A program made the translations under genes and the position numbers. Below, one piece after another: positions 1 to 64,000 of a stretch of DNA of 64,000 nt; within the stretch, counting starts at the first letter, position 1; every line of letters starts with the position of its first letter. The DNA lies in NCBI GenBank assembly GCA_930990555.1, contig CAKNPW010000001.1:35007-99006 (forward strand). The letters are read 5' to 3'. Below the pieces are notes generated by a model. That model made no database searches, was not told the DNA's origin, and saw only the letters and a program-made list of their open reading frames with translations. The stretch is from an uncultured Clostridium sp. (lineage in GTDB: Bacteria > Bacillota > Clostridia > TANB77 > CAG-508).

Positions 1-1803
1 GAACCCATCTTTTGCAAGTAATTCTTCATGAGTTCCTTGCTCTACAATATCACCATGATTCATAACTAATATTAAATCTGCATTTTTAATTGTAGATAAT
101 CTATGTGCAATAATGAAACTTGTTCTACCCTTCATTAAATTATCCATTGCTGATTGAATTTGTTGTTCTGTTCTAGTATCTATAGAACTTGTAGCTTCAT
201 CTAAAATTAATATTTTAGGATCTGCTAAAATAACTCTCGCAATAGTTAATAATTGTTTTTGTCCTGCAGAAACATTACTTGTTTCCTCATTTAAAATAGA
301 TTTATAACCTTTTGGTAATGTCTTAATAAAGTGGTGAACATGTGCAGCTTTAGCAGCTTCTATAACTTCACTATCTGTTGCATCTGGTCTACCATATTTT
401 ATATTATCTTCTACAGTTCCACTAAATAGCCATGTATCTTGTAAAACCATTCCAAACATTTTTCTTAATTCAGATCTCTTGAAATCCTTAATATTATGAC
501 CATCAACAGAAATTGAACCTGAATTTACATCATAAAATCTCATTAGTAATTTAACCATAGTTGTCTTACCTGCACCGGTAGGTCCAACAATAGCAATCTT
601 TTGGCCATCTTTAACATTTGCGCAAAAGTCATTAATAATTGTCTTATCTGGATTATATCCAAAATTAACATGGTCAAATACAACATTACCTTTTAATTTA
701 CTTGAATCTATATTTCCCTTTGCTGTTTCTACTTCTTCTGGTTCCTCTAAAAACTCAAAAACTCTTTCTGCTGCTGCAATCATAGCTTGTAATGTAGCAG
801 AAATCTGTGCAATTTGTGTTATAGGTTGAATAAATTGTCTGTTATATTGAATGAAACTTTGTATATCACCAACAGCAATCTTACCTTGAACTGTTAAATA
901 TCCACCTAAAATTGCAACTAAAACATACCCAACATTTCCAATAAAGTTTGTTACTGGATGTATTAAACCAGATAAAAATTGTGATTTCCATGCTGATTTA
1001 TATAATACATTATTTGCTTTCATAAAAGTATCAGTTACTTTTTCTTCACCATTAAATACTTTTACAATTGTATGACCACCATATACTTCTTCTACTTGAC
1101 CATTTACATGACCTAAATAATCTTGTTGGGCTTTAAAGTATTTTTGTGAATGTTTTACTATTGTAAAGCTTAAGAAAGCTGTTACTGGCAATATAATTAA
1201 TGAAACCACTGCCATAAGCCAGTTAATAGAAAACATCATTATCAAAATACCAATAATTGTACAAATAGATGTAATAATTTGTGTAACACTTTGGTTTAAG
1301 TTTTGGGATAGTGTATCTATATCGTTTGTAATTATAGATAAAACTTCACCGTGAGTTTTTTTGTCAAAATATTTCATTGGCAATTTATTAATTTTGTGTA
1401 CTAAATCATTACGCATTTTATATGTAATTTTTTGTGTTACTGTAGTCATTGTAAAACCTTGTACTAAAGAGAATAAAGCACTTAAAACATATAAACCTAA
1501 TAATGTAAGAAGTATTGTTCCTATTTTACCAAAGTCTATTCCTGATCCACCAGATAACTTATTCATTAATCCATTAAAAATCTCTGTTGTGGCATTACCT
1601 AAAATCTTTGGTCCAATAATTGAAAATATTGTACTTCCAACAGCAAATAAAATAACAATCATAATTGGTATTTTATATTTTGCCAAATAATTTTTTAATA
1701 GTTTTTTAGTAGTTCCTTTAAAATCTTTTGGTTTTTCTACTACTCTACCTGCGCCATGTCGCATACCTCCCATTGGAGGTCTTACATTTTTATTCTCTGC
1801 CAT
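1..1803 (-). CDS. ABC transporter, fused permease/ATP-binding subunit (5'-complete, 3' end runs off the window start)
   Basis: Reverse-complement translation gives Walker A, ABC signature (LSGGQKQR-type) and Walker B near the window start; the TMD region follows upstream. ATG at 1801-1803 overlaps the stop of the upstream partner, typical of heterodimeric ABC exporters. Confidence 0.8.
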   Translation of the reverse strand, partial: MAENKNVRPPMGGMRHGAGRVVEKPKDFKGTTKKLLKNYLAKYKIPIMIVILFAVGSTIFSIIGPKILGNATTEIFNGLMNKLSGGSGIDFGKIGTILLTLLGLYVLSALFSLVQGFTMTTVTQKITYKMRNDLVHKINKLPMKYFDKKTHGEVLSIITNDIDTLSQNLNQSVTQIITSICTIIGILIMMFSINWLMAVVSLIILPVTAFLSFTIVKHSQKYFKAQQDYLGHVNGQVEEVYGGHTIVKVFNGEEKVTDTFMKANNVLYKSAWKSQFLSGLIHPVTNFIGNVGYVLVAILGGYLTVQGKIAVGDIQSFIQYNRQFIQPITQIAQISATLQAMIAAAERVFEFLEEPEEVETAKGNIDSSKLKGNVVFDHVNFGYNPDKTIINDFCANVKDGQKIAIVGPTGAGKTTMVKLLMRFYDVNSGSISVDGHNIKDFKRSELRKMFGMVLQDTWLFSGTVEDNIKYGRPDATDSEVIEAAKAAHVHHFIKTLPKGYKSILNEETSNVSAGQKQLLTIARVILADPKILILDEATSSIDTRTEQQIQSAMDNLMKGRTSFIIAHRLSTIKNADLILVMNHGDIVEQGTHEELLAKDGF

Positions 1804-4072
1804 TTTCCAATTCCTCCTTTGAAAGTTGTGATAAAGCTATTTGTTTATAAGTTTCACATGATTCTAATAATTCCTCATGTGTTCCTTTTCCTACAATTTT
1901 TCCTTCATCTAATACTATTATTTGATCTGCATTCATAATTGTACTAATTCTTTGTGCAACAATTATTACAGTCTTATCTTTAGTACGTTTTGCAAGTTCT
2001 TCTCTTAATATCTTATCTGTCTTCATATCTAATGCTGAGAAACTATCATCAAATACTAATATTTCTGGATTTATTGCAATAGCTCTAGCTATTGATAAAC
2101 GTTGTTTTTGGCCACCAGAAACATTACCTCCACCTTGTGATATTGGTTCTTGATATTTTTGTGGTTTTGTTTCGATGAATTCTTCGGCTTGGGCAATTTG
2201 TGCAGCCTCTACCATTTGCTCATCTGTTATATTTTCATTACCATATTTTATGTTAGATTCTATTGTTCCAGAGAATAATATTCCTTTTTGTGGTACGAAT
2301 CCAATTCTCTTTCTTAATTCTTTTTGACTTACATCTTTTACATTTACTCCATCTACTAATAGCTCTCCACCAGTTACATCATAAAATCTTGGTATTAAAT
2401 TTACTATTGTAGATTTACCACTACCTGTACTTCCTATTAAAGCAGTGGTTTCACCAGGTTTTGCTGTAAATGAAATATCTGTTATAACTTCTGTATCTGC
2501 ATCTGGATAATGGAATGAAACATCCTTAAATTCAACATATCCTTTTTTATCTGCTTTAAATTGTTTTGTTTCTTCTTTATCTTTTATTTTAGGTTCTGTT
2601 TCTAATACTTCATTTATACGTTCTGCAGATACACTAGCACGTGGTAACATTATAGATACCATAGATATCATTAAGAATGCCATTACTATTTGCATTGTAT
2701 ATTGAATAAATGCCATTACATCTCCAACCTGCATTATTCCTTCATTTGCATTATGACCACCAATCCATACAATAAGTACTGTTATACAGTTCATAACAAG
2801 CATTAAAGCAGGCATCATTATACTCATTGCTCTATTTACAAAAACTTGTGTTTTCATTAAATCTGTATTGGCTCCATCAAATCTTTTTTCTTCTCTTTCT
2901 TCTGTATTAAAAGCACGAATTACTTGACTTCCTGTTAATATTTCACGTGATACTAAATTTAATTTATCAACTAATTTTTGTAATATTTTAAATCTAGGCA
3001 TTGCTATAATCATCAATGTAAGAACAATTATAAAAATACAAATTACAGCTAAACCGATTATCCAAGCCATAGATGCATCACTATTAAATAACACTCTTAT
3101 AAATCCACCTATTGCTATAATTGGTGCATATACAACAACTCTAAATAAAATTGTTAATAGCATTTGAATTTGTTGTATATCATTTGTTGTACGTGTAATT
3201 AAAGATGCTGTTGAAAATCCGTTAAACTCTTCTGTAGAAAAGCTTAATACTTTCTTGAATATTTTTTCTCTTAATGTTTTACCTAGTTTAGCAGCTACTC
3301 TTGAAGATAATAGCATTATTGAAATTGCGCTTATCATAGTGATAGATGCTATTCCTAACATTTGTAAGCCTGATATTAAAATATATGTATTTTGTATACT
3401 ATCTGTATCTGCTCCTAAATATTGATATTGTAATTTTACTTCTTGTATTGCAGCTTGTTCTACCATAGAATCTGATAAATTAGTAATCATTGTATCTATT
3501 GTATTTGGTAATTCTGCTTCTATTGTGTTTATAAAATCTGTTTTTTGCTCTGCTGGCATCATATTTATTATTTCTGCTAAAGACATATTTTCCATTACAG
3601 TTCTTTGTTCTTCTGGAATATTCTCTAACATATTGTTTTTAATTTGATTAGCTGTTTCTTCATTTGATACCATTTGTTTTACAAGCAATCCATTTATTAA
3701 ATTAATATTTAATTTTCCTTTTTCTATACTACTGATATCATTAATCTTGTATGTATTTCCATCTTCTGATAATGTATATGAATTTAATATTTCATCATCA
3801 TTTTCTACAAATCCAAGCATTAAATCCATATCTTCTTTACTTACTTCTTCTGGTGCTTCAAAACTAGACAACGCAAGTAAAGGTTTTGCTATAGTTTGAT
3901 TTAAACTTTCTTGTTCTTCTTTACTAATGTCTTTTAATTTATACACTTCTTGATTTGCAATTTCTGGATAATCTTTAACATCTTTTTCATAATCTTTACT
4001 ATCCTTAGAAATAATTTCATAATCATTTAATATTTTTTCATCATCATTTGTAAATTTTAAAAGACTATCCAT
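1790..4072 (-). CDS. ABC transporter, fused permease/ATP-binding subunit, with a large TM1-TM2 extracellular insert (main reading frame)
   Basis: 760-aa ORF. C-terminal NBD with GSTGSGKST Walker A, LSGGQKQR signature and ILVFDDSFSALD Walker B. Six-TM ABC exporter core. About 180 aa of acidic, non-TM sequence precede TM2. See fragment 4092-4256. Confidence 0.8.
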   Translation of the reverse strand: MDSLLKFTNDDEKILNDYEIISKDSKDYEKDVKDYPEIANQEVYKLKDISKEEQESLNQTIAKPLLALSSFEAPEEVSKEDMDLMLGFVENDDEILNSYTLSEDGNTYKINDISSIEKGKLNINLINGLLVKQMVSNEETANQIKNNMLENIPEEQRTVMENMSLAEIINMMPAEQKTDFINTIEAELPNTIDTMITNLSDSMVEQAAIQEVKLQYQYLGADTDSIQNTYILISGLQMLGIASITMISAISIMLLSSRVAAKLGKTLREKIFKKVLSFSTEEFNGFSTASLITRTTNDIQQIQMLLTILFRVVVYAPIIAIGGFIRVLFNSDASMAWIIGLAVICIFIIVLTLMIIAMPRFKILQKLVDKLNLVSREILTGSQVIRAFNTEEREEKRFDGANTDLMKTQVFVNRAMSIMMPALMLVMNCITVLIVWIGGHNANEGIMQVGDVMAFIQYTMQIVMAFLMISMVSIMLPRASVSAERINEVLETEPKIKDKEETKQFKADKKGYVEFKDVSFHYPDADTEVITDISFTAKPGETTALIGSTGSGKSTIVNLIPRFYDVTGGELLVDGVNVKDVSQKELRKRIGFVPQKGILFSGTIESNIKYGNENITDEQMVEAAQIAQAEEFIETKPQKYQEPISQGGGNVSGGQKQRLSIARAIAINPEILVFDDSFSALDMKTDKILREELAKRTKDKTVIIVAQRISTIMNADQIIVLDEGKIVGKGTHEELLESCETYKQIALSQLSKEELENGRE

Positions 4073-4091
4073 TTGGTTTTTAGCGATATAT

Positions 4092-4256
4092 TCAGGTGCA
4101 GAATTTTCTATTCCACCGTGCTTGAATACCTACATTTACAATTTTAGAAGTATATGTTGGTAATGCTAAATCTGTTGCAGCTTGAACACATAAAAGTATA
4201 ATAATAGCTATTACAGAAATAGCAGATTGTTTTAAGTTCTTTAATACTTTTAACAT
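4092..4256 (-). pseudogene. Detached 5' fragment (signal/TM1) of the ABC exporter 1790-4072; frameshift near 4113-4121
   Basis: ATG at 4254-4256 encodes MLKVLKNLKQSAISVIAIIILLCVQAATDLALPTYTSKIVNVGIQA, then hits TGA. Deleting one base in ccaccgtgc restores ...GGIENSAPEYIAKNQMDSLLKF, which continues in frame into ORF 1790-4072. Confidence 0.6.
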
Positions 4257-4284
4257 TGTTTATTCTCTCCTTTTTTGAAATTTT

Positions 4285-4326
4285 TGAACTTTAGGGACGG
4301 AGCTTAAAGTTCAAATTTTATGTAAA
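4285..4326. repeat. Family-B palindromic repeat, copy B1 (gaactttagggacggagcttaaagttc plus atttacataaaat flank)
   Basis: Stem GAACTTTA/TAAAGTTC with a GGGACGGAGC loop. Related copies at 5153, 10490, 49539 and 62509. Abuts the TetR stop codon. Confidence 0.7.
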
Positions 4327-4327
4327 T

Positions 4328-4942
4328 CTAATTTTCCTTTAAGATTCCTTTTTCTATAAATTTAATTTCTTTTAAAAAGTCTTCTCTAGCTTCTTTTAAA
4401 TCTTTATATTTTAATGAAGCCACTATTCTTCTTCTAGTAATAGCAAATAATATTTCTATTACTAGTTTGAATTCTTCTTCATCTTTTATGTTTAATATAT
4501 CTTTATTTTTTTTGTATAAATCTTGTAATGTTTTTTCTAATCTTTTATTCATTTCTTTTTTTCGTATTAACATTAAATTATCACTCGTTTTAATGTTTTC
4601 AAATATTTGTCTAAATAATTTACTATTCTTTCTTATTTTTCCGACTTCTATTAAATGATCATAAAGATAAATAAAAATTTTTATTATATTACCATTTTCA
4701 CGTTCTATAATTTTATTTAAATTTTTTTCCATATCTCCTATTTTTAACGACATGATATATTCAAATAAATCTTCCTTATCTTCAAAATATTGGTAAAAAC
4801 TGCCTCTTGCTATTTCTGCATCTTCAACAATATTTTTTATAGAAGTTTGTTCTATAGGTACTCTTGCAAATTCTTTATTTGCAGCTTTTAATATTTTTTG
4901 TTTCTTTTCTTCTGGCAAATTGAAGAATGTATTTGTTGGCAT
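4328..4942 (-). CDS. TetR/AcrR family transcriptional regulator
   Basis: 204 aa with an N-terminal HTH (IKNIVEDAEIARGSFYQYFEDKEDLF). Sits directly upstream of the ABC exporter pair on the same strand. Confidence 0.8.
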   Translation of the reverse strand: MPTNTFFNLPEEKKQKILKAANKEFARVPIEQTSIKNIVEDAEIARGSFYQYFEDKEDLFEYIMSLKIGDMEKNLNKIIERENGNIIKIFIYLYDHLIEVGKIRKNSKLFRQIFENIKTSDNLMLIRKKEMNKRLEKTLQDLYKKNKDILNIKDEEEFKLVIEILFAITRRRIVASLKYKDLKEAREDFLKEIKFIEKGILKEN

Positions 4943-5044
4943 TTTTTCCTCCTTCCATTTGTATTATATTCTTAATTTTTAAAATTTGTTTATAAAATTT
5001 AGTGTCGTTTTTAGTTTATTTTAGGTATTTTTTTAAGATATCAA

Positions 5045-5086
5045 AAGTGACACCGTATCATATATTATATATGACACAGTGTCATC
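5045..5086. promoter_or_regulatory. Putative TetR operator: perfect palindrome TGACACAGTGTCA (5072-5084) plus an upstream GTGACAC half-site (5047-5053)
   Basis: Seen directly in the intergenic region upstream of the tetR/ABC operon. Confidence 0.45.
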
Positions 5087-5152
5087 TGTCAATCTGATTT
5101 TTGTAAATTTTGTGTGAACAAATTTATGTTATAAATTGTTTAAGTGAATTTT

Positions 5153-5196
5153 TAATATTTACAAAATGAACTTTAAGCTCCGTCCCTAAAGTTCAC
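5153..5196. repeat. Family-B palindromic repeat, copy B2 (inverted relative to B1)
   Basis: atttacaaaatgaactttaagctccgtccctaaagttca; contains the TAA stop (5173-5175) of the Mur ligase gene. Confidence 0.7.
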
Positions 5197-6489
5197 CAAT
5201 TCCTGGAAGGTGTTTCCACGTTCTTCGAAATTTTTAAAAAATCCATAGCTTGCTGATGCTGGGGATAATAAGCATATCATATCTTTTTTGGTTACTTCTT
5301 TTGCTTTTTTTACTGCCTCTTCTAAATTATTTACTAAATAACAATGCTTATTATTTCCTTTTTCTTGTAATTCTTTATAAATCCTTTTTCCAGTATCTGG
5401 CATTAATATTAAGTTTTCTAATTTTTTATTTTGTAAAATAAAATCTTCTAAATTGGAATAATCTATTTTTCTATCCATTCCTCCTAGTATTAAAGTGTTT
5501 ACATTTTTTAATGCTTTTACTCCTTCTATTGTGGTTTCTCCTATTGTAGAAATTGAATCATCATAATATTTAACTCCATCTTTTGTAGTTACATATTCTA
5601 GCCTATGTGCCAAGCCTTTAAAATCCTTTAAGGCTGATTTAAATTCTTCATTTGATATTTTATATATATTACTACAAATATAGTACGAAATCGCAATATC
5701 AAAGAAATTATGCTCTCCTACTAAATTGGTTTCGTCCTCTAAAATTTGTATACTATTATTTTCTGTTATTATAGTTCTATTTTTTATATAATCATTAATG
5801 CAGATATTATTTTTTATTTTGCTGTGAATGTATTTCTTGCAAGTTTCTCCATAAATTAATATATCATCATATTTTTGAAATTTATTAATATTAAGTTTTG
5901 CATTAATATAGTTTTCAAATATTTTATAATGATCTAAATGATCTGGATATAAGTTCAAGATTACTGCTATATGTGGTGAATATCGTATAAATTCTAGTTG
6001 ATGACAACTAAGTTCAAACACTATTTTTGTATCTTCATTTATTTCGTTTATTGCATTAAAACAAGGAATTCCAATATTTCCTACTAATACAGTATTGGGA
6101 TAGTATTTTTTTAAGATAGTATAAGTAAGACTAGATGTTGTACTCTTTCCTTTAGTTCCAGTTATTCCTATTATCTGACTAGCTAATATTTTTATAAATT
6201 CTTCGGTTTGTGAGGTCAATTTATTAATATCTACCACAGTTGCATCTGCAACTATTCCTGGGCTTTTAAATATTAAATCATAGTCATTCAACTCTTCTGG
6301 TTTACTTATTTTTTTAGTTCCTTTTATTTCTGGTAGTTCCTTTCGGTCTAAAATTCCTAACTCATTGCATTTTATATTGTTGTTTTGAATAAATTGCAAT
6401 GTAGAAATTCCTTCTTTTCCTAATCCCCAAATTGCTATTTTTTTATTTTCTAAATCTTTTTTAAACATGTTTAATATTGTGCTTTTCAT
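5173..6489 (-). CDS. Mur ligase family protein, MurD-like (candidate MurD2, outside any dcw cluster)
   Basis: 438 aa. N-terminal Rossmann motif IAIWGLGKEGIS resembles MurD VxVxGLGxSG. Mur ligase central-domain P-loop GITGTKGKSTTSSL. Size equals E. coli MurD. Overlaps the upstream gene by 4 nt. Confidence 0.6.
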   Translation of the reverse strand: MKSTILNMFKKDLENKKIAIWGLGKEGISTLQFIQNNNIKCNELGILDRKELPEIKGTKKISKPEELNDYDLIFKSPGIVADATVVDINKLTSQTEEFIKILASQIIGITGTKGKSTTSSLTYTILKKYYPNTVLVGNIGIPCFNAINEINEDTKIVFELSCHQLEFIRYSPHIAVILNLYPDHLDHYKIFENYINAKLNINKFQKYDDILIYGETCKKYIHSKIKNNICINDYIKNRTIITENNSIQILEDETNLVGEHNFFDIAISYYICSNIYKISNEEFKSALKDFKGLAHRLEYVTTKDGVKYYDDSISTIGETTIEGVKALKNVNTLILGGMDRKIDYSNLEDFILQNKKLENLILMPDTGKRIYKELQEKGNNKHCYLVNNLEEAVKKAKEVTKKDMICLLSPASASYGFFKNFEERGNTFQELVNFRDGA

Positions 6490-7859
6490 ATTATCTCACT
6501 CTTCTTTAACATTTCTTTGTAATGTTCTGGTACATTGTTTTCTGGATTATAAAACTTGTTATATTTATTTTCTTGGTTTATATATTCTTTGTACTTATTT
6601 GTAGTTTTATAATATTTATACAATAAAGGTAGTTCTTCATTATTTGCTTCATATTTTTTTATTGTTTCACAAATTGCTATATTTACTTCATCTCTTGAAC
6701 CAACACATTCAAAAGGCTTATTTTTTTGTATTCCTGATAGCATTTCCATTGTAGCTTTTAAATTTTCTTTTTCTAATAAATCTTCTCCAAAAATATTTAT
6801 CATATCTTCTTTTTTCATAAATGGAGATAAAATTATATATACAAATAAACATTTTGGGCAGTTTCCACACCATTTGTTTTCTTTGCTTCCAGCATTACAA
6901 CTTTTGAAAATTTTATAAAATTTAGGTAATTTTGCAAAATGTTTTGCTATTTGATATTCGCTAATTGGTCTTAGTAAACTAAAATATTCTATTTCATCTA
7001 ATATATTTTCTTTTACATACTCATTAAAATCTTGTTCAAATTCATAGCTTTTTGAATATTGATGATTTACTTCTTCTGCATATATTGTAGACTCGTTTGC
7101 ACTTGCTTCATTTGATAATACTATGTATTTTTTCTTATTTAAATATGCAACAATTAATGCTGAAAAAGCTACAATTGATGAAAATGGTGTATGTCCATTT
7201 AAATATCCTTGTTTATTTAGTTCTAACATATTTTTATCTAAAGTTCTTTTTACATAACATCTTTGATTCTCATTATATCCTGCTGTTTTTACTGTTCCTT
7301 CTGTTGCACCTCTTGGATTTATTACATAGCACATATTATTTTTAAAATCATCTTTAATTACATCTAATGTAACTATAGAATCTTTTCCTCCACCGATTGG
7401 AACTAAAGCTCCAGTAAATTCTTCTGCTGTATTATTTGAATTGTCTTTTGTTAATTTGACTGTTCCTGCTATTATATTCATAAATTCATCTATATTTGTT
7501 TTTATTTCATTTTTATAAAAGAATTCGCCAAGTCCATAAAAATATAACTTTTTCCACCAATTAATCTGTTTTTGATTTAAATATATGTTTTTTATAGTTA
7601 CATGTGGCGAGCAAGTTATTTTCCAGTAACTTACAAGTTCTACCATTCCTAAATTGAAAACCATATTTTCTAATAGTTCTTTATTTTCATTTTCACTTAC
7701 AGAATCACTCATTTTAGGAATTGTCCATGTTGGATTAAATTTCGAAAGTCCTACTATTTCAAATTCATAACTTATTTTATATTCATTCTCATTTTCTTCT
7801 ATTTTATACCAGTTATATGAAAATTCTGGATATTTTTCTCTTAATTCAAAAAAATTCAT
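6486..7859 (-). CDS. PP-loop (N-type ATP pyrophosphatase) superfamily protein with QueC-like C-terminal Cys cluster and an N-terminal ~160-aa extension; candidate MurL-like partner
   Basis: 457 aa. PP-loop-like motif LVPIGGGKDSIVTL. C-terminal C-x9-CGNCPKC zinc-ribbon-like motif as in QueC. Translationally coupled to the Mur ligase gene. Confidence 0.45.
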   Translation of the reverse strand: MNFFELREKYPEFSYNWYKIEENENEYKISYEFEIVGLSKFNPTWTIPKMSDSVSENENKELLENMVFNLGMVELVSYWKITCSPHVTIKNIYLNQKQINWWKKLYFYGLGEFFYKNEIKTNIDEFMNIIAGTVKLTKDNSNNTAEEFTGALVPIGGGKDSIVTLDVIKDDFKNNMCYVINPRGATEGTVKTAGYNENQRCYVKRTLDKNMLELNKQGYLNGHTPFSSIVAFSALIVAYLNKKKYIVLSNEASANESTIYAEEVNHQYSKSYEFEQDFNEYVKENILDEIEYFSLLRPISEYQIAKHFAKLPKFYKIFKSCNAGSKENKWCGNCPKCLFVYIILSPFMKKEDMINIFGEDLLEKENLKATMEMLSGIQKNKPFECVGSRDEVNIAICETIKKYEANNEELPLLYKYYKTTNKYKEYINQENKYNKFYNPENNVPEHYKEMLKKSEII

Positions 7860-7872
7860 GTTTATCTCCTTT

Positions 7873-7910
7873 CGGATTTAAGAACGTTCCGGGATTTGGG
7901 GACGTTCCTT
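7873..7910. repeat. Family-A repeat, copy A1 (tandem ggatttaagaacgttcc and gggatttggggacgttcc)
   Basis: Core GGGATTTGGGGACGTTCC, shared with seven other loci in the window. Confidence 0.7.
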
Positions 7911-8044
7911 TTTTCCCTTTTTTCTACTATGCTATTATATTGTAATTACTTTGTAAAAGCAACTATAATTATACTATTTACTTCAAAGAAAAAAGGAAGA
8001 AAACTTTTACAAGTTCCTTCCCTTATTTTGAGGTATTTCCGTCC

Positions 8045-8251
8045 TTACTTTTTAAGTGCAACCAAAATTGCCGCTATGACAAATGTTAATACAAAGCAGG
8101 ACCAGCCTGAGGCCAGAGCCCATATTATTTTTAAGTCTCCCATTGCTGCTGTGACAACTGTTGGGCCAATAATTCCGCCAATTCCACAACCTATTGATGC
8201 GCCAAGTATTACTTCAAAGTTATCACTTATTCTCCGCCACATTCTTTTCAT
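8045..8251 (-). CDS. Small Gly-rich membrane protein (GlsB/YeaQ/YmgE-like, or bacteriocin-like)
   Basis: 68 aa, two hydrophobic helices with GxxxG repeats (GASIGCGIGGIIG). Strong RBS GGAGGT 8 nt upstream of the ATG. The overlapping 229-aa plus-strand ORF is low-complexity and judged spurious. Confidence 0.5.
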   Translation of the reverse strand: MKRMWRRISDNFEVILGASIGCGIGGIIGPTVVTAAMGDLKIIWALASGWSCFVLTFVIAAILVALKK

Positions 8252-8338
8252 AGTATTACCTCCTCAAAACTTTTATACTTTTATATCATACCATATATTG
8301 GTTATAATTTCAAATTTTGTTCGTCTTTTAAGGCTTCT

Positions 8339-9499
8339 CTACACCATTCTTATAAACTTATTTTTTCCAAACTGTAATATTGTTTCTTTCGGTTTTAGAC
8401 TAGTTGATATGTCTTCTATAATCTCACCATTAACCCTTACTCCTTTACCTACAATCATTCTTTTTGCTTCACTTTTAGAAGGGGCAAATCCGACTTTTAC
8501 AAGTAAATTACAAATATTTATTTCATCATTATTTTCCATTTTGAATTCTTTTATATCTTCTGGAATTCCACCTTTAGCTATTTGATTATATCTTTCTTCT
8601 GCCATTGCTATTTTATCTTCACCATGGTACATTCTAATAATTTCTTCTGCATATCTTTTATGAGCTTTTACTATATCTTCTTTAATTAAATTTTCTGCTT
8701 CTTTTAAATCCATATCTGTTGTTAGTCTAAAATATTCCATTAAAACCTCATCCGGAATCTTCATAGCCTTTTCATACATTACTTCTGGGCTTTCATCAAT
8801 TCCTATATAATTATCTAATGATTTACTCATTTTTTCTTTTCCATCTAAGCCAACTAATAATGGAAATGTTAAAACAACTTGTCTTTCTTGCCCATAATCT
8901 TTTTGAAGTTCTCTACCAACTAAAAGGTTAAAAGTTTGATCTGTTCCACCAATTTCTATATCTGCATTTAATGCTACAGAATCATATCCTTGCATTAATG
9001 GATACAAAAGTTCATGCATAGAAAGTGGTAAATTATTTTCATATCTATTTTTAAAATCATCTCTTTCTAAAATTCTTGCAACTGTGTATTTGCTTGTTAA
9101 TTCTATAATATCTTTAAAATTCATCTTAGAAAGCCATTCTGAATTATATGCAATTCTTGTTTTATCTTTATCTAATATTTTTGTAACTTGCTTTAAATAT
9201 GTTTCTCCAGCCTTTCTTGTTTGTTCGAATGTTAAGGCTGGTCTTGTTTTACTCTTACCTGATGGATCTCCAATCATTCCTGTAAAATCACCTATAACAA
9301 ATACCACTTCATGTCCCATATCTTGAAATGTCTTTAATGCTCTTAACACAACTGTATGACCTAAATGTAAGTCTGGTCTTGATGGGTCTGCTCCCAATTT
9401 TATTGTAAGTTTTCTTCCACTTTTTAATTTTTGTTCTAATTCTTCTTGTGAAAATATATCCACAGCTTTTCTTTTTATTTTTTCTAATCCATTATTCAT
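8339..9499 (-). CDS. tyrS: Tyrosine--tRNA ligase
   Basis: HIGH motif HLGH, KMSKS motif, C-terminal S4-like domain (RMIVGKGVRVNGE). Preceded by a Tyr-specific T-box leader. Confidence 0.85.
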   Translation of the reverse strand: MNNGLEKIKRKAVDIFSQEELEQKLKSGRKLTIKLGADPSRPDLHLGHTVVLRALKTFQDMGHEVVFVIGDFTGMIGDPSGKSKTRPALTFEQTRKAGETYLKQVTKILDKDKTRIAYNSEWLSKMNFKDIIELTSKYTVARILERDDFKNRYENNLPLSMHELLYPLMQGYDSVALNADIEIGGTDQTFNLLVGRELQKDYGQERQVVLTFPLLVGLDGKEKMSKSLDNYIGIDESPEVMYEKAMKIPDEVLMEYFRLTTDMDLKEAENLIKEDIVKAHKRYAEEIIRMYHGEDKIAMAEERYNQIAKGGIPEDIKEFKMENNDEINICNLLVKVGFAPSKSEAKRMIVGKGVRVNGEIIEDISTSLKPKETILQFGKNKFIRMV

Positions 9500-9595
9500 A
9501 TTAATATTCTCCTTACTATCATCTTAGTTTTTTGATTATATTATATGAATTTTCGTAGAAGAACCCATCGATTATTGTTTTCATTTTAAACGATT

Positions 9596-9850
9596 GGGTC
9601 ATAGCATCACCTCCTAAAAATTCAAAAAGACACATCTCCTTAAAGGACGACGTGTCGTGGTACCACCTTTATTTACAATTTAATAATTGCCTCATTTAAG
9701 CTTGTTCGTAGCTACACGTTAATTACTATAAGAAATGTAATTCGTAAATTTATATACTAGCAATTTCCACCATGTATTGCCTCTCTATAAGTTACTATAA
9801 ATTACTACTTGGTTTCTTTTTAAAACATAATTAAATTCAATTGTATTACT
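9596..9850 (-). promoter_or_regulatory. T-box riboswitch leader (Tyr specifier UAC) with intrinsic terminator
   Basis: On the minus strand: AGAGAG stem I motif followed by CAAUACAUGG (UAC codon plus A). T-box sequence AAAGGUGGUACCACG (rc of 9652-9668). Terminator GACACGUCGUCC...GAGAUGUGUC followed by UUUUUG. Confidence 0.8.
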
Positions 9851-9879
9851 ATTATACCTGCTGTTATCAATATTTGCAA
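9851..9879 (-). promoter_or_regulatory. Sigma-A type promoter for the tyrS leader (TTGCAA, 17 nt spacer, TATAAT)
   Basis: rc of 9874-9879 is TTGCAA; rc of 9851-9856 is TATAAT; spacer is 17 nt. Confidence 0.6.
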
Positions 9880-9907
9880 GTGTTATTTTATCATTTTATT
9901 TATATTA

Positions 9908-9960
9908 TAGGGATTTTAAGGAACGTCCCCAAATCCCGAGGGACGTCTCAAATCCCTATA
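9908..9960. repeat. Family-A repeat, copy A2 (double unit, inverted orientation)
   Basis: tagggattttaaggaacgtccccaaatcccgagggacgtctcaaatccctata. Confidence 0.7.
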
Positions 9961-9963
9961 TTT

Positions 9964-10398
9964 CTATAAGAACTTCTTTAGCTGTTCTACATTGTTTTCT
10001 TGGAATGTTACAAAATTATTTAATAGGTCTTTTACGTCTTTTGATGCTTGGTCTGCATCATTATTCATTAGTTTTCTTCCTTCTATTATTCCCATTGTTG
10101 TTCCTTCTATCATTATTTCTGCTATATGTGATGGGCTCTTGTCTGCCATCGTATTCATTTGTACTCCTGTCCATCCCATTATTGTATTCATAACGTTTTT
10201 GTCTTCTGGTATTTCTCCGTAGTTTTCGTATAATTTGTTTACTCTATCCATTACTTGTCCATATTGTGTATATTGAAAACTTAAGTTATCTTTTAATTTA
10301 TTATCATCTAGTTTCTCTGCAACAAAAGATATTGAATCCATTCCCATTTTTGTGGCTTTATGAATTTCTTTTAATATTTTTAAATTTTTCTCTTCCAT
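9964..10398 (-). CDS. Hypothetical helical protein (possibly a four-helix-bundle / coat-F-like family)
   Basis: 144-aa ORF with RBS and good codon-usage continuity; no recognisable catalytic motif. Confidence 0.5.
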   Translation of the reverse strand: MEEKNLKILKEIHKATKMGMDSISFVAEKLDDNKLKDNLSFQYTQYGQVMDRVNKLYENYGEIPEDKNVMNTIMGWTGVQMNTMADKSPSHIAEIMIEGTTMGIIEGRKLMNNDADQASKDVKDLLNNFVTFQENNVEQLKKFL

Positions 10399-10489
10399 AT
10401 TTTTACCTCCTTTGTTTATTGTTTCTATTTTTATTTGTTTTATACTTTATATTACCAATAAATATATTTAGAATACAAAATTTATTGTA

Positions 10490-10532
10490 ATTTACATAAC
10501 TTTTTAACTTTAAGCTCTGTTCCTAAAGTTCA
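10490..10532. repeat. Family-B palindromic repeat, copy B3
   Basis: atttacataactttttaactttaagctctgttcctaaagttca. Confidence 0.65.
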
Positions 10533-10569
10533 AAAAAACAAAAACAGTGGTTAAAATATTATCCACTGT
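10531..10569 (-). terminator. Rho-independent terminator downstream of gene 10585-11217
   Basis: Hairpin ACAGTGG(10544-10550)/CCACTGT(10563-10569), followed on the minus strand by a T-run. Confidence 0.6.
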
Positions 10570-10584
10570 CTTTGCCTTTTGGTC

Positions 10585-11217
10585 TTACGCAAAGAAATTC
10601 TCTTTGTTCGCGTTTCTTCTTACACGTAATCGCTGAAAGAATATTTTGGTTTTCTCATAATTATCTTTTGAACAATTATTTAACGAACGCCTCTCAATTT
10701 TTTCAAAAGTATCTTCATCGCAAATTCCCTCTGTTATAGCTTTCTTAAGAATAATATCAATGATAGATTTACTTAAGCCATACATTATTGCGATATCTCC
10801 TTTCGTTTTACTGGTTTCTTTCGCAAAATATTCCGCTATCTGCTTAATTTTTTCATCAGATAACTGGCATATTACAAACTCATCACGCTTCTTCCGAAGC
10901 GTTCGATAATGTGCAATTGTGCTCTCTGCACTTCCGTCAGGAGCAAACCTTCTTTGATTTTGAATGGATTTTCTCTCTATCTGATTTACCATATAATCAT
11001 TAATCAGATAGTGTGTTATTGCATAATCAATAAAATCCGTAACAGCCTTCTGATTTAGCTCATATTCCTTGGCTATTTCTGTTTTTGACTTGAAATTTGA
11101 ACTTATATAAGCTTCTGCAATTTCAATTGCAAACTCTCCAAAATCTCTTTCAGAGAGCTCTAACTTTAATTGTCTAAATGACCGTGGCATATTATACCTC
11201 CTTATTAATTCTTTCAA
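10585..11217 (-). CDS. Putative DNA-binding protein with two HTH-like segments
   Basis: 210 aa. Segments SKTEIAKEYELNQKAVTDFIDYAI and SKTKGDIAIMYGLSKSIIDIILKKAI resemble HTH/sigma region-4-like modules. Family not recognised. Confidence 0.35.
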   Translation of the reverse strand: MKELIRRYNMPRSFRQLKLELSERDFGEFAIEIAEAYISSNFKSKTEIAKEYELNQKAVTDFIDYAITHYLINDYMVNQIERKSIQNQRRFAPDGSAESTIAHYRTLRKKRDEFVICQLSDEKIKQIAEYFAKETSKTKGDIAIMYGLSKSIIDIILKKAITEGICDEDTFEKIERRSLNNCSKDNYEKTKIFFQRLRVRRNANKENFFA

Positions 11218-11282
11218 CTGTTTTCAATAGGTACTATTTTAACACATTTTATTAATTAAGTCTACATAATTTTAGCACTTTG

Positions 11283-11849
11283 TTATACATTCCTATTTAA
11301 TATGTACTTTCCCGTAAATTCATCTTTTAACATATCCATGCTGATTCTGTCATAATACTTTCCATCAATAAATTCACATTTTCTTCTTCGACCACATTCT
11401 TTAAATCCACATTTTTTATAGCATGCTATTGCTCTTTCATTAAATTCTACAACATCTAATTTTATATTATTTAAATTCAAATAATTAAATCCATAATCCA
11501 AAATTAAATTAATTGCCTCTGTTCCATACCCCTTTTCTCTTTCTTCTACATTACCTATAAATATACCTAAAGTTCCTCTTCTACTTAAGTGATCTATACT
11601 TTCCAATCCTACTGTTCCTATTAATTTATCTTCGGCTAATGTTACAATGTCTAACGTTGCTTCATCATCCATAGCTTTTGTCAGATATTCCTTCTCTTTT
11701 TCTAAAGTCATTATTTTTCCACTCATGCCTACATAATCTGTAGTTCTAAAATCATTCAACCATTCTGCATACTTTTCTGCATCTTCTATATTTTTAGGTG
11801 CCAGATAGATATTTTTTCCAATTAATTTTTTATAATACATATTCATCAC
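11283..11849 (-). CDS. GNAT family N-acetyltransferase (RimJ/RimL-like)
   Basis: 188 aa. Motifs GTVGLESIDHLSRRGTLGIFIG and GYGTEAINLILDYGF...AIACYKKCGF are typical GNAT motifs A/B. Confidence 0.75.
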   Translation of the reverse strand: MMNMYYKKLIGKNIYLAPKNIEDAEKYAEWLNDFRTTDYVGMSGKIMTLEKEKEYLTKAMDDEATLDIVTLAEDKLIGTVGLESIDHLSRRGTLGIFIGNVEEREKGYGTEAINLILDYGFNYLNLNNIKLDVVEFNERAIACYKKCGFKECGRRRKCEFIDGKYYDRISMDMLKDEFTGKYILNRNV

Positions 11850-12903
11850 CTCTTAATATTTTTAAATATTTTGTTGTAAATTTTGTTAATTCATCTAAAT
11901 ATTTCTTATTTTTTCCTTTTTCTATAATTTCATTCGCAACTTTATATGCCATTTCGTATTCTTCTTTGCGTACTTCTTTTCTATCATATGCACTTTTTAA
12001 TTCATCTTCATCTAATAAATGTATTCTTCCATCTGGTACTATTACTACATCTAAGTAAAGGTCATCTTCATATGGTATCCCATCATCTTCACCTATTTCT
12101 CTGGCAATATCAAAATACCATTCAGCTATATTGTCATTCTCATCAAACATTGTAGTAATGCAAAAATTTTTACCATCTGGATATATTTCTAGCCAGTTAT
12201 AATCATTTGCTAAAATACATCTTTTTTCTACATCAATTCGCCATTCTTTTCTAACTCTTTTTATTGTTAACAAAGATATATTCCCTTTAAATTCATCATT
12301 ATCTATTCTTAGATTTTTAAAATTACTTTCTAAAATATCCTTTGCCTTATTTCTACCATCAGCATATCTCTTTTTTAGAGTTATCCAATATCGTTGTACT
12401 ATTCTATTATCTTCAATAACTTCATTTTCTAATTTACCACCATTTTTTATAATTGTTCTGGCTGATGCTACATTGTTTTTATTACAAGTCATTAACACAT
12501 TTTCTATACCTAATTTTTTAGCTTCTTGAAGTGCTAATGAAATCATTTTAGTACTATATCCTTTATTTCTTTCGGAAGGCCTTATAGAATCTCCAATATG
12601 TCCTCCAAATTCAAATAAATATTCATTTAAAGCACATCTTATTTGAATTATTCCTATCAATCTTTTATCTCGTTTTCTAAAAGCTAAATATAATACTGAT
12701 GGCACTCTTCCTCTTGCTTTACTTTTTTCTTCAGAAAGATCGTCATTAATTTTTTGCATCCAAGTTTCAAATGTTTCTTCTCTTTCTAATCCTCCACCAC
12801 CAGGTATTTCATTTTCATTATTCTGTATAAATTCTTGTTTAAATTCTCCTATTTGTTCTTTATATTCTTTTGATGGAAATATTAATTCTAATTCATCTTT
12901 CAT
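11830..12903 (-). CDS. Fusion protein: N-terminal GNAT acetyltransferase domain plus C-terminal DUF402 (FomD/Ntdp-like nucleotide hydrolase) domain
   Basis: 357 aa. GNAT core (IGIIQIR...GGHIG...NKGYSTKMISLALQEAKKLG). C-terminal WYFDIA...DLYLDVVIVPDG...LDEDEL is characteristic of DUF402. Confidence 0.55.
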   Translation of the reverse strand: MKDELELIFPSKEYKEQIGEFKQEFIQNNENEIPGGGGLEREETFETWMQKINDDLSEEKSKARGRVPSVLYLAFRKRDKRLIGIIQIRCALNEYLFEFGGHIGDSIRPSERNKGYSTKMISLALQEAKKLGIENVLMTCNKNNVASARTIIKNGGKLENEVIEDNRIVQRYWITLKKRYADGRNKAKDILESNFKNLRIDNDEFKGNISLLTIKRVRKEWRIDVEKRCILANDYNWLEIYPDGKNFCITTMFDENDNIAEWYFDIAREIGEDDGIPYEDDLYLDVVIVPDGRIHLLDEDELKSAYDRKEVRKEEYEMAYKVANEIIEKGKNKKYLDELTKFTTKYLKILRGDEYVL

Positions 12904-12916
12904 TGTATATTTCCTC

Positions 12917-13480
12917 CTATAACTTAAATTTTTCCTGTATTATTTTTGCTGTTTCTTCTGCTGAAATATTTGTATTGTCTATCTTTATATAGTTCTCGTA
13001 TTTTACTTCTCCGTCATAAGAATTTAATCTATGCTTATCTACAGATTTTATTAATTCCTTTTCACTAAATTCTAAATCTCTTTTAGTAGGTTTATTTTTT
13101 AGTCTATTTTCAGTTTTATTCCTTTTTAGTCTTTCTTCTAATGATGTTTCTAGTTCGACCACATAAAATTCACCATTTTCTTTATCATATATATCCTTTA
13201 TTCGTTGTACCCAATCCCAATCTTCTTGTCTTTCGAAAGCCCACATTAATGTAAATATCATTCCTTTTAAATCACTTTTTGCAACCTCTTCGAAGATTGA
13301 AAATCTAAACAAATCTGTTAAACGTTCTCTTTGTTCTGACTTAAATTCGAAAAACTTTAATGGTAAATCTATCGTTTCGTGATTATGCATAAATTTTAAC
13401 CCTGTCAATTTTGCAAGCTCCTGTCCAACTGTCATTTTGCCTACAGCTTGTGGCCCACATATTAATACAAACTTAGCCAT
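12917..13480 (-). CDS. P-loop NTPase / small-molecule kinase-like protein (AAA_33/CPT-like)
   Basis: 187 aa, Walker A ICGPQAVGKMT at the N-terminus; size and layout match small-substrate kinases. Confidence 0.5.
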   Translation of the reverse strand: MAKFVLICGPQAVGKMTVGQELAKLTGLKFMHNHETIDLPLKFFEFKSEQRERLTDLFRFSIFEEVAKSDLKGMIFTLMWAFERQEDWDWVQRIKDIYDKENGEFYVVELETSLEERLKRNKTENRLKNKPTKRDLEFSEKELIKSVDKHRLNSYDGEVKYENYIKIDNTNISAEETAKIIQEKFKL

Positions 13481-13482
13481 AA

Positions 13483-13931
13483 CTATTCCCCCTTTATCTT
13501 TCTAATCATTTTATAGTGAGTTTTTGTTTCATCATAAACTTCAAATCCAGTTTTTTCATATAATTTCTTAGCCGGATTTTCTTTAAATACTTGTAATACA
13601 GTATCTACATTACTTTTTTGTCTGGTACAAGTAGTCAAAATATTCATCTCTATATTCTACAAATTTTATGATATTTTTTATCTACAAATAACATTGCAAC
13701 ATGAGAATAATCTCTTATACAGACCATTCCAACTATTTTGTCTTCTGCTTTTGCAACAAAAATCTTAAAATTATTTTTTAGTTGCGCTAAAATACTATCA
13801 TAATCAATAAACTTATAAAAATTAGTTACTCCTTCATCTGTATAATCTGGTACCTCAAATTCGTCAAAAACTCTTTTTACCAATTCTAACGTTTCCTTTA
13901 ACTCCTCTTCTTTCATCTCTTCATATCTCAT
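13483..13931 (-). pseudogene. GNAT acetyltransferase disrupted in motif A (two fragments, 13650-13931 and 13483-13647)
   Basis: N-terminal fragment ends ...MLFVDKKYHKICRI* where the R/QxxGxG/A CoA-binding motif should be. The next ATG opens a 54-aa ORF with the GNAT C-terminal motif VLQVFKENPAKKLYEKTGFEVYDE. Confidence 0.6.
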
Positions 13932-14237
13932 AATTTTTATCCCCTTTTATAAATATATCTCTATTTTAGAATATTATATCTTTTAATATATAAGAAAAAA
14001 AGCCTTACAAAGAAATCTTTAAGACTCCTTTGTAAGACTTGAATTATTTCTTATCTAATCTTACTTTAAGTGTAAGTAATTTTTTATTACTCTTTACCGC
14101 TCAAGTTTATACTCTTAGGTAAACTCTTAAAACATAGTTCTATTTTAGCACCTAATTTAAATTACGTCAACCAGTTCTTATGAATTTCTAATTTATTTTT
14201 TTTATCTATATGGTTAAGAAATTAAATTTAAACATCT

Positions 14238-14639
14238 TTATTTTTCAATTGGTTTCTCATTAAAAATAATCTTTTCTAAAAGTCTTGCAGCATCTCGTAC
14301 ACAATCATTACATTCTCTTAAGACTTTTCCGGTTCCTATTCCTTTTAATTCTTTACAAATAACTGTAGAATTTTGAGCTTTAAATTCCTGCATAATTTTT
14401 CTTATATCTTGATTCGTTTTTAGCCTCTGCTTATTCATCATTCCAAGAACAACACCTGCTCCAACTATTGCACCACAAGTTCCTTCTAGTGTTCCCATGC
14501 CAGTACCAAAAGCTTGGCATATATTAAACATAGTTTCTTCGTCAACACCTGCATAATCACAATAAGTACAAGCTACTGCTTGTGCACAATTATATCCCTT
14601 TTTCTTTTTATTAACTGCTTCTTCTATTCTTGACTCCAT
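14238..14639 (-). CDS. C_GCAxxG_C_C family protein (putative redox-active)
   Basis: 133 aa with CAQAVACTYCDY and GTCGAIVGAG motifs. Confidence 0.7.
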   Translation of the reverse strand: MESRIEEAVNKKKKGYNCAQAVACTYCDYAGVDEETMFNICQAFGTGMGTLEGTCGAIVGAGVVLGMMNKQRLKTNQDIRKIMQEFKAQNSTVICKELKGIGTGKVLRECNDCVRDAARLLEKIIFNEKPIEK

Positions 14640-14654
14640 ATTTTATCCTCCTTG

Positions 14655-15596
14655 CTAAATTTTTCTTAATTTTGCTACAAAAAAACCTTCTGTTTCTTTA
14701 TTAGGCAATATTTTTATTGCTTTTTCTAATCCTAAACTTGTACCAAGTTTATCTCCTGGTATTGCGTTCTTTATATTTAAATCTATATCCAGCATTTTTA
14801 AACTTAAATTCTCCAATGCCCATTTTAAAATATGTTCGTTTTCTTCCAAATTTAAAGTACATGTAGAATATACCATTATTCCACCTGGCTTTAAGGCATT
14901 ATACCCACTTTTTATAAGTTTTCTTTGTATTTTTGAAAGTTCTTTTACTGTTTTCATTGACCAATTTCGATATGTACCTGCTATTTCTGCAATAAATCTA
15001 CCTTCTCCACTACATGGTGTGTCTAACAAAACTCTGTCAAAGGTTTCTGGATATTTCTCTCCTAATTTTTCGCCATAGCCATTTATTACTTCTACATTTG
15101 TTGCTCCTAGATTGTTTAAATTAAATTTTAAACGTTCACATCTTATCTTGTCCAATTCATTTGCAATAATATGTCCTGTATTATTCATCATTGCAGAGAT
15201 TTGTGTTGTTTTACTTCCTGGAGCTGATGCCATATCCAATATTTGCTCATTTTCTTTTGCACCTAGCACTAGTGGTGGAATCATACTAGATAAACTTTGT
15301 AAATAAATATATCCCTTTTCGTAAATATCTAGCTTTTGAATATCTTTTTCAATTGCATTTTTTATTACTAAAGCATCATTTAAAAAATTCACTCTTTCAA
15401 ACTTAATATTTATTTTTCTAAAATATCTCATTAGGTCTTGAATATTGTACTTTAATGTATTTACACGCAAAGTAGTATTTCTTTTTCCTGCCATTCCAGC
15501 TAAAATTTTATCTGCAACTAATGGTGAATGTAAACTATATAATTCTTCTATAAAATCTCTTGGTAATCTCTTCTTTACCTCCATTACTGAAAGCAT
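14655..15596 (-). CDS. NOL1/NOP2/Sun family RNA m5C methyltransferase (RsmF/RsmB-like)
   Basis: SAM motif LDMASAPGSKT; catalytic DRVLLDTPCSGEG and YSTCTL motifs. Confidence 0.8.
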   Translation of the reverse strand: MLSVMEVKKRLPRDFIEELYSLHSPLVADKILAGMAGKRNTTLRVNTLKYNIQDLMRYFRKINIKFERVNFLNDALVIKNAIEKDIQKLDIYEKGYIYLQSLSSMIPPLVLGAKENEQILDMASAPGSKTTQISAMMNNTGHIIANELDKIRCERLKFNLNNLGATNVEVINGYGEKLGEKYPETFDRVLLDTPCSGEGRFIAEIAGTYRNWSMKTVKELSKIQRKLIKSGYNALKPGGIMVYSTCTLNLEENEHILKWALENLSLKMLDIDLNIKNAIPGDKLGTSLGLEKAIKILPNKETEGFFVAKLRKI

Positions 15597-15619
15597 TAAA
15601 TTTCTCTCCTTTTTCTATT

Positions 15620-16450
15620 TTAACTTTTATACAAATTTCTTAGTAAGTTTATTTCTTTTGCATATCCTGTTAAATCATTTGGTGTTTCTAAATAAAATGG
15701 CAAATCTCTTAACACAGGGTGATTTATAATTTTTTCAAAATTTGTAATAGCTATTGTACCTTCTCCTATTTTTTGATGTCTATCTTTATGACTTCCTAAT
15801 TCATTCATACTATCATTTAAATGTATTGCTTTTAAATATTTTAATCCTATAATTTTATCAAATTCATTTAATACTTTATCAATATCACTTACATCATATC
15901 CTGCATCATTTATATGGCAAGTATCAAGACAAACTCCTAATTTTTCTTTTAAACTTACTTTATCTATTATTGTTTTTATTTCTTCAAAACTTCTTCCTAT
16001 CTCTGTTCCTTTACCTGCCATTGTCTCTAACAACACTGTAGTAGATTGTTTTTTTGTAAGTACTTCATTTAAAGCTTTAACAATATATTCTATACCTTGT
16101 TCTACTCCTTGTCCCACATGACTTCCTGGATGAAAATTGTACATATTCCCTGGAAGATATTCCATTCTTTCTAAGTCCTCTTTCATCATATTTTTAGCAA
16201 ATTCACGAATATCTTCTTTGTCTGAACATAAATTCATTGTATATGGCGCATGTGCTAATATTTTAGAAAAATTATTTTTCTTCATAAGTTCTAATAAATT
16301 ATTTATATCTTCTATGTTTAATTCTTTTATTTTTCCTCCCCTAGGATTTCTTGTAAAAAACTGAAACGTATTAGCATCAATTTTTAGTGCTTCCTTCCCC
16401 ATATTTTCATATCCTTTAGATATTGATAAATGACAACCTATATTTAACAT
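15620..16450 (-). CDS. nfo: Endonuclease IV
   Basis: TIM-barrel AP endonuclease motifs (HAPY, LETMAG, CLDTCH, HLND). Internal ATG at 16450 has GGAGGA 7 nt upstream, so it is preferred over the ORF-track start at 16465. Confidence 0.8.
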
Positions 16451-16662
16451 TCTTCCTCCTAGCATTAATTTTTATTAATAATTATGTGCCATTATTATAC
16501 AAAAATTTATTTAATTTTGCAAAAAACTTGTATTATGCGAAATATGCTTATATAATGACATTGTAGCAAAACGGTTGATTAGCATATAAAGGATAGTTTC
16601 CTTTTGCTGGTCTTGTAGTTTTAGAAGGGAGGCAGTTCTTAATTTATTAAGAACTAAATGTT

Positions 16663-17424
16663 ATGAAAATTTCTAACTCACCACCTAAAGAAATTGCTGT
16701 ATCTAAGAATGGTTTTAAAGTTTATTCCCGGTATGGAATTAAGCTCGATAAACATGTTACATTAGATATGGTAAAAGAAGTTATTGAAGGCTCATATTTG
16801 TATCAGGATATGGAGCGAATCTCTTCACTCATCCCATATGAACTTTCTGGCAAAGGACATAAGAGAAGACTAATAGTAGCTCTTATAAAATATAAAGATT
16901 CCTACGAAGTTTCAAAAGCTTTCTGGAAACGGAATCTCAAATTTATAGGGCATACCAATAATTTATACCCTGTATATTTCTCAAGGGATTTCTACTGCAA
17001 TATTGATCTTTCTTTTTTAAGAAAAGTTGTTAGGCAGGTAAATTTGGAATCAAAAATTGAAAAATGTCAGGTAAAATCAAAATCAGTTATTGGTTATGTT
17101 GACTTTGCCCCTTTGTCGTTTTACCAAGACATAGATGACCTTATGAAGGTCATTCGCCATGGCGAAAAGCATCCAGTTTATATGGCATTTTCTTCACCAC
17201 AAGAAATCCGTTGTCTTTCTATAGACTTTGAAAGAAAGTCAGATGTAAATGGCATATTTTATATTATTACTAATATAAGATTTACCGGATTAGAGACTAT
17301 GCCACGCCCTTGGGAATTAGATCCTGGAGATGACTTGTATTTACCAGCAATGAAGTTTTGGCAAAAACATGCATATTGTTTTATGCCTAAAAAAATTCGA
17401 AAGAATATAACTATAACTTCTTAA
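16663..17424 (+). CDS. Hypothetical protein, GC-elevated, opposite strand to its neighbours
   Basis: 253-aa ORF with visibly higher GC than its flanks, followed by a strong bidirectional terminator. No recognised motif. Confidence 0.5.
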   Translation: MKISNSPPKEIAVSKNGFKVYSRYGIKLDKHVTLDMVKEVIEGSYLYQDMERISSLIPYELSGKGHKRRLIVALIKYKDSYEVSKAFWKRNLKFIGHTNNLYPVYFSRDFYCNIDLSFLRKVVRQVNLESKIEKCQVKSKSVIGYVDFAPLSFYQDIDDLMKVIRHGEKHPVYMAFSSPQEIRCLSIDFERKSDVNGIFYIITNIRFTGLETMPRPWELDPGDDLYLPAMKFWQKHAYCFMPKKIRKNITITS

Positions 17425-17442
17425 ATTTTTCAAACCAAACGA

Positions 17443-17481
17443 TAATAAGCGTACTGATTTTAATAATCAGTACGCTTATTA
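17443..17481. terminator. Bidirectional intrinsic terminator between convergent genes
   Basis: Perfect 15-bp stem ATAAGCGTACTGATT/AATCAGTACGCTTAT, T-rich on both sides. Confidence 0.7.
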
Positions 17482-17487
17482 TTGTTT

Positions 17488-18549
17488 TTACCTTTCTTCT
17501 TCACTTTTAATTTGAGTTTTATAATGTACATATCTTCCATATATATTATTTAGTTGTTCATATTCTTCTTGTGGGGCATTTCTTTTTTGCATTAACTTTA
17601 ATATTTCTTGATAATCAGATATAAAAGATGTTTCTCCACTACCTATTACATATTCATAATTTGAAGCAAATCTTTCACTTTGTATAATATCTAAAATTTC
17701 TGGCATTGTTTTTCCTTCTGTTGGTATTTTTTTAGGAGGAATAGCCGAATTTTTACTTCTAATATATAAGCTTATTCTTTCTGGATCCATACCTTCTAAA
17801 CATTCGGTAACAGCTAAATAAGATTCATCATGTCTATGTAAATCTGTTAATTTAGTATCTCCTTTACCATTATATACAAATATTGCAGTTTCATATCTTT
17901 GATGTATAGCTAGAGCACTTACTAAATCCCCGACAGCCATAACATGTAAATCTAATTGGTAACCATGTTCTTCTAATTCTTTTTCATCTACTCCTATTAA
18001 ACCTTGTTGTAATGAAGGTGCCACTTCTATTAAAATATTATATCCTTTTTCCATTGCATAGTTTCTAATATTAGCAGCATGATCATATGAATCTATTCCT
18101 GTTAAAGCCCCAAAATGCGTTCTGTCTTTTTCTCTAATTTCGTCTGCATCAGATCTATACTTTTTATATAAATCTGGATTTATAACAACATATACTTGAT
18201 TTTGTGGATTTATTAATTCTCTTAAACTAGTTTTTCCCGCACCTGTTTGAGATACTAATACAGCTGCAATCGGATTTTTTGAAGGTTCTTGCCTTGCAGA
18301 AAATGTAATAGTCATAGCTTTAAACAAAGTCAACAAATATTCTTTGTCTGTTTGTCTTGTTTCTAGCATTTGTTTCGCTAACGAATTACTAATATTGTCT
18401 GATATGTAAGGATTCACCCTTCTTTTAGCAAATTTTAATATTTCTTGTGGTGTATCTGGTAATTCATTTATAAAGTCTGGATTTAATTCGTGTAATAATT
18501 CATTTAATGTTTCTTCTGAAATCTCTCTTGTTTCATTATAGTCAATCAT
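17488..18549 (-). CDS. Zeta-toxin-like P-loop kinase (copy 2)
   Basis: 353 aa, Walker A VSQTGAGKTS, shared RHDESY motif with its paralog. Preceded by a translationally coupled small helical protein. Confidence 0.5.
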   Translation of the reverse strand: MIDYNETREISEETLNELLHELNPDFINELPDTPQEILKFAKRRVNPYISDNISNSLAKQMLETRQTDKEYLLTLFKAMTITFSARQEPSKNPIAAVLVSQTGAGKTSLRELINPQNQVYVVINPDLYKKYRSDADEIREKDRTHFGALTGIDSYDHAANIRNYAMEKGYNILIEVAPSLQQGLIGVDEKELEEHGYQLDLHVMAVGDLVSALAIHQRYETAIFVYNGKGDTKLTDLHRHDESYLAVTECLEGMDPERISLYIRSKNSAIPPKKIPTEGKTMPEILDIIQSERFASNYEYVIGSGETSFISDYQEILKLMQKRNAPQEEYEQLNNIYGRYVHYKTQIKSEEER

Positions 18550-18758
18550 ATTATTTCTTTCTTCTTTCCTTTTAATACTCTTTTTATAATATTTGAATTA
18601 CCTTTACAAATTTCAACTTTAATTTTTTGTAATACTTCTATTTTTTGCTTTAGTAATTTATTAGCTTTTTGACTCTTATTTACTGCATACTCATTCATAA
18701 CTGTTGCCAGTTCATTTTCTATAATTTCTATAGCAAGCTCTATATATTCTTCCCTCAT
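18546..18758 (-). CDS. Small helical protein, putative epsilon-like antitoxin (copy 2)
   Basis: 70 aa. Overlaps both neighbours by 4 nt (ATGA). Confidence 0.4.
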   Translation of the reverse strand: MREEYIELAIEIIENELATVMNEYAVNKSQKANKLLKQKIEVLQKIKVEICKGNSNIIKRVLKGKKKEII

Positions 18759-19759
18759 TGAATGCTCCTCCTATAAATTTCCTTAAGTTGCTCAAATTGT
18801 TCCTTTGGTGCCTTTCTAGCTTCCATTTGTTTATATACTAATTCATATCTTTCTTTAAATTCTTTTTTTGTATTGTCATTATCTTCATCTCTAACAACTT
18901 TAAGGGTCTCTATTATATCACAAAATCTCTCAGAAGGAAATACTTGTGTTGGATTATATTCATTTGCCAAATTTCCACGTATATATACATTAATACTACT
19001 TATTCTTTTATCATTCATTATTTCTTCAACGTTTGGTATTAATGCTTCATATGATTCATCATGTCTTCCTACAGATGTTAATTTAGCAGTTTTTAATCCA
19101 TGTATTATTTGTAGCTCATATCTTTCATGTACTGATAATAAGCTATTTAACTTACCAACAGCTAAGATATAAACAGAAATTTTATAATTATTTTTTACAA
19201 GTTCTTCTGCATCAACTCCTAATAATCCTTTGTTTTGGGATGGAGCTGATTCTTTTATAATATTATATTTATTTGCTATTGCATATTCGTATATATTATC
19301 CGCATGGTCATACGCATCTGGTCCAGTTAAAAATGGATATAATACTTGATACTCATTTGCAATATCTTTTGCATCATACCTAAAGTGTTTATATTTATCT
19401 GAATCAACAAAAATATAATTTTCGTCTTCTCTTAAAAGTTTTGCAGTTAAATTGCTTTTTCCACTACCTGTTTGTGCTGCAACTATTTTTATTTGAGGAT
19501 TTTCTACTCTCTTTTTATTATAAAAAGTAATTGCCATAACAAAGAAAAAGGTTCTTAAATATTCTTCATCACTTAATAATTTTTCTTTCATTAATTTTTT
19601 GGTAGGTTCATCTACATTTTTAGAAAATTGAACTTCTTTAATTCTAGTTGCATATTTTAATAAATTTTCTGGTTTATCTGGCAACATTTCTATTATTTGG
19701 TTAGGTATTTGCTTTATTATTTTATCGTATACTTCTTTTAAAATTTCTCTTCTTTCCAT
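18755..19759 (-). CDS. Zeta-toxin-like P-loop kinase (copy 1)
   Basis: 334 aa, Walker A AAQTGSGKSN; paralog of 17488-18549. Confidence 0.5.
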   Translation of the reverse strand: MERREILKEVYDKIIKQIPNQIIEMLPDKPENLLKYATRIKEVQFSKNVDEPTKKLMKEKLLSDEEYLRTFFFVMAITFYNKKRVENPQIKIVAAQTGSGKSNLTAKLLREDENYIFVDSDKYKHFRYDAKDIANEYQVLYPFLTGPDAYDHADNIYEYAIANKYNIIKESAPSQNKGLLGVDAEELVKNNYKISVYILAVGKLNSLLSVHERYELQIIHGLKTAKLTSVGRHDESYEALIPNVEEIMNDKRISSINVYIRGNLANEYNPTQVFPSERFCDIIETLKVVRDEDNDNTKKEFKERYELVYKQMEARKAPKEQFEQLKEIYRRSIQ

Positions 19760-19760
19760 A

Positions 19761-19943
19761 TTAAAACTCCTTATTTAATATCTTTTTGACACTTTCTCTA
19801 TTTCCTTTATATGCACTTTCTTGAAGTGCTATTAACTTATTAAGTTTTATTTCGTCTTCTTTAGTTTTTAAATTAAACATAGCATTTGCAATTTCTGCCA
19901 TTATTATCTCTAACGAAACTTCTAGTTCTACATGTTCTTGCAT
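19761..19943 (-). CDS. Small helical protein, putative epsilon-like antitoxin (copy 1)
   Basis: 60 aa. Its stop is 1 nt from the start of the kinase gene. Confidence 0.4.
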   Translation of the reverse strand: MQEHVELEVSLEIIMAEIANAMFNLKTKEDEIKLNKLIALQESAYKGNRESVKKILNKEF

Positions 19944-19999
19944 TTTACAGCCTCCTTTTTATATACTTTACTATTTAAAATAGAATTTTCAATTGACAT

Positions 20000-20506
20000 C
20001 TAAATACTAAAAGATGATGCTTTCGGAGGAGTTTTACCTTTTATTACATTGTGATAATAATCATAAGTTAAGACAGGTTTATCACTTATAATTTTTGCCT
20101 CTTCTGCCTCCAATACAAATACAGTATGTGTGCCACAATCTATTTCATTTATTATGTTTGCTTCTATATATGATGAAGTTGCTTTGGTAATTATCGGAAT
20201 ATTATTCTTTCCCATTATATGCTCTGTTCCATCCAATTTATCAAAGTCCTTACTACTTCTAAATCCAAATTTTCCGATTAATAACATATCTGCATCTTGT
20301 GATAACACAGATATATTCACTTTTTTAGCTTGCTTCATTGTTATATTCGTATTGTTCTCTTTATTAACTGTTACTAATAATTTTGGTTTTTTCTCTGCTG
20401 TGGCTTGTACAACAGTATTTACAACACATCCTGCAAAATGCTCTTCATATTTTGTAGTAATAATATATAGTCCATATGATAATTTAAAAAATGCTTCTTT
20501 TTGCAT
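20000..20506 (-). CDS. Flavin reductase-like domain protein (flavoredoxin family)
   Basis: LSYGLYIITT...GCVVNTV N-terminal signature of the Flavin_Reduct fold. Confidence 0.65.
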   Translation of the reverse strand: MQKEAFFKLSYGLYIITTKYEEHFAGCVVNTVVQATAEKKPKLLVTVNKENNTNITMKQAKKVNISVLSQDADMLLIGKFGFRSSKDFDKLDGTEHIMGKNNIPIITKATSSYIEANIINEIDCGTHTVFVLEAEEAKIISDKPVLTYDYYHNVIKGKTPPKASSFSI

Positions 20507-20533
20507 TACTCTCTTCCTCCTTCGAGATTTTTT

Positions 20534-20575
20534 GGTTCTCCTCGGGATTTGGGGACGTTCCTCAAAATCCCTATT
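20534..20575. repeat. Family-A repeat, copy A3
   Basis: cgggatttggggacgttcctcaaaatccctat. Confidence 0.7.
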
Positions 20576-20581
20576 ATATTT

Positions 20582-20887
20582 TTATTTAACCCTTGTATAT
20601 TCTTTGACATCTAGCTTTGCAGATAAAATATTTATCTTTTCAGCGTTTTTTATTATTGCTTCCTTATCACTTTTTGCTAAATGTTTTATCTGATACTCTA
20701 ATTTAGAAGCCAGTTTTCTATCATCACTACTCCAAACTGCCTCTAATTTTTTAGCTTTATGCCTTTTGGTATATTTAGCACATTTTTCTCCTTGGGTAAA
20801 ATGTTCATCCATTCTTCTTTCCAAATCAGTAGTAATCCCTGTATAAATTGAATCATCTTTACATCTTAACATATATGTATAATACAT
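20582..20887 (-). CDS. GIY-YIG nuclease family protein (YhbQ/UPF0213-like)
   Basis: MYYTYMLRCKDDSIYTGITTDLERRMDEH matches the GIY-YIG core. The start is 1 nt from the stop of the AAA+ gene. Confidence 0.75.
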   Translation of the reverse strand: MYYTYMLRCKDDSIYTGITTDLERRMDEHFTQGEKCAKYTKRHKAKKLEAVWSSDDRKLASKLEYQIKHLAKSDKEAIIKNAEKINILSAKLDVKEYTRVK

Positions 20888-20888
20888 T

Positions 20889-23345
20889 TTAAAAACCTAT
20901 CCTTCTTGCTTCATTTTTTGCTGTTAATTTTTCTGCATCTATATCATCTTCTGTTATAATCATTAAATTATCGTCATCATCAATATTTTCTACATTTCTA
21001 GAATGTTCAATTAAAATATCTTGATATATTTGATTTATATATCTTGCATTTCCAAAATCTTCAACTTTTTTTGATGTTTCAATTATACTTTCTACTTTTT
21101 TTAGTGCTTCATTTGTAATTTTTAAGTTGTTTTTCTCTACTAATTGTTTAAAAATATCTATTAATTCTTGACTTGTATAATCATCAAACTTTATCGTATA
21201 TCCTATTCTAGATTTTAATCCAGGATTATATTTGATAAATTTTTCCATCTGCTTTTCATATCCTGCGAATATAACTATTAAATTATCTTTTTGATCTTCT
21301 AATACTTTCAATATTGTTGTCATACAATCACTTGCAAAAGAAGCATTAGAACCACTATCTACAATAGAATATGCTTCATCAATAAATAATACTCCACCAA
21401 AAGCTGATTTCAATACATTATATGTCTTACCTGCTGTTTGTCCAACATATTCTGCAATAAGATCTTTTGCTGATACTTCTACAAGTTTATTTTTCTTAGT
21501 GTAACCTAAATTATACAGGATATCACTAAAAAGCCTTGCCACAGTTGTTTTACCTGTACCTGGATTTCCTGTGAATACCATATGAAGATTAAATTTAGAA
21601 ATATCAATATTTGCTCGTTTATTAAATTTTAATAAACTTACTAAATTATTAATTTGTTTTTTTATTTTGCCAAGACCAATCATTTCATTTAATTCTGATA
21701 AAATTTGAGGTAAATCTCTTGTATTATATAGATTAGGTATATCTTCTAACTCTAAAGTTCTATTCTTATTCTCATCAAATGTACTATTTTCATTTAATAT
21801 TATCTTATTAAATAACACTTTAGCATATTCTGTATTTTTAAGTTCACTACTTCCATAGCTTAATTTTATATAATTATATATCTTCTCTTTTATTTCAGCA
21901 GTTAATTGCTCTGTTAAGCTTAATCTTTCTATAACTATATTATAAACCTCATCTATATCTAATTCATCTATGTTTAATTCTATATTAAATAGATTCTCTG
22001 ATAAAATCGGATGTTTATCTAATATGCCTTTTATTACCTCTTTATTTCCATAAATCATTGTTACTATTCTAGAATTATTTTTTAATATTTTTTCTGCTAG
22101 TAAATTTAAAATAATATTTTGATCTTTATCTGATGCATAAATTATATTTTGAAAATCCATAATCCTTATTATTCCATATTTGTATGTAGTTTTTCCAGTA
22201 CTATAATCAACATACATTTTATTTATTAAATTTTTGTCAGATATTATCTCGTTCATTGAATATTCATAATATTTTGTACTTTCTTTTAAATATACAAAAT
22301 ACCACATATATTCACCAATTAACTCTGAAATATTTGTAGCCATCTCCCTATCTTCTGTATACATTACAATATTAATAGGAACAAAAGGTGTCGCTGTTGT
22401 ATAATTATAATTTAAAACATAATTAAATAATCTTTTTATCTTATTTTTAGTTTCTTTATTACAAGATAACTTTTCCACTTTATTTAAATATATTCTGTTA
22501 AAATACTTCCCTCTATTTGTTATCTTATCTTTATTTCTTCTTGACAAATATCTTTCTAGTTGTTTTATAACATCTACTTTTTTTACTTCAATTAGATATG
22601 TATAATATGCAGCCAATTTATATACATATTCATAACTTTGGTCTGTATTATCATCTATATTTTTTTCGAATTCTTCTATATCAAATGCTAGCTCATTATC
22701 ATAATTTCCTAAATAATATTCATGTATTTTATTTATATAATATGTGCTATTTTCCAAATTAATTATGTTTAATACATTAAATTTAGCTTGTTTAGTTACT
22801 TCATTGTATTCTTTTAATTTGATAAATTCATTTTTTAATAATATTTCAACAAACATTAAAGTTACTGTGTCTATTTTATCAAATTTTATATCTATTGAAT
22901 TATATAAAATTGGAGTTTTACCCTCATTTAAAAATATATTTAACAACTTCTTTGCATCTATTACAACTTTGTCTCTTTTTTGTGCACTTAATATTTCATA
23001 CAAAAAATTTCTTACTAAGTATTTTATACAATATTGTAGCCCACATTTTTCACATTTTAGTTTCTTTTCTCCTATTTTGTCTATAAATACATTTCTTGCA
23101 ATGTTTAAATTTATTCTATAGTTACAATTCATTAGAAATTCCAAATAATTATAATCTGATGGAATACAGCTTTTAATAATTGCATATTTTATTTGATTAT
23201 TATTTGCTTCTGCTTCTGTCTGTTGATACATTTCTACTAAATTGAATTTTAAATACATTAACATGATCTTTAAAGTAGGTTTGTCTATGTTTTTATATAA
23301 CTCAAATTCTTTACTATTTGCCAATTTTTCTAAATATTCGTCCAT
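20889..23345 (-). CDS. AAA+ ATPase of the CbbX/SpoVK/EccA-like clade with a ~570-aa unknown N-terminal domain
   Basis: 818 aa. C-terminal FTGNPGTGKTTVARL Walker A, DEAY Walker B, GNAR motif. N-terminus contains CEKCGLQYC. No TM segments. Confidence 0.7.
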   Translation of the reverse strand: MDEYLEKLANSKEFELYKNIDKPTLKIMLMYLKFNLVEMYQQTEAEANNNQIKYAIIKSCIPSDYNYLEFLMNCNYRINLNIARNVFIDKIGEKKLKCEKCGLQYCIKYLVRNFLYEILSAQKRDKVVIDAKKLLNIFLNEGKTPILYNSIDIKFDKIDTVTLMFVEILLKNEFIKLKEYNEVTKQAKFNVLNIINLENSTYYINKIHEYYLGNYDNELAFDIEEFEKNIDDNTDQSYEYVYKLAAYYTYLIEVKKVDVIKQLERYLSRRNKDKITNRGKYFNRIYLNKVEKLSCNKETKNKIKRLFNYVLNYNYTTATPFVPINIVMYTEDREMATNISELIGEYMWYFVYLKESTKYYEYSMNEIISDKNLINKMYVDYSTGKTTYKYGIIRIMDFQNIIYASDKDQNIILNLLAEKILKNNSRIVTMIYGNKEVIKGILDKHPILSENLFNIELNIDELDIDEVYNIVIERLSLTEQLTAEIKEKIYNYIKLSYGSSELKNTEYAKVLFNKIILNENSTFDENKNRTLELEDIPNLYNTRDLPQILSELNEMIGLGKIKKQINNLVSLLKFNKRANIDISKFNLHMVFTGNPGTGKTTVARLFSDILYNLGYTKKNKLVEVSAKDLIAEYVGQTAGKTYNVLKSAFGGVLFIDEAYSIVDSGSNASFASDCMTTILKVLEDQKDNLIVIFAGYEKQMEKFIKYNPGLKSRIGYTIKFDDYTSQELIDIFKQLVEKNNLKITNEALKKVESIIETSKKVEDFGNARYINQIYQDILIEHSRNVENIDDDDNLMIITEDDIDAEKLTAKNEARRIGF

Positions 23346-23505
23346 AAAATCACTCCTTAACTTTAAGATATATTTAAGAATTTATAATGTCAATATTTTT
23401 TTAATTTTTTTTAGTTTTGTATGGACTTTTTTTACGTTTTTGTGTATGATAATATCATATAAAATAGATAATATAAACAAGGGACATTTTAGGAGGGTTA
23501 AACAT

Positions 23506-23799
23506 ATGATAAAAAGAATTTTATTAATAATGCCAATAATAATTTTAAGTTTATTTTTCGTAAATATTGCACCTGCTTTTGCAGTAGATGATATAGACAT
23601 GAATCTTACATCAAATGAAACATCTAATACTGTAGCTACAGCATCTACTTATCAGCCAACTACACCTGGAACTTATACTTCTACTTCTACATCTTCTAGC
23701 AGTATAGATATTTCTAATATTTTAAATATTTTATTAATTGTAATTGGAATATTACTTATTTTATTAAGTATTGCTATATTAATTAGATTAAAACATTAA
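23506..23799 (+). CDS. Small secreted/tail-anchored protein (signal peptide, Thr/Ser-rich linker, C-terminal TM)
   Basis: RBS AGGAGGG 8 nt before ATG 23506. MIKRILLIMPIIILSLFFVNIAPAFA signal sequence. C-terminal ILLIVIGILLILLSIAILIRLKH. The ORF-track entry 23242-23799 is an in-frame upstream extension. Confidence 0.55.
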   Translation: MIKRILLIMPIIILSLFFVNIAPAFAVDDIDMNLTSNETSNTVATASTYQPTTPGTYTSTSTSSSSIDISNILNILLIVIGILLILLSIAILIRLKH

Positions 23800-23958
23800 T
23801 TTTATTACCAATCTTTAGCTAGATTGGTTTATTTTTTTTGCATATTTTTAATTAAATTTCTAAAAATAATATTGAGGTATTTTTATTATTTGTGATTTTA
23901 ATTAAACTTATGTTTATTATTACAAATGAAATCCTCAAACTTTAGCAGGAGGTAAATC

Positions 23959-24393
23959 ATGGCTAATATAGCTAAAAAGATTTCTTTTATTATATTTTCT
24001 TCTGTAATAGTATTTTTTATAACTGGTAATTCTTTTGCTAATAATGACATGCTTCATAAAGCAGCAGAATCTACCAAAAATGGTGTTGGGCATACAGAAA
24101 ATGTTATGCAGGATGCATCAAATGCTGTTCAAAATACTTCAAACTCAATAAAAGATATGTCTAGTAATGTTGTTACAAAAACTCAAGAGCAAACAAAAGA
24201 TTTTGTAAATGGCGTTGGTAACGTTGCTACAGATATGAAAGATGGTGTATATAACGCCACTAGAACTGCTGGGACAGCAACCACTTCAGCTTTTTCTAAT
24301 GGCACAGTTTGGTCTTGGATAATAGTTATAGCTGTTGTATTAGGAATTGCATTTCTTATATGGTATTTAGTTAAAAGAAATCATAATGAATAA
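23959..24393 (+). CDS. Small secreted/tail-anchored protein (signal peptide, polar region, C-terminal TM)
   Basis: RBS GGAGG upstream. N-terminal signal peptide, C-terminal WSWIIVIAVVLGIAFLIWYLVKR. Same architecture as 23506-23799. Confidence 0.55.
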   Translation: MANIAKKISFIIFSSVIVFFITGNSFANNDMLHKAAESTKNGVGHTENVMQDASNAVQNTSNSIKDMSSNVVTKTQEQTKDFVNGVGNVATDMKDGVYNATRTAGTATTSAFSNGTVWSWIIVIAVVLGIAFLIWYLVKRNHNE

Positions 24394-24410
24394 TTTTCAC
24401 ACAAGCGATA

Positions 24411-24450
24411 AGCTGTTACTATTTTGTAACAGCTTAATCTTTACTTTTTA
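24411..24450 (+). terminator. Intrinsic terminator
   Basis: AGCTGTTAC-TATTTT-GTAACAGCT hairpin followed by a T-rich tract. Confidence 0.6.
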
Positions 24451-24560
24451 TATATTCATGTTATAATACAATTATTAATGTTTTTATAAATAGCAATGTA
24501 TTAAATTATCATTTTTATACGTATTATAATCTATATATATTTATTAAGAGGAGTAATTTT

Positions 24561-25016
24561 ATGAGTACAAAATTAATTGCAAAAAATCCTACAGCCAGGC
24601 ATAATTATGAAATTTTAGATACTTACGAAACTGGAATTGTTCTTTCAGGTACAGAAATTAAATCTATAAGATTAGGTAAAGTAAATCTAAAAGATAGCTA
24701 TGCTAGCATTTCCAATGGTGAGTGTTATGTATATAATTTACATATTAGTCCTTATGAGCATGGAAATATATATAATAAAGATCCTTTAAGACCCAAAAAA
24801 TTATTATTGCATAAAAAAGAAATTTTAAAATTATATGGTTTATTAAAACAAAAAGGATATGCTTTAATCCCTTTAAATATTTATTTTAAAGGAAGTTTTG
24901 TAAAATTAGAACTTGGTTTAGGTAAAGGTAAAAAATTATATGATAAAAGAGAAGATTTAAAAAAGAAAGATGCTAAAAAACAAATTATGAAAAATTTACG
25001 CGAAAAAAATTTATAA
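24561..25016 (+). CDS. smpB: SsrA-binding protein
   Basis: 151 aa. The N-terminal region [30 protein letters not shown] and the basic C-terminal tail both match SmpB. Confidence 0.85.
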
Positions 25017-25026
25017 TATTTTTTAA

Positions 25027-25060
25027 AAGACATTACCTAATGGCAATGTCTTTTATTGTT
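25027..25060 (+). terminator. Intrinsic terminator after smpB
   Basis: AAGACATT-ACCTAATGGCA-ATGTCTT hairpin followed by TTTT. Confidence 0.6.
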
Positions 25061-25074
25061 ATTTTTTACTAGAG

Positions 25075-25239
25075 TTATTTGTTGTTTTTGTAACTTACAC
25101 ACATTGTTTCTTTTTCGTTTCCTGTATTTACATTTGTGTTTGGCATAATATTTATAGCCTTTAGTTTACATTCTTGTACTGTTATATCATTGTATTTACA
25201 ACTTCCAACTGAGCAATGAATTTTTTGATTACTTTCCAT
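25075..25239 (-). CDS. DUF1540-like small Cys-rich protein (not in the ORF track)
   Basis: 54 aa, MESNQKIHCSVGSCKYNDITVQECKLKAINI..., RBS GGGAGG upstream. The C-x-V-x-x-C-x-Y-N...C pattern matches DUF1540. Confidence 0.45.
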   Translation of the reverse strand: MESNQKIHCSVGSCKYNDITVQECKLKAINIMPNTNVNTGNEKETMCVSYKNNK

Positions 25240-25368
25240 ATCATTCTACCTCCCTAGTTTTATTATTTACGTTTAAATTCTTTTTATTCTTTTCTATTTT
25301 TTATCCTTGTAACTTCTGCAGATTTTTTTCATATATTATAATAAAAAATTTAAAAGGAGTTTAATTTT

Positions 25369-26049
25369 ATGGATTATGAAATAATGATGAATAATAATTT
25401 AAAAATTGGTATGGAAGCTCCAGATTTTGATGCTGTTTCTACAATGGGAGACATTTCTCTTTCTAATTATAAAGGTAAATGGGTAGTATTTTTCTCACAC
25501 CCAGGCGATTTTACACCTGTGTGTACAACCGAGATAATTGGTTTTGCTAAAGCTGATACATATTTTAAAAAAATCAATACAGAGCTTATTGGAATAAGTG
25601 TTGATGGTTTAAATTCTCATCTTGCTTGGCTTTATGATATTTATTTAAAAACAGGTCTTGTTGTAAATTTTCCTATAATTGCAGATCAAAATGGAGTTAT
25701 CGCCAGAAAATATGGAATGATTTCTAATGATGTAAGTTCTACAGAAACTGTTAGAAATGTATTTATTATTGATGATAAAGGAATTATAAGAAGCATTTTT
25801 GTCTATCCTATGAATATAGGTAGATATATTCCAGAAATATTAAGAACTGTAACAGCATTACAATATGCTGATAAGAATAATTGTATGACACCTGCCAACT
25901 GGGTTCCAGGAAATCCTATGATTGTTCCACCTCCTAAAACATTTAATGCTTTACGTGAAAGGAATGAAAATATTAATAAAAATAAAAATGGTATGTCTTG
26001 GTATTTAAGTTTTAAAGATGTTAATAATACTCCAAAATTGGATAAATAG
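25369..26049 (+). CDS. Peroxiredoxin (AhpC/TSA family, Prx6-like)
   Basis: Peroxidatic cysteine motif GDFTPVCTTE; thioredoxin fold length. Confidence 0.8.
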   Translation: MDYEIMMNNNLKIGMEAPDFDAVSTMGDISLSNYKGKWVVFFSHPGDFTPVCTTEIIGFAKADTYFKKINTELIGISVDGLNSHLAWLYDIYLKTGLVVNFPIIADQNGVIARKYGMISNDVSSTETVRNVFIIDDKGIIRSIFVYPMNIGRYIPEILRTVTALQYADKNNCMTPANWVPGNPMIVPPPKTFNALRERNENINKNKNGMSWYLSFKDVNNTPKLDK

Positions 26050-26078
26050 GGATTTAGGGACGTTCCTTTTTTCCCTAT
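26047..26078. repeat. Family-A repeat, copy A4 (contains the peroxiredoxin TAG stop)
   Basis: tagggatttagggacgttccttttttccctat. Confidence 0.7.
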
Positions 26079-26159
26079 TTTTTCTTACATTCTTCTAAAA
26101 AAGCCTTAAAAATATTGTTCATATTTGCATCTTTTTTTAAGATAAATTTACTTGTTTAA

Positions 26160-26471
26160 TTATATTAAAATATTTACAATATCACAAATATTTATATTAT
26201 ATTCTTTATTAATTTGAATTTTCTTTTTAATATAGTCAATATTTGTTACTTTCCCTTTAATTTTGCTATACTTTCCATTTTTATAAAATGTTATTTTAAC
26301 ATAACTTTCATTTTCAAGCTGATTAAATTTATTGTTTAGCTCATTTAAGGTATCTTCTGATAAATCTCTTTTTTCTTCGTATTCTATTTCTTTTTCTCTT
26401 AGTGCTTCTTGCAACCCCTTTAATGCATCAAATGGAAGAAATTGTTTTGCTCTTGTTACTTTATTCACCAC
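26160..26471 (-). CDS. YolD-like protein
   Basis: 103 aa, directly downstream of and overlapping the Y-family polymerase gene, as for B. subtilis yolD/yqjX. Confidence 0.55.
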   Translation of the reverse strand: MVNKVTRAKQFLPFDALKGLQEALREKEIEYEEKRDLSEDTLNELNNKFNQLENESYVKITFYKNGKYSKIKGKVTNIDYIKKKIQINKEYNINICDIVNILI

Positions 26472-27729
26472 TATTATGACCTCCTATTAATTTATTCCTC
26501 ATTATTGTTGTTGCACCATCTTCTAAATCCATTCCTCTTATTATTGCATTTTTGCCCATTTTATTTTTTATACTACACATTGCAAGTTCTAGTTTTCTTT
26601 CTTCATCTATTTTTTTCTGGTCTGTAAATAAACTTAATTGTACACTTTCTGCTTCAATTACATTTGCAAAATTTACACCTATTCTTCTAATTGGAATATC
26701 TTTATCTGTAGTTTTATCATATATTTCTAAAAAAGCTTTTAAAAGTTCTGAATATATATTAGTACAATTCGTTAATTTTCTAGTTCCTCCAGTCGCTTTT
26801 ATAGTGTTTTTTGAATAGCCTATATAAAGCCCAACAGTATCTGTTACTAAATTATTTTCTATGAGGCGCAAACTTCCTAGCTCCACCATTTCTTTTAATA
26901 CTAGTCTTGCTTTTATAAATGAATAATCTTCAAATAAGACTTGACTATTAGTTATAGAATTTGTTTTAGGTTTATATGCTTTTATATCTGCAATAGTACA
27001 ACTTTCTTTGCCCCAAGAATGGTCTATTAAATATTCTGCATTTACCCCAAATTCTTTATACAATCTTTTTTGTTCTGCATGTGCAATATCATACATATCT
27101 AAAATTCCCATTTTAGTTAATCTTCTTTCTATTCCTTTTCCTATTTGCCAAAAATCCGAAAGTGGTTTATGATGCCATAATTCTTTTTTATATTTTTCTT
27201 CATCTAAATATCCTATGTTATTTGGATTGTGCTTTGCTGTAATATCAAGTGCAATTTTAGCTAGATACATATTTGTTCCAATTCCGGCTGTAGCTGTTAT
27301 TCCATAATTTTTAAATATATCTTTTATTATCTTTTTTGCAAGTTCCATTGGATTTAATTTATATAACCTTAGATATTTAGTAACATCCATAAAAGCTTCA
27401 TCTATTGAGTATACATGTATATCTTCTTTTGAAAAATATTTTAGGTAAATAGCATATATATTTGCTGAATATTCTATATATTTCTTCATTCTTGGGGTTG
27501 CTACTATATATTTTATCGTTGGAGGAATTTCGAAAATTCTACATCTATTTTTTACTCCTAACATTTTCATTTTTGGAGATATTGCTAAACAAATTGTTCC
27601 TTTGCCTCTAGTAGGATCTGCTACTACCAAATTTGTATTAAATGGGTCTAAACCTCTTTCTACACACTCGACAGAAGCATAAAATGTTTTTAAATCTATA
27701 CATAAGTAATATTTCTGCATCATTTTCAC
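26461..27729 (-). CDS. Y-family translesion DNA polymerase (UmuC/YqjW/UvrX-like)
   Basis: N-terminal YLCIDLKTFYASVE motif (compare IDMDAFYASVE), SIDEAF catalytic motif, length 422 aa. Confidence 0.75.
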   Translation of the reverse strand: MKMMQKYYLCIDLKTFYASVECVERGLDPFNTNLVVADPTRGKGTICLAISPKMKMLGVKNRCRIFEIPPTIKYIVATPRMKKYIEYSANIYAIYLKYFSKEDIHVYSIDEAFMDVTKYLRLYKLNPMELAKKIIKDIFKNYGITATAGIGTNMYLAKIALDITAKHNPNNIGYLDEEKYKKELWHHKPLSDFWQIGKGIERRLTKMGILDMYDIAHAEQKRLYKEFGVNAEYLIDHSWGKESCTIADIKAYKPKTNSITNSQVLFEDYSFIKARLVLKEMVELGSLRLIENNLVTDTVGLYIGYSKNTIKATGGTRKLTNCTNIYSELLKAFLEIYDKTTDKDIPIRRIGVNFANVIEAESVQLSLFTDQKKIDEERKLELAMCSIKNKMGKNAIIRGMDLEDGATTIMRNKLIGGHNSGE

Positions 27730-27874
27730 ACTCCAAATTATAAGTATAAACTTATTATAGCATCATTTTTATCTGTTGTAAACGTTTGTTCGTATTTTGT
27801 GATTAAGAAATATTTACCATATTTGTTATAATTTGGTAATTAATATATTATCTATTTTTCATATGCAACAAAAA

Positions 27875-27936
27875 ATAGGGATTTAAGGAACGTCCCCAAA
27901 TCCCTATTCTATAGGAGTGTTCCCAAATCCCTACAT
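27875..27936. repeat. Family-A repeat, copy A5 (double unit)
   Basis: tagggatttaaggaacgtccccaaatccctattctataggagtgttcccaaatccctacat. Confidence 0.7.
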
Positions 27937-27947
27937 TACTATTCAAT

Positions 27948-28877
27948 TTATGCTTTATTGCTTGATCCAAATACATCTCTTATTTTATGAGCAACTGTTT
28001 CTTCTATTAAATCTCTTCCTTTACCCATATATTTTCTTGGGTCAAATACACTTGGACTTTCTACAAATGTTTCTCTTATTCCAGCTGTCATAGCTAATCT
28101 TAAGTCTGTATCTACATTTATTTTAGATACTCCAGATACACTTGCTTCATGTAATATTTCATCTGGAACTCCTTTGGCTCCTGGTAAGTCTGCTCCATAT
28201 TTATTGCAAATTTCTACTAATTCAGGAATAACTGTTGAAGCACCATGTAATACTATTGGTGTGTTTGGTATTTTTTCTTTAATTTTTGCTAAAATATCAA
28301 ATCTTAATTTTGCTTCACCTTTAAATTTATATGCTCCATGGCTTGTTCCAATTGCTATTGCTAAAGAATCGCATCCTGTTCTTTCTACAAATTCTTTTGC
28401 TTCGTCTGGATCTGTATACATAGCATCTTCTGCTGAAACATTAACATCATCTTCTATTCCTGCAAGCTTTCCAAGTTCAGCTTCTACTACTACACCATGT
28501 GCGTGTGCATAGTCTACAACTTCTTTTGTTAACTTTATATTTGTTTCAAAATCATATTTTGAACCATCAAACATAACTGATGTGTAACCGTTATCTACAC
28601 ACATTTTACATGTTTCAAAATCTGGACCATGGTCTAAATGTAATGCAACTGGAATATCATGTTCTTCTAAACCTGCTTCTATCATCTTCTTTAAATATGG
28701 TACTCTTGCATATTTTATAGCACTTGATGAAGTTTGTAATATGACTGGTGAATTTTCTTTAGCTGCTGCATCCATTATTGCTTGTACAAACTCCATATTA
28801 TTAATATTAAATGCACCTATTGCAAATTTCTCCTTCATAGATTTTTCAAACATATCCTTTGTTGTTACAAATGGCAT
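27948..28877 (-). CDS. fba: Fructose-bisphosphate aldolase, class II
   Basis: 309 aa. VILQTSSSAIKYA and ALHLDHG motifs match the FbaA type. Confidence 0.85.
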   Translation of the reverse strand: MPFVTTKDMFEKSMKEKFAIGAFNINNMEFVQAIMDAAAKENSPVILQTSSSAIKYARVPYLKKMIEAGLEEHDIPVALHLDHGPDFETCKMCVDNGYTSVMFDGSKYDFETNIKLTKEVVDYAHAHGVVVEAELGKLAGIEDDVNVSAEDAMYTDPDEAKEFVERTGCDSLAIAIGTSHGAYKFKGEAKLRFDILAKIKEKIPNTPIVLHGASTVIPELVEICNKYGADLPGAKGVPDEILHEASVSGVSKINVDTDLRLAMTAGIRETFVESPSVFDPRKYMGKGRDLIEETVAHKIRDVFGSSNKA

Positions 28878-28957
28878 AAAAAATCACCTTCCTTAAATTC
28901 ATTTTCTCCCTTATTTTATTTCTTATTCTTTAGAATGTCAAATAAAAAATTATATGA

Positions 28958-29407
28958 TTAATTTCTTTTCTTATATTTTATTTTATTAAAAAAACTTAGT
29001 ATAAAATTTTTAAGTTTAGTATGCCAATTCTGTTCTTCTTTAATTAGTGCTTTATTTTCGCTTGGTTTAATACTAGTAGTTTTCTTAAATATTTTTTCAG
29101 GATTGTATTTTTGTTTTAAGCTTTCTTTTTTTATATCGTTCTCTTTGTATATTGTAATAAGTTCCTGTTGCTCTTCTGATGTAGTCCAATACTTTAAATT
29201 CAAATATGAAATAAAAGCTAATGTATTTTTTGAAATTTGTGATGATATATTTTTAGCTGGATTTATATTAGCATTATAATCAGGAATTCTTTCTTTTTTT
29301 ATGTATTCATAAACATTATTAGGTAATTTTTCTATATATTCATTACCAAGTAAATTTAAAAAACTATATACTTCATTATACATTATATTAAAATTATCTA
29401 CCATCAA
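28958..29407 (-). CDS. Hypothetical protein
   Basis: 149-aa ORF overlapping the upstream ORF by 14 nt. Confidence 0.45.
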   Translation of the reverse strand: MMVDNFNIMYNEVYSFLNLLGNEYIEKLPNNVYEYIKKERIPDYNANINPAKNISSQISKNTLAFISYLNLKYWTTSEEQQELITIYKENDIKKESLKQKYNPEKIFKKTTSIKPSENKALIKEEQNWHTKLKNFILSFFNKIKYKKRN

Positions 29408-30392
29408 ATTCTTCCCCTATTTTTTTTACTTTATCTTGAATCTTTGTTTTAATTTTTTGAACTATTTTTTTTATTTCTGAAAAGCCTAATTGTTTCTTTG
29501 ATTCTTCTATTACTTCTGCCAACAACTTTTTAGAATTACTTTGATCTTTTTTATTTATACTATGTTTTGCATCTATATATCTTGAATTTTCTACATATTT
29601 AGCCATAGTATTGTCATTGGCATCAACTGTTATATATCCTTTTATATATTTAGGATTTAACCATAAACCATCTTTTTTTATAATAATATCATCTTTTTCT
29701 TCTTGTAAATCTTTTTTAGGTATTGCAATAATAGATATATCAACAAATTGATTTCCCATATAGTTTTTATAATTTCCACCAGTAGCAATCATTTGCATTA
29801 GCATACCTACATGATTTTCTGAAAATGTTATATTTTCTTCTAATTTCGAATAAATATCTGTATATTGGCTAGAATCTACGCCAGAAGATATATGACCTGT
29901 TAACATTAAGCCTGTTTCATTTATGCGTTCACCTACACCTTTTCCTCCTGTCCTATGTATTCCAATGGCTAATGTATCATCATTACATAAATCTAAAATT
30001 TGGCACATAATATCAGACTGTTGTGCTACATTTTCTTTTCTATTTAATTCTACTAATTGACAAATATCAAAAGCATTTATTTTTCCAGCTTTATATAATG
30101 GTTCTAATTTTTTCCCAAAGCGTTCACCATACACACTGCTTAAATATCGTAACCCTTCATCTTCAATTAGTTTCATATAACACTTTTTTTCTTCATCAAA
30201 ATGATATAATTCTAAAAAACCATCAAACGCATTTTCTAGAAAACTTTCTTGTAATTTATTTTTATTTATAAAGTCTAGAAATGAATCTATATCGCCATTT
30301 TTATATGCCATACGAAATGCTGGTACCAATTGACCAGTTTCAGCAACAATATCTTCAATATATTTTGGGCTTTTTAGTTCTTGTTTTTTCAT
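29394..30392 (-). CDS. Hypothetical protein (no recognised domain; IHRTGGKG...TGHISSGVDSS region)
   Basis: 332-aa ORF with a plausible promoter region upstream. Confidence 0.5.
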   Translation of the reverse strand: MKKQELKSPKYIEDIVAETGQLVPAFRMAYKNGDIDSFLDFINKNKLQESFLENAFDGFLELYHFDEEKKCYMKLIEDEGLRYLSSVYGERFGKKLEPLYKAGKINAFDICQLVELNRKENVAQQSDIMCQILDLCNDDTLAIGIHRTGGKGVGERINETGLMLTGHISSGVDSSQYTDIYSKLEENITFSENHVGMLMQMIATGGNYKNYMGNQFVDISIIAIPKKDLQEEKDDIIIKKDGLWLNPKYIKGYITVDANDNTMAKYVENSRYIDAKHSINKKDQSNSKKLLAEVIEESKKQLGFSEIKKIVQKIKTKIQDKVKKIGEEFDGR

Positions 30393-30529
30393 TACTTCTC
30401 CTTTGCAACTTATGTTATAATAATTCTATAACATATTTAACTTTTATTTTTACTTTTTATTATAATTTTACACTAATTTTTTTATTTATGCAAAAGTTTT
30501 TAATACATATAATATAATTAAATTTATTA

Positions 30530-30567
30530 GACTAAAAGCGCTATTCATTCTGATAGTGCTTTTAGTC
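30530..30567. terminator. Strong hairpin overlapping the 3' end of the Spo0E-like gene
   Basis: GACTAAAAGCGCTAT ... ATAGTGCTTTTAGTC. Confidence 0.5.
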
Positions 30568-30720
30568 TTTATTACCTGTCGCCATAATTTCCTTCATTGC
30601 GATATTTATGTATTTGTCTAACTTTTGGCTTTGTTTGACTATTTCATTATAGTCTTCATTGTCTAAAATCATTTGTTCAAGTTTCGCTCTATGCTTTTTT
30701 ATTGCTAAAGTAACATCCAT
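30562..30720 (-). CDS. Spo0E-like sporulation regulatory protein (not in the ORF track)
   Basis: 52 aa, MDVTLAIKKHRAKLEQMILDNEDYNEIVKQSQKLDKYINIAMKEIMATGNKD. Helical hairpin pattern as in Spo0E/YnzD/YisI. Confidence 0.5.
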   Translation of the reverse strand: MDVTLAIKKHRAKLEQMILDNEDYNEIVKQSQKLDKYINIAMKEIMATGNKD

Positions 30721-30820
30721 ATCGCATCCCTCCTATATACAAATTATAGCATATAGTGTCGATATTTTTTGTCGAAACTTGTCGCCAAATTAAATTTTTT
30801 TTATTTTTTTCATGTTTAAG

Positions 30821-32296
30821 TTAATTTTTTTCAAATAGTGAAATTATAAATGTATCTCCACTAAATGGATGATAGTATTTTTCCTTATCTTTTATAACTG
30901 TAGTTCCGTCCATTTCGTTTATATAATCATACATATTAGTGTCTCCTGCATCTATTACCCAAATTCTACCTGTGTAATTTTCTATCTCTTCTAAATTGTT
31001 CACAACCTTCATTTGTGGTGCAAATGCTCCATATGCTTTTTCTACAGTCCAATTGTCTTTATTGTAAAAATATTGTTTATTCTCGTCAAAATTTATTGCA
31101 ACAGAACTACTAGGTCCAATTGTTGTATAAACAAATATATCTTCTGGTTCAACTTCTGCTTGAATGTCCTCCATAGGCTTGCTATTTTCTTCTGAATATG
31201 ATTTATTCCATAAAGTAATCCCATTCCATATTGTTAATCCAATTAAACCAATGATAACTATTATTTTTATTAGTCGACTTTTTTCAACAGATAATATATA
31301 TGCAAAAGCAAATATAAATAATCCCAACATTGGTAACATATATCTTGGTATAAATACTGCTCTTATAAATGATATTAATAGTGTTACAAGTATTACAAGA
31401 CCACAAGTTGTTAATGCTATTGTAACTGGTCTTATTTTTTTCTTATCTTCTAGATATAATTTATGTACTCTTAAAATCATATACACTACTATAAATAATC
31501 CAAATATAGCAGGCAATCCAGAATTTATACTATCTAAGAAGAAAAATTCTATAATTTGAGTTATAATATCTGGATAATTTACGCTAATCCAAAATCCTCC
31601 AGCAACTCTTGTTGATTGTAATAAAAATATTACTGCCCCTGGTAAGTAGCAAATAATTTGTATTGCACCATATATGAACCATCTTTTTAAAAGTTCTTTC
31701 TTTTCTCTTACAATAAAAAATAGTAGTAAGATATTTATAATTCCTATAGTAAATAATGCAAAATAATGTGTATATGCACTACATATGCTTGCTATTGCAA
31801 ATATTATCCAGTCCTTTTTATTATTATTTTTATATGCTAAATATGCGTATACTGCTGTAATTGTTACAAATAACATGCTTAGGCTGTACATTCTTATTTG
31901 TGAACCATAATGCATTGTAACAGGCAATAACAATAATATTAAATTAAAATAAAAACTTACTTTATCACCAAATTCTTTTCGTATTTTTACAAATGAAAAT
32001 ATTGCTAACAAAACAATAGGAATTACAGAAAATATTCTTAGTGCTATAACACTAGTTCCACAAATTAAAGAATATATCTTTAATAATATGTAATATAAAA
32101 TAGGATGTACATCATTTATTGTTGAAATAAATAAGTTTCCCCAAGGTTGTCTTGCAATTCCTACTGAATATGCTTCATCAAACCATAAGCTATTATTAAA
32201 ACATAGTAAAAGAGGGGCTATTGCTATTAACACAATAAGCCCTATATTTATTTTATTTAAATGTTTCTCTATAAAATTTTTCATTGTCTTCTCCAA
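30821..32296 (-). CDS. GT-C fold membrane glycosyltransferase (ArnT/PMT-like, GT39/83-like)
   Basis: 491 aa, about 11 TM segments, FDEAYS motif in the first extracytoplasmic loop, C-terminal soluble domain. Confidence 0.55.
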   Translation of the reverse strand: MEKTMKNFIEKHLNKINIGLIVLIAIAPLLLCFNNSLWFDEAYSVGIARQPWGNLFISTINDVHPILYYILLKIYSLICGTSVIALRIFSVIPIVLLAIFSFVKIRKEFGDKVSFYFNLILLLLPVTMHYGSQIRMYSLSMLFVTITAVYAYLAYKNNNKKDWIIFAIASICSAYTHYFALFTIGIINILLLFFIVREKKELLKRWFIYGAIQIICYLPGAVIFLLQSTRVAGGFWISVNYPDIITQIIEFFFLDSINSGLPAIFGLFIVVYMILRVHKLYLEDKKKIRPVTIALTTCGLVILVTLLISFIRAVFIPRYMLPMLGLFIFAFAYILSVEKSRLIKIIVIIGLIGLTIWNGITLWNKSYSEENSKPMEDIQAEVEPEDIFVYTTIGPSSSVAINFDENKQYFYNKDNWTVEKAYGAFAPQMKVVNNLEEIENYTGRIWVIDAGDTNMYDYINEMDGTTVIKDKEKYYHPFSGDTFIISLFEKN

Positions 32297-32297
32297 T

Positions 32298-33317
32298 CTA
32301 TTCTACATTAGTTTCAACTTGTATATTAGAACCATCACTTGTAACAAGTATATTTCCGTCTTCATCTGTTCTGTATACTTTTGCACCTATAGAATTTAGT
32401 TTGTCTATTGTTTCTTGATTTGGTAGATTATATGAATTATCTTTTCCTACTTGTATAATTGCGATAGATGGCATTACTTGATATATAAAGCTCTGTGTAG
32501 AAGATGTTTTTGACCCATGATGTCCCACTTTTAAAACATCAGCTGGTTGCCAATTTCTAGCTTCTTCCACTTCTGCCTCTGCATCGCCCATAAACAAGAA
32601 ACTATTTCCGCCATATGTCATTCTAATAACAATAGAAGACAAATTCAAATTATCTTCCGTATCTTGTGTATCAGTTGCCATTATAGTACAATTTGCATCT
32701 GTTAAAGTGAATGTATTACCAACAACTGGTGTTGTAATTTGTAAGTTCTTATTTGTTATACTATTTAATACATCTTCAAATGTCTTAGTTGTAGTTTGCA
32801 TTTTAGGCATGTAAATTGTGCCTATATCGAAATTGTCTATTACATCATCTAATCCACCAATATGATCTTCATGTGGATGAGTTCCAATTAGATAATCAAT
32901 TCTAGTAATTCCTTTATTTTTTAAGAAATTTACTACATTTTCTCCCTCTTCGTTTGTTCCAGCATCAATTAACATTGTTTTATCTTTGTCCATAACTAAA
33001 ATACTGTCTGCTTGTCCAACATCCAAATAATAAACTCTAAGATTTCCATTTGTTACTGCTTCGGTTTCTATTGTATTTGTTTGTTTTATTTCATTTACTA
33101 CAATATCATTCTGGATTTGATTTCCTAATGCATTTCGTATAAAACTATCATAATCATGTGTTTCCCAATAAGATTTTCCTAATAGTAGTAAAACAATAAA
33201 AATTATAAGAGATACTAATCTACTAAGCCATGTTCTTATCTTATAACCTTTTGTCTTTCTTCCTAATTTAGATTTTTCCCAAAGGCTAAGATTTTCTTTA
33301 TCGTTCTTTTTTTCCAT
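32298..33317 (-). CDS. MBL-fold metallo-hydrolase, ComEC C-terminal-domain-like, membrane-anchored
   Basis: N-terminal TM. YYLDVGQADSILV, HPHEDHIGG and VGHHGS motifs. Confidence 0.7.
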   Translation of the reverse strand: MEKKNDKENLSLWEKSKLGRKTKGYKIRTWLSRLVSLIIFIVLLLLGKSYWETHDYDSFIRNALGNQIQNDIVVNEIKQTNTIETEAVTNGNLRVYYLDVGQADSILVMDKDKTMLIDAGTNEEGENVVNFLKNKGITRIDYLIGTHPHEDHIGGLDDVIDNFDIGTIYMPKMQTTTKTFEDVLNSITNKNLQITTPVVGNTFTLTDANCTIMATDTQDTEDNLNLSSIVIRMTYGGNSFLFMGDAEAEVEEARNWQPADVLKVGHHGSKTSSTQSFIYQVMPSIAIIQVGKDNSYNLPNQETIDKLNSIGAKVYRTDEDGNILVTSDGSNIQVETNVE

Positions 33318-33344
33318 AATATTTACTCCATTCTTTCTTTTGTT

Positions 33345-33659
33345 TTATTTCCATAACTTATTCATTTTATCTTTTATTCTATTTTCTACTTTTATCTGTT
33401 CTTCTAAATCTATTTCATATTTATCATTATTAAGTTTTAAAATCGTTCCTTCTTTTACCTCTTGTGGTAACTCATCTTTATTAACATTAAACATTTCTCC
33501 TGTATCTCTATTTTCTAAAACTGCTATATTACCTTCAAACCTATCAACTGTAAATTTATTTTCCATCTCTTCTAATTTATTTGTAAGCTCCCTCTGAAAT
33601 TGTTCTATGTCAATTTCATTTTGCCCCCTACTAATATTATTTAATAGGTCTATATTCAA
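33345..33659 (-). CDS. DUF3006 family protein
   Basis: 104 aa. FTVDRFEGNIAVLE...LPQEVKEGTIL pattern. DUF3006 genes commonly sit next to ComEC-like MBL hydrolases. Confidence 0.5.
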   Translation of the reverse strand: MNIDLLNNISRGQNEIDIEQFQRELTNKLEEMENKFTVDRFEGNIAVLENRDTGEMFNVNKDELPQEVKEGTILKLNNDKYEIDLEEQIKVENRIKDKMNKLWK

Positions 33660-33686
33660 ATAAATTTTCCTCCTTTTAATTAATTA

Positions 33687-35270
33687 TTATTTTCCTTTCA
33701 TTTGTTCTTTTATATAATTTACTTCTTCTTCCATATCTAATCTTACAAATAAAGGTTCACCTTTTTCTATTACTTTTGTATTATTAGGTATTTTATCGTA
33801 TTTATATAAACTATCCCAAGTTTGTAAATTTTCATCTGTTAATCCTAATTGTTTAAATATATTATTGGAAGTATTTCCCATAAATGGACTTATTAATATT
33901 GCAATTTTTCTTAAGTTTTCACATAAATGATACATTACTGATTTTAATTTCTCTTGTTTTTCTTCTTTAGCAAGTAACCATGGTTCTGTTTCATCTATAT
34001 ATTTATTAGTTCTAGAAATTAAATTCCAAATTTCTTCCAATGCATCACATAAATGTAAATTTTCCATTTTTTCTTCTACAACTTTTATTTTAGAAATAGC
34101 ATATTCTTCTAATTCTTTATCTGGATCATTTACTTGTCCATTATATTCTGAGAGCTCCCCACCAAAATATTTATTTACCATTCCTATTGTTCTATTTAAT
34201 AAATTTCCTAAATCATTACATAAGTCATAATTAAATCTTTCTACAAAACCTTCTGGTGAAAATACAGCATCTTGTCCATATGGAAATTCTCTTAATAAGA
34301 AATATTTTGTAGCATCTAAACCATATCTATCTACTAACATTTCTGGGTATACTACATTTCCTTTAGATTTTGACATCTTTCCATCTTTCATTGTTATAAA
34401 TCCATGTGCATATATTTTTTTAGGAAGTGGTAAATCTAGTGCCATTAAGAATATTGGCCAATATATTCCATGAAATCTTATTATATCTTTTCCAACAACT
34501 TGTAAATCTGCTGGCCAGTATTTTTTAAATAAAGTATCATCATCTGATTCATACCCTAATGCTGTAATATAGTTTGTTAATGCATCAAGCCATACATAAA
34601 CAACATGTTTTGGATCACTTTTAACTTGAACTCCCCAATCAAATGTAGAACGAGTTACGCATAAATCTTCTAATCCTGGTTTTATGAAATTATTAAATAA
34701 TTCATTTTTTCTGTATTCTGGTTCTATAAAATGAGGATTTTCTTCATAAAATTTGATTAATCTATCAGCATATTTCTTCATATTAAAAAAATATGCTTCT
34801 TCCTTCATTTTTCTTACATCTCTACCACAATCTGGGCATTTTCCATCTACTAATTGTGTTTCTGTAAAATATGTTTCACATGGTACACAATACCATCCTT
34901 CGTATTCACCTTTGTAGATGTCTCCTTGTTTTAAAAGTCTTTCGAATATTTCCTCTACAACTTTTGTATGACGTTCATCTGTTGTTCTTATAAAATCGTC
35001 ATATTCTATATTCATTTTTTTCCATAAGCCTTTAGCATATTCTGCCATTCCATCTACATATTCTTGTGGAGTTTTATTTTGCTCTTGTGCAAGTGTTCCA
35101 ATCTTTTGACCATGTTCATCTAGTCCTGTTAAAAAATAGGTATCATATCCACGTTTTTCTTTATATTTTTTCATTGTATTTGCAAATATAGTTGTATAAG
35201 TGTTACCAATATGAAATTTACCACTTGGGTAATAAATTGGTGTTGTTACGTAATATGTTTTTTTATCCAT
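33687..35270 (-). CDS. metG: Methionine--tRNA ligase (short form, no C-terminal tRNA-binding domain)
   Basis: HIGN (HIGH) motif, KMSKSKGN motif, zinc knuckle CVPCETYF...CPDCG. Confidence 0.85.
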
Positions 35271-35296
35271 CTACATCATCTTCCTTCTATTTATTT

Positions 35297-36661
35297 TTAG
35301 CTTAATCTTTGTTCTATCAATTCTGCTATAGATTTAGCTTTTTCTGTTATGTACTCTTGATCTGTTCCTTCTATCATAACTCTTACTAGTGGCTCTGTTC
35401 CAGATGCTCTTATTAATACTCTTCCGTTTCCTTCAAATTCTTTTTCTACTGTTTCTATAGTATTTCTGATAACTGCATCTTTATCAAAATCATATTTTTT
35501 TTCATTAGAAACTTTAGCACCAACTAGTACTTGAGGATAAATCTTTATTATTTCTTCTAGTTTACTTGCCTTTTCTGCTTTTTCTAGCATTATAGATATA
35601 AACATTAATGATGTTAAAATTCCATCTCCTGTAGGATTATAATCTAAGAATATAATATGTCCAGATTGTTCTCCTCCTAAGTTGTATCCGCCTTTTTTCA
35701 TTTCTTCTAATACATATCTATCTCCTACTTTTGTTCTAATAAAGTTAAGTTTGTTTTCTTTAGCATATATATCTAATCCTAAATTACTCATAACTGTTGC
35801 AACTAATGTATCTTTCTTTAATGTTCCTTTTTCTTTCATGTAACTAGAAACTATTGCCAATATTTTGTCACCGTCTATTACTTCTCCTTTTTCATCAACT
35901 AATAGACATCTATCTCCATCACCATCATAAGCAATACCTAAATCATAATCATTTTCTACAACATATTTTTGAAGCATTTCTAAGTGTGTTGAACCACAGT
36001 CTTTATTAATATTTATTCCATTTGGTGTATTATTTATAATTTTATGGTTTATTTTTAATTTAGAAAAAACTTTTTCTGCAACTTCATATGTTGCACCATT
36101 CGCTGTGTCTATTACTACTTTAAAATCATCTCTATTATATTTTTCTATGATTTCTTCAAAGTTCTTTCTAAAGAAATATACATATTCATCTACTAATTCT
36201 TCAGCATTTTCTGATATTCCAATTTTATCATTACAAGCTGTAAGTTCTTCTAATTTTCCAGAATCCATAACTTCTTCTATTTCTTCTTCTATGTCATCTG
36301 GTATTTTAGTTCCTTCATTACTAAAGTATTTTACCCCATTAAACTCATAAGTATTATGAGAAGCAGAAATTACAACACTTGCATCAGCCTTTAATTTTTT
36401 TGTTAAGTACGCTACTGCTGGTGTTGGCAAAACACCTAATTGTTTTACATTTGCTCCATAACTTAAAAATCCTGCTGTCATTGCACTCTCTATTAAAGTT
36501 CCTGAAATTCTAGTATCTCTGCCTATTAAAATTGTTGGACTATGGTCGGAATGTTTAGCCAAAACATATGCGCCTGCCTTTGCAACTTTATATACTAACT
36601 CTGGTGTTAGTTCTGTGTTTGCAATTCTTCTAATTCCATCTGTTCCAAAATATTTTCTCAT
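35297..36661 (-). CDS. glmM: Phosphoglucosamine mutase
   Basis: FGTDGIRR N-terminus; active-site ISASHNTYEFNGVKYF. Confidence 0.85.
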   Translation of the reverse strand: MRKYFGTDGIRRIANTELTPELVYKVAKAGAYVLAKHSDHSPTILIGRDTRISGTLIESAMTAGFLSYGANVKQLGVLPTPAVAYLTKKLKADASVVISASHNTYEFNGVKYFSNEGTKIPDDIEEEIEEVMDSGKLEELTACNDKIGISENAEELVDEYVYFFRKNFEEIIEKYNRDDFKVVIDTANGATYEVAEKVFSKLKINHKIINNTPNGININKDCGSTHLEMLQKYVVENDYDLGIAYDGDGDRCLLVDEKGEVIDGDKILAIVSSYMKEKGTLKKDTLVATVMSNLGLDIYAKENKLNFIRTKVGDRYVLEEMKKGGYNLGGEQSGHIIFLDYNPTGDGILTSLMFISIMLEKAEKASKLEEIIKIYPQVLVGAKVSNEKKYDFDKDAVIRNTIETVEKEFEGNGRVLIRASGTEPLVRVMIEGTDQEYITEKAKSIAELIEQRLS

Positions 36662-36683
36662 TTTATCTTCCTCCTACAATTCA

Positions 36684-36720
36684 TATAGGGATTTTGGGGA
36701 CGTTCCTTAAAATCCCTATA
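36684..36720. repeat. Family-A repeat, copy A6 (perfect 12-bp-stem hairpin)
   Basis: tatagggattttggggacgttccttaaaatccctata, about 20 nt upstream of the glmM start. Confidence 0.75.
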
Positions 36721-36780
36721 AATTTTATTTAATCTATAATAGATATAATAGAAAAAACCGCTTTAAATTCTTACTTTTGC

Positions 36781-36816
36781 GTAGGGAAAAGAAACACCGT
36801 CCCCAAATCCCTACAT
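36781..36816. repeat. Family-A repeat, copy A7 (contains the argS stop codon)
   Basis: gtagggaaaagaaacaccgtccccaaatccctacat. Confidence 0.65.
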
Positions 36817-38517
36817 TCTATCTGGCATTTCTATACCTAATAAACCTGTACCTATTTTTAATACATTTCCAACCATATATGTTAAACATAATCTTGCATT
36901 TTTTATTTTTTCATCATCTACAATTATCTTATTATCATTGTAAAAACTACTATATAATTTAGCAATATCAATTAAATAACGTGATAAAATTGATGGTTCA
37001 TTTTTATCTACAGCTTGTTTTAAAATTTCTTCAAACATATAAATTTGTTTTACTAGTTCTATTCCATGTTCTTCTAATTCTGAAATATCAACTATTTTTT
37101 TATTCATTTTATACTTTTCTTTTTCTAATATACTTTTAGTTCTTACATACATATATTGAATATATGGACCTGTTTCCCCTTGAAAATTAAGCATAATGTC
37201 CCAATCAAAAACTTCGTCTTTAATAATATTATTAGATAGATCATTAAATATTACGGCTCCAATACCAACTTTTTTAACAATATCGTCTTTTCCTTCTATA
37301 TTCGGATTCTTTTCTTCTATTATTGCTTTTGCTCTTGTTACTGCTTCTTTTAAAATATCTTCTAATTTTATTAAAGTTCCATCCCTGGTAGACATTTTAC
37401 CAGTTTTTAACCTTACCATTCCATATGGTACATGAATTAAACCATTTGTATATTTTTCGTCCAAATCAAGGAATTTTGCGACTTCAAATACTTGTTTAAA
37501 ATGTAGATTTTGTTCGTATGCAACTACATAAATACATTTGTCAAAATCATATGTTCTTGCTCTATACAAAATAGCTGCTAAATCACGAGTTGCATATGTA
37601 GTGGAACCATTTGATTTTGTCACCATTAGTGGTGGCATATTTTTATATTCTAAGTCTACTATTTCTGCTCCTTGTGATTCTACTAATTTATTATTTTTTC
37701 TTAAAATATCTACTACTTCTTGCATTTTGTCTGAATAAAAAGATTCTCCATTATTTGAATCAAAGTGCACATTAAGAATGTCATATATTCTTTGGAATTC
37801 TCTTAAGCTTAAATCTTTAAATTTTTGCCATATTTTCGTACAATATTCGTCTCCATCTTCTAATTTTTTAAAATTATTTCTACAATCATCTAATACAGAT
37901 TCGTCTTCTTTACATAGTTCATTAATTCTTACATATATTTCTGTAAGTTTATCGATTGGATTTTCTTCTAAATTGTATTCATTTCCAAACCTTTTATAAC
38001 CTTCTATTAATTTACCAAATTGTGTACCCCAATCGCCTAAATGATTTATTCCAATAGTATTATACCCAAGAAACTTATATATATTATACAAAGCTCTTCC
38101 TATTACAGTTGTTCTTAAATGACCAACGTGAAATGGTTTTGCAATATTAGGTGAAGAATATTCTACTATTATGTTTTTACCGTTTCCTAGATTTGATGAA
38201 CCATATTTTTCTTTTTTACTTTCCATCTCATCTAATACATTTTCTATTAGCATTTCATTATTTATAAATATATTTAGAAAACCGTTTACTGCTTCTATTT
38301 TAGAAATATATTCATTTGGCATATCTATTTTTTCTTTTATTTCATTTGCAATTATTACTGGAGATTTTTTCATTTCTTTTGCAAGTTTAAAGCATGGAAG
38401 TGCATAATCTCCCATTTTAGTATCTTTTGGTATTTCTATAAATTCTTTTATATCTTCTTTTGTAAGATCCAATTTTTTACTAATTTCTTCTGCAATTTTG
38501 TCTTTAAAATCTATCAT
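36811..38517 (-). CDS. argS: Arginine--tRNA ligase
   Basis: 568 aa. HIGH-region PFHVGHLR, anticodon-binding C-terminus, typical length. Confidence 0.85.
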   Translation of the reverse strand: MIDFKDKIAEEISKKLDLTKEDIKEFIEIPKDTKMGDYALPCFKLAKEMKKSPVIIANEIKEKIDMPNEYISKIEAVNGFLNIFINNEMLIENVLDEMESKKEKYGSSNLGNGKNIIVEYSSPNIAKPFHVGHLRTTVIGRALYNIYKFLGYNTIGINHLGDWGTQFGKLIEGYKRFGNEYNLEENPIDKLTEIYVRINELCKEDESVLDDCRNNFKKLEDGDEYCTKIWQKFKDLSLREFQRIYDILNVHFDSNNGESFYSDKMQEVVDILRKNNKLVESQGAEIVDLEYKNMPPLMVTKSNGSTTYATRDLAAILYRARTYDFDKCIYVVAYEQNLHFKQVFEVAKFLDLDEKYTNGLIHVPYGMVRLKTGKMSTRDGTLIKLEDILKEAVTRAKAIIEEKNPNIEGKDDIVKKVGIGAVIFNDLSNNIIKDEVFDWDIMLNFQGETGPYIQYMYVRTKSILEKEKYKMNKKIVDISELEEHGIELVKQIYMFEEILKQAVDKNEPSILSRYLIDIAKLYSSFYNDNKIIVDDEKIKNARLCLTYMVGNVLKIGTGLLGIEMPDRM

Positions 38518-38585
38518 AAAATTCTCCTTATCCTATCCTATTTTCCGTGATTATTATATACTAAATATATGTATATTGCAACAAA

Positions 38586-38615
38586 AAAGCAGTAGATATT
38601 GTTTACTGCTTTTAA
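38586..38615 (-). terminator. Intrinsic terminator downstream of the plsC-like gene
   Basis: AGCAGTA/TACTGCT stem with A/T runs on both sides. Confidence 0.5.
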
Positions 38616-39305
38616 TTAAATAATTTCTGCTTTTTTAACACATGTTTCGGCTTTTTCCAAAACTTCTTTCATTTTATTATATGCTTCATGTTTTAATTTT
38701 TCTATTCTTTCTAGTTTGTTATCTACAGACAAATCTGGATAAATTGGTTCTAAAACAACATGAGTTATCAAAGGTTTTGACTTTATATATTTATATATGC
38801 CTTGTGGCTTACGAGTAAGTATTACACTTGGAATAACTGGTACATTACTTTCTACTGCCATTGCAAATGCACCTTTTTTAAACTCTAACAATTCTTGATC
38901 ATATAAACGTAATTCACCTTCTGGATATATATGAACAGTTTCACCTTCATTTAATAAATTTGCAATATTTTCATAAAATTTCTTTTTTTCTTCTACTTTT
39001 GTTGGTATTGGAATTCCTCTAAGTAATTTAACCAAAGCTCCAATCACAGGTATTTCGCAATTTGATTCTAATGTTATAAAATACGAATAATCTGGAAAAT
39101 TAATAATTCCATTCATTATACAATCCAAATAATGTATATGATTAGAAATTGTTATCTTTCCGCCGGGAACCTTTCTTATATTTTCTTTACCTATTACTTT
39201 ATAATTAAAGAATACTTTATCTACTATAATCACAATTGGTACTGCAACAATATAATAAAATATATTTGCAAAAAAGTTAAATATTTTATCTCTTAATATT
39301 TTCAC
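38616..39305 (-). CDS. plsC: 1-acyl-sn-glycerol-3-phosphate acyltransferase family protein
   Basis: HxxxxD motif (NHIHYLD) and PEGELR motif. Confidence 0.7.
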   Translation of the reverse strand: MKILRDKIFNFFANIFYYIVAVPIVIIVDKVFFNYKVIGKENIRKVPGGKITISNHIHYLDCIMNGIINFPDYSYFITLESNCEIPVIGALVKLLRGIPIPTKVEEKKKFYENIANLLNEGETVHIYPEGELRLYDQELLEFKKGAFAMAVESNVPVIPSVILTRKPQGIYKYIKSKPLITHVVLEPIYPDLSVDNKLERIEKLKHEAYNKMKEVLEKAETCVKKAEII

Positions 39306-39904
39306 TATTCCACTCCTTTATATAAATTATTTTTTTCAATATAAAAATAAACCTTTTTATTAAGCATTTTAGATAAAATTTCGCTATCTTTATTTTGAAT
39401 AGCTCTTCTTACCTCTGTTGAACTATAGTTATACAAGTTATTTGCGTTAAATTCAAATATTTTATTTTTATTTTTTTCTAATAATTTATTTTCAGCTATT
39501 ATATTATCTAGTTTTCTTCCTCTTTGGATAGCAATAATATTATTTTTTAAACATTTATCTGAATTTTTCCAACTTGGTAATTTTTCTAAATTATCTCCTC
39601 CTAGAATAAAATAGTTTTCGGATGAAGAAAACTTTTTATTTATTAATTCAAAAGCATCTACAGTCAATAACTTTTTTTTAGAATTTAATTCTATATCTAA
39701 AACATCTATTTTATCATTCTTTATACTTTTAAGCATATCAAATCTTTTCTTTTCATCTATTAAACCTGCTTTGTTATAATAATTACCAACTGGTACAAAA
39801 TATACTTTATCTAAATTAAATTTTTCTGATATATTCTCTGCTAATCTTTCGTGAGCTATAGTTGGAGGATTAAAGCTTCCTCCAAAAAAGCCATATTTTT
39901 TCAT
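39305..39904 (-). CDS. nadD: Nicotinate-nucleotide adenylyltransferase
   Basis: GGSFNPPTIAH (HxGH-type nucleotidyltransferase motif), 199 aa. Confidence 0.8.
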   Translation of the reverse strand: MKKYGFFGGSFNPPTIAHERLAENISEKFNLDKVYFVPVGNYYNKAGLIDEKKRFDMLKSIKNDKIDVLDIELNSKKKLLTVDAFELINKKFSSSENYFILGGDNLEKLPSWKNSDKCLKNNIIAIQRGRKLDNIIAENKLLEKNKNKIFEFNANNLYNYSSTEVRRAIQNKDSEILSKMLNKKVYFYIEKNNLYKGVE

Positions 39905-39936
39905 TTAATATTGCATCCTTTCATTTTTAATATCTA

Positions 39937-40746
39937 TTATCCTATAAATATTGTTAAGAATATTGCTAAAATTAAATATATAATTAATGTAAATTTATAT
40001 AAAACTATTATTGCTAAATATTCATTTATAAATGCTTCTGGAAAGTAATACCATAAAGTTTTAGAACCTTCACCTGTGGCTTTTATATGAAATTTTGAAG
40101 AATAAATTTTAGCTCTTAGTATATGAAAATTATTACTTACAAAAGCTATATTTTTATTTATTTTTAATTCTTTTAGTTTTTCATTAGAAAACTTAAAGTT
40201 CTCTAATGTATTTTTAGATTTATCTTCTTTTATAATGTTTTTTGGCGGTATATTATGAGTAATTAAATATTTTTCCATTGCCTCTGCTTCAGTTATTGTT
40301 TCTTGTCTTACCTTTCCACCAGATACAATTATTTTGGGTTTGATTTTCTGTTTATTATATAGGTTTATTGCTAAATTTAATCTTTTTGTTAATGCTTTTG
40401 TTAATTGATTTCCATATACCAAATATCCACCTAAAACAACAATAGCATTATAGTTTTTTCTTTTAATTTTAAAGTTAACTGCTATGCTTGATATACAGAA
40501 TATAATAAATGTTGTTGAAAAATATATTGATATATATCTTATAAAGCTCATTATTTTATTATCAAATATACGCGGAATTATAGTAATGATAAGAACCATA
40601 ACTCCTAATGCAAATATTAAATATTTCCTTTTGAATATTTTTCTTTTCCTTACTATATCTGTTAGCATGCCTGATATACCACTATATATTAATAAAATTC
40701 CTATTACCAAAAATATATTTAAAAATATATTTTCCATAAGCATCAC
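39937..40746 (-). CDS. DUF218 (YdcF/ElyC/SanA-like) membrane protein
   Basis: N-terminal TM helices, then IVVLGG...IIVSGG DUF218 core. Confidence 0.6.
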   Translation of the reverse strand: MMLMENIFLNIFLVIGILLIYSGISGMLTDIVRKRKIFKRKYLIFALGVMVLIITIIPRIFDNKIMSFIRYISIYFSTTFIIFCISSIAVNFKIKRKNYNAIVVLGGYLVYGNQLTKALTKRLNLAINLYNKQKIKPKIIVSGGKVRQETITEAEAMEKYLITHNIPPKNIIKEDKSKNTLENFKFSNEKLKELKINKNIAFVSNNFHILRAKIYSSKFHIKATGEGSKTLWYYFPEAFINEYLAIIVLYKFTLIIYLILAIFLTIFIG

Positions 40747-40752
40747 CTAATT

Positions 40753-43092
40753 CTATTCACTTGCTTTTTCTAAATCTTGGCTTAAATTATTAATTAAATA
40801 TTTAAGTCCTGTAACTACAATATATGCCAAAATTAGAGCTGATACTAATATAATTATTCCCTGCTCACTTATACCACTTAAATGTAATAAATTTTTAAAT
40901 AAAATTACTGCAAAGAAGAAACCAATTGCGGTAGTTGTACACAAGAATGTACTTATTCTATTAAATGGCCTACAAGCTTCTATTACTGCAAAAATACTTA
41001 CTCCACCAATAATTAAGTACATTAGTGTTTCTGCCTCTTCTATGCCTAAGCCTAAACCTTCTCTAGAGAATGTTAATAAAACAATACTAATAATTATTGT
41101 TAGTGCATATGGTAATGCATTTTTTATTACTGTTCTTAAGAAAGTTCCTTGTAATGGTTTTGAATTTTCTAAGAATGATAAGAAGAATGATGTATAACCT
41201 TCTATTACTAAATCTATTAATGTTATTTGTATTGGTATGAATGGAAATGCTGTATTTGTTACTATATTAAATAATGATAATAACATTGAATATATTGTTT
41301 TAATAAAGAATATTCTAGCAACATTTGTTATGTTGTTTACAACTCTTCTTCCTTCCATTAATACATCTTTAAGCACACTAAAATCTGAATTTAATAATAC
41401 AATTTGTGAAACTTGTCTTGCAACATCTGAAGCTTCTGGTAATGTTATACTACAATCAGCTTGTTTTAATGCAACTACATCATTAACTCCGTCTCCAGTC
41501 ATAGCTACTGAATGACCTTTTTCTTGAAGTGCTTTTACTATTAAACTTTTTTGATGTGGTAAAACCCTAGCAAAAACACTATATTTATCTACTAATTCTG
41601 GAATTTCATCATCTGAACTTATAGTTGATAGATCTATATATGAATCATAAGATTCTAATCCTGCTTTTCTTGCAATACTTGAAACTGTTAATGGATTATC
41701 TCCAGAAATTATTTTTATATCTACAGATTGTGTTTTAAAGAAACCTAACATTTCTTTTGCATTTTTTCTTAACGGATCATCTAATGTAATTGCTGCAACA
41801 ATCTCTAGTTTTGGTAAATTTTCATCACTTACAAGTTCTTTAGAATAACCCACAAATAACATTCTTTTTCCTGCTTTTTGTGCTGATACTATTTCTTCTG
41901 GCATTTCCATATCACTTTTTTCTATTAAACGTTCTGGTGCTCCTAGTACTATAGAGCCCACTTTATCGAAGCTTATTGAACTCCATTTTCTTTCTGAAGA
42001 AAATGCCATTCTATCTGCTACTTCGAATTTATCTTCTCCTTTGTAATAATCTTTAAGAGCCATAAATGTAGCATTGTTATCAGTCATTTCATTTACAAAT
42101 GCTGTCATCATAGTTTGCATATTATGTGGCATACATTTTTCGTTATATATTTTTACTTCATCGACTTTCATTTTACCTTCTGTAATTGTTCCTGTTTTGT
42201 CTAAACATAATGTATCTATATGTGCTAATGTTTCTACACTATATAAATCTTGAACTAATACTCTCTTTTTAGCAAGTTTTATTACACCTGTTGCTAATGA
42301 TATTGTTATAAGAAGCATAAGTCCTTTTGGAAGCATTCCTAACAATGCTGCTGCAGTAGAAACAACTGAATTTGTTATATCTACATTTCTAAAGAAGTAT
42401 GCTTGTACAAATAAAATGATTCCTACTGGAATTATTACAAAACTTGTAAAATTTGTAACTCTTTTCATTGAATTTACAAGTTCTGATTCCGCTCTCTTGT
42501 ATTTTTTAGTTTCACTTGTAATTTGTGCTGCAAAGTTATCTTTTCCTACTTTTTCTACTTTTGAATAACATTTTCCACTAACTACATAACTTCCTGATAG
42601 TAATTTATCCCCTTTTTGTTTTAATATTGTGTCTGATTCCCCTGTAAGTAAAGATTCGTTAACTTCAACTTCTCCATCAATTACTTCCGAATCTGCACAT
42701 ATTTGTTTTCCTGCTTCTAGAATTATTACATCATCTAATACAATTTCATCTATGTTAATTTCTTTTTCTCTTCCATTTCTTACAACTGTAGCTTTTGATA
42801 CTTTTAATACAGATAGTTTTTGTACTAAGTTTCTAGCATGAATTTCTTGTACGATTCCAATTATGATATTTACTATAATAATTAACATATACGCTAAGTT
42901 TGTATATGCCTTTACTGCTATTAATGCTATTGCTATTAATAGATTAAATAAGTTAAATAATGTACATACATTATCTCTAATTATCTCCCAATTGCTTCTG
43001 GTTTTATCGTCTTCTACTTTATTTATTTTTCCTTCTGCTATTCTTTCTTGTATTTGCTCTTCTGTTAAGCCTTTTAATTCTTCCTTGTCCAA
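40753..43092 (-). CDS. P-type cation-transporting ATPase (P2-type, Ca2+/Mg2+-like)
   Basis: DKTGTIT phosphorylation motif, TGES actuator motif, MTGDGVND hinge, about 10 TM segments. Confidence 0.8.
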   Translation of the reverse strand: MDKEELKGLTEEQIQERIAEGKINKVEDDKTRSNWEIIRDNVCTLFNLFNLLIAIALIAVKAYTNLAYMLIIIVNIIIGIVQEIHARNLVQKLSVLKVSKATVVRNGREKEINIDEIVLDDVIILEAGKQICADSEVIDGEVEVNESLLTGESDTILKQKGDKLLSGSYVVSGKCYSKVEKVGKDNFAAQITSETKKYKRAESELVNSMKRVTNFTSFVIIPVGIILFVQAYFFRNVDITNSVVSTAAALLGMLPKGLMLLITISLATGVIKLAKKRVLVQDLYSVETLAHIDTLCLDKTGTITEGKMKVDEVKIYNEKCMPHNMQTMMTAFVNEMTDNNATFMALKDYYKGEDKFEVADRMAFSSERKWSSISFDKVGSIVLGAPERLIEKSDMEMPEEIVSAQKAGKRMLFVGYSKELVSDENLPKLEIVAAITLDDPLRKNAKEMLGFFKTQSVDIKIISGDNPLTVSSIARKAGLESYDSYIDLSTISSDDEIPELVDKYSVFARVLPHQKSLIVKALQEKGHSVAMTGDGVNDVVALKQADCSITLPEASDVARQVSQIVLLNSDFSVLKDVLMEGRRVVNNITNVARIFFIKTIYSMLLSLFNIVTNTAFPFIPIQITLIDLVIEGYTSFFLSFLENSKPLQGTFLRTVIKNALPYALTIIISIVLLTFSREGLGLGIEEAETLMYLIIGGVSIFAVIEACRPFNRISTFLCTTTAIGFFFAVILFKNLLHLSGISEQGIIILVSALILAYIVVTGLKYLINNLSQDLEKASE

Positions 43093-43213
43093 AATTTACA
43101 CTCCTTTTCTTTCGAATTTTTCTGTATTTTATCACACACTTTAATATATTACTATATTATTTGATAAAAAACAAATAGTTTAATAAAAAAGAATTTTTTT
43201 TATTTAATTTGTC

Positions 43214-43249
43214 AAAAAAATAGACACTTTTTTGTGTCTATTTTTTGTT
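43214..43249. terminator. Hairpin terminator on the leader-distal side of the CRISPR array
   Basis: AAATAGACAC-TTTTTT-GTGTCTATTT. Confidence 0.55.
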
Positions 43250-43258
43250 GATAATTTA

Positions 43259-43566
43259 CTTTTTATTCTCTAGCGAGTAATGTAAAACAAAGCTAACAAC
43301 AGCAACAATGTAGTCACAGACGTAGAAGAGTTTCAAACCTCTAATGAGTAATGTAAAACATTTTAAGTCTACTTCTAATAGTGGCATTTAACAAGTTTCA
43401 AACCTCTAACGAGTAATGTAAAACAAATGAAGGTAAAGAAGTACAACAAGGAAATGACGAAGAAACGTTTCAAACCTCTATTGAGTAATGTAAAACAAAT
43501 AGCTTTATTTGTCGGAAAATTTGCAGACTTTAAAGGGGTTCAAGCCTCTAATGAGTAATGTAAAAC
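43259..43566 (-). CRISPR. Orphan CRISPR array: 5 repeats of 30 nt (consensus GTTTCAAACCTCTAATGAGTAATGTAAAAC on the plus strand) and 4 spacers of 41, 35, 42 and 40 nt
   Basis: Repeats at 43259-43288 (degenerate, 23/30), 43330-43359, 43395-43424, 43467-43496 and 43537-43566 (2 mismatches). The rc repeat GTTTTACATTACTCATTAGAGGTTTGAAAC has the classic GTTTT...GAAAC ends. An AT-rich candidate leader lies at 43567-43800. No cas genes in the window. Confidence 0.75.
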
Positions 43567-43816
43567 TATATAAATATATACAATATATAGCATTAAAAAT
43601 AAAAAAAATCAATAAAAAAGTAAAAAAAGATGAAAAAAGTACGTCGACGTCAAAAAGTCAAATCGCTGAAACATGCTATAAATAAAGATTTTTTAAATAT
43701 TTAAAAATAACGTAGATATCGACGTGCTTTTTTATTAAATTATTACTTTTTTACATTCAAAAACGCTATCAAAAAATATTCTTTGATAGCGTATCTATAT
43801 AAAATAAAAGGGGAAT

Positions 43817-44374
43817 TTAACGTATTTCACTTGCTAGTACTGACATTTCATAATCTAGCTTTCTCATTACTTTTGCGGCTTTCAATAACTTTTTAGAAGT
43901 CGCTTTGGTAACATTATTATTTTTATATTTCAACTCATGTTCTAAACTAGCCCAAAAGTCCATAGCCATTGTTCTTATCTGGATTTCAGCTTTTACATAT
44001 ACCTTACCCATATCAGTCTCTACAGGTACTTCTACAATTAAATGTAAACTTGAATATCCACTTTTTTTAGGGGATTGAATATAATCTTTTTCGTTCAATA
44101 TTCGTATTTTGGGATTTTCCATTAATAATTCTCTTACTATATAAACATTTTCCTGAAAAGGGCAAATAATTCTAATTCCTGCAATATCATTTACCTTTTC
44201 TATAAGTTCATTATAGTTTAAATCATATTTTTTCTTCTTCATTTTATTTATAATACTTTTGGGACTTTTTATTCTGTATTTAACATGATCTATAAGATTT
44301 ACTTCCTTGTACTTCACCTCCATATCTTCTATAATTTTTTTGATTTCTTCTATGCTAAGTGAGTATATTGACAT
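43817..44374 (-). CDS. Small alarmone synthetase (RelQ/RelP-type GTP pyrophosphokinase)
   Basis: RelA/SpoT synthetase-domain motifs DIAGIRIICPF, YSSLHLIV, EIQIRTMAMDFWA; 185 aa. Confidence 0.75.
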   Translation of the reverse strand: MSIYSLSIEEIKKIIEDMEVKYKEVNLIDHVKYRIKSPKSIINKMKKKKYDLNYNELIEKVNDIAGIRIICPFQENVYIVRELLMENPKIRILNEKDYIQSPKKSGYSSLHLIVEVPVETDMGKVYVKAEIQIRTMAMDFWASLEHELKYKNNNVTKATSKKLLKAAKVMRKLDYEMSVLASEIR

Positions 44375-44562
44375 TAATTTTTCATAAATGTCACTCTTTA
44401 CTGTTAATTTTTCATTTTGTAATACTTCCTTTTTTGAATTGATAATATTATTTTCTAATTTATCGTCACTCCTTTCTTTCTTAGTATGTGTATATTCTAC
44501 CTATAAATTATTTCCAAATTATTCCCGAATTGTGTTTTATTTGTAAATTAATTTAACATAGA

Positions 44563-44590
44563 AAAAAGCCTTAAATATTAAGGCTTTCTT
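44563..44590 (-). terminator. Intrinsic terminator downstream of 44654-45196
   Basis: AAAGCCTTA-AATA-TTAAGGCTTT. Confidence 0.55.
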
Positions 44591-44653
44591 GAATTTATTA
44601 AAACAATTTTAACGCAAAACTTATAAATTTTTGTTTAAAATAACTTTATTTAA

Positions 44654-45196
44654 TTAAAAATTTTTTAACTTTCTTATAAAAATAAGACTTTCTATTATAT
44701 CTATTATTGCATATGCAATCATTAATGAACCAATTAATGTTATAATTGCTCCGCTATTTAGTATAATATATATACCAAATATAATCATTAAAATTGCAAG
44801 CACTAAACAGAATATCCATATAGATGAATTAAATTTTTTTAAATTAAAAGATAAATATAATCGTGTAATACCACTATATATAATCCATGCTCCAACTATT
44901 ATTCTTAATATTGCACCTATTGCATCTGTATAAATAATAGCAATTATTCCTGCAATACTTGCAATTAATCCACATAGCAAATCAAAATTAAAGTGTTCTC
45001 CTCTACCTCTTCCTTTAACGTAATTTACTAGTCTAGCAACACCTATTAATAGAAATAACAATCCTATTAAACAAGAAATTACTTTTACTGCTCCTTCGTG
45101 AAAAACACATAATATTACTCCAAATAGTCCAAAAATTATTGATACCAATATATTAGACATACCAGATTTTTTTAACAAATCTTTTATTTGGTCCAT
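44654..45196 (-). CDS. DUF308/HdeD-like membrane protein
   Basis: 180 aa. Repeated GxxxxxG-containing TM helices. Downstream of the Asp23-family gene, as in amaP/asp23 operons. Confidence 0.5.
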   Translation of the reverse strand: MDQIKDLLKKSGMSNILVSIIFGLFGVILCVFHEGAVKVISCLIGLLFLLIGVARLVNYVKGRGRGEHFNFDLLCGLIASIAGIIAIIYTDAIGAILRIIVGAWIIYSGITRLYLSFNLKKFNSSIWIFCLVLAILMIIFGIYIILNSGAIITLIGSLMIAYAIIDIIESLIFIRKLKNF

Positions 45197-45200
45197 AATA

Positions 45201-45584
45201 TTATTCCTCCATATTATCTATTTTTTCATCTCCATCATCATCTACTTTTACACCTTGTACATTTACAACAACTTTTTCTACTTTATTTCCTGTCATATTT
45301 TCTACTTCTTCTTTAACCTTAGCTTGAATATTTTTTGCAACTTCTCTTATGTTTACTCCATATCTTACAATAATGTTTATTTCTATTTTTACATTATCTC
45401 CATCTGCTTCTACCTTTATACCTCTTGACATTTGTTTTTTGCCACTTATTGCTTTTAAGCCTTCTGTAAAACCTCCAGCCATTTTTGCAACACCATCAAT
45501 TTTAGAAACAGCCATACCAGCTATTGTTGCAACAACCTCATTTGCTACATTAATTTCTTGTTCTAAATTTTTTTCTTCGTCCAT
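45201..45584 (-). CDS. Asp23/Gls24 family envelope stress protein
   Basis: 127 aa, EVVATIAGMAVSKIDGV core of the Asp23 family. Confidence 0.75.
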   Translation of the reverse strand: MDEEKNLEQEINVANEVVATIAGMAVSKIDGVAKMAGGFTEGLKAISGKKQMSRGIKVEADGDNVKIEINIIVRYGVNIREVAKNIQAKVKEEVENMTGNKVEKVVVNVQGVKVDDDGDEKIDNMEE

Positions 45585-45793
45585 AAGAATTACCTCCTAT
45601 ATAAATATTATTTTCATATAAATTATTTCCATTATGTCTATTTATATAATAACTTAATTAAATTTATTTGTCAATCTGACCAAAATAGCATTTTTCTGCA
45701 TATATATATTTACATAAAAATACACCTTTTAAATGTTAATATTTTCTAACATTTGAAGGTGTATTTAAATTTACTTTTATTTTCTATTTCTAA

Positions 45794-45850
45794 ATAAGGA
45801 TTTCAAGGAACGTCCCCAAATCCCTAAGGAATGTCCACATATCCTTAAAT
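45794..45850. repeat. Family-A repeat, copy A8 (double unit, abuts the ABC gene stop)
   Basis: taaggatttcaaggaacgtccccaaatccctaaggaatgtccacatatccttaaat. Confidence 0.65.
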
Positions 45851-45852
45851 TC

Positions 45853-47745
45853 TTATTCTATTTCAATTGCTCCTGTGTATAGTCCATAGTACATTCCTTT
45901 TTTAGCTAATAATTCGTCGTGATTTCCTCTTTCTATAATGTTTCCATGGTCTAATACCATTATTAAGTCAGAGTTTTTAATTGTAGATAGTCTATGTGCT
46001 ATAACAAAAACTGTTCTTCCTTTCATAAGTTTATCCATACCATCTTGAACAATCTTTTCTGTTCTTGTATCTATACTTGATGTTGCTTCATCTAGTATTA
46101 ATACTGGTGGATTGTATAATGCTGCTCTTGCTATTGCTAAAAGCTGTCTTTGTCCTTGTGATAATCCTTCTCCATCACCAGAAATCATTGTATCATATGC
46201 ATGTGGTAAATGTCTTATAAATCTATCTGCATTTGCTAATTTTGCTGCTGCAACTACTTCTTCGTCTGTTGCATCCATTTTACCATATTTAATGTTATCC
46301 TTAATTGTTCCTGTAAATAGATGTGTGTCTTGTAAAACCATTCCTAAAGATCTTCTTAAATCGTCTTTTTTCATTTTTTGAATATTAATTCCATCATATC
46401 TAATTTTACCTTCTTGTATATCATAAAAACGATTTATTAAGTTAGTTATTGTTGTTTTTCCTGCTCCTGTAGGTCCTACAAAAGAAACCTTCTGTCCTTC
46501 TTTTGCTTCTAGACTTATATCATGTAAAATTACTTTGTTAGGTACATATCCAAATGTAACATCCTCAAATTCTACATTACCACATAATTTTGTATATGTA
46601 ACTGTTCCATCTCCATGTGGATGTTTCCAAGCCCAAAGTCCTGTTCTTTCTTTTGACTCTACTAATTTGCCATCTTCTTCTTTGGCATTTACTAATGTTA
46701 CATAACCATTATCTTCTTCTGCTGGTTCATCAATTAATTTAAAGATTCTTTCAGCACCAGCTAAAGCCATTGTAACAAAGTTTAATTGTTGTGAAACTTG
46801 AGCAAGTGGGTTTGTAAATGCTTTTATATATTGTAAGAATGCTGCAATACTACCTATTGTTAATAGCCCATTAACAGCAAATATTCCTCCTACAACTGCA
46901 ACTAATACATAACCTAAGTTTCCTATATTCATAATACAAGGCATCAATGTATTTGCATAAGTATTAGCCTTTGTACTACTTTCAAATAAAGCTTCATTTA
47001 ATTTGTCAAATTTTTCTTTAGATCTATCTTCATAACAGAATACTTTAACAACTTTTTGACCATTCATCATTTCTTCTATATATCCGTCAACTTTACCAAT
47101 GTTTTCTTGTTGTCCTATAAAATACTTTGAACTATTTTTAGCAAAAAATCTTGAAACTATAGTCATAATAACTACCATTACTAATACAATTCCAGTTAAA
47201 TATAAATTTGTTGTAACCATTCCTATAAATACTGAAACCATAGAAACTATGGCAGAAAATACTTGTGGAATACTTTGACTTAATGCTTGCCTTAATGTAT
47301 CAACATCGTTTGTATAAGTACTCATTGTTTCACCATGACTATGGCTATCAAAATATCCTATTGGTAATTTTTGCATATGTTCGAACATTTCTTTTCTAAT
47401 TTTTCTTAAAGTCCCGTGTGTTATGTTAATCATTAATCTATTATATACATATGTACCAATAATACCAATAATGTAAATTAATCCCATCATTAATATTGCT
47501 TGTAATAATGATGCATAGTTTGGATTTTGATTTCCAATTAATGGTGTAATATATTCATCTATTAATGTTTGGATAAATTGTATTCCCACAACACTAGCTG
47601 CTGCGCTTATTATAATACTAATTAATACAACTACAAATTGACCTTTATAGTCGCTTAATGCATATTTTATTAATCTCATTAATGTATGTGCTCTTTTAGT
47701 CTTGTTTTTCATCGTCAGTATCATCTCCTCCCATTTGAGATTCAT
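45853..47745 (-). CDS. ABC transporter, fused permease/ATP-binding subunit (likely true start ATG at 47712)
   Basis: GPTGAGKTT Walker A, LSQGQRQ signature, ILILDEATSSID Walker B, six TM helices. The ORF-track start is probably an upstream extension overlapping the partner gene. Confidence 0.8.
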   Translation of the reverse strand: MNLKWEEMILTMKNKTKRAHTLMRLIKYALSDYKGQFVVVLISIIISAAASVVGIQFIQTLIDEYITPLIGNQNPNYASLLQAILMMGLIYIIGIIGTYVYNRLMINITHGTLRKIRKEMFEHMQKLPIGYFDSHSHGETMSTYTNDVDTLRQALSQSIPQVFSAIVSMVSVFIGMVTTNLYLTGIVLVMVVIMTIVSRFFAKNSSKYFIGQQENIGKVDGYIEEMMNGQKVVKVFCYEDRSKEKFDKLNEALFESSTKANTYANTLMPCIMNIGNLGYVLVAVVGGIFAVNGLLTIGSIAAFLQYIKAFTNPLAQVSQQLNFVTMALAGAERIFKLIDEPAEEDNGYVTLVNAKEEDGKLVESKERTGLWAWKHPHGDGTVTYTKLCGNVEFEDVTFGYVPNKVILHDISLEAKEGQKVSFVGPTGAGKTTITNLINRFYDIQEGKIRYDGINIQKMKKDDLRRSLGMVLQDTHLFTGTIKDNIKYGKMDATDEEVVAAAKLANADRFIRHLPHAYDTMISGDGEGLSQGQRQLLAIARAALYNPPVLILDEATSSIDTRTEKIVQDGMDKLMKGRTVFVIAHRLSTIKNSDLIMVLDHGNIIERGNHDELLAKKGMYYGLYTGAIEIE

Positions 47746-49447
47746 ATACTTCTTGGTATATTTTATTTGTTTTTAATAATTCATCTGATGTTCCTATTCC
47801 ATCTATTCTACCATTATCCATAACAATTATTTTATCTGCATCTATAATTGAACTTATTCTTTGAGCTATTATTATTTTTGTTGTATTAGGTATTTTTTCT
47901 CTAAATGCTTTTCTTATAAGTGCATCTGTTTTAGTATCTACAGCACTTGTAGAATCATCTAGAATTAATATTTTTGGTTTTTTTAGTAATGCTCTTGCTA
48001 TACAAATTCTTTGTTTTTGACCACCTGATACGTTAGTTCCACCTTGGTCCAATACTGTTTGATATTTATCTGGTAATTCTTGTATAAAACTATCTGCTTG
48101 AGCTAATTTGCATGCTTCTACTAACTCTTCATCTGTAGCTTTTTCATTACCCCATCTTAAGTTCTCTGCTATAGTTCCAGAGAATAATACATTTTTTTGT
48201 AAAACCATAGCAACTCCATTTCTTAAAGTCTCTAAGTCATAGTCTCTAACATCTACTCCTCCAACTTTTACGAAACCAGATTTTACATCATATAATCTTG
48301 GAATTAAATTAACTAAAGATGTTTTTGAACTACCTGTTCCTCCAATAATTCCGATTACTTCACCAGCATTAATTTTTAAATTAATATCCTCAAGTGGAAG
48401 CATCTCATTTGCTTTTGCATCATCATATTGGAAGTCTACATCTATAAATTCTATACTTCCATCTTTTATTTCTTTAATTGTTTTTTCTTTATTTTTGATA
48501 GTTGGTTCTTCTGTTAAAACTTCAACTATTCTTTCTGCTGATGATTCTGAAATAATTATCATAACTAATACCATAGAAAGCATCATTAAACTTGATAATA
48601 TTTGCCATGCATATGTAATTAAGCTTGATAATTGTCCTGTTTGCATTCCTCCTGTTACAATTGCCTTTGCTCCAAGCCATGACAATAATAAAATACAACC
48701 ATATATTGCAATTTGCATAAGTGGACTATTGAATATTACTATTTTCTCAGCCTTTTTAAATAATCTATATACTAAAGAATTAACGTCCCCGAATTTTTTC
48801 TCTTCGAAATCTTCTGTTGCAAAAGATTTAACAACTCTTATTGCATTCAAATTTTCTCCAACAACTCTGTTTAATTCATCATATTTTTTAAATACTTTTT
48901 CAAAATATGGATGTGCTTTTATAGAAATAAAAGCTAATAATATTGCAAGTGGTATCATAGTTACTACATATACTATTGATAGTTCCTTATTGATAGAAAA
49001 TGCCATAACTAATGCAAATACTATCATTACAGGACCTCTTACCAATGCTCTTATTATCATTTGAAAAGCCATTTGAACATTTGTAACATCTGTTGTTAGT
49101 CTTGTTACTAAACTGGATGTAGAAAATTTATCTATATTTGTAAAAGAATAATTTTGGATGTTATAAAACATTCCCTGTCTTAAATTTTTAGCAAATCCTG
49201 AAGATGCTACAGAAGCAAATCTTCCTGAAAGTACTCCAAATATTAAAGACATAATGGCTGAAATTACTAACATGATTCCTACTCTAACAATATAGTCTAA
49301 GTCATTATTTTGAATTCCTACGTCAATTATTCTTGCCATAAGGTATGGTATTACTACCTCCATTACAATTTCTAAAACTACCATAAATGGTGTTAGAATT
49401 GCATATTTTTTGTACTGCTTGATGTATTTTGCTAGTTCTTTTATCAT
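47696..49447 (-). CDS. ABC transporter, fused permease/ATP-binding subunit (heterodimer partner)
   Basis: GGTGSSKTS degenerate Walker A, VSGGQKQR signature, ILILDDSTSAVD. Confidence 0.8.
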   Translation of the reverse strand: MIKELAKYIKQYKKYAILTPFMVVLEIVMEVVIPYLMARIIDVGIQNNDLDYIVRVGIMLVISAIMSLIFGVLSGRFASVASSGFAKNLRQGMFYNIQNYSFTNIDKFSTSSLVTRLTTDVTNVQMAFQMIIRALVRGPVMIVFALVMAFSINKELSIVYVVTMIPLAILLAFISIKAHPYFEKVFKKYDELNRVVGENLNAIRVVKSFATEDFEEKKFGDVNSLVYRLFKKAEKIVIFNSPLMQIAIYGCILLLSWLGAKAIVTGGMQTGQLSSLITYAWQILSSLMMLSMVLVMIIISESSAERIVEVLTEEPTIKNKEKTIKEIKDGSIEFIDVDFQYDDAKANEMLPLEDINLKINAGEVIGIIGGTGSSKTSLVNLIPRLYDVKSGFVKVGGVDVRDYDLETLRNGVAMVLQKNVLFSGTIAENLRWGNEKATDEELVEACKLAQADSFIQELPDKYQTVLDQGGTNVSGGQKQRICIARALLKKPKILILDDSTSAVDTKTDALIRKAFREKIPNTTKIIIAQRISSIIDADKIIVMDNGRIDGIGTSDELLKTNKIYQEVYESQMGGDDTDDEKQD

Positions 49448-49538
49448 TTTTATTTCTCCTTTCTTTTTTTAGCACATTTGCTATTGTACCATAAAATATA
49501 ATTTATATCTAGCACAAATTTAAATTTTTTTAAATTTA

Positions 49539-49581
49539 TGAACTTTAGGAACAGAACTTAAAGTTCATATTTTATGTAAAA
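49539..49581. repeat. Family-B palindromic repeat, copy B4
   Basis: tgaactttaggaacagaacttaaagttcatattttatgtaaa. Confidence 0.7.
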
Positions 49582-49633
49582 TTTATTTAGTTATAATCTA
49601 TTTAATAATTTATTAATATATTTTTTTCTGCAA

Positions 49634-49662
49634 AGAAAAAAGCAGTGGTTAGCTCACTGCCT
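49634..49662 (-). terminator. Intrinsic terminator downstream of the VanY-like gene
   Basis: GCAGTG-GTTAGCTC-CACTGC followed by TTTTTTCTTTG on the minus strand. Confidence 0.6.
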
Positions 49663-49670
49663 TAAACTCC

Positions 49671-50483
49671 CTAATTATTTTTTAAATATTCTATATATTC
49701 TTCTAGACATAACCCTAAATCTTTCATTTCTTTTGCATATTCTGGTCCTACATACCTCCAATGCCAAGGCTCATATTTTATCTTTGTTATCTCTTCCTTA
49801 TCTGCTGGATATCTTAAAATGAACCCGTAATTTTCTGCATTTTCCATAAGCCATGTAAAAGCTTCTTCTTCTTCGAAAGCATAATTAACATCGTTAAAAT
49901 CTACTGCTAACCCTAAGTTATGCTCACTTTTATATGGTTCTCCAATAGATCTTGCAGTTAATGTTTCTGCTTCTTCCATAGTCTTCCCTTGTTCTAAATA
50001 CTCTTGTATGCTCTCCTCTATTAAATGCTTTTGTTTTTCTGGGTTTCTATATGTAGATTGTGCCCAAATATGATTTATTCCGACAGCATTCATATCTAAC
50101 ATCATTTGTACTAAGCTATCTATTGCCCTAGAATCAAATTGTCTAGCGTCATCAATATTGCTTAATGGTGGAATGTAATCTTTTGGCATTTCATTTTCAT
50201 AATTTACTAGCATTAAACGCCAATCACTCAGTTTTCTTAGGCTTTCTTCTGAAGTAATATGTTCTGTACTAATACTATTATCAATAATATTAGAGTCGAT
50301 AATCCCATTTAAAAGATTATTTTGTGTAACCATAGCATCAACTTCCTTACTTTCTCCTAGATGATTTAATATATACACTAATATTATACTAACTAACATG
50401 ATAATTGATACTACAATTCTATATACAAATATTATTTTATTACTTCTTTTTTGCTGTAATTCCTTATTTTCCACCATTCTCAC
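49671..50483 (-). CDS. D-alanyl-D-alanine carboxypeptidase, VanY/M15B family
   Basis: N-terminal TM anchor. LAS metallopeptidase motifs SEHNLGLAVD and EPWHWRYVG. Confidence 0.75.
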   Translation of the reverse strand: MRMVENKELQQKRSNKIIFVYRIVVSIIMLVSIILVYILNHLGESKEVDAMVTQNNLLNGIIDSNIIDNSISTEHITSEESLRKLSDWRLMLVNYENEMPKDYIPPLSNIDDARQFDSRAIDSLVQMMLDMNAVGINHIWAQSTYRNPEKQKHLIEESIQEYLEQGKTMEEAETLTARSIGEPYKSEHNLGLAVDFNDVNYAFEEEEAFTWLMENAENYGFILRYPADKEEITKIKYEPWHWRYVGPEYAKEMKDLGLCLEEYIEYLKNN

Positions 50484-50512
50484 CTAAAGTTATTTTTTAT
50501 TGGTTACCCAAT

Positions 50513-50549
50513 AACTGTGGATGCGATATCACAGATTTCGACCACAGTT
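50513..50549 (-). terminator. Hairpin immediately after the galE stop
   Basis: AACTGTGG ... CCACAGTT, an 8-bp stem with a 21-nt loop. Confidence 0.4.
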
Positions 50550-51544
50550 TAATTTATATAATTCCATGAATCAATACACATTTGTTTTAAATCTTTTTCA
50601 GCTGTCCAACCTAATTCATTTTTTGCTTTTGTAGGATCAGAATAGCAAGTATCTATATCTCCCGCTCTTCTAGGTGCTATTTTATATGGAACCTTCATTC
50701 CTGTGGCTTCTTCAAATGTTTTTACTATATCCAAAACACTATATCCTTTACCAGTTCCTAAATTATATATAAATAAGCCTTGTCCTTCCTTTTCTAATTT
50801 TTCTAATGCATTAATATGTCCTTTTGCTAAATCTACAACATGAATATAATCTCTTACTCCTGTTCCATCTGGAGTATCATAATCATTTCCAAAAATAGAT
50901 AATTCTTTTAATGTACCATTTGCAACTCTTACAATATATGGCATTAAATTATTTGGAATTCCTTGTGGCTCTTCTCCTATTAATCCACTTTCATGAGCTC
51001 CAATTGGATTAAAATATCTTAAAATCACTATATCCCAAGTACTATCTGATTTATAAACATCCTTTAATATTTGTTCTATAAATAATTTACTTGTTCCATA
51101 TGGATTTGTAGTCCCGCCTGTTTTACATTCTTCTGTAATAGGAACAACTTCTGGCTTTCCATATACAGTTGCAGAAGAGCTAAACACGAATTTTTTTACA
51201 TTATTCTCTCTCATAACATCTAATAATGTTAATGCTCCAGAAACATTATTTGTATAATATTCAATTGGTTTTTGAACAGATTCTCCAACAGCTTTAAACC
51301 CCGCAAAATTCATTACTGCTTCAATACTATTTTCTTTAAATACCTTGTCCAATTTTTCTCTATCAAGGTAATTTAGTTCATAGAATTTAAAATCTTTTCC
51401 TGTAATTTTTCTAATAGCATCTAAAACTTCTGGTTTGCTATTAGAAAAATTATCTATTATAACAACATCTCTACCTGCATTTAATAATTCTACTACTGTA
51501 TGGCTACCTATATAGCCTGCTCCACCTGTAACTAAAATTGACAT
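50549..51544 (-). CDS. galE: UDP-glucose 4-epimerase
   Basis: ILVTGGAGYIGSH Rossmann motif, YxxxK catalytic region, 331 aa. Confidence 0.85.
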   Translation of the reverse strand: MSILVTGGAGYIGSHTVVELLNAGRDVVIIDNFSNSKPEVLDAIRKITGKDFKFYELNYLDREKLDKVFKENSIEAVMNFAGFKAVGESVQKPIEYYTNNVSGALTLLDVMRENNVKKFVFSSSATVYGKPEVVPITEECKTGGTTNPYGTSKLFIEQILKDVYKSDSTWDIVILRYFNPIGAHESGLIGEEPQGIPNNLMPYIVRVANGTLKELSIFGNDYDTPDGTGVRDYIHVVDLAKGHINALEKLEKEGQGLFIYNLGTGKGYSVLDIVKTFEEATGMKVPYKIAPRRAGDIDTCYSDPTKAKNELGWTAEKDLKQMCIDSWNYIN

Positions 51545-51581
51545 ATTACTTCCTCCATTTCAATCTGATTACTAGATATTT

Positions 51582-52151
51582 TTATTTTTCATTATAAATA
51601 TCTTTGTAAATTTCATAATCTCTTAATATTTTTCTAACATAATTATTAGTCTCTCTAAAAGGTACATTTTCTATATCTGTTCCATCAGATGCAATAACAT
51701 CTTCTTGTATCCATTTATCAACATTACCACTTCCCGCATTATAGGCTGTTAATGCAATTGGAATATTTTTATATGTTTCATATAAACTAGAAAAATATTT
51801 TGTTCCAAGCATTATATTTATTTCTGGCTCTTTTAAATCCTCACTATCATATTCTATTCCTAACTTGTTGGCAGTATCTTCTGCTGTTGCATCCATAAGT
51901 TGCATCAAACCTACTGCATTACTTTTAGAAACAACTTTTGGTTTAAAGTTACTTTCAGCTTTAATTATTGCATATACTAGTAATGAATCTATATTATTTT
52001 CTTCAGCATATTTTTCTACATATTCTGAATATTTCTGCGGATAAATTTGTCTTATTATTATTTTATGTACTTCAAACACCCCAAATGCTAAATATATTAT
52101 AGCACATATAAATAGTAATATAACTATTATCTTTAGTAATTTATTTGTCAT
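51582..52151 (-). CDS. Lytic transglycosylase domain protein (SLT family), membrane-anchored
   Basis: N-terminal TM. AIIKAESNF...GLMQL catalytic ES/GLMQ motif. Confidence 0.75.
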   Translation of the reverse strand: MTNKLLKIIVILLFICAIIYLAFGVFEVHKIIIRQIYPQKYSEYVEKYAEENNIDSLLVYAIIKAESNFKPKVVSKSNAVGLMQLMDATAEDTANKLGIEYDSEDLKEPEINIMLGTKYFSSLYETYKNIPIALTAYNAGSGNVDKWIQEDVIASDGTDIENVPFRETNNYVRKILRDYEIYKDIYNEK

Positions 52152-52240
52152 TTTTTACCGTATGATATATTTATCATACTCTCCTTTCTTTTAGATTTAT
52201 TCGTATATACTCTGCTAATAACTTAAACTTTAACCATTAA

Positions 52241-54946
52241 TTATTTTAGGTCATACCAATTATATGCTTCTGAAACATCTGCTTTTAATGGTACTTTTAA
52301 TTTTATTGCATTTTCCATAGATGTCTTTAATAATTCTTTAACTTCTTCTTTTTCTTCTTCTTTTGCTTCTATTAAAAGTTCATCATGTATTTGCAATATC
52401 AATTTTGATTGCAATTTTTTTTCTTTTAATTTATTATATACATCTATCATCGCAATTTTCATTATATCTGCTGCTGTACCTTGTATTGGCGTATTCATAG
52501 CAGCTCTAGCACCAAATTGTCTAATATTAAAGTTTTTAGATTTTAGCTCTGGTATATATCTTCTCCTTTTAAATAAAGTTTCAACATACCCCTTTGCTTT
52601 CGCTTCTTCTACAATATCTGACATAAATTGTTTTATTCCACTATATTTTTCTAGATATTGATCAATATATTCTTTTGCTTTTTTCCTTGATACTCCAATT
52701 TGTTCTCCTAAACCAAAATCACTTATTCCATATACTATTCCAAAATTAACTGCTTTGGCATGAGTTCTTTGCTCTTTTGTAACCTCTTCTATTGGTACTT
52801 TAAATACACTTGCAGCAGCTTGCTTGTGTATATCTTCATTGTTATTAAAAGCTTGTATCATATGTTCATCATTTGAAATATGTGCAAGTACTCTTAACTC
52901 AATTTGTGAATAGTCTGCATCAATAAATAAATAACCTTCTTTAGGTTTAAATGCCTTCCTCAATTGCTTTCCAAGTTCTATTCTCGTTGGTATATTCTGA
53001 AGATTCGGTTCTGTAGAACTTATTCTACCAGTTGCAGTTATAGTTTGATGGAAATATGAATGTATTCTACCTGTTGCTGGATTTATATATGGCTTTAATC
53101 CTTCTACATAAGTTGAATTTAGTTTTGTTAAACTTCTATATTCTAATATTTTTTCTATTACTGGATGTTCTTTCTTTAATTTTTCTAACACATCCACATC
53201 TGTTGAATAACCTGTTTTAGTTTTCTTTATTACAGGTAATTCTAACTTTTCAAATAAAACCTCGCCTAACTGTTTTGTTGAATTTATATTAAATTCTGTT
53301 CCACTTAAACTATATATTTCTTGGGTTAATTGTTCTATATTTTGTTTTAATTTTACTCCAAATTCTTCTAATTCTTCTTTATCTATTTTTATCCCTTCAT
53401 ACTGCATTTCTGAAAGAACCTCTACTAAAGGCATCTCAATATTTTTAAACAAATCTGTTTCTTCTAATCTTTCTAATTCAACTGTAGTTTTTTCATATAA
53501 TTTTCTTATCAGATAACAATATAGTGTATTTATATTTTTATCATATTCATTATTATCTGTATTTTCTTCAAATAGATTTAGCTGTTCTTGTTTTTTTACT
53601 CCTAATGAGCTTAAATACTCGTTCATATCAAAATCTAAATATTGATATGCTACATCCTGCATTTTATATTTCATATTTGATGGGTCTAAATCATATACTG
53701 CCACTTCTGCATCATAAATTATATTATGTGGTAAAATTCCAAGTTGTTTTAATAGAATATAATCTTCTGATGTTTTATAACCATATTTTTTTATTTCACT
53801 ATTTTCAAAAATATCTTTTAATTCTTTGTTAGCTTCATTTTTAATTTTTACAAAATATGCTTTATTTTCTTCATTAATATAAAATGAAAATGTATCAAAC
53901 TCTTTTTTTATAATATATTCAGGCTTATGTACTTCTTTTGTAGAAAAATGATAAAATAATTCTTTGTATTTTAAAATTATCTCTTTTGCTTTATTTATAT
54001 TTATCTCTTCTATTTCATATTTTTCTGTAACTTTTTCTGGTTCAAAATCTTCTTCTGAAGCCAAATTAAATCTTTCTATATATCTGTTAAAATTTAATTC
54101 TTTAAATAATTTTAAAACTTCTTTTTTATCCCATTCTTCTACTTTAAAATCTTCTAAATTTTCCTCTATAGGGGCATTTACATTTATCGTTCCTAATTCT
54201 TTTGATAATAAGGCTAAATCTTTATTAGCTAGTATTCTTTCCCTCGTCTTGCCTTTAATATCTTCTGCTTGTCCTTCTTCTAGTAATTTATATAAATTAT
54301 CTATGTTTTTGTATTCTTGAATAAGTTTTAGAGCTGTTTTTTCGCCTATTCCTGGAACTCCTGGTATATTATCTGATGTATCTCCTTGAAGTCCTTTTAC
54401 TTCAATTAGTTGTTTTGGTTCTATATTGTAAATTTCTTCTACCTTAGCTTTATTAAAATCTTCAACCTCTGTTTTTCCCATTTTAGTTCTTGGTATTCTT
54501 ATTGTTACTTTATCTGTTGCAAGTTGAAATGTATCTCTATCTCCTGATAAGATTGTTACATCTAAGCCTTGCTTTTCGCCAAATACAGATAGTGTACCTA
54601 ATATGTCATCACCCTCATAGCCTTGTTTTTCGACAATATCTATATTCATGGCTTTTAAAATATCTTTTATTATAGGCATTTGACATGCTAATTCATCTGG
54701 CATACCTTTTCTATTTGCTTTATAGCCATCATACATCTCATGTCTTTTTGTAGGTCCTTTCATATCAAAAGCTACAACTAAATATTCTGGCTTAATATCT
54801 TCTAATATCTTAAACATTATAGCTAAAAAACCATAAACAGCATTTGTTGGTGTTCCATCTTTGGTTGCAAGCATTTTATTTCCCATGATCCCATAAAACG
54901 CTCTATTTAAAATGCTATTACCATCTATTAATACTAACTTTCCCAA
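52241..54946 (-). CDS. polA: DNA polymerase I
   Basis: 901 aa. 5'-nuclease N-terminus (LVLIDGNSILNRAFYG). Polymerase motifs A (DYSQIELR) and C (QIHDELLIE). Confidence 0.9.
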   Translation of the reverse strand: MGKLVLIDGNSILNRAFYGIMGNKMLATKDGTPTNAVYGFLAIMFKILEDIKPEYLVVAFDMKGPTKRHEMYDGYKANRKGMPDELACQMPIIKDILKAMNIDIVEKQGYEGDDILGTLSVFGEKQGLDVTILSGDRDTFQLATDKVTIRIPRTKMGKTEVEDFNKAKVEEIYNIEPKQLIEVKGLQGDTSDNIPGVPGIGEKTALKLIQEYKNIDNLYKLLEEGQAEDIKGKTRERILANKDLALLSKELGTINVNAPIEENLEDFKVEEWDKKEVLKLFKELNFNRYIERFNLASEEDFEPEKVTEKYEIEEININKAKEIILKYKELFYHFSTKEVHKPEYIIKKEFDTFSFYINEENKAYFVKIKNEANKELKDIFENSEIKKYGYKTSEDYILLKQLGILPHNIIYDAEVAVYDLDPSNMKYKMQDVAYQYLDFDMNEYLSSLGVKKQEQLNLFEENTDNNEYDKNINTLYCYLIRKLYEKTTVELERLEETDLFKNIEMPLVEVLSEMQYEGIKIDKEELEEFGVKLKQNIEQLTQEIYSLSGTEFNINSTKQLGEVLFEKLELPVIKKTKTGYSTDVDVLEKLKKEHPVIEKILEYRSLTKLNSTYVEGLKPYINPATGRIHSYFHQTITATGRISSTEPNLQNIPTRIELGKQLRKAFKPKEGYLFIDADYSQIELRVLAHISNDEHMIQAFNNNEDIHKQAAASVFKVPIEEVTKEQRTHAKAVNFGIVYGISDFGLGEQIGVSRKKAKEYIDQYLEKYSGIKQFMSDIVEEAKAKGYVETLFKRRRYIPELKSKNFNIRQFGARAAMNTPIQGTAADIMKIAMIDVYNKLKEKKLQSKLILQIHDELLIEAKEEEKEEVKELLKTSMENAIKLKVPLKADVSEAYNWYDLK

Positions 54947-54961
54947 AATAAACCTTCTTTC

Positions 54962-56461
54962 CTAATACATGTAACATTCTATTATTAATGTATTATTTAC
55001 AATTCCATAACCATTTTCGTTTTCTTGAACAAGATATTCTACTAATAATTCTTTAGTTAAATTTATTGTTTTTAAGCTTTTATTTGTATAAAAATTTATT
55101 AGTCCATCTGCAGACCAATCACATCTTAACGCATTATATGTTAAGACTGACTTTCTAGAAATATTTTCGAAGTATGTTTTACTATCTTGACCTTTTACCG
55201 TATAAAGTGCTATATTCTCTATTTCTATATTGTTTTTAGCCTCATAATCTTCTATATATTCTTCTATATTTTGTACTTCTTGTTCTTCATATTTATTAAC
55301 TAATTTATGTTGATATGTAATTATTATACAATTATATATACTGACAATTCCATAGATTACTAAAATTAATCCAAATATTTTTCTAAAAATTTCATCTTTA
55401 TTTTCCATTATTAGACAAAGTAATATAAAACCTAACATACTTCCAATAGAATAATGTAATCTACCTGTATAAAAACTTGATAATGTTCCTAATGAAACTA
55501 AAAAACCACATATTATACTCAAAATAATTATACATATGGATTTTATTGCTAGAAATTCCTTACTTTTCGTTTTAATATCATACACTAACGTACAAATTAA
55601 TATTAAACTTAAAAAAATATATAACAGATTTATTGGAAATAATCCAATATTTTCTTTTAAAATCGTAGTAAAATTGTTAAATATATATTTCATATTTGAA
55701 AATATATTAGTGATGCTACCTACTCTAGCTTGAACTTGTCCTGTTATGTTTCCAACAATATTTACTATCATCATGTTAATACATACAGCTATAAGTGCTA
55801 TAATACCTGCAAATAAGATATTTATTATTATCATTTTAATATTTGTTTTTATGTCTTTTTTAGTACCATTAAGTTCTACCTTATTTTTTAATAAGCTTAA
55901 AACAAAAGTTGTTATAATAAGGAAACCTGCTGTTCCTTGATATGCTATAACTCCTACAATTGCTAATAATATTGCCAAAATAATGTCTTTATTACTTTTT
56001 TTATTTACTATTAAATTTGCTGAATAAATAAATAATAATAAGCTTAATGCCATTACAATTGATTCTACAAAATACATATCTTCTATATACATAAAATTAA
56101 ATATAGTAAAAAATAAAGCAATTACTATAAATATTTCTTTCTTTAAACTTACTTCTTTATTTCTTAAAACTATATTTTTTAATTTTACAACGCATATACA
56201 AGATATTAGTAGTGCACCTAATAGTGTAGTTATTACATATACTTCTATTGGTATATTTAGCTTTGCAAATATCATAGTAATAATATACATTATAAGTCTA
56301 CCGTCTTTTAAGGACCAATTTGTAGCATATGTTTCATATCCCACATTCATAATATTATATGTATCTGTTGAATAATGCATAGTAATCCAATTAATATACA
56401 TTATAACTGCTAAAATAAATATTACAAAAAAGATTAACAAATCCTTTTGTCTTTTCTTCAT
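54962..56461 (-). CDS. Polytopic membrane protein, paralog 1 (unknown family, possibly an envelope glycan polymerase or transferase)
   Basis: 499 aa, about 12 TM helices, about 110-aa C-terminal soluble domain. Paralog of the upstream gene. Confidence 0.5.
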   Translation of the reverse strand: MKKRQKDLLIFFVIFILAVIMYINWITMHYSTDTYNIMNVGYETYATNWSLKDGRLIMYIITMIFAKLNIPIEVYVITTLLGALLISCICVVKLKNIVLRNKEVSLKKEIFIVIALFFTIFNFMYIEDMYFVESIVMALSLLLFIYSANLIVNKKSNKDIILAILLAIVGVIAYQGTAGFLIITTFVLSLLKNKVELNGTKKDIKTNIKMIIINILFAGIIALIAVCINMMIVNIVGNITGQVQARVGSITNIFSNMKYIFNNFTTILKENIGLFPINLLYIFLSLILICTLVYDIKTKSKEFLAIKSICIIILSIICGFLVSLGTLSSFYTGRLHYSIGSMLGFILLCLIMENKDEIFRKIFGLILVIYGIVSIYNCIIITYQHKLVNKYEEQEVQNIEEYIEDYEAKNNIEIENIALYTVKGQDSKTYFENISRKSVLTYNALRCDWSADGLINFYTNKSLKTINLTKELLVEYLVQENENGYGIVNNTLIIECYMY

Positions 56462-56476
56462 ATCATCACCTAAATT

Positions 56477-57985
56477 TTAAATATATGCTAAGAAGTATAG
56501 AATATCGTCCATTATTACAAAATTTCCTTCATATCCTAATTTTCTTTTTGCTGCATATTCATAAAATAACTCCCTATTTGGATATGCTTCTAAATAATTA
56601 TCTGCAAAATTTCTTCCAGTATAAAAATTAATTGTTCCTATTGCAGACCACGTACATGCAACACCATCATATGTAAGGACAGATTCATTTTTTATTTCAT
56701 CAAAATAACCATATTTTTTCATGTTTGATAATTTAAAATATCTAGCCTCTGTAACTTGAACATTATTTTCTCTTTCATATGTTTCTATGTATTCCTCTAA
56801 TCCTTCACACTGTTCTTTTTCTAACCCGTTTACTTGTTTATGTTGATATAGTAAAGATATTGTATTTACTATTGTTATAAGATTATAAGCAATTAATGTT
56901 GTTATAATTAAATATTTAATAATAGTCTCTTTTTCAAAAATACTTGTTTTACAAAATAAATAAACAAATATTACTCCTATTAAAGCACCCACAGGCACAT
57001 GAATTCTTCCTGTATCATAACTTGCAATACTAACAATGCACATTGCAAAAGTTATAAGAATAGTTAATACAAAAAGGAATATTATATTAAATACTACACC
57101 ATTTTCCTTTGTTTGAACTTCATAAATTCCAGCCATAAGTGTAATAATTAATACAAAAATCATCATTAAATAATTTGGAAACAATCCACAATTTGCAATA
57201 AACATTGTATTAAATACCATTGTTCCAAAGTTTCTTAAAACATAAATAAAATTTTCTAGTAAATTTTGTATTCCATTTAATCTTTTTTGCATAGTTCCTG
57301 CAATTTGAGTTGCAATATCAATCTGTATTAAATTAGCCAAAAAAGAAATTATTGTTATTAAAATTATTACTCCAAAATCTTTTAGTATTTCCTTTATATT
57401 TTTCCCATTTTTTGCAATAGAAAATACTACACCATATAATGCAAATAAGCCTATTGTACCTTGATAGCAAAAAGTTGCTATTATAGCCAATAATCCTGCC
57501 TTAAGTGCATATAATTTCTTTTTATATATAATTTGTTTTACTGCTAATATATAAAGTAGCACACTACATGCCATTACTGTTGCTTCTACAAAATATAAAT
57601 TTTCTACAAACATAAAGTTAAATATCGTACAATATGATATTAAAATCGCAATAACTTCCTGTAATTTTGTTTCTTTTTTGCAAAATTTCATTATCATATT
57701 TTTAAGAACTATAACTGCTATACATGATATTATTAAGCCTATAATTGTTAATGTAACTACATAAACTGTTATGGGAACATTTATTGTATTTGCAAGCATT
57801 CCTATTAAAAACATAAATATTCTTCCATCACTTAAAGAATTATTTATTGCATATTTTTCATATCCTATATTCATTATATTATATGTATCTGTTGCATAAT
57901 GCATTGATACATAATTCCAAAAAACAACCCCTGTTATTACAAATAAAATAAAAAATAGTATTAAATTTTTTGTTTTTGATTTCAT
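56477..57985 (-). CDS. Polytopic membrane protein, paralog 2
   Basis: 502 aa. Shares WNYVSMHYATDTYNIMNIGYEKYA-type N-terminus and C-terminal LTYxxxxCxWSAxGxINFYT motif with 54962-56461. Confidence 0.5.
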   Translation of the reverse strand: MKSKTKNLILFFILFVITGVVFWNYVSMHYATDTYNIMNIGYEKYAINNSLSDGRIFMFLIGMLANTINVPITVYVVTLTIIGLIISCIAVIVLKNMIMKFCKKETKLQEVIAILISYCTIFNFMFVENLYFVEATVMACSVLLYILAVKQIIYKKKLYALKAGLLAIIATFCYQGTIGLFALYGVVFSIAKNGKNIKEILKDFGVIILITIISFLANLIQIDIATQIAGTMQKRLNGIQNLLENFIYVLRNFGTMVFNTMFIANCGLFPNYLMMIFVLIITLMAGIYEVQTKENGVVFNIIFLFVLTILITFAMCIVSIASYDTGRIHVPVGALIGVIFVYLFCKTSIFEKETIIKYLIITTLIAYNLITIVNTISLLYQHKQVNGLEKEQCEGLEEYIETYERENNVQVTEARYFKLSNMKKYGYFDEIKNESVLTYDGVACTWSAIGTINFYTGRNFADNYLEAYPNRELFYEYAAKRKLGYEGNFVIMDDILYFLAYI

Positions 57986-58129
57986 GCCTTCTCCTTTATT
58001 CTTTTGTAATTTTTATATAAAATTTTTTCCTTACAATCATATAATTTTTTTATGAAATATTCAAGTGCTATTTATAATCTTTTTATATATGAAAAGAAAT
58101 GAAGGAAGGTTTCCCTTCCTTATGTTATT

Positions 58130-59686
58130 CTATCTAATCTTTTTAATACATAAATTTTCGATATTAACAACTTTAGTTGCTAAATCTTTATAAAAACCTG
58201 CCTCGTGAGAAACCAAGATAACAGTTCCCTTAAATTCTGTTAAAGCCTTTTGTAATTCTTCTTTTGTATCTGCATCTAAATGATTGGTAGGCTCATCCAA
58301 TATTAATAAATTACAAGGTTTTAGTATTAATTTGCATAACTTAACCTTTGCTTGTTCCCCACCACTTAGTGTAGAAATAGGTTGCATAACATGTTCTCTT
58401 TTTATTCCACAATCAGCTAAATGTTTTCTAACTTGTTTTTGTGTTAATTTAGGAAATTCTCTGAAAATTATATTAAGTGGTATATCTTCTGGATTTTCCC
58501 ATTTTAAATCTTGTTCATAATAGCCTATACTTTTAATAGTTTCTGAGAACTTAAAATTTCCAGAAATAGGTTTAATTTCTCCCATAATAGTTTTTAATAA
58601 CGTTGATTTTCCAATTCCATTAAATCCTGTTATAACTAATTTTTCTTCATTTTGCACATCAAATTTCATTTTTGGAAGTAATGGATAATAATATCCTACT
58701 TCTAAATCATTTACTTCTAATATTACTTGTGCAGTACTTTGTATACAATTAAAATGAAAATGAGGTTTACTAGTAAAAGACGGTTTTTCTATTTTTTCCA
58801 TCTTCTCTAATTTCTTTTCTCTACTTTTAGCCATCTGAGCAGTTGATGCCCTAACCTTATTTTTCGCAATGTAATCTTCTAGTCTTTTTATTTCTCTTTG
58901 TTGTGAATTATATTGTCTTATATAATCTTCCCTTAAAAATTCTTTTTGTTTTAAAAAACTAGAATATGTTCCTTTGTATTTTTTCATTTTATTAAATTCT
59001 ATATCACAAATACAAGTTGTAACTTTCTCTAAAAAATCAAAATCATGTGATACAATTATAAATGCACCTTTAAAACTTTGTAAATATTCAGCAAGCCACT
59101 CTACATGTTCTTTATCTAAAAAGTTAGTTGGTTCATCTAGTACCAAGACTTCTGGTTTTTGTAAAAGTAATTTTGCTAAAATTACTTTTGCTCTTTGCCC
59201 ACCACTTAAGTTTTTTAGGCAATTTTCCATTCCAAGGGCTGTTATTCCTAATCCACTTGCAACTTTTTGTATTGTGCTATCTATTGCATAAAAATTTCTT
59301 TCTTCTAATTCTTCCTGATATTTCGAAACTTTATTTAGTATAGTTTCATTATAATCTTCTGCCATTTTCTCATATAATTTATTTAATTCTTCTTCTAATT
59401 TATATAAGTCTTTAAATGCTGTTCTTAAATAATCAAAAATTGTTTGTTCCTCTTCTACTATTGCATATTGATCTAACTTTCCTATTGTAATACCATTTTG
59501 CCATCTTACAGTTCCTTTATCTGGTAAAATTTCTCCTAATAATATTTTTATTAGGGTACTTTTTCCTGCACCATTTTGACCTACAATTCCCATATGTTCA
59601 CCTTTATATAGTTCAAAAGAAGAATCTTTATATAATAATTTGTCTCCAAATGAATGTGTTAAATTTTCTACTTCTAATAGTGCCAT
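58130..59686 (-). CDS. ABC-F family ATPase (tandem NBDs, no TMD)
   Basis: Two Walker A motifs (GQNGAGKST, GFNGIGKST), two ABC signatures (LSGGQRAK, LSGGEQAK), inter-domain linker, 518 aa. Confidence 0.8.
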   Translation of the reverse strand: MALLEVENLTHSFGDKLLYKDSSFELYKGEHMGIVGQNGAGKSTLIKILLGEILPDKGTVRWQNGITIGKLDQYAIVEEEQTIFDYLRTAFKDLYKLEEELNKLYEKMAEDYNETILNKVSKYQEELEERNFYAIDSTIQKVASGLGITALGMENCLKNLSGGQRAKVILAKLLLQKPEVLVLDEPTNFLDKEHVEWLAEYLQSFKGAFIIVSHDFDFLEKVTTCICDIEFNKMKKYKGTYSSFLKQKEFLREDYIRQYNSQQREIKRLEDYIAKNKVRASTAQMAKSREKKLEKMEKIEKPSFTSKPHFHFNCIQSTAQVILEVNDLEVGYYYPLLPKMKFDVQNEEKLVITGFNGIGKSTLLKTIMGEIKPISGNFKFSETIKSIGYYEQDLKWENPEDIPLNIIFREFPKLTQKQVRKHLADCGIKREHVMQPISTLSGGEQAKVKLCKLILKPCNLLILDEPTNHLDADTKEELQKALTEFKGTVILVSHEAGFYKDLATKVVNIENLCIKKIR

Positions 59687-60011
59687 CTTTTCCTCCCCAA
59701 ATTTCGGTCAATATGTAATTTATATCTCTGTAAAAGCATTTCTACTCCATAACTAAAGTGGAGTATGTACATCTATAGGCTTATATTTTCTATCTGTATA
59801 TTGATAAATTACATAAAACCAATAATTACATATAGATTATACAAAGTTTTTTTAAGTTTATCAATTACTTAAATTATTTATTATCCTTTGTTTCACATTT
59901 TCTAAAATAAAAATATTGTTTTTATTTACAAAATATGGTATAATAAAAGTTGACCTATAAACATTTTTATCAAAGCAACGGGAAGAATTTTCCCTTTAAG
60001 GAGGTAATTTT

Positions 60012-60353
60012 ATGAAAAAAGCATTATTAATTTACAACGATTTTAATCGGGAAACTCAAAAAACGTTAAACGATATAACCGAGCTCTTGGTTAATACTTT
60101 AAGAAAATTAGGTATTGAAGATTGTACTGTTGATACCTGTCAAATGACATGTAGTAAAGAAAAATCTGAGGAATATGATATAGTAGCTGGATATCATATC
60201 AAAACCGATACCGAGCTATATTTAAGTGACAAATTCCCTGGTAGATATGTTCATTTTTTTGACAGTCATCACAAGTTTGCCTTTGCGAACGTTACAAAAC
60301 ATGAAGAAATGGGCGGTTATATGATGTACACGATTTCTCCAATTACCGTGTAA
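60012..60353 (+). CDS. Hypothetical protein (GC-elevated)
   Basis: 113 aa, good RBS AAGGAGG, extended -10 TGnTATAAT at 59931-59943, strong terminator downstream. Confidence 0.5.
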   Translation: MKKALLIYNDFNRETQKTLNDITELLVNTLRKLGIEDCTVDTCQMTCSKEKSEEYDIVAGYHIKTDTELYLSDKFPGRYVHFFDSHHKFAFANVTKHEEMGGYMMYTISPITV

Positions 60354-60366
60354 ATTAAAAACTTTT

Positions 60367-60417
60367 CCCCACAGAATCAATCTAATTGATTGACCCTGCG
60401 GGGTTTTTCTTGTTTTT
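60367..60417. terminator. Bidirectional terminator
   Basis: CCCCACAG ... CTGCGGGG stem followed by TTTTTCTTGTTTTT. Confidence 0.6.
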
Positions 60418-61468
60418 AATCTGATTGTCTACTAGTATGTAATAATTTTACTAAATCAATTAAATTATTACACTTTTTCCACGCCATCGAAATTTTATTT
60501 TTAAAATTAACATATATAATTGCAACTAGTAATGATGCTAAAAATATAATAATTTGAATTGAATTATTTAATACATTATTACCAGATACATATTTATTAA
60601 AAATATCTATAAATGCTAAATGTAATATATAAATATGTGTTGAATATTTTCTTCCTATAATTGCCAGTATATTTTCATCTCTTACTTGTTTTACTTGAAT
60701 TGCAAATAAAAATATAGCAATAGCTAAAAAAGTTGTACTAATATAAATATCTCCTATAGCGTCCATTTTTTTAATAGTTAATATATGTTCTTCTAATACT
60801 GTAGTTAGTACAAATATTGGTATTAAAATTGTTAACTTTTTTATTGAAAATTTTTTAATTAAATTTTCTTTATTTTTATATAGTAAATCTCCTATTAAAA
60901 AATATGGTAGACCTATAAATAAAAAGTTTCTCATATAAATTGGATCATAATCTTTGTTAAATAAGACTATTGCATATTCTCCAAATATAATATTTGTTAC
61001 CAATAATACTGGTATTAAAAAGTACATCTTTTTTCGTATGTTCAACTTATCTGCAATATATGTAATAATTAGAACATATAAAAGTGCATTTAAGTACCAT
61101 AAATGAAATGCAACTGGTGAACTATTAAAAATAAGAGATTTGAATATATCTTCTTTAGTAGGTAAATCTATCTTTCCATTTATCATTATTCCAAATATAA
61201 AATATAAACAGTTAGCTAATATTATAAGTATTAATACCTTTTTTATCTGTTTTAATGGTGATTTTGAAGTTTTATAATAAAAATAACCTGTTATCATAAA
61301 AAATATTGGTACTGCAATTCTACACAAAGGCGTTATAATATCACCAAGATTATCTTTATATGAAATATGAATACATATAACTAAAAATGCACATATTACT
61401 TTTAATACGTCTAAATTATTTAGTCTTTTACCTTTTCTTTCTTCCAATTCTATACCTCGTTTACTCAT
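60416..61468 (-). CDS. Acyltransferase family 3 (membrane O-acyltransferase, OatA-like core)
   Basis: 350 aa, about 10 TM segments, conserved N-terminal LKxICAFLVICIH region of the acyltransferase_3 family. Confidence 0.65.
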   Translation of the reverse strand: MSKRGIELEERKGKRLNNLDVLKVICAFLVICIHISYKDNLGDIITPLCRIAVPIFFMITGYFYYKTSKSPLKQIKKVLILIILANCLYFIFGIMINGKIDLPTKEDIFKSLIFNSSPVAFHLWYLNALLYVLIITYIADKLNIRKKMYFLIPVLLVTNIIFGEYAIVLFNKDYDPIYMRNFLFIGLPYFLIGDLLYKNKENLIKKFSIKKLTILIPIFVLTTVLEEHILTIKKMDAIGDIYISTTFLAIAIFLFAIQVKQVRDENILAIIGRKYSTHIYILHLAFIDIFNKYVSGNNVLNNSIQIIIFLASLLVAIIYVNFKNKISMAWKKCNNLIDLVKLLHTSRQSD

Positions 61469-61596
61469 TTGTACTTTAATATATCATTTATTCTATATTC
61501 TTTAAACTATAAGCTTATAGTTTATATTCTAAACTCAAAAAACTATATACTCATTTGTATATAGTTTATATATTATTATATTATTTGGTACATCTT

Positions 61597-62499
61597 TTAT
61601 AAGCTAACCCATTCTTCTGCCCATTCATTTGGTATCTTTAAATTTCCTTTTCCACAACCCATATCAATTTTAGGTTTATTTCTACCATGGTAATCGCTAC
61701 CACCACTTTTAAAATACTTTCTTTTGTTACATAAATCTATTAGATATTTAATCTGTTCTTCTGCAAATATACTATGCATACATTCAATCCCATCAATGTC
61801 ATACTTTTCTAGAATATCATCTATTAATTTGTACTTATCTTTTGCCCATTTGTATATAAACAAATGTGGTAAAAAAACTAACCCGCCACATTCTTTAATA
61901 ACTTTAACAGCCTCTTCTGTAGTTGGATAATCTGGTGTTTTATCAATATACAATGGATAGTTTTCGTCTCCACAATATTTCTTAGAAAACACATCAAATT
62001 CACTCCATAAATCTTCTGGTAATTTAGCTTGATTTTCTGGATGTTTTTTTATTTCATTATATATTGTTACACTGCCCCAATCATTTTTCGGATTCCATTC
62101 TATTTCTTCCTTTTGGCTCATAATAAGACCCATTTTTAATGCTTTTTCGTATTGAATATTAAAATACTTTGTTTGTAATTTTTCTCTCGATTTATCTTTA
62201 TAGAATTCTTTTGTCCATTCCTTCATTTTATTCGTATTTATTTGATAACCTAATACTTCAATTAAATTTTTTCCATAACTACATTTTATCTCGATTCCTG
62301 GAATTATTTTACCATGATAATATTCTTTTATATCTATTTTTTCTAATTCTTCATATCCATTACAATTATCATGGTCTGTGATTGAAATATAGTCTAAGTT
62401 CTTTTCTTCAGCTTTTTTTAATAAGTCTATTACAGAATCAGTTCCGTCTGAATTAGTAGAATGCATATGTAAATCAATCATCTCTATCTTCTCCTTCAA
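61597..62499 (-). CDS. PHP domain phosphoesterase
   Basis: IDLHMHSTNSDG and ITDHD motifs, plus metal ligands along the 300 aa. Confidence 0.75.
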   Translation of the reverse strand: MKEKIEMIDLHMHSTNSDGTDSVIDLLKKAEEKNLDYISITDHDNCNGYEELEKIDIKEYYHGKIIPGIEIKCSYGKNLIEVLGYQINTNKMKEWTKEFYKDKSREKLQTKYFNIQYEKALKMGLIMSQKEEIEWNPKNDWGSVTIYNEIKKHPENQAKLPEDLWSEFDVFSKKYCGDENYPLYIDKTPDYPTTEEAVKVIKECGGLVFLPHLFIYKWAKDKYKLIDDILEKYDIDGIECMHSIFAEEQIKYLIDLCNKRKYFKSGGSDYHGRNKPKIDMGCGKGNLKIPNEWAEEWVSL

Positions 62500-62508
62500 T
62501 TTCTTTTT

Positions 62509-62538
62509 GAACTTTAAGCCCCATCCCTAAAGTTCATC
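62509..62538. repeat. Family-B palindromic repeat, copy B5 (core only; contains the stop of the upstream gene)
   Basis: tgaactttaagccccatccctaaagttcat. Confidence 0.6.
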
Positions 62539-63222
62539 TTTCTCTTTTTTCCAAAACATCCATCTTTTATGTTTTATCTTTTTATATTTTTCTTTATCAG
62601 GATAGTAAATATATTCTCCAGTTTCTGCATCTACTAAACATCTTAAAAGTGGAAAATCTTCATAAACTAAATCACCATCCCAATCTGTTACTTCATCATA
62701 TTTTCTATCATAATCACTTCCAGCTGTATCACCACCTAGAACTTGTATTTGCCAATACTTTTTATTATTTAATTCTATTAGATCTATTTTAGTTTTTTTA
62801 AAGCCAAGATATGTATAACGATATTTTTTTGCTCTACAAAAATCAGATTTAAGATTAATATTTCTAGTTGCTATTTCATATGCAGTTCCTTTTGATATCG
62901 GAAAACCATAATTTTCATCAGCATCTTCTCCCCAGTAAAAATCTCCATCTTCCACATAATCGTCTATATCTTCTTCATCGTCCCTATCTCCAAAAAATAG
63001 GCAATAAACTTGATATGTAGCACTATTTTTAAAACGATCTTTTATTTTATCTTTCAAACTTTTCTTTGGTTCTTCAGTGTCTTCTTCTAACTCATCTTCT
63101 ACATCGTCTAAATTATATATATCTTTATAAAATGAATTTTCTATATCCTCTTGTGTAATATTGCCCAGATTTAATATAGAATCATTTTTACGTTTATTTT
63201 CCATCTTTATTCTCACTTTCAT
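62527..63222 (-). CDS. Hypothetical acidic protein
   Basis: 231-aa ORF, D/E/Y-rich, no recognised motif. Confidence 0.45.
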   Translation of the reverse strand: MKVRIKMENKRKNDSILNLGNITQEDIENSFYKDIYNLDDVEDELEEDTEEPKKSLKDKIKDRFKNSATYQVYCLFFGDRDDEEDIDDYVEDGDFYWGEDADENYGFPISKGTAYEIATRNINLKSDFCRAKKYRYTYLGFKKTKIDLIELNNKKYWQIQVLGGDTAGSDYDRKYDEVTDWDGDLVYEDFPLLRCLVDAETGEYIYYPDKEKYKKIKHKRWMFWKKEKDEL

Positions 63223-63982
63223 TATTTTTATTTGTTGAATATAACTCTTCTAACTCTTTAAATTCTTCGTAAAGTTCAGAATTCTTTTCAATCTCTTCCC
63301 ATTCTTTTTTATATTTTTTCATATTTTCTTCATGATTTTTATATGTTTTAGAAAAATTATTATATATATCTTCCATATAATTTAGTTCTTCTATATATGT
63401 TGTTTTAGGCATAGAACTACTTACATTCCATGTTTTAAAGATTTCATAATAATAAGGATATGCTTCTTTTACTAAACTTCTTAATTTATAGAAATCATCT
63501 GTATCATATTTTACATTAACAAAATCTAACATTTCTTTAAATAGTTTTACAAATTTTTCTTTTTCTAAATTATATAAATCTTCATACGTTTCTCCTTCTT
63601 TTAACTCAAAATCCCTATAAAAATTTGCAAAATGCTTATAATCTCCAGCTGGATAATTTAATTCGTAGTATAAATCCTCTAAACACATAATATTTTCTAC
63701 TTCGTCTGTAGCTATTACCTCTTCATAATCTGCTTCTACTTCTCTATCTATTGAGCCATATTTTACCTGGTTTAAAGTTTCCATTAAACTATCATGATAA
63801 TAGTGGTAACAAGTATTTATTTCTTCTATCCATTTTTCAAAATTCCAATTCTCATCATATTTTTTATTTTTATATTCCATCATTTCTTTAAAAACAGATA
63901 TCAATTTTTGTATTTTTTCGTCTTTTAATTTTTCGTAGCCTTTTTCTTTTAGTTCTTCTTCAATTTCTTCATATTGATTCAA
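63194..63982 (-). CDS. Hypothetical acidic protein (E/K/Y-rich)
   Basis: 262-aa ORF overlapping the downstream ORF. The start may lie at or beyond 63982. Confidence 0.4.
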   Translation of the reverse strand: MNQYEEIEEELKEKGYEKLKDEKIQKLISVFKEMMEYKNKKYDENWNFEKWIEEINTCYHYYHDSLMETLNQVKYGSIDREVEADYEEVIATDEVENIMCLEDLYYELNYPAGDYKHFANFYRDFELKEGETYEDLYNLEKEKFVKLFKEMLDFVNVKYDTDDFYKLRSLVKEAYPYYYEIFKTWNVSSSMPKTTYIEELNYMEDIYNNFSKTYKNHEENMKKYKKEWEEIEKNSELYEEFKELEELYSTNKNNESENKDGK

Positions 63983-64000
63983 TTCACTTACTATTCGGTT

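Follow-up and report, generated by a model that had tools for sequence, protein, structure and literature searches.

The window, by which we mean the whole 64,000-nt stretch of uncultured Clostridium sp. DNA analysed here, contains a gene for an 818-aa AAA+ protein that ends immediately before the gene for a small GIY-YIG nuclease. This arrangement raises the question of whether the two products form a dedicated pair, such as the defence-type system proposed in the initial annotation, or whether each acts in its own right. The features of the locus are as follows.

23365..23393, minus strand: candidate sigma-A-type promoter upstream of the AAA+ gene, TTGACA-17 nt-TATCTT (consensus scan, 10/12)
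20889..23345, minus strand: gene for the 818-aa AAA+ protein (ORF list and translation; stop codon at 20889-20891)
20582..20887, minus strand: gene for the 101-aa UPF0213 (YazA/YhbQ/Slx1-type) GIY-YIG nuclease (Pfam GIY-YIG)
20538..20571, minus strand: one copy of a dispersed palindromic repeat rich in GC, located after the GIY-YIG stop and before the flavin reductase start
20000..20506, minus strand: flavin reductase gene (Pfam Flavin_Reduct, E=2.4e-22), the conserved neighbour downstream of the GIY-YIG gene

The close coupling of the two ORFs (818 and 101 aa) is real. A single nucleotide separates the AAA+ stop from the GIY-YIG start (junction ...GGT TTT TAA A ATG...), a Shine-Dalgarno-like stretch (AGGATAGG) lies within the final codons of the AAA+ gene ahead of the nuclease gene, and the 1-nt gap is kept out to AAA+ homologues only 46% identical, in a different neighbourhood. 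Such spacing is conserved beyond what a chance neighbour normally shows, so that the two products may be functionally linked. The nuclease gene probably shares an operon with the ATPase, with translational coupling, in part of the lineage. Neither hexamer of the promoter candidate varies among six orthologous intergenic regions, which come from loci with AAA+ proteins 66-92% identical. The flavin reductase gene follows the GIY-YIG gene in every locus of this identity range whose sequence reaches that far, and is possibly a third cistron of the unit. The repeat core (GGAACGTCCCCAAATCCC) occurs in nine copies in the window against none expected; the copy at 20538..20571 forms only a weak hairpin (-14.7 kcal/mol, z=-0.74) with no U-tract, and so is not a clear terminator.

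What kind of ATPase the upstream gene encodes can be read from its domains and motifs.

22401..23345, minus strand: N-terminal domain, residues 1-315, mixed alpha/beta fold (AlphaFold2 model)
23028..23054, minus strand: C98-x2-C101-x4-C106 knuckle, with C60 (23166-23168) a putative Cys4 zinc site
21786..22388, minus strand: D1, residues ~320-520, degenerate AAA+ module (model, Foldseek, hhalign)
20931..21701, minus strand: D2, residues 549-805, active AAA+ module of the SpoVK/CbbX/EccA clade (Pfam, NCBIfam and PDB sequence matches)
21546-21569, minus strand: Walker A, GNPGTGKT, residues 593-600 (motif scan)
21438-21452, minus strand: pore loop, EYVGQ, residues 632-636 (motif scan)
21372-21392, minus strand: Walker B, VLFIDEA, residues 652-658 (motif scan)
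21258-21272, minus strand: IFAGY, residues 692-696 (motif scan)
21207-21227, minus strand: NPGLKSR, residues 707-713 (motif scan)
21042-21053, minus strand: GNAR, residues 765-768 (motif scan)
20892..20903, minus strand: C-terminal RIGF tail, residues 815-818 (alignment of 18 homologues)

Sequence comparison places the protein in the SpoVK/CbbX/EccA-like clade of classical AAA+ ATPases, and the earlier description of it as CbbX/SpoVK-like was correct. Pfam detects an AAA domain (PF00004, residues 589-703, E=3.8e-17) and an AAA_lid_6 (residues 746-802), and the PDB sequence matches of D2 to CbbX (E=4e-51) and EccA1 (E=1e-44) bring all motifs into alignment. D2 keeps Walker A and Walker B, the arginine finger and sensor 2. 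The GY signature in the sensor-1 region (F693, A694, G695 and Y696) is invariant in 18 homologues, as are N707, R713 and R768, and NPGLKSR and GNAR align with NPGFRSR and ANAR of CbbX. Residues 547-585, the place of a possible two-helix hairpin upstream of Walker A, align with the matching stretch of CbbX; in the AlphaFold2 model of the 818-aa protein their pLDDT is <50. The GNPGTGKT and GNAR motifs had been recognised in the initial annotation, which also rightly confined the AAA+ module to the C-terminus, although at about 270 aa (549-818) the module is larger than the ~240 aa then given. The NCBIfam scores of the protein (SpoVK, 226.4; CbbX, 213.9; EccA, 194.6 bits) fall below all three equivalog cutoffs (TIGR02881, 422.95; TIGR02880, 459.25; and TIGR03922, 466.65 bits, respectively), so that equivalog status is reached for none of them. 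Members of the clade are specialised chaperones whose substrates are recruited by variable N-terminal domains (PMC11513918).

The first ~570 residues, reported initially as unassigned, keep that description only as far as residue 315; residues ~320-520 are a degenerate AAA+ module. In the model, D1 follows the beta-alpha-beta arrangement of an AAA+ core and has lid helices as well, and Foldseek aligns 500-600 columns of the 818-aa model with two-ring AAA+ proteins such as p97, ClpA, NSF and ClpC. D1 and D2 are collinear across 171 columns in hhalign (E=6e-4), a relationship for which plain BLASTP gives no significant match, and D1 is not detectable by Pfam or PDB profile search. The place of Walker A is taken by YTEDRE (329-334) and that of Walker B by IRIMDFQ (393-399). 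Model, fold search and profile comparison support two consecutive AAA+ folds per subunit, of which the first lacks nucleotide-binding motifs. The tandem arrangement is shared with NSF, p97, ClpA and ClpC, with which sequence homology goes no further than the AAA+ fold. In NSF one ring (D2) is catalytically dead and mainly holds the hexamer together, whereas in the 818-aa protein the dead ring would be the N-proximal D1, with Walker A gone entirely.

The N-terminal domain is modelled with good scores when folded alone (pLDDT 86.4, pTM 0.84). It has zero Pfam matches, and Foldseek of the model gives no fold match in the PDB (best E=0.36) and none among the viral folds of BFVD (best E=7.5e-3, TM 0.12). 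A profile search with this domain recovered 103 representative relatives, including 800-1086-aa proteins of equal architecture as well as many short fragments. The CxxC...C knuckle that had been noticed is real and is joined by a fourth cysteine: C60, C98, C101 and C106 do not vary among 18 homologues, the most divergent of them 46% identical, nor anywhere in alignments A1-A3, and the same four are found in the distant members P0251, P0263, P0270 and P0298. This conservation is consistent with a putative Cys4 zinc site. The protein has no transmembrane segment, as had been stated for its first ~570 residues; its highest Kyte-Doolittle 19-residue mean is only 1.25.

We favour, with a probability of roughly 0.6, the reading that the 818-aa protein is a lineage-specific, chromosomally fixed ATPase of the SpoVK/CbbX/EccA clade in small-genome gut Clostridia. 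It would assemble as a two-tier hexamer, in which the D2 ring, the active one, would use ATP hydrolysis to pull on a client by means of its YVG pore loop and the D1 ring, having lost its nucleotide motifs, would serve as a structural scaffold. The Cys-rich N-terminal domain may pick one or a few dedicated clients, and the invariant C-terminal RIGF would probably dock a partner. A dedicated client matches the narrow-substrate chaperones of the clade, which pair CbbX with Rubisco, SpoVK with MurG and EccA with type VII secretion substrates. Among proteins of solved structure, D2 is most closely related to CbbX, the red-type Rubisco activase (PDB 3syl, 3syk and 3zuh; top Foldseek match, E=2.6e-15, 29% identity), with which it has in common Walker A and B, the Y-[VI]-G pore loop, AGY, the NPGxxSR arginine finger, the (G/A)NAR sensor 2 and AAA_lid_6. 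CbbX, which is RuBP-activated, acts on Rubisco; it consists of one module of ~300 aa and has no large N-terminal domain, whereas the 818-aa protein carries 545 extra N-terminal residues. EccA1 (PDB 9lur) follows the same logic as the 818-aa protein, in that a large N-terminal region binds the substrate and a CbbX-like AAA+ module stands at the C-terminus, but the N-terminus of EccA is built of TPR repeats and a beta-helix and that of the 818-aa protein of a Cys-rich alpha/beta domain and a pseudo-AAA+ module. The annotated part of the surroundings, about 8-36 kb of the window, contains neither Rubisco nor ESX/type VII secretion genes. If the favoured reading is true, the protein represents an uncharacterised branch of the clade, in which the first ring is dead and substrates are recognised by a new domain, and the retention of so large a gene in genomes of ~1.6-1.8 Mb argues for an important cellular role.

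The distribution of the gene bears on this reading. Full-length homologues of the 818-aa protein (46-92% identity) occur in small-genome gut Clostridia, where the gene lies on near-complete contigs of 1.56-1.8 Mb and some exact sequences recur on hundreds of contigs, as fits a core gene. The order SmpB, AAA+, GIY-YIG and flavin reductase is conserved wherever the locus sequence reaches and is fixed among relatives, and the flanking genes are housekeeping ones (RsmF, AP endonuclease, peroxiredoxin, aldolase, TyrRS, MetRS and GlmM). The only strain-variable part is the insertion of zeta-toxin pairs, which comes and goes; in the window, two zeta-toxin modules of toxin-antitoxin-like character lie 600 bp downstream of the AAA+/GIY-YIG pair. 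The zeta-like modules and the dispersed repeat beside the pair, both reported initially, are real, but the accessory or defence-type neighbourhood that they had suggested is not supported: apart from the zeta-toxin insertion, the surroundings are housekeeping and syntenic. DNA-metabolism genes (MutS, holA, ThyX, AP endonuclease and a Y-family polymerase) recur near family members.

Whether the nuclease is a partner of the ATPase can be judged from how often the two genes meet. Of the 13 lineages inspected, 5 have the GIY-YIG gene directly after the ATPase and 8 lack it there; three of these 8 belong to the 818-aa subfamily, and the other five are the more distant family members, none of which has it. 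ATPase family members at 35-56% identity have no nuclease neighbour. The nuclease itself is a typical member of its family, as the YhbQ-type call had it. Pfam finds GIY-YIG (PF01541) over residues 1-73 (E=2.3e-15), and the best solved relatives are the UPF0213 proteins BH0048 (1zg2, E=2.5e-15) and EF2693 (1ywl, E=3.6e-8), with which it shares the single ~100-aa URI/GIY-YIG domain and the pattern YxY...YTG...RR..EH...E; the zinc-finger domain of eukaryotic Slx1 is missing. The segments YTYML, IYTGIT, RR(24-25) and LEYQIK are conserved in all 17 UPF0213 orthologues compared, and with its catalytic-type residues retained (the two motif Tyr, Arg and Glu) the 101-aa protein is a predicted nuclease. 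Orthologues 62-66% identical stand alone beside unrelated genes in related genomes, the ATPase-adjacent copies do not group together among the 17 orthologues, and the 101-aa protein differs from standalone orthologues only in its position after the ATPase, in some lineages. The downstream gene encodes the ordinary UPF0213 (YazA/YhbQ) nuclease of these bacteria, which is not an obligatory companion of the ATPase.

These results weigh on two ways in which the pair might form a single machine. In a two-gene anti-phage or anti-plasmid system, the ATPase would detect infection by way of its N-terminal domain and then license the nuclease. An ATPase followed by a small nuclease is also the layout of Septu, Gabija and PARIS, and the 1-nt coupling kept in a second genomic context, the zeta modules nearby and weak PADLOC matches of the ATPase to the AAA modules of TRIP13- and IetAS-containing systems (TRIP13, E=7e-9; IetA, E=4e-5) could be taken in its favour. 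We nevertheless regard a defence role as very improbable: those matches are to generic AAA, the PADLOC models match nothing in the nuclease, and the pair differs from the known ATPase-nuclease systems in matching no specific model, in that the partner can be missing, and in its core syntenic site. The partner is missing in most lineages, the nuclease is a ubiquitous UPF0213 orthologue that stands alone elsewhere, the zeta modules are a separate strain-variable insertion next to a block that is fixed amid housekeeping genes, and no copies of the N-terminal region were found in viral contigs, phage records or plasmids. The initial annotation had asked whether AAA+ homologues always occur with a GIY-YIG gene, which they do not, and had named as evidence against its own proposal a sporulation-type ATPase found without a nuclease partner and a standalone yhbQ orthologue as the nuclease; what we found corresponds largely to this, with respect to the standalone orthologue and to the ATPase without a nuclease partner. 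On balance the pair is probably not a mobile or defence module and adds no new defence system. The other way would be for the ATPase to serve DNA repair or recombination by activating or loading the UPF0213 nuclease as its dedicated partner, much as Slx4 serves Slx1, even where the genes lie apart. Slx4 raises the weak nuclease activity of Slx1 about 500-fold. Slx1 needs its partner and belongs to the same family as YhbQ and YazA (PMC7017083). The junction kept across 46% divergence is compatible with such a role, the Cys cluster could bind nucleic acid, and DNA-metabolism neighbours are at hand, with AP endonuclease and YolD plus a Y-family polymerase in the window, MutS in L001, holA in L096 and ThyX in L095. 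However, these repair genes vary from locus to locus, the ATPase-adjacent UPF0213 copies form no distinct subfamily, and a UPF0213 gene lies within 6 kb of 0 of 76 other SpoVK-like loci. UPF0213 nuclease homologues (1914 found) are also far commoner than the ATPase family (103 representatives), which means that most UPF0213 proteins work without the ATPase. We consider an activator role unlikely. Slightly less likely still is its molecular form, in which, by analogy with Slx4-Slx1, the Cys-rich N-terminal domain would bind either the nuclease itself or the nucleic acid on which it acts, leaving the motor to activate or load the nuclease. Were it true, it would give a first function to the widespread YhbQ/YazA family and a new AAA+-nuclease machine, and the coupling of UPF0213 in some lineages is in any case a cheap lead to YhbQ/YazA function.

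Two further rivals of the reading that we favour concern the role of the ATPase itself. The 818-aa protein might be the SpoVK-type sporulation chaperone of its lineage, acting in the mother cell on an envelope or cortex enzyme, with the nuclease an unrelated neighbour. In B. subtilis, SpoVK is a stage V sporulation AAA+ protein that promotes MurG function, and it is reported to be confined to those Bacillota that sporulate (PMC11513918). The 818-aa protein shares its higher-order clade and has SpoVK as its best NCBIfam match, at 226 bits, and the host lineage has sporulation genes: SspH and DUF1540 genes lie close to family members, a Gpr-like spore protease gene is directly upstream in L009, and a BofA plus Amidase_3 gene lies 30 nt upstream in L112. 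Yet 226 bits is about half of the SpoVK cutoff (423 bits), and SpoVK has a ~40-aa N-terminal domain and one AAA+ module, whereas the active module here comes after 545 residues. The one conserved promoter that was found is of a sigma-A-like rather than a sigma-E-like or sigma-K-like kind, so that sporulation-specific expression is not indicated, and we think this assignment unlikely. The C-terminal tail suggests a different assignment. I816, G817 and F818 do not vary among 18 homologues, whether or not a GIY-YIG gene lies next door. Of 80 other SpoVK-like ORFs, about 12 carry [KR]-IGF at the C-terminus or close to it; these come from Clostridia, Bacteroidota and Chloroflexi. The tail probably serves to dock a partner. 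ClpX docks into ClpP by IGF loops, and the proteasomal ATPases dock into the 20S core by HbYX tails. The 818-aa protein might by the same token be an unfoldase that feeds a peptidase, its RIGF tails docking into the hydrophobic pockets of ClpP after the manner of the IGF loops or of the HbYX tails. The YVG pore loop is intact in D2, and coupling to proteolysis does occur in the clade: in L015, SpoVK-like modules form a fusion with an M41 peptidase of the FtsH type (Pfam E=1e-29), and a HEIGHA motif is present within the L014 and L069 ORFs. Against this, CbbX and SpoVK work without a protease, none of the papers searched ties an IGF motif of CbbX-type proteins to ClpP, and in the window the tail coincides with the ribosome-binding site ahead of the following gene, although it is kept also where no gene follows. 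The published analysis of the clade also finds no peptidase association and favours non-degradative remodelling (PMC11513918). We hold peptidase docking to be improbable on this evidence; if RIGF did dock on ClpP, the protein would belong to a new class of Clp-type unfoldase in a clade thought to be protease-independent. To the published picture of a clade with no peptidase link, the survey adds a recurrent C-terminal IGF tail and fusions to FtsH-type peptidases.

The gene pair is as the initial annotation had described it: both ORFs, the 1-nt gap, the AAA+ and GIY-YIG assignments, the CxxC...C motif and the lack of transmembrane segments were borne out by the ORF list, Pfam and a Kyte-Doolittle scan, in which the highest 19-residue mean of the 818-aa protein was 1.25 and no stretch was hydrophobic enough for a membrane helix.

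20889..23345, minus strand: AAA+ gene, 818 aa; Pfam AAA at residues 589-703 and AAA_lid_6 at 746-802
20582..20887, minus strand: GIY-YIG gene, 101 aa; Pfam GIY-YIG at residues 1-73

The stop/start junction reads GGT TTT TAA A ATG, which leaves 1 nt between the two cistrons, and a purine-rich AGGATAGG lies 8 nt upstream of the nuclease ATG. Upstream of the ATPase gene is a promoter-like TTGACA-17-TATCTT that six orthologous intergenic regions share without change, and no terminator-like site separates the ATPase, nuclease and flavin reductase cistrons. A terminator after the GIY-YIG gene was considered and rejected, as the copy of a palindromic repeat found there folds weakly and lacks a U-tract. 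Rfam gave no match in 16-26 kb of the window.

The active module of the ATPase, D2 (residues 549-805), is closest among PDB sequences to CbbX (E=4e-51) and EccA1 (E=1e-44), and the Walker A, YVG pore loop, Walker B, AGY, NPGLKSR and GNAR motifs all align. The features said to define the SpoVK/CbbX/EccA clade (PMC11513918) are those found in D2. The NCBIfam bit scores (SpoVK 226, CbbX 214, EccA 195) each reach about half of the respective equivalog cutoff. Set against SpoVK, CbbX and EccA themselves, the protein thus carries the marks of the clade but scores outside its three named families, and by these comparisons it is a clade member that is not SpoVK, CbbX or EccA proper. What is new is the architecture, in which an unmatched N-terminal domain and a pseudo-AAA+ ring precede a CbbX-like motor. 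The pseudo-AAA+ module, D1 (residues ~320-520), has the strand-helix order of an AAA+ core plus lid in the AlphaFold2 model, where a poorly modeled linker separates it from D2. In Foldseek, alignments of the full model with such two-ring AAA+ proteins as p97, ClpA, NSF, ClpC and Hsp104 span 500-600 columns, and hhalign found D1 and D2 collinear over 171 columns (E=6e-4), pairing IRIMDFQ with LFIDEAY, TMIYGNK with VIFAGYE, and the two lid regions. We rest the assignment on the model, Foldseek and hhalign because direct BLASTP between D1 and D2 gave no significant match (best E=0.66). Since YTEDRE occupies the place of Walker A, D1 is almost certainly catalytically dead. Across 18 full-length homologs aligned end to end (46-89% identical), the D2 catalytic motifs and the terminal I-G-F are invariant.

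The first ~570 residues had been regarded as unassigned; this no longer applies to D1 and still holds for residues 1-315. AlphaFold2 predicts a compact alpha/beta domain there (pLDDT 86 and pTM 0.84 for residues 1-318 alone, compared with pLDDT 75 for the whole protein). Pfam had no match for this domain, and profile searches of PDB sequences returned no credible relative. Weak LARP1 DM15-region matches (E=0.0015 and 0.011) were judged compositional, as DM15 is all-helical whereas the matching stretch is modeled with strands. No fold match emerged from Foldseek against the PDB, where the best hit, the I-OnuI meganuclease, was not meaningful (E=0.36, TM 0.18), or from viral models (best E=7.5e-3, TM 0.12). 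Four cysteines, C60 and the C98, C101 and C106 of the CxxC...C motif, are invariant in the 18 homologs and recur in distant relatives as C...CxxC(x4-8)C; we infer that they form a putative zinc site.

Low-GC gut Clostridia appear to be the only hosts of this small family. Searching 1.84 billion representative proteins with a profile built on residues 1-545 gave only 103 matches. Two family members bear the NCBI names "Clostridium sp. CAG:571" and "Candidatus Scatovivens". Full-length members span 790-1086 aa and consist of the cysteine-bearing N-domain, the dead D1 and one or two active SpoVK-like modules, usually ending in (K/R)IGF. Several members sit on contigs that, at 1.56-1.8 Mb, probably represent nearly complete small genomes, and some exact ATPase sequences recur on hundreds of contigs, which is the behavior of a common species' core gene. 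The 90% cluster that holds the window's protein (P0344) has 1986 members, a 358-aa representative and some unrelated 333-aa proteins. The latter are Na/Ca exchangers and not truncated or pseudogene variants of the ATPase, so the cluster is heterogeneous, a clustering artifact.

The nuclease has UPF0213 proteins BH0048 (E=2.5e-15) and EF2693 as its best solved relatives and 1914 detectable homologs, and the YxY, YTG, RR and E positions are kept in all orthologs compared. PMC7017083 places this YhbQ/YazA group in the Slx1 family as its bacterial branch, and our literature search on YhbQ/YazA found nothing beyond mention as Slx1-family members. ATPase homologs do not always come with a GIY-YIG partner: in a census of 13 ATPase-family lineages, a small sample drawn from the genome and metagenome matches listed, the nuclease is adjacent in only part of one subfamily. 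It directly follows the ATPase in the window's clade, L102-104, L008, L004/5 (66% identity to the window's ATPase) and the CAG:571 clade (46%), with a gap of 1 nt in all but L004/5, where it is 53 nt. No GIY-YIG gene occurs within 4-6 kb of the ATPase in L006/7 (56%), L009 (54%), L010 (48%), L011, L095, L096 or L112, or within the shorter sequence around that of L094, and none of 76 other generic SpoVK-like loci among the matches listed has a UPF0213 gene nearby. Standalone orthologs 62-66% identical to the window's nuclease follow DUF4097 or VTT-domain genes and lack an ATPase within 10 kb. The ATPase-adjacent nuclease of CAG:571 resembles such standalone copies (64-66% identity) more than it does the window's copy (57%). 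On these comparisons the nuclease is a plain UPF0213 member and the ordinary ortholog of these bacteria. VTT-domain membrane proteins encoded at L006 8460-9161 and L092 4270-4989 are orthologous (66% identical); the gene follows the ATPase gene in the former lineage and precedes a standalone GIY-YIG gene in the latter, a hint that an older ATPase/VTT/GIY-YIG neighborhood was reshuffled locally.

The pair had also been placed in what looked like an accessory neighborhood, a description that fits the zeta-toxin modules nearby.

17488-19943, minus strand: two tandem modules of a small ORF plus a Zeta_toxin gene (toxins of 334 and 353 aa)

Both toxins have N-terminal extensions of roughly 80 residues. 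The modules are inserted between the flavin reductase gene and a 253-aa ORF and vary by strain: the window, L008 and L099-101 carry them; L098 (whose ATPase is 92% identical), L004/5 and L102-104 lack them. The pair itself is syntenic: the block of SmpB, small secreted proteins, AAA+, GIY-YIG and flavin reductase is kept in the 66-92%-identity loci that reach that far. Within the ~8-36 kb annotated, the surroundings are mainly housekeeping genes (TyrRS, GNATs, RsmF, AP endonuclease, flavin reductase, SmpB, peroxiredoxin, YolD with a Y-family polymerase, aldolase, MetRS, GlmM) plus a few of unassigned function. The accessory element is the zeta modules and not the ATPase/nuclease pair. In L112, a further Zeta_toxin gene is found 5.5 kb away from a distant family member.

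Members of the SpoVK/CbbX/EccA clade are remodelers of narrow specificity, and client recruitment falls to their variable N-terminal domains (PMC11513918). We favor, at a probability of roughly 0.6, a remodeler of this type with a two-tier hexamer, for which the nuclease would most simply be an operon neighbor. Building on the observed motifs and folds, homology and architecture suggest that the 818-aa protein would assemble into two tiers, with the dead D1 ring as a scaffold and D2 as the motor, gripping its client via the YVG pore loop; the cysteine-rich domain, putatively zinc-bound, would select the client, and the terminal RIGF may be a docking tail. The alternatives partly overlap with this reading. 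A sporulation-stage analog of SpoVK would fit the gpr, bofA, Amidase_3, sspH and DUF1540 genes near family members. At four family loci the neighboring genes are as follows.

L009 4707-5639, plus strand: Gpr-like spore protease gene next to a family member
L112 3039-5971, plus strand: BofA, MiaB-like and Amidase_3 genes, 30-nt gap to the ATPase gene
L096 2965-3982, plus strand: holA, 18-nt gap to the ATPase gene
L001 8831-13605, plus strand: MiaB and MutS genes next to a family member

Sporulation and DNA-metabolism genes recur beside family members and no single neighbor is conserved family-wide. We regard the sporulation-stage role as unlikely. ClpX and ClpC dock ClpP via an IGF/VGF tripeptide, and proteasomal ATPases have C-terminal docking tails; the [KR]-IGF tail of the family resembles both. 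A ClpP-docking unfoldase would account for this likeness, and we hold this role to be just as doubtful; PMC11513918 reports having found no peptidase association in the clade. That the ATPase is a dedicated partner of the UPF0213 nuclease is improbable given an adjacency limited to part of one subfamily; the 1-nt junction, kept across 46% divergence and in different surroundings, alone among the observations still speaks for a link of some kind between the two. The defense system proposed initially is very improbable. PADLOC returned weak generic AAA matches for the ATPase and none for the nuclease, the N-terminal 545 aa were unmatched in IMG/VR contigs, phage records and plasmids, and neither co-occurrence nor location sets the pair apart as such a system. 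Reasonable leads remain in the ATPase family itself, in the IGF tail and in the coupling with a UPF0213 nuclease that some lineages show.

The [KR]-IGF sequence, at or a few residues from the C terminus, is invariant in the 818-aa family (window 20892-20903, minus strand) and occurs likewise in about 12 of 80 SpoVK-like AAA+ ORFs from Clostridia, Bacteroidota and Chloroflexi (among them those at L013, L017, L030, L056, L057, L070, L083 and L084). A C-terminal FtsH-type Peptidase_M41 domain is fused to a SpoVK/CbbX-like AAA+ module at L015 3-2084 (plus strand; Pfam E=1e-29), and a HEIGHA motif is present in two further such fusions, the ORFs at L014 2605-8955 and L069 5200-8853; these stand against the lack of peptidase association that PMC11513918 reports. 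A search of the 64-kb window turned up no second SpoVK-like gene.

Six orthologous loci keep two CATACA-containing motifs, ATCATACACAAAAA and AAGTCCATACAAAA, almost unchanged in the interval between the AAA+ promoter and a divergent small secreted-protein gene (window 23400-23470). The motifs may act as an operator, or as a promoter for the divergent gene; a sporulation-type promoter was rejected by eye, the spacing being unlike that of sigma-E and sigma-K promoters. A GC-rich palindromic intergenic repeat with the core GGAACGTCCCCAAATCCC is dispersed through this AT-rich sequence (G+C ~27%), with nine copies in 64 kb and none expected.

7891, 9920, 20544, 26049, 27887, 27914, 36689, 36794, 45807: starts of the 18-nt repeat core

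Near 9910-9960 the longer unit reads as a nested hairpin, and we take the repeat for a probable REP-like element of the genome.

What the first reader, a model, noticed from the sequence alone, without database searches (positions are those of the whole stretch)
43259..43800. Orphan mini-CRISPR array with a degenerate terminal repeat, irregular spacers and no cas genes
The array has five 30-nt repeats. The three central repeats differ only at position 16-17 of CTAATGAG (CTAACGAG, CTATTGAG). The leader-proximal repeat (43537-43566) has 2 mismatches and the distal repeat (43259-43288) is highly degenerate. Spacer lengths are 41, 35, 42 and 40 nt, less regular than an active type I/II array. The flanking genes are a P-type ATPase and a RelQ-like synthetase, with no cas genes anywhere in the 64 kb. 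The AT-rich putative leader carries GC palindromes ACGTCGACGT (43641-43650) and TCGACGT (43722-43728). This could be a decaying array, a trans-serviced array, or a regulatory crRNA-like locus.
Basis: seen in the sequence. Interest (0 to 1): 0.6.

Follow-up and report, generated by a model that had tools for sequence, protein, structure and literature searches.

The report
Distant CRISPR array of type III-D system
This is a real but ordinary small CRISPR array: in two sister genomes its Cas genes (a type III-D system with a reverse-transcriptase-Cas1) lie about 125-130 kb away, which would put them outside this window.

Summary
There are five 30-nt repeats and four spacers of 40, 42, 35 and 41 nt at 43259-43566. 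The array lies between a RelQ-like gene and a P-type ATPase gene, and the 64 kb holds no cas gene.

The array is transcribed from the minus strand (repeat GTTTTACATTACTCATTAGAGGTTTGAAAC). It has a leader at 43567-43762, a degenerate last repeat and a terminator hairpin.

It is better called a distant array than an orphan. In two sister genomes the same relQ/ATPase array shares a contig with a complete cas locus about 126-129 kb away. That locus carries csm6, cas10d, csx10, cas7, csx19, RT-cas1, cas2 and cas6, and its own mini-arrays have the same repeat and a homologous leader.

Eight alleles of the relQ array carry about 28 different spacers. Only the trailer-end spacers are shared, so the locus acquires spacers in the population. 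Spacers are 28-48 nt long system-wide. They are antisense to mRNA-like strands (76 of 87) and enriched for ribosome-binding-site plus start-codon regions. Both features are known traits of RT-Cas1/type III systems.

The window's own allele looks quiescent: every repeat differs, and repeat 1 is mutated in the crRNA handle. No protospacers were found. This is a new member of a known kind, of low interest.

The parts
43817..44374 (-). Upstream neighbour: small alarmone synthetase (RelQ-like, 185 aa). Not part of the CRISPR system.
   Evidence: Pfam RelA_SpoT, E=1.5e-33.
43763..43792 (-). Intrinsic terminator of relQ: 13-bp stem followed by a T-run. It insulates the array from relQ transcription.
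   Evidence: Terminator scan found 1 site; shuffles expect 0.1.
43567..43762 (-). CRISPR leader, AT-rich. It holds an imperfect 35-nt inverted repeat, arms 43719-43753 and 43613-43647. It also holds the conserved 60-nt core described in the next part.
   Evidence: Inverted repeat I1. Alignment with the leaders of eight other arrays, six of them cas-adjacent: the block TATTGATTTTTTT..TTTTTAATG.TATA is invariant. The last 60 nt are 46-50/60 identical to the cas-locus leaders.
43567..43626 (-). Conserved leader core with an inferred sigma-70-type promoter: -35 TTGATT (43607-43612), a 17-nt spacer, then an extended -10 TGcTATATA (43584-43592).
   Evidence: Coordinates, conservation. The promoter is my inference. 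The consensus scanner did not call it, because the -10 hexamer ends in A.
43537..43566 (-). Repeat 1 (leader-proximal): GTTTTACATTACTCATTAGAGGCTTGAACC. It carries T23C and A29C, both inside the last 8 nt, which would become the 5' handle of crRNA 1.
43497..43536 (-). Spacer 1 (newest), 40 nt.
   Evidence: No match in phages or IMG/VR.
43467..43496 (-). Repeat 2, carrying T16A, which lies in the predicted loop.
43425..43466 (-). Spacer 2, 42 nt. Its target-sense strand is 81% purine and has an open reading frame.
   Evidence: No IMG/VR hit.
43395..43424 (-). Repeat 3, carrying A15G, which lies in the predicted loop.
43360..43394 (-). Spacer 3, 35 nt.
   Evidence: No IMG/VR hit.
43330..43359 (-). 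Repeat 4, identical to the consensus of the cas-adjacent arrays: GTTTTACATTACTCATTAGAGGTTTGAAAC.
43289..43329 (-). Spacer 4 (oldest), 41 nt. It is shared with the sister lineage seen in L001, L014 and L027.
   Evidence: No IMG/VR hit.
43259..43288 (-). Repeat 5, the degenerate terminal repeat: GTTTTACATTACTCGCTAGAGAATAAAAAG. Its 3' third has been lost.
   Evidence: Every array of this system ends in a similarly truncated repeat.
43215..43246 (-). Trailer hairpin: a perfect 13-bp stem and 6-nt loop flanked by A and T runs. It is the likely terminator of the pre-crRNA.
   Evidence: Inverted repeat I23. Weak Rfam hits align it as a terminator stem. Analogous hairpins follow the other arrays. The termination function is inferred.
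40753..43092 (-). Downstream neighbour: P-type cation ATPase (779 aa). Not part of the CRISPR system. In the sister genomes the cas locus lies about 126-129 kb beyond this side.
   Evidence: Pfam E1-E2_ATPase plus Hydrolase. Synteny.

Best explanation
The feature is a bona fide, stand-alone ('distant') CRISPR array. It belongs to a type III-D CRISPR-Cas system whose genes lie elsewhere on the chromosome, predicted about 125-130 kb beyond the ATPase side and so outside the window.

Proposed mechanism:
1. A promoter in the conserved leader core drives minus-strand transcription through repeat 1 to repeat 5. Transcription stops at the hairpin at 43215-43246.
2. Cas6, encoded in trans, cuts each repeat 8 nt from its 3' end. 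Each crRNA therefore carries the handle UUUGAAAC, except crRNA 1, which carries CUUGAACC.
3. The crRNAs load into the Cas10d/Csx10/Cas7/Csx19 effector. This recognises complementary transcripts and activates Csm6 through cyclic oligoadenylate.
4. New spacers are inserted at the leader-repeat 1 junction by RT-Cas1/Cas2, at least partly from RNA.

Shown here: the array's anatomy, leader homology, the shared repeat, co-occurrence with the cas locus on one contig in two sister genomes, strain-to-strain spacer turnover with a conserved trailer end, and the antisense bias of the spacers.

Inferred: the promoter, the Cas6 cleavage site, effector loading, and the presence of the cas locus in the window's own strain.

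The window's allele appears quiescent. It has gained no spacer since repeat 1 mutated.
For: 1. Array architecture. There are 4 matches to the repeat against 0 expected by chance, plus a degenerate fifth copy, an AT-rich leader and a trailer hairpin.

2. Same repeat next to cas genes. The identical repeat lies beside cas6 (TIGR01877, 112.6 bits against a 58.65 cutoff) in a same-species MAG whose flanks are 93-97.7% identical to the window.

3. Full cognate locus. It runs csm6 / cas10 / csx10-like / cas7 / csx19 / cas7 / array / RT-cas1 / cas2 / array / cas6. PADLOC scores:
- Cas10d, 434 bits
- Cas5_IIId, 870 bits
- two Cas7_IIId
- Csx19, labelled CAS-III-D
- Csm6, Cas1 plus RT, Cas2 and Cas6

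4. Same-contig linkage in two genomes.
- CABRFR010000001.1 (314 kb): relQ array at about 179.8-180.2 kb, cas locus at 26.7-47.4 kb.
- ERZ28618653 scaffold_45 (198 kb): relQ array at about 23.8-24.2 kb, cas locus at 143.3-165.5 kb.
- OLPR01000002.1 (311 kb) also carries both.

5. Leader homology. The 60 nt upstream of repeat 1 are 46-50/60 identical to the leaders of the cas-adjacent arrays, with an invariant block.

6. Population dynamics. Eight alleles of the relQ/ATPase array carry about 28 distinct spacers. Only trailer-end spacers are shared within sublineages, and the leader-proximal repeats are homogeneous, as expected when repeat 1 is duplicated at each acquisition.

7. Shared spacer pool. 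relQ-array spacers and cas-locus spacers from different strains overlap the same protospacers, always in the same orientation (30/32 and 27/28 identities).

8. Functional orientation.
- The target-sense strand is purine-rich in 76 of 87 unique spacers. An earlier count was 53 of 62, p=1e-8.
- The mean purine fraction matches the 0.61 of coding strands in the window.
- 20% of 64 spacers carry a Shine-Dalgarno motif plus ATG in target sense, against 4.3% in the background and 1.6% on the opposite strand.

9. Literature.
- Antisense bias, start/stop-codon bias and roughly 39-nt spacers are reported for RT-Cas1 systems (PMC10828431, PMC6821258).
- About 23% of CRISPRs are more than 20 kb from cas genes. 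[quoted passage not shown]
Against: - The window's own genome beyond 64 kb is not available, so the cas locus in this exact strain is inferred from sister strains. An extra 10 kb to the left holds no cas genes. That is expected if the locus lies about 85 kb further on.
- The window allele is 100% identical in three independent metagenome assemblies. Its four functional repeats all differ from each other. Repeat 1 carries T23C and A29C in the handle region. This argues against recent acquisition in this lineage and could impair crRNA 1.
- No protospacer was found for any spacer. I searched GenBank phages, eight spacer cores against IMG/VR and 440 kb of host sequence.
- The repeat matches no Rfam CRISPR-DR family.
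- Two assemblies (L015, L016) show the cas locus without RT-cas1/cas2. Some lineages may therefore lack adaptation genes, or those assemblies collapsed across repeats.
Confidence: 0.8

Rival explanations
1. The array is a relic (true orphan) in this strain. The window's lineage has lost the type III-D/Cas6/RT-Cas1 locus, and the array is a non-functional remnant drifting by mutation.
For: - All repeats of this allele differ from one another, and repeat 1 has two substitutions in the handle region.
- The allele is frozen: it is 100% identical in three assemblies.
- It is the shortest allele seen, with 4 spacers, a count it shares with L025.
- cas-locus rearrangements do occur in relatives: L015 and L016 lack RT-cas1/cas2.
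- No cas genes are found in the 64 kb or in a further 10 kb.
Against: - Every sister genome in which both loci could be examined has the cas locus.
- The leader core, its putative promoter, the handle of repeats 2-4 and the terminator are all intact.
- The variable positions in repeats 2 and 3 fall in the predicted loop.
- The predicted cas position, about 126-129 kb away, lies outside everything I could inspect.
Confidence: 0.12
2. The array is serviced wholly or partly by another system that shares the repeat, for example a type I-B system elsewhere in the genome. The type III-D linkage would then be secondary.
For: The best PADLOC models for the Cas6, Cas1 and Cas2 of the cognate locus are 'b'-type: Cas6b 190 bits, Cas1b 290 bits, Cas2b 101 bits. 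This shows that the maturation and adaptation modules are related to I-B modules. Type III systems are known to share arrays with type I systems (PMC7145637 introduction, PMC5576922).
Against: - Only type III-D effector genes were seen next to arrays with this repeat, in all eleven cas-locus contexts where genes beyond the arrays could be read.
- The strong antisense-to-mRNA orientation bias of the spacers fits an RNA-targeting type III effector. It is not expected for a DNA-targeting type I system.
Confidence: 0.05
3. The array is a regulatory, self-targeting crRNA locus. Its spacers guide the effector to the host's own transcripts to control gene expression rather than to defend against invaders.
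For: - No spacer matches a known phage.
- System-wide, 20% of spacers are antisense to ribosome-binding-site plus start-codon regions.
- RT-Cas1 systems acquire from host transcripts when over-expressed (PMC6821258).
Against: - No spacer matches anything outside arrays in 440 kb of this species' DNA, including the 64-kb window.
- Spacer content is hypervariable between strains, which is unlike a conserved regulator.
- None of the four window spacers spans a Shine-Dalgarno plus ATG motif (listing).
Confidence: 0.03

Closest known systems
[quoted passage not shown] 2019, PMC6821258)
   Same: - Type III-D effector cassette that includes csx19 and cas6.
- RT-Cas1 fusion plus Cas2 flanked by two short arrays with identical repeats and similar leaders.
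- Acquired spacers show an antisense bias relative to coding sequences.
   Different: - Here there is one Cas2, not two.
- The host is an uncultured low-GC gut Clostridia species.
- There are two or three mini-arrays inside the cas locus, plus an extra array about 126-129 kb away. That extra array is the one in the window.
- Start-codon-proximal enrichment is seen here. It was reported absent in V. vulnificus (PMC10828431).
Fusicatenibacter saccharivorans RT-Cas1-Cas2, the 'Record-seq' adaptation module (as summarised in PMC10828431)
   Same: - Gut Clostridia origin.
- Median spacer of about 39 nt with a spread towards longer spacers.
- AT-rich spacers.
- Preference for regions near start and stop codons.
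- Antisense orientation.
The natural spacers here show the same features: mean 38.1 nt, 76 of 87 antisense, 20% spanning a Shine-Dalgarno motif plus ATG.
   Different: - That review describes the F. saccharivorans protein as a Cas6-RT-Cas1 fusion. Here Cas6 is a separate 244-aa protein and RT-Cas1 is 628 aa.
- I did not compare the two proteins' sequences.
'Distant' CRISPR arrays used in trans (Bernheim et al. 2020, PMC7145637)
   Same: - The array is more than 20 kb from any cas gene.
- Its repeat is compatible with the cas cluster present elsewhere in the genome.
- It is shorter than many cas-adjacent arrays.
That paper reports that about 23% of CRISPRs are distant, and that 75% of those match the in-trans subtype.
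   Different: Nothing essential differs. This array is an instance of that class. Here there is the extra evidence of a homologous leader and population-level spacer turnover at the distant site.
Rfam CRISPR-DR repeat families
   Same: A 30-nt direct repeat ending in ...GAAAC, with a weak internal mini-hairpin.
   Different: No Rfam family matched at gathering threshold. In an E<=10 scan of 43100-43900, no hit fell on the repeats and none was to a CRISPR-DR family. The repeat is therefore not in a curated DR family.

Membership tests
CRISPR array (generic) | At least three near-identical direct repeats of 23-50 nt, separated by unique spacers of similar length. | tested here: met
   Five 30-nt repeats and four unique spacers of 35-42 nt. 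4 matches to the repeat against 0 in shuffles.
CRISPR array (generic) | An AT-rich leader on one side, conserved among arrays of the same system. | tested here: met
   Leader at 43567-43762. Its last 60 nt are 46-50/60 identical to the leaders of cas-adjacent arrays, with an invariant block.
CRISPR array (generic) | Cognate cas genes in the same genome with the same repeat. | tested here: inconclusive
   Met in three sister assemblies where both loci lie on one contig. The window's own genome outside the 64 kb could not be examined. There are no cas genes in the window or 10 kb to its left.
CRISPR array (generic) | Polarised spacer turnover between strains: variable leader end, conserved trailer end. 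| tested here: met
   Eight alleles with about 28 spacers. Trailer spacers D and W are shared within sublineages, and the leader-end repeats are homogeneous.
CRISPR array (generic) | Spacers match mobile genetic elements (protospacers). | tested here: not met
   No significant hit in 50,697 GenBank phage records for the array or for 64 pooled spacers. No exact hit in IMG/VR for 8 spacer cores. This is common for RT-Cas1-linked arrays (PMC5513706).
CRISPR array (generic) | Transcription and Cas6 processing into mature crRNAs. | not testable with these tools
   This needs small-RNA sequencing or Northern blots. Only a putative promoter and a terminator were identified.
Type III-D CRISPR-Cas (the cognate system, outside the window) | Cas10 of the III-D kind, Csx10 (Cas5_IIId), several Cas7 proteins and the signature gene csx19. 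| tested here: met
   PADLOC on locus L018: Cas10d 434 bits, Cas5_IIId 870 bits, Cas7_IIId 435 and 507 bits, Csx19 (CAS-III-D) 82 bits. Pfam Csx19, RAMPs and Cas10 palm2 were also found.
Type III-D CRISPR-Cas (the cognate system, outside the window) | Spacers oriented so that the crRNA is complementary to transcripts. | tested here: met
   76 of 87 unique spacers have a purine-rich, mRNA-like target-sense strand. An earlier count gave p=1e-8 for 53 of 62.
RT-Cas1-associated adaptation | A fused reverse transcriptase-Cas1 with Cas2 next to arrays of the same repeat. | tested here: met
   A 628-aa protein with RVT_1 and Cas1 domains, plus Cas2 (86 or 99 aa as called), lies between mini-arrays in L018-L020, L034, L036-L040. 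It is absent from the L015 and L016 assemblies.
Orphan CRISPR array in the strict sense (no cas in the genome; PMC7145637 definition) | The cognate cas cluster is absent from the whole genome. | not testable with these tools
   Only 64 kb of this genome is available. The sister genomes carry the cas cluster, so 'distant' is the better-supported label.
Rfam CRISPR-DR families | The repeat scores above a family's gathering threshold. | tested here: not met
   0 matches at gathering threshold. No CRISPR-DR hit even at E<=10.

The most novel reading that the evidence does not exclude
The arrays of this species, including the relQ-side array, may be a natural record of RT-Cas1 sampling of mRNA 5' ends. 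About one spacer in five is antisense to a ribosome-binding site plus start codon. Different strains and different arrays have sampled the same initiation regions independently. None of the sources is in current phage databases.

If these crRNAs target the translation-initiation regions of unknown phage or host transcripts, the distant array could serve as a separately transcribed memory bank. It sits directly downstream of the stringent-response gene relQ, so its expression might differ from that of the cas-adjacent arrays.
Probability: 0.15. Interest if true: 0.45.

Novelty: new member of a known kind. Interest (0 to 1): 0.25.

Why it matters
For genome annotation, the main lesson is about labelling. 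'No cas genes within 64 kb' does not make an array an orphan. Here the repeat, the leader and the population data tie it to a type III-D/RT-Cas1 system about 126-129 kb away in sister genomes.

For CRISPR biology it adds a natural example from an uncultured human-gut Clostridia species. The system spreads its memory over several leader-equipped mini-arrays. One of these is a chromosomally distant array that still turns over spacers in the population.

The natural spacers also show antisense and start-codon-proximal biases. Those biases had been described for RT-Cas1 modules over-expressed in E. coli.

None of this changes current understanding. It is a well-documented but ordinary case.

Tried and rejected
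- Rfam (gathering threshold on the whole window, E<=10 on 43100-43900): no CRISPR-DR family. Only weak hits driven by the trailer hairpin.
- tRNA/tmRNA scan: nothing.
- Tandem Repeats Finder: it does not report the array, because the spacers are unique. This rules out 'part of a longer tandem repeat'.
- Protospacer searches, all negative:
  - BLAST of the array against GenBank phages.
  - BLAST of 64 pooled spacers against GenBank phages.
  - Eight exact-core scans of IMG/VR, four window spacers and four high-complexity spacers from sister alleles.
- Self-targeting: spacers against the window plus all fetched loci (440 kb) gave only chance 14-17-mers.
- Walking off the window ends:
  - The right-end protein is not on record.
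  - The left end plus 10 kb shows only housekeeping genes.
- Linking the window's exact strain to a cas locus through shared samples: the samples of the window-type contigs (ERZ28573913, ERZ24773378, ERZ27234795) did not coincide with any displayed cas-locus contig.
- Organism name: cluster look-up returned no names. The closest named record is the MAG 'Clostridia bacterium HGM13682'.
- Repeat secondary structure: only a weak fold (-3.5 kcal/mol, z=-1.1). It is not informative beyond placing the variable positions 15-16 in a loop.
- The consensus promoter scanner found no convincing promoter in the leader. The promoter I propose rests on conservation and an extended -10 element.
Full report
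**1. The observation**

The region 43259-43566 contains five copies of a 30-nt repeat. Four copies match GTTTCAAACCTCTAATGAGTAATGTAAAAC with 0-2 mismatches, at 43330, 43395, 43467 and 43537. Shuffled sequence gave no matches. The fifth copy, at 43259-43288, keeps only the 22 nt next to spacer 4 and has 7 of 30 mismatches.

The spacers are unique and measure 41, 35, 42 and 40 nt. Tandem Repeats Finder reports no array here, so this is not part of a longer tandem repeat.

The neighbours are a RelA_SpoT-domain small alarmone synthetase (43817-44374, minus) and a P-type ATPase (40753-43092, minus). I scanned 50 ORFs of the window with Pfam. I then scanned the eight ORFs without a Pfam hit with NCBIfam. 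None is a Cas protein. The genes are housekeeping ones such as aminoacyl-tRNA synthetases, DNA polymerase I, Mur enzymes and ABC transporters.

**2. Orientation and anatomy**

Read on the minus strand, the repeat is GTTTTACATTACTCATTAGAGGTTTGAAAC. The elements then run in this order:
- the relQ stop codon;
- an intrinsic terminator (43792-43763);
- an AT-rich leader of about 195 nt (43762-43567);
- repeat 1 and spacer 1 through to repeat 4 and spacer 4;
- a 3'-degenerate repeat 5;
- a perfect 13-bp hairpin flanked by A and T runs (43246-43215, I23).

The variable repeat positions are 15 and 16. They fall in the loop of the only predicted mini-hairpin, CUC-N4-GAG. That fold is weak and not significant.

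Repeat 1 carries T23C and A29C. Both lie inside the last 8 nt, which in Cas6-processed systems becomes the 5' handle of the crRNA. This last point rests on established knowledge of type I/III crRNA biogenesis.

**3. Relatives of the locus**

A scan of one genome per species found the repeat in only one record, the human-gut MAG 'Clostridia bacterium HGM13682'. It occurs there at two places.

- Locus L001 is the syntenic relQ/ATPase intergenic region. Its flanks are 93-97.7% identical to the window. It has the same degenerate terminal repeat and the same oldest spacer, but four different newer spacers.
- Locus L002 is a mini-array immediately downstream of a gene that NCBIfam identifies as Cas6 (TIGR01877, 112.6 bits against a 58.65 cutoff).

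Three metagenome contigs that encode the window's exact RelQ protein carry an intergenic region 100% identical to the window.

**4. The cognate cas system**

I used Cas6 homologues and their contigs, the metagenome scan for the repeat, and homologues of the 730-aa RAMP protein. Together these reveal one conserved locus. Its gene order is:
- csm6 (CARF plus HEPN);
- cas10 (520 aa);
- a 730-aa Csx10-type fusion;
- a 436-aa double Cas7;
- csx19;
- a Cas7 of about 750 aa;
- one or two mini-arrays;
- RT-cas1 (628 aa, RVT_1 plus Cas1);
- cas2;
- another mini-array;
- cas6.

PADLOC assigns Cas10d (434 bits), Cas5_IIId (870 bits), Cas7_IIId (435 and 507 bits), Csx19 (CAS-III-D), Csm6, Cas1 plus RT, Cas2 and Cas6. 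This is a type III-D system with an RT-Cas1 adaptation module. The closest characterised analogue is the Vibrio vulnificus YJ016 locus (PMC6821258).

**5. Linkage to the relQ array**

Two sister assemblies carry both loci on one contig.

- NCBI contig CABRFR010000001.1 (314 kb) has the relQ array at about 179.8-180.2 kb (L027). The cas locus is at 26.7-47.4 kb (L034).
- ENA scaffold_45 of ERZ28618653 (198 kb) has the relQ array at about 23.8-24.2 kb (L024). The cas locus is at 143.3-165.5 kb (L036).

In both, the cas locus lies about 126-129 kb away on the ATPase side. A third contig, OLPR01000002.1 (311 kb), also holds both loci.

By synteny, the cas locus of the window's strain would lie about 82-87 kb beyond the window's left edge. 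That explains why the 64 kb holds no cas genes. It also explains why a further 10 kb to the left holds none. I could not verify this directly for the window's own strain.

**6. One system, several leader-equipped mini-arrays**

Every array with this repeat has the same modular build, whether it lies beside cas6, beside RT-cas1, beside the effector genes or at the relQ site:
- an inverted repeat followed by a T-run;
- a conserved leader core;
- 2-12 repeats;
- a terminal repeat whose 3' third is degenerate;
- in most arrays, a hairpin downstream of the terminal repeat.

These features are shown.

The 60 nt upstream of repeat 1 in the window are 46-50/60 identical to the cas-locus leaders. The block TATTGATTTTTTT..TTTTTAATG.TATA is invariant. 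I read this block as a promoter: -35 TTGATT, a 17-nt spacer, then an extended -10 TGnTATAnA. In the window it lies at 43612-43584. This is an inference. The consensus scanner did not call it.

**7. The locus is dynamic in the population**

A look-up with the conserved Asp23 protein retrieved seven further strain variants, and all of them carry the array at the same site. With the window this makes eight alleles and about 28 distinct spacers:

| Source | Spacer order (leader to trailer) |
|---|---|
| window | A B C D |
| L001/L027 | E F G H D |
| L024 | I J K L M N |
| L025 | O P Q R |
| L026 | S T U V W |
| L028 | X Q Y M W |
| L029 | Z S [ \ W |
| L030 | I N L ] Q W |

Trailer spacers (D, W) are shared within sublineages, while the leader ends differ. 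The leader-proximal repeats of the larger alleles are identical copies of repeat 1. This is what repeat duplication at each acquisition would produce.

Within the cas locus, L018, L019 and L020 differ only at the leader end of the array next to RT-cas1.

relQ-array spacers and cas-locus spacers from different strains overlap the same protospacers in the same orientation (30/32 and 27/28 identities, no opposite-strand hits). The arrays therefore appear to draw on one spacer pool.

**8. Spacer properties**

Across 90 unique spacers the mean length is 38.1 nt, with a range of 28-48. The 'irregular' lengths in the window are therefore a property of the system and not a sign of decay.

- The strand complementary to the crRNA is purine-rich in 76 of 87 spacers. 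An earlier count gave 53 of 62, p=1e-8.
- Its mean purine fraction of about 0.61-0.63 matches the 0.61 of coding strands in the window.
- 13 of 64 spacers (20%) contain a Shine-Dalgarno motif followed by ATG in the target sense. The figure is 4.3% for random sense-strand windows and 1.6% for the opposite strand.

Antisense orientation, a preference for start/stop-codon regions, AT-richness and a median of about 39 nt are the traits reported for the RT-Cas1 module of another gut Clostridia species, F. saccharivorans. Antisense bias is also reported for V. vulnificus (PMC10828431, PMC6821258). These data independently support minus-strand transcription and an RNA-targeting type III partner.

**9. 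Targets**

No protospacer was found in any of these searches:
- GenBank phages, for the array;
- GenBank phages, for 64 pooled spacers;
- IMG/VR exact cores for eight spacers;
- 440 kb of DNA from this species, including the window.

Unidentifiable sources are typical of RT-linked arrays (PMC5513706). The regulatory or self-targeting reading has no support but is not formally excluded.

**10. State of the window's allele**

The window's four functional repeats are all different:
- repeat 1: T23C plus A29C;
- repeat 2: T16A;
- repeat 3: A15G;
- repeat 4: consensus.

Because each new repeat is a copy of repeat 1, no spacer has been added since repeat 1 acquired its changes. T23C is shared with the L001 lineage, which went on to add spacers with that variant. 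The allele is also identical in three independent assemblies.

The array is thus probably still expressed and usable. The handles of crRNAs 2-4 are intact, and so are the leader core and the terminator. But it is quiescent for adaptation, and crRNA 1 may be impaired. The alternative, that this strain has lost its cas genes, cannot be excluded. I give it about 12%.

**11. Comparison with what is known, and verdict**

[quoted passage not shown] Type III-D systems with RT-Cas1 flanked by short arrays are described (PMC6821258).

This finding is a new member of these known kinds, in an uncultured low-GC gut Clostridia species. The repeat is not in Rfam. Nothing here is mechanistically surprising.

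The modest points of interest are three:
- the multiplicity of leader-equipped mini-arrays;
- the active turnover at a chromosomally distant site;
- natural-population evidence for start-codon-proximal, antisense spacer sampling.

Interest is 0.25.

Noticed in passing
Spacers of all arrays: window 43289-43536 and loci L001-L039: 20% of unique spacers (13 of 64) are antisense to a Shine-Dalgarno motif plus ATG. The background is 4.3%. 76 of 87 are antisense to purine-rich, mRNA-like strands. This matches the start-codon and antisense bias reported for F. saccharivorans RT-Cas1 in E. coli, but here it appears in natural arrays.
   Followed up: partly
Window 43289-43329 (spacer 4); L018 17410-17446; L016 5130-5168 and 5326-5355; L006 8368-8407: Several independent spacers in different strains and arrays are antisense to related, acidic, low-complexity coding sequences (translated roughly ...EQPV(K/E)DNNVV...). 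They share the core ACTACATTGTTG. This suggests one repetitive target gene family that is sampled repeatedly. No source was found.
   Followed up: partly
L015 788-955 and L016 4281-5033, compared with L034 11070-13761 and L039 9645-12336: Some assemblies of the cas locus lack RT-cas1/cas2 between the mini-arrays. Most have them. This is either a real deletion by recombination between arrays or an assembly collapse across the repeats.
   Followed up: partly
Window 43613-43647 / 43719-43753, and the equivalent leader positions in L002, L016, L018: Each leader has an inverted repeat followed by a T-run just upstream of the conserved core. The arm sequence differs between arrays (GYACGTCGA in the window, GCGTTAATC in L002, GTGCATTAATC in L018), but the two arms stay complementary. 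This suggests a conserved hairpin acting as an upstream insulator or terminator, or a paired binding site.
   Followed up: partly
Window 17488-18549 and 18755-19759 (minus strand): Two adjacent paralogous genes encode Zeta-toxin-domain proteins of 353 and 334 aa. No obvious epsilon antitoxin gene was identified.
   Followed up: no
Window 20889-23345 (minus strand): An 818-aa protein has a C-terminal AAA+ module resembling SpoVK, CbbX and EccA. NCBIfam hits are below the curated cutoffs. The 540-aa N-terminal region is unannotated.
   Followed up: no
Window 5173-7859 (minus strand): A MurL-like epimerase (NCBIfam NF041275, 261 bits, below cutoff; Pfam MurL_N and MurL_epimerase_C in sister contigs) lies next to a Mur ligase. 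MurL was described in Xanthomonadales, so this pair is unexpected in a Clostridia genome.
   Followed up: no
L009-L012 10736-10981: In a related species whose Cas6 is 74% identical, cas6 is convergent with a type III-D cassette. Only degenerate remnants of the repeat lie between them, and no RT-cas1/cas2 was seen within the 20 kb fetched.
   Followed up: no
Whole window: Nearly all genes are on the minus strand, and GC skew is negative throughout, apart from one 2-kb block at 24001-26000 where the genes are on the plus strand. The window therefore lies on a single replichore. No tRNA, tmRNA or Rfam family was found in the 64 kb, although smpB is present at 24561-25016.
   Followed up: no
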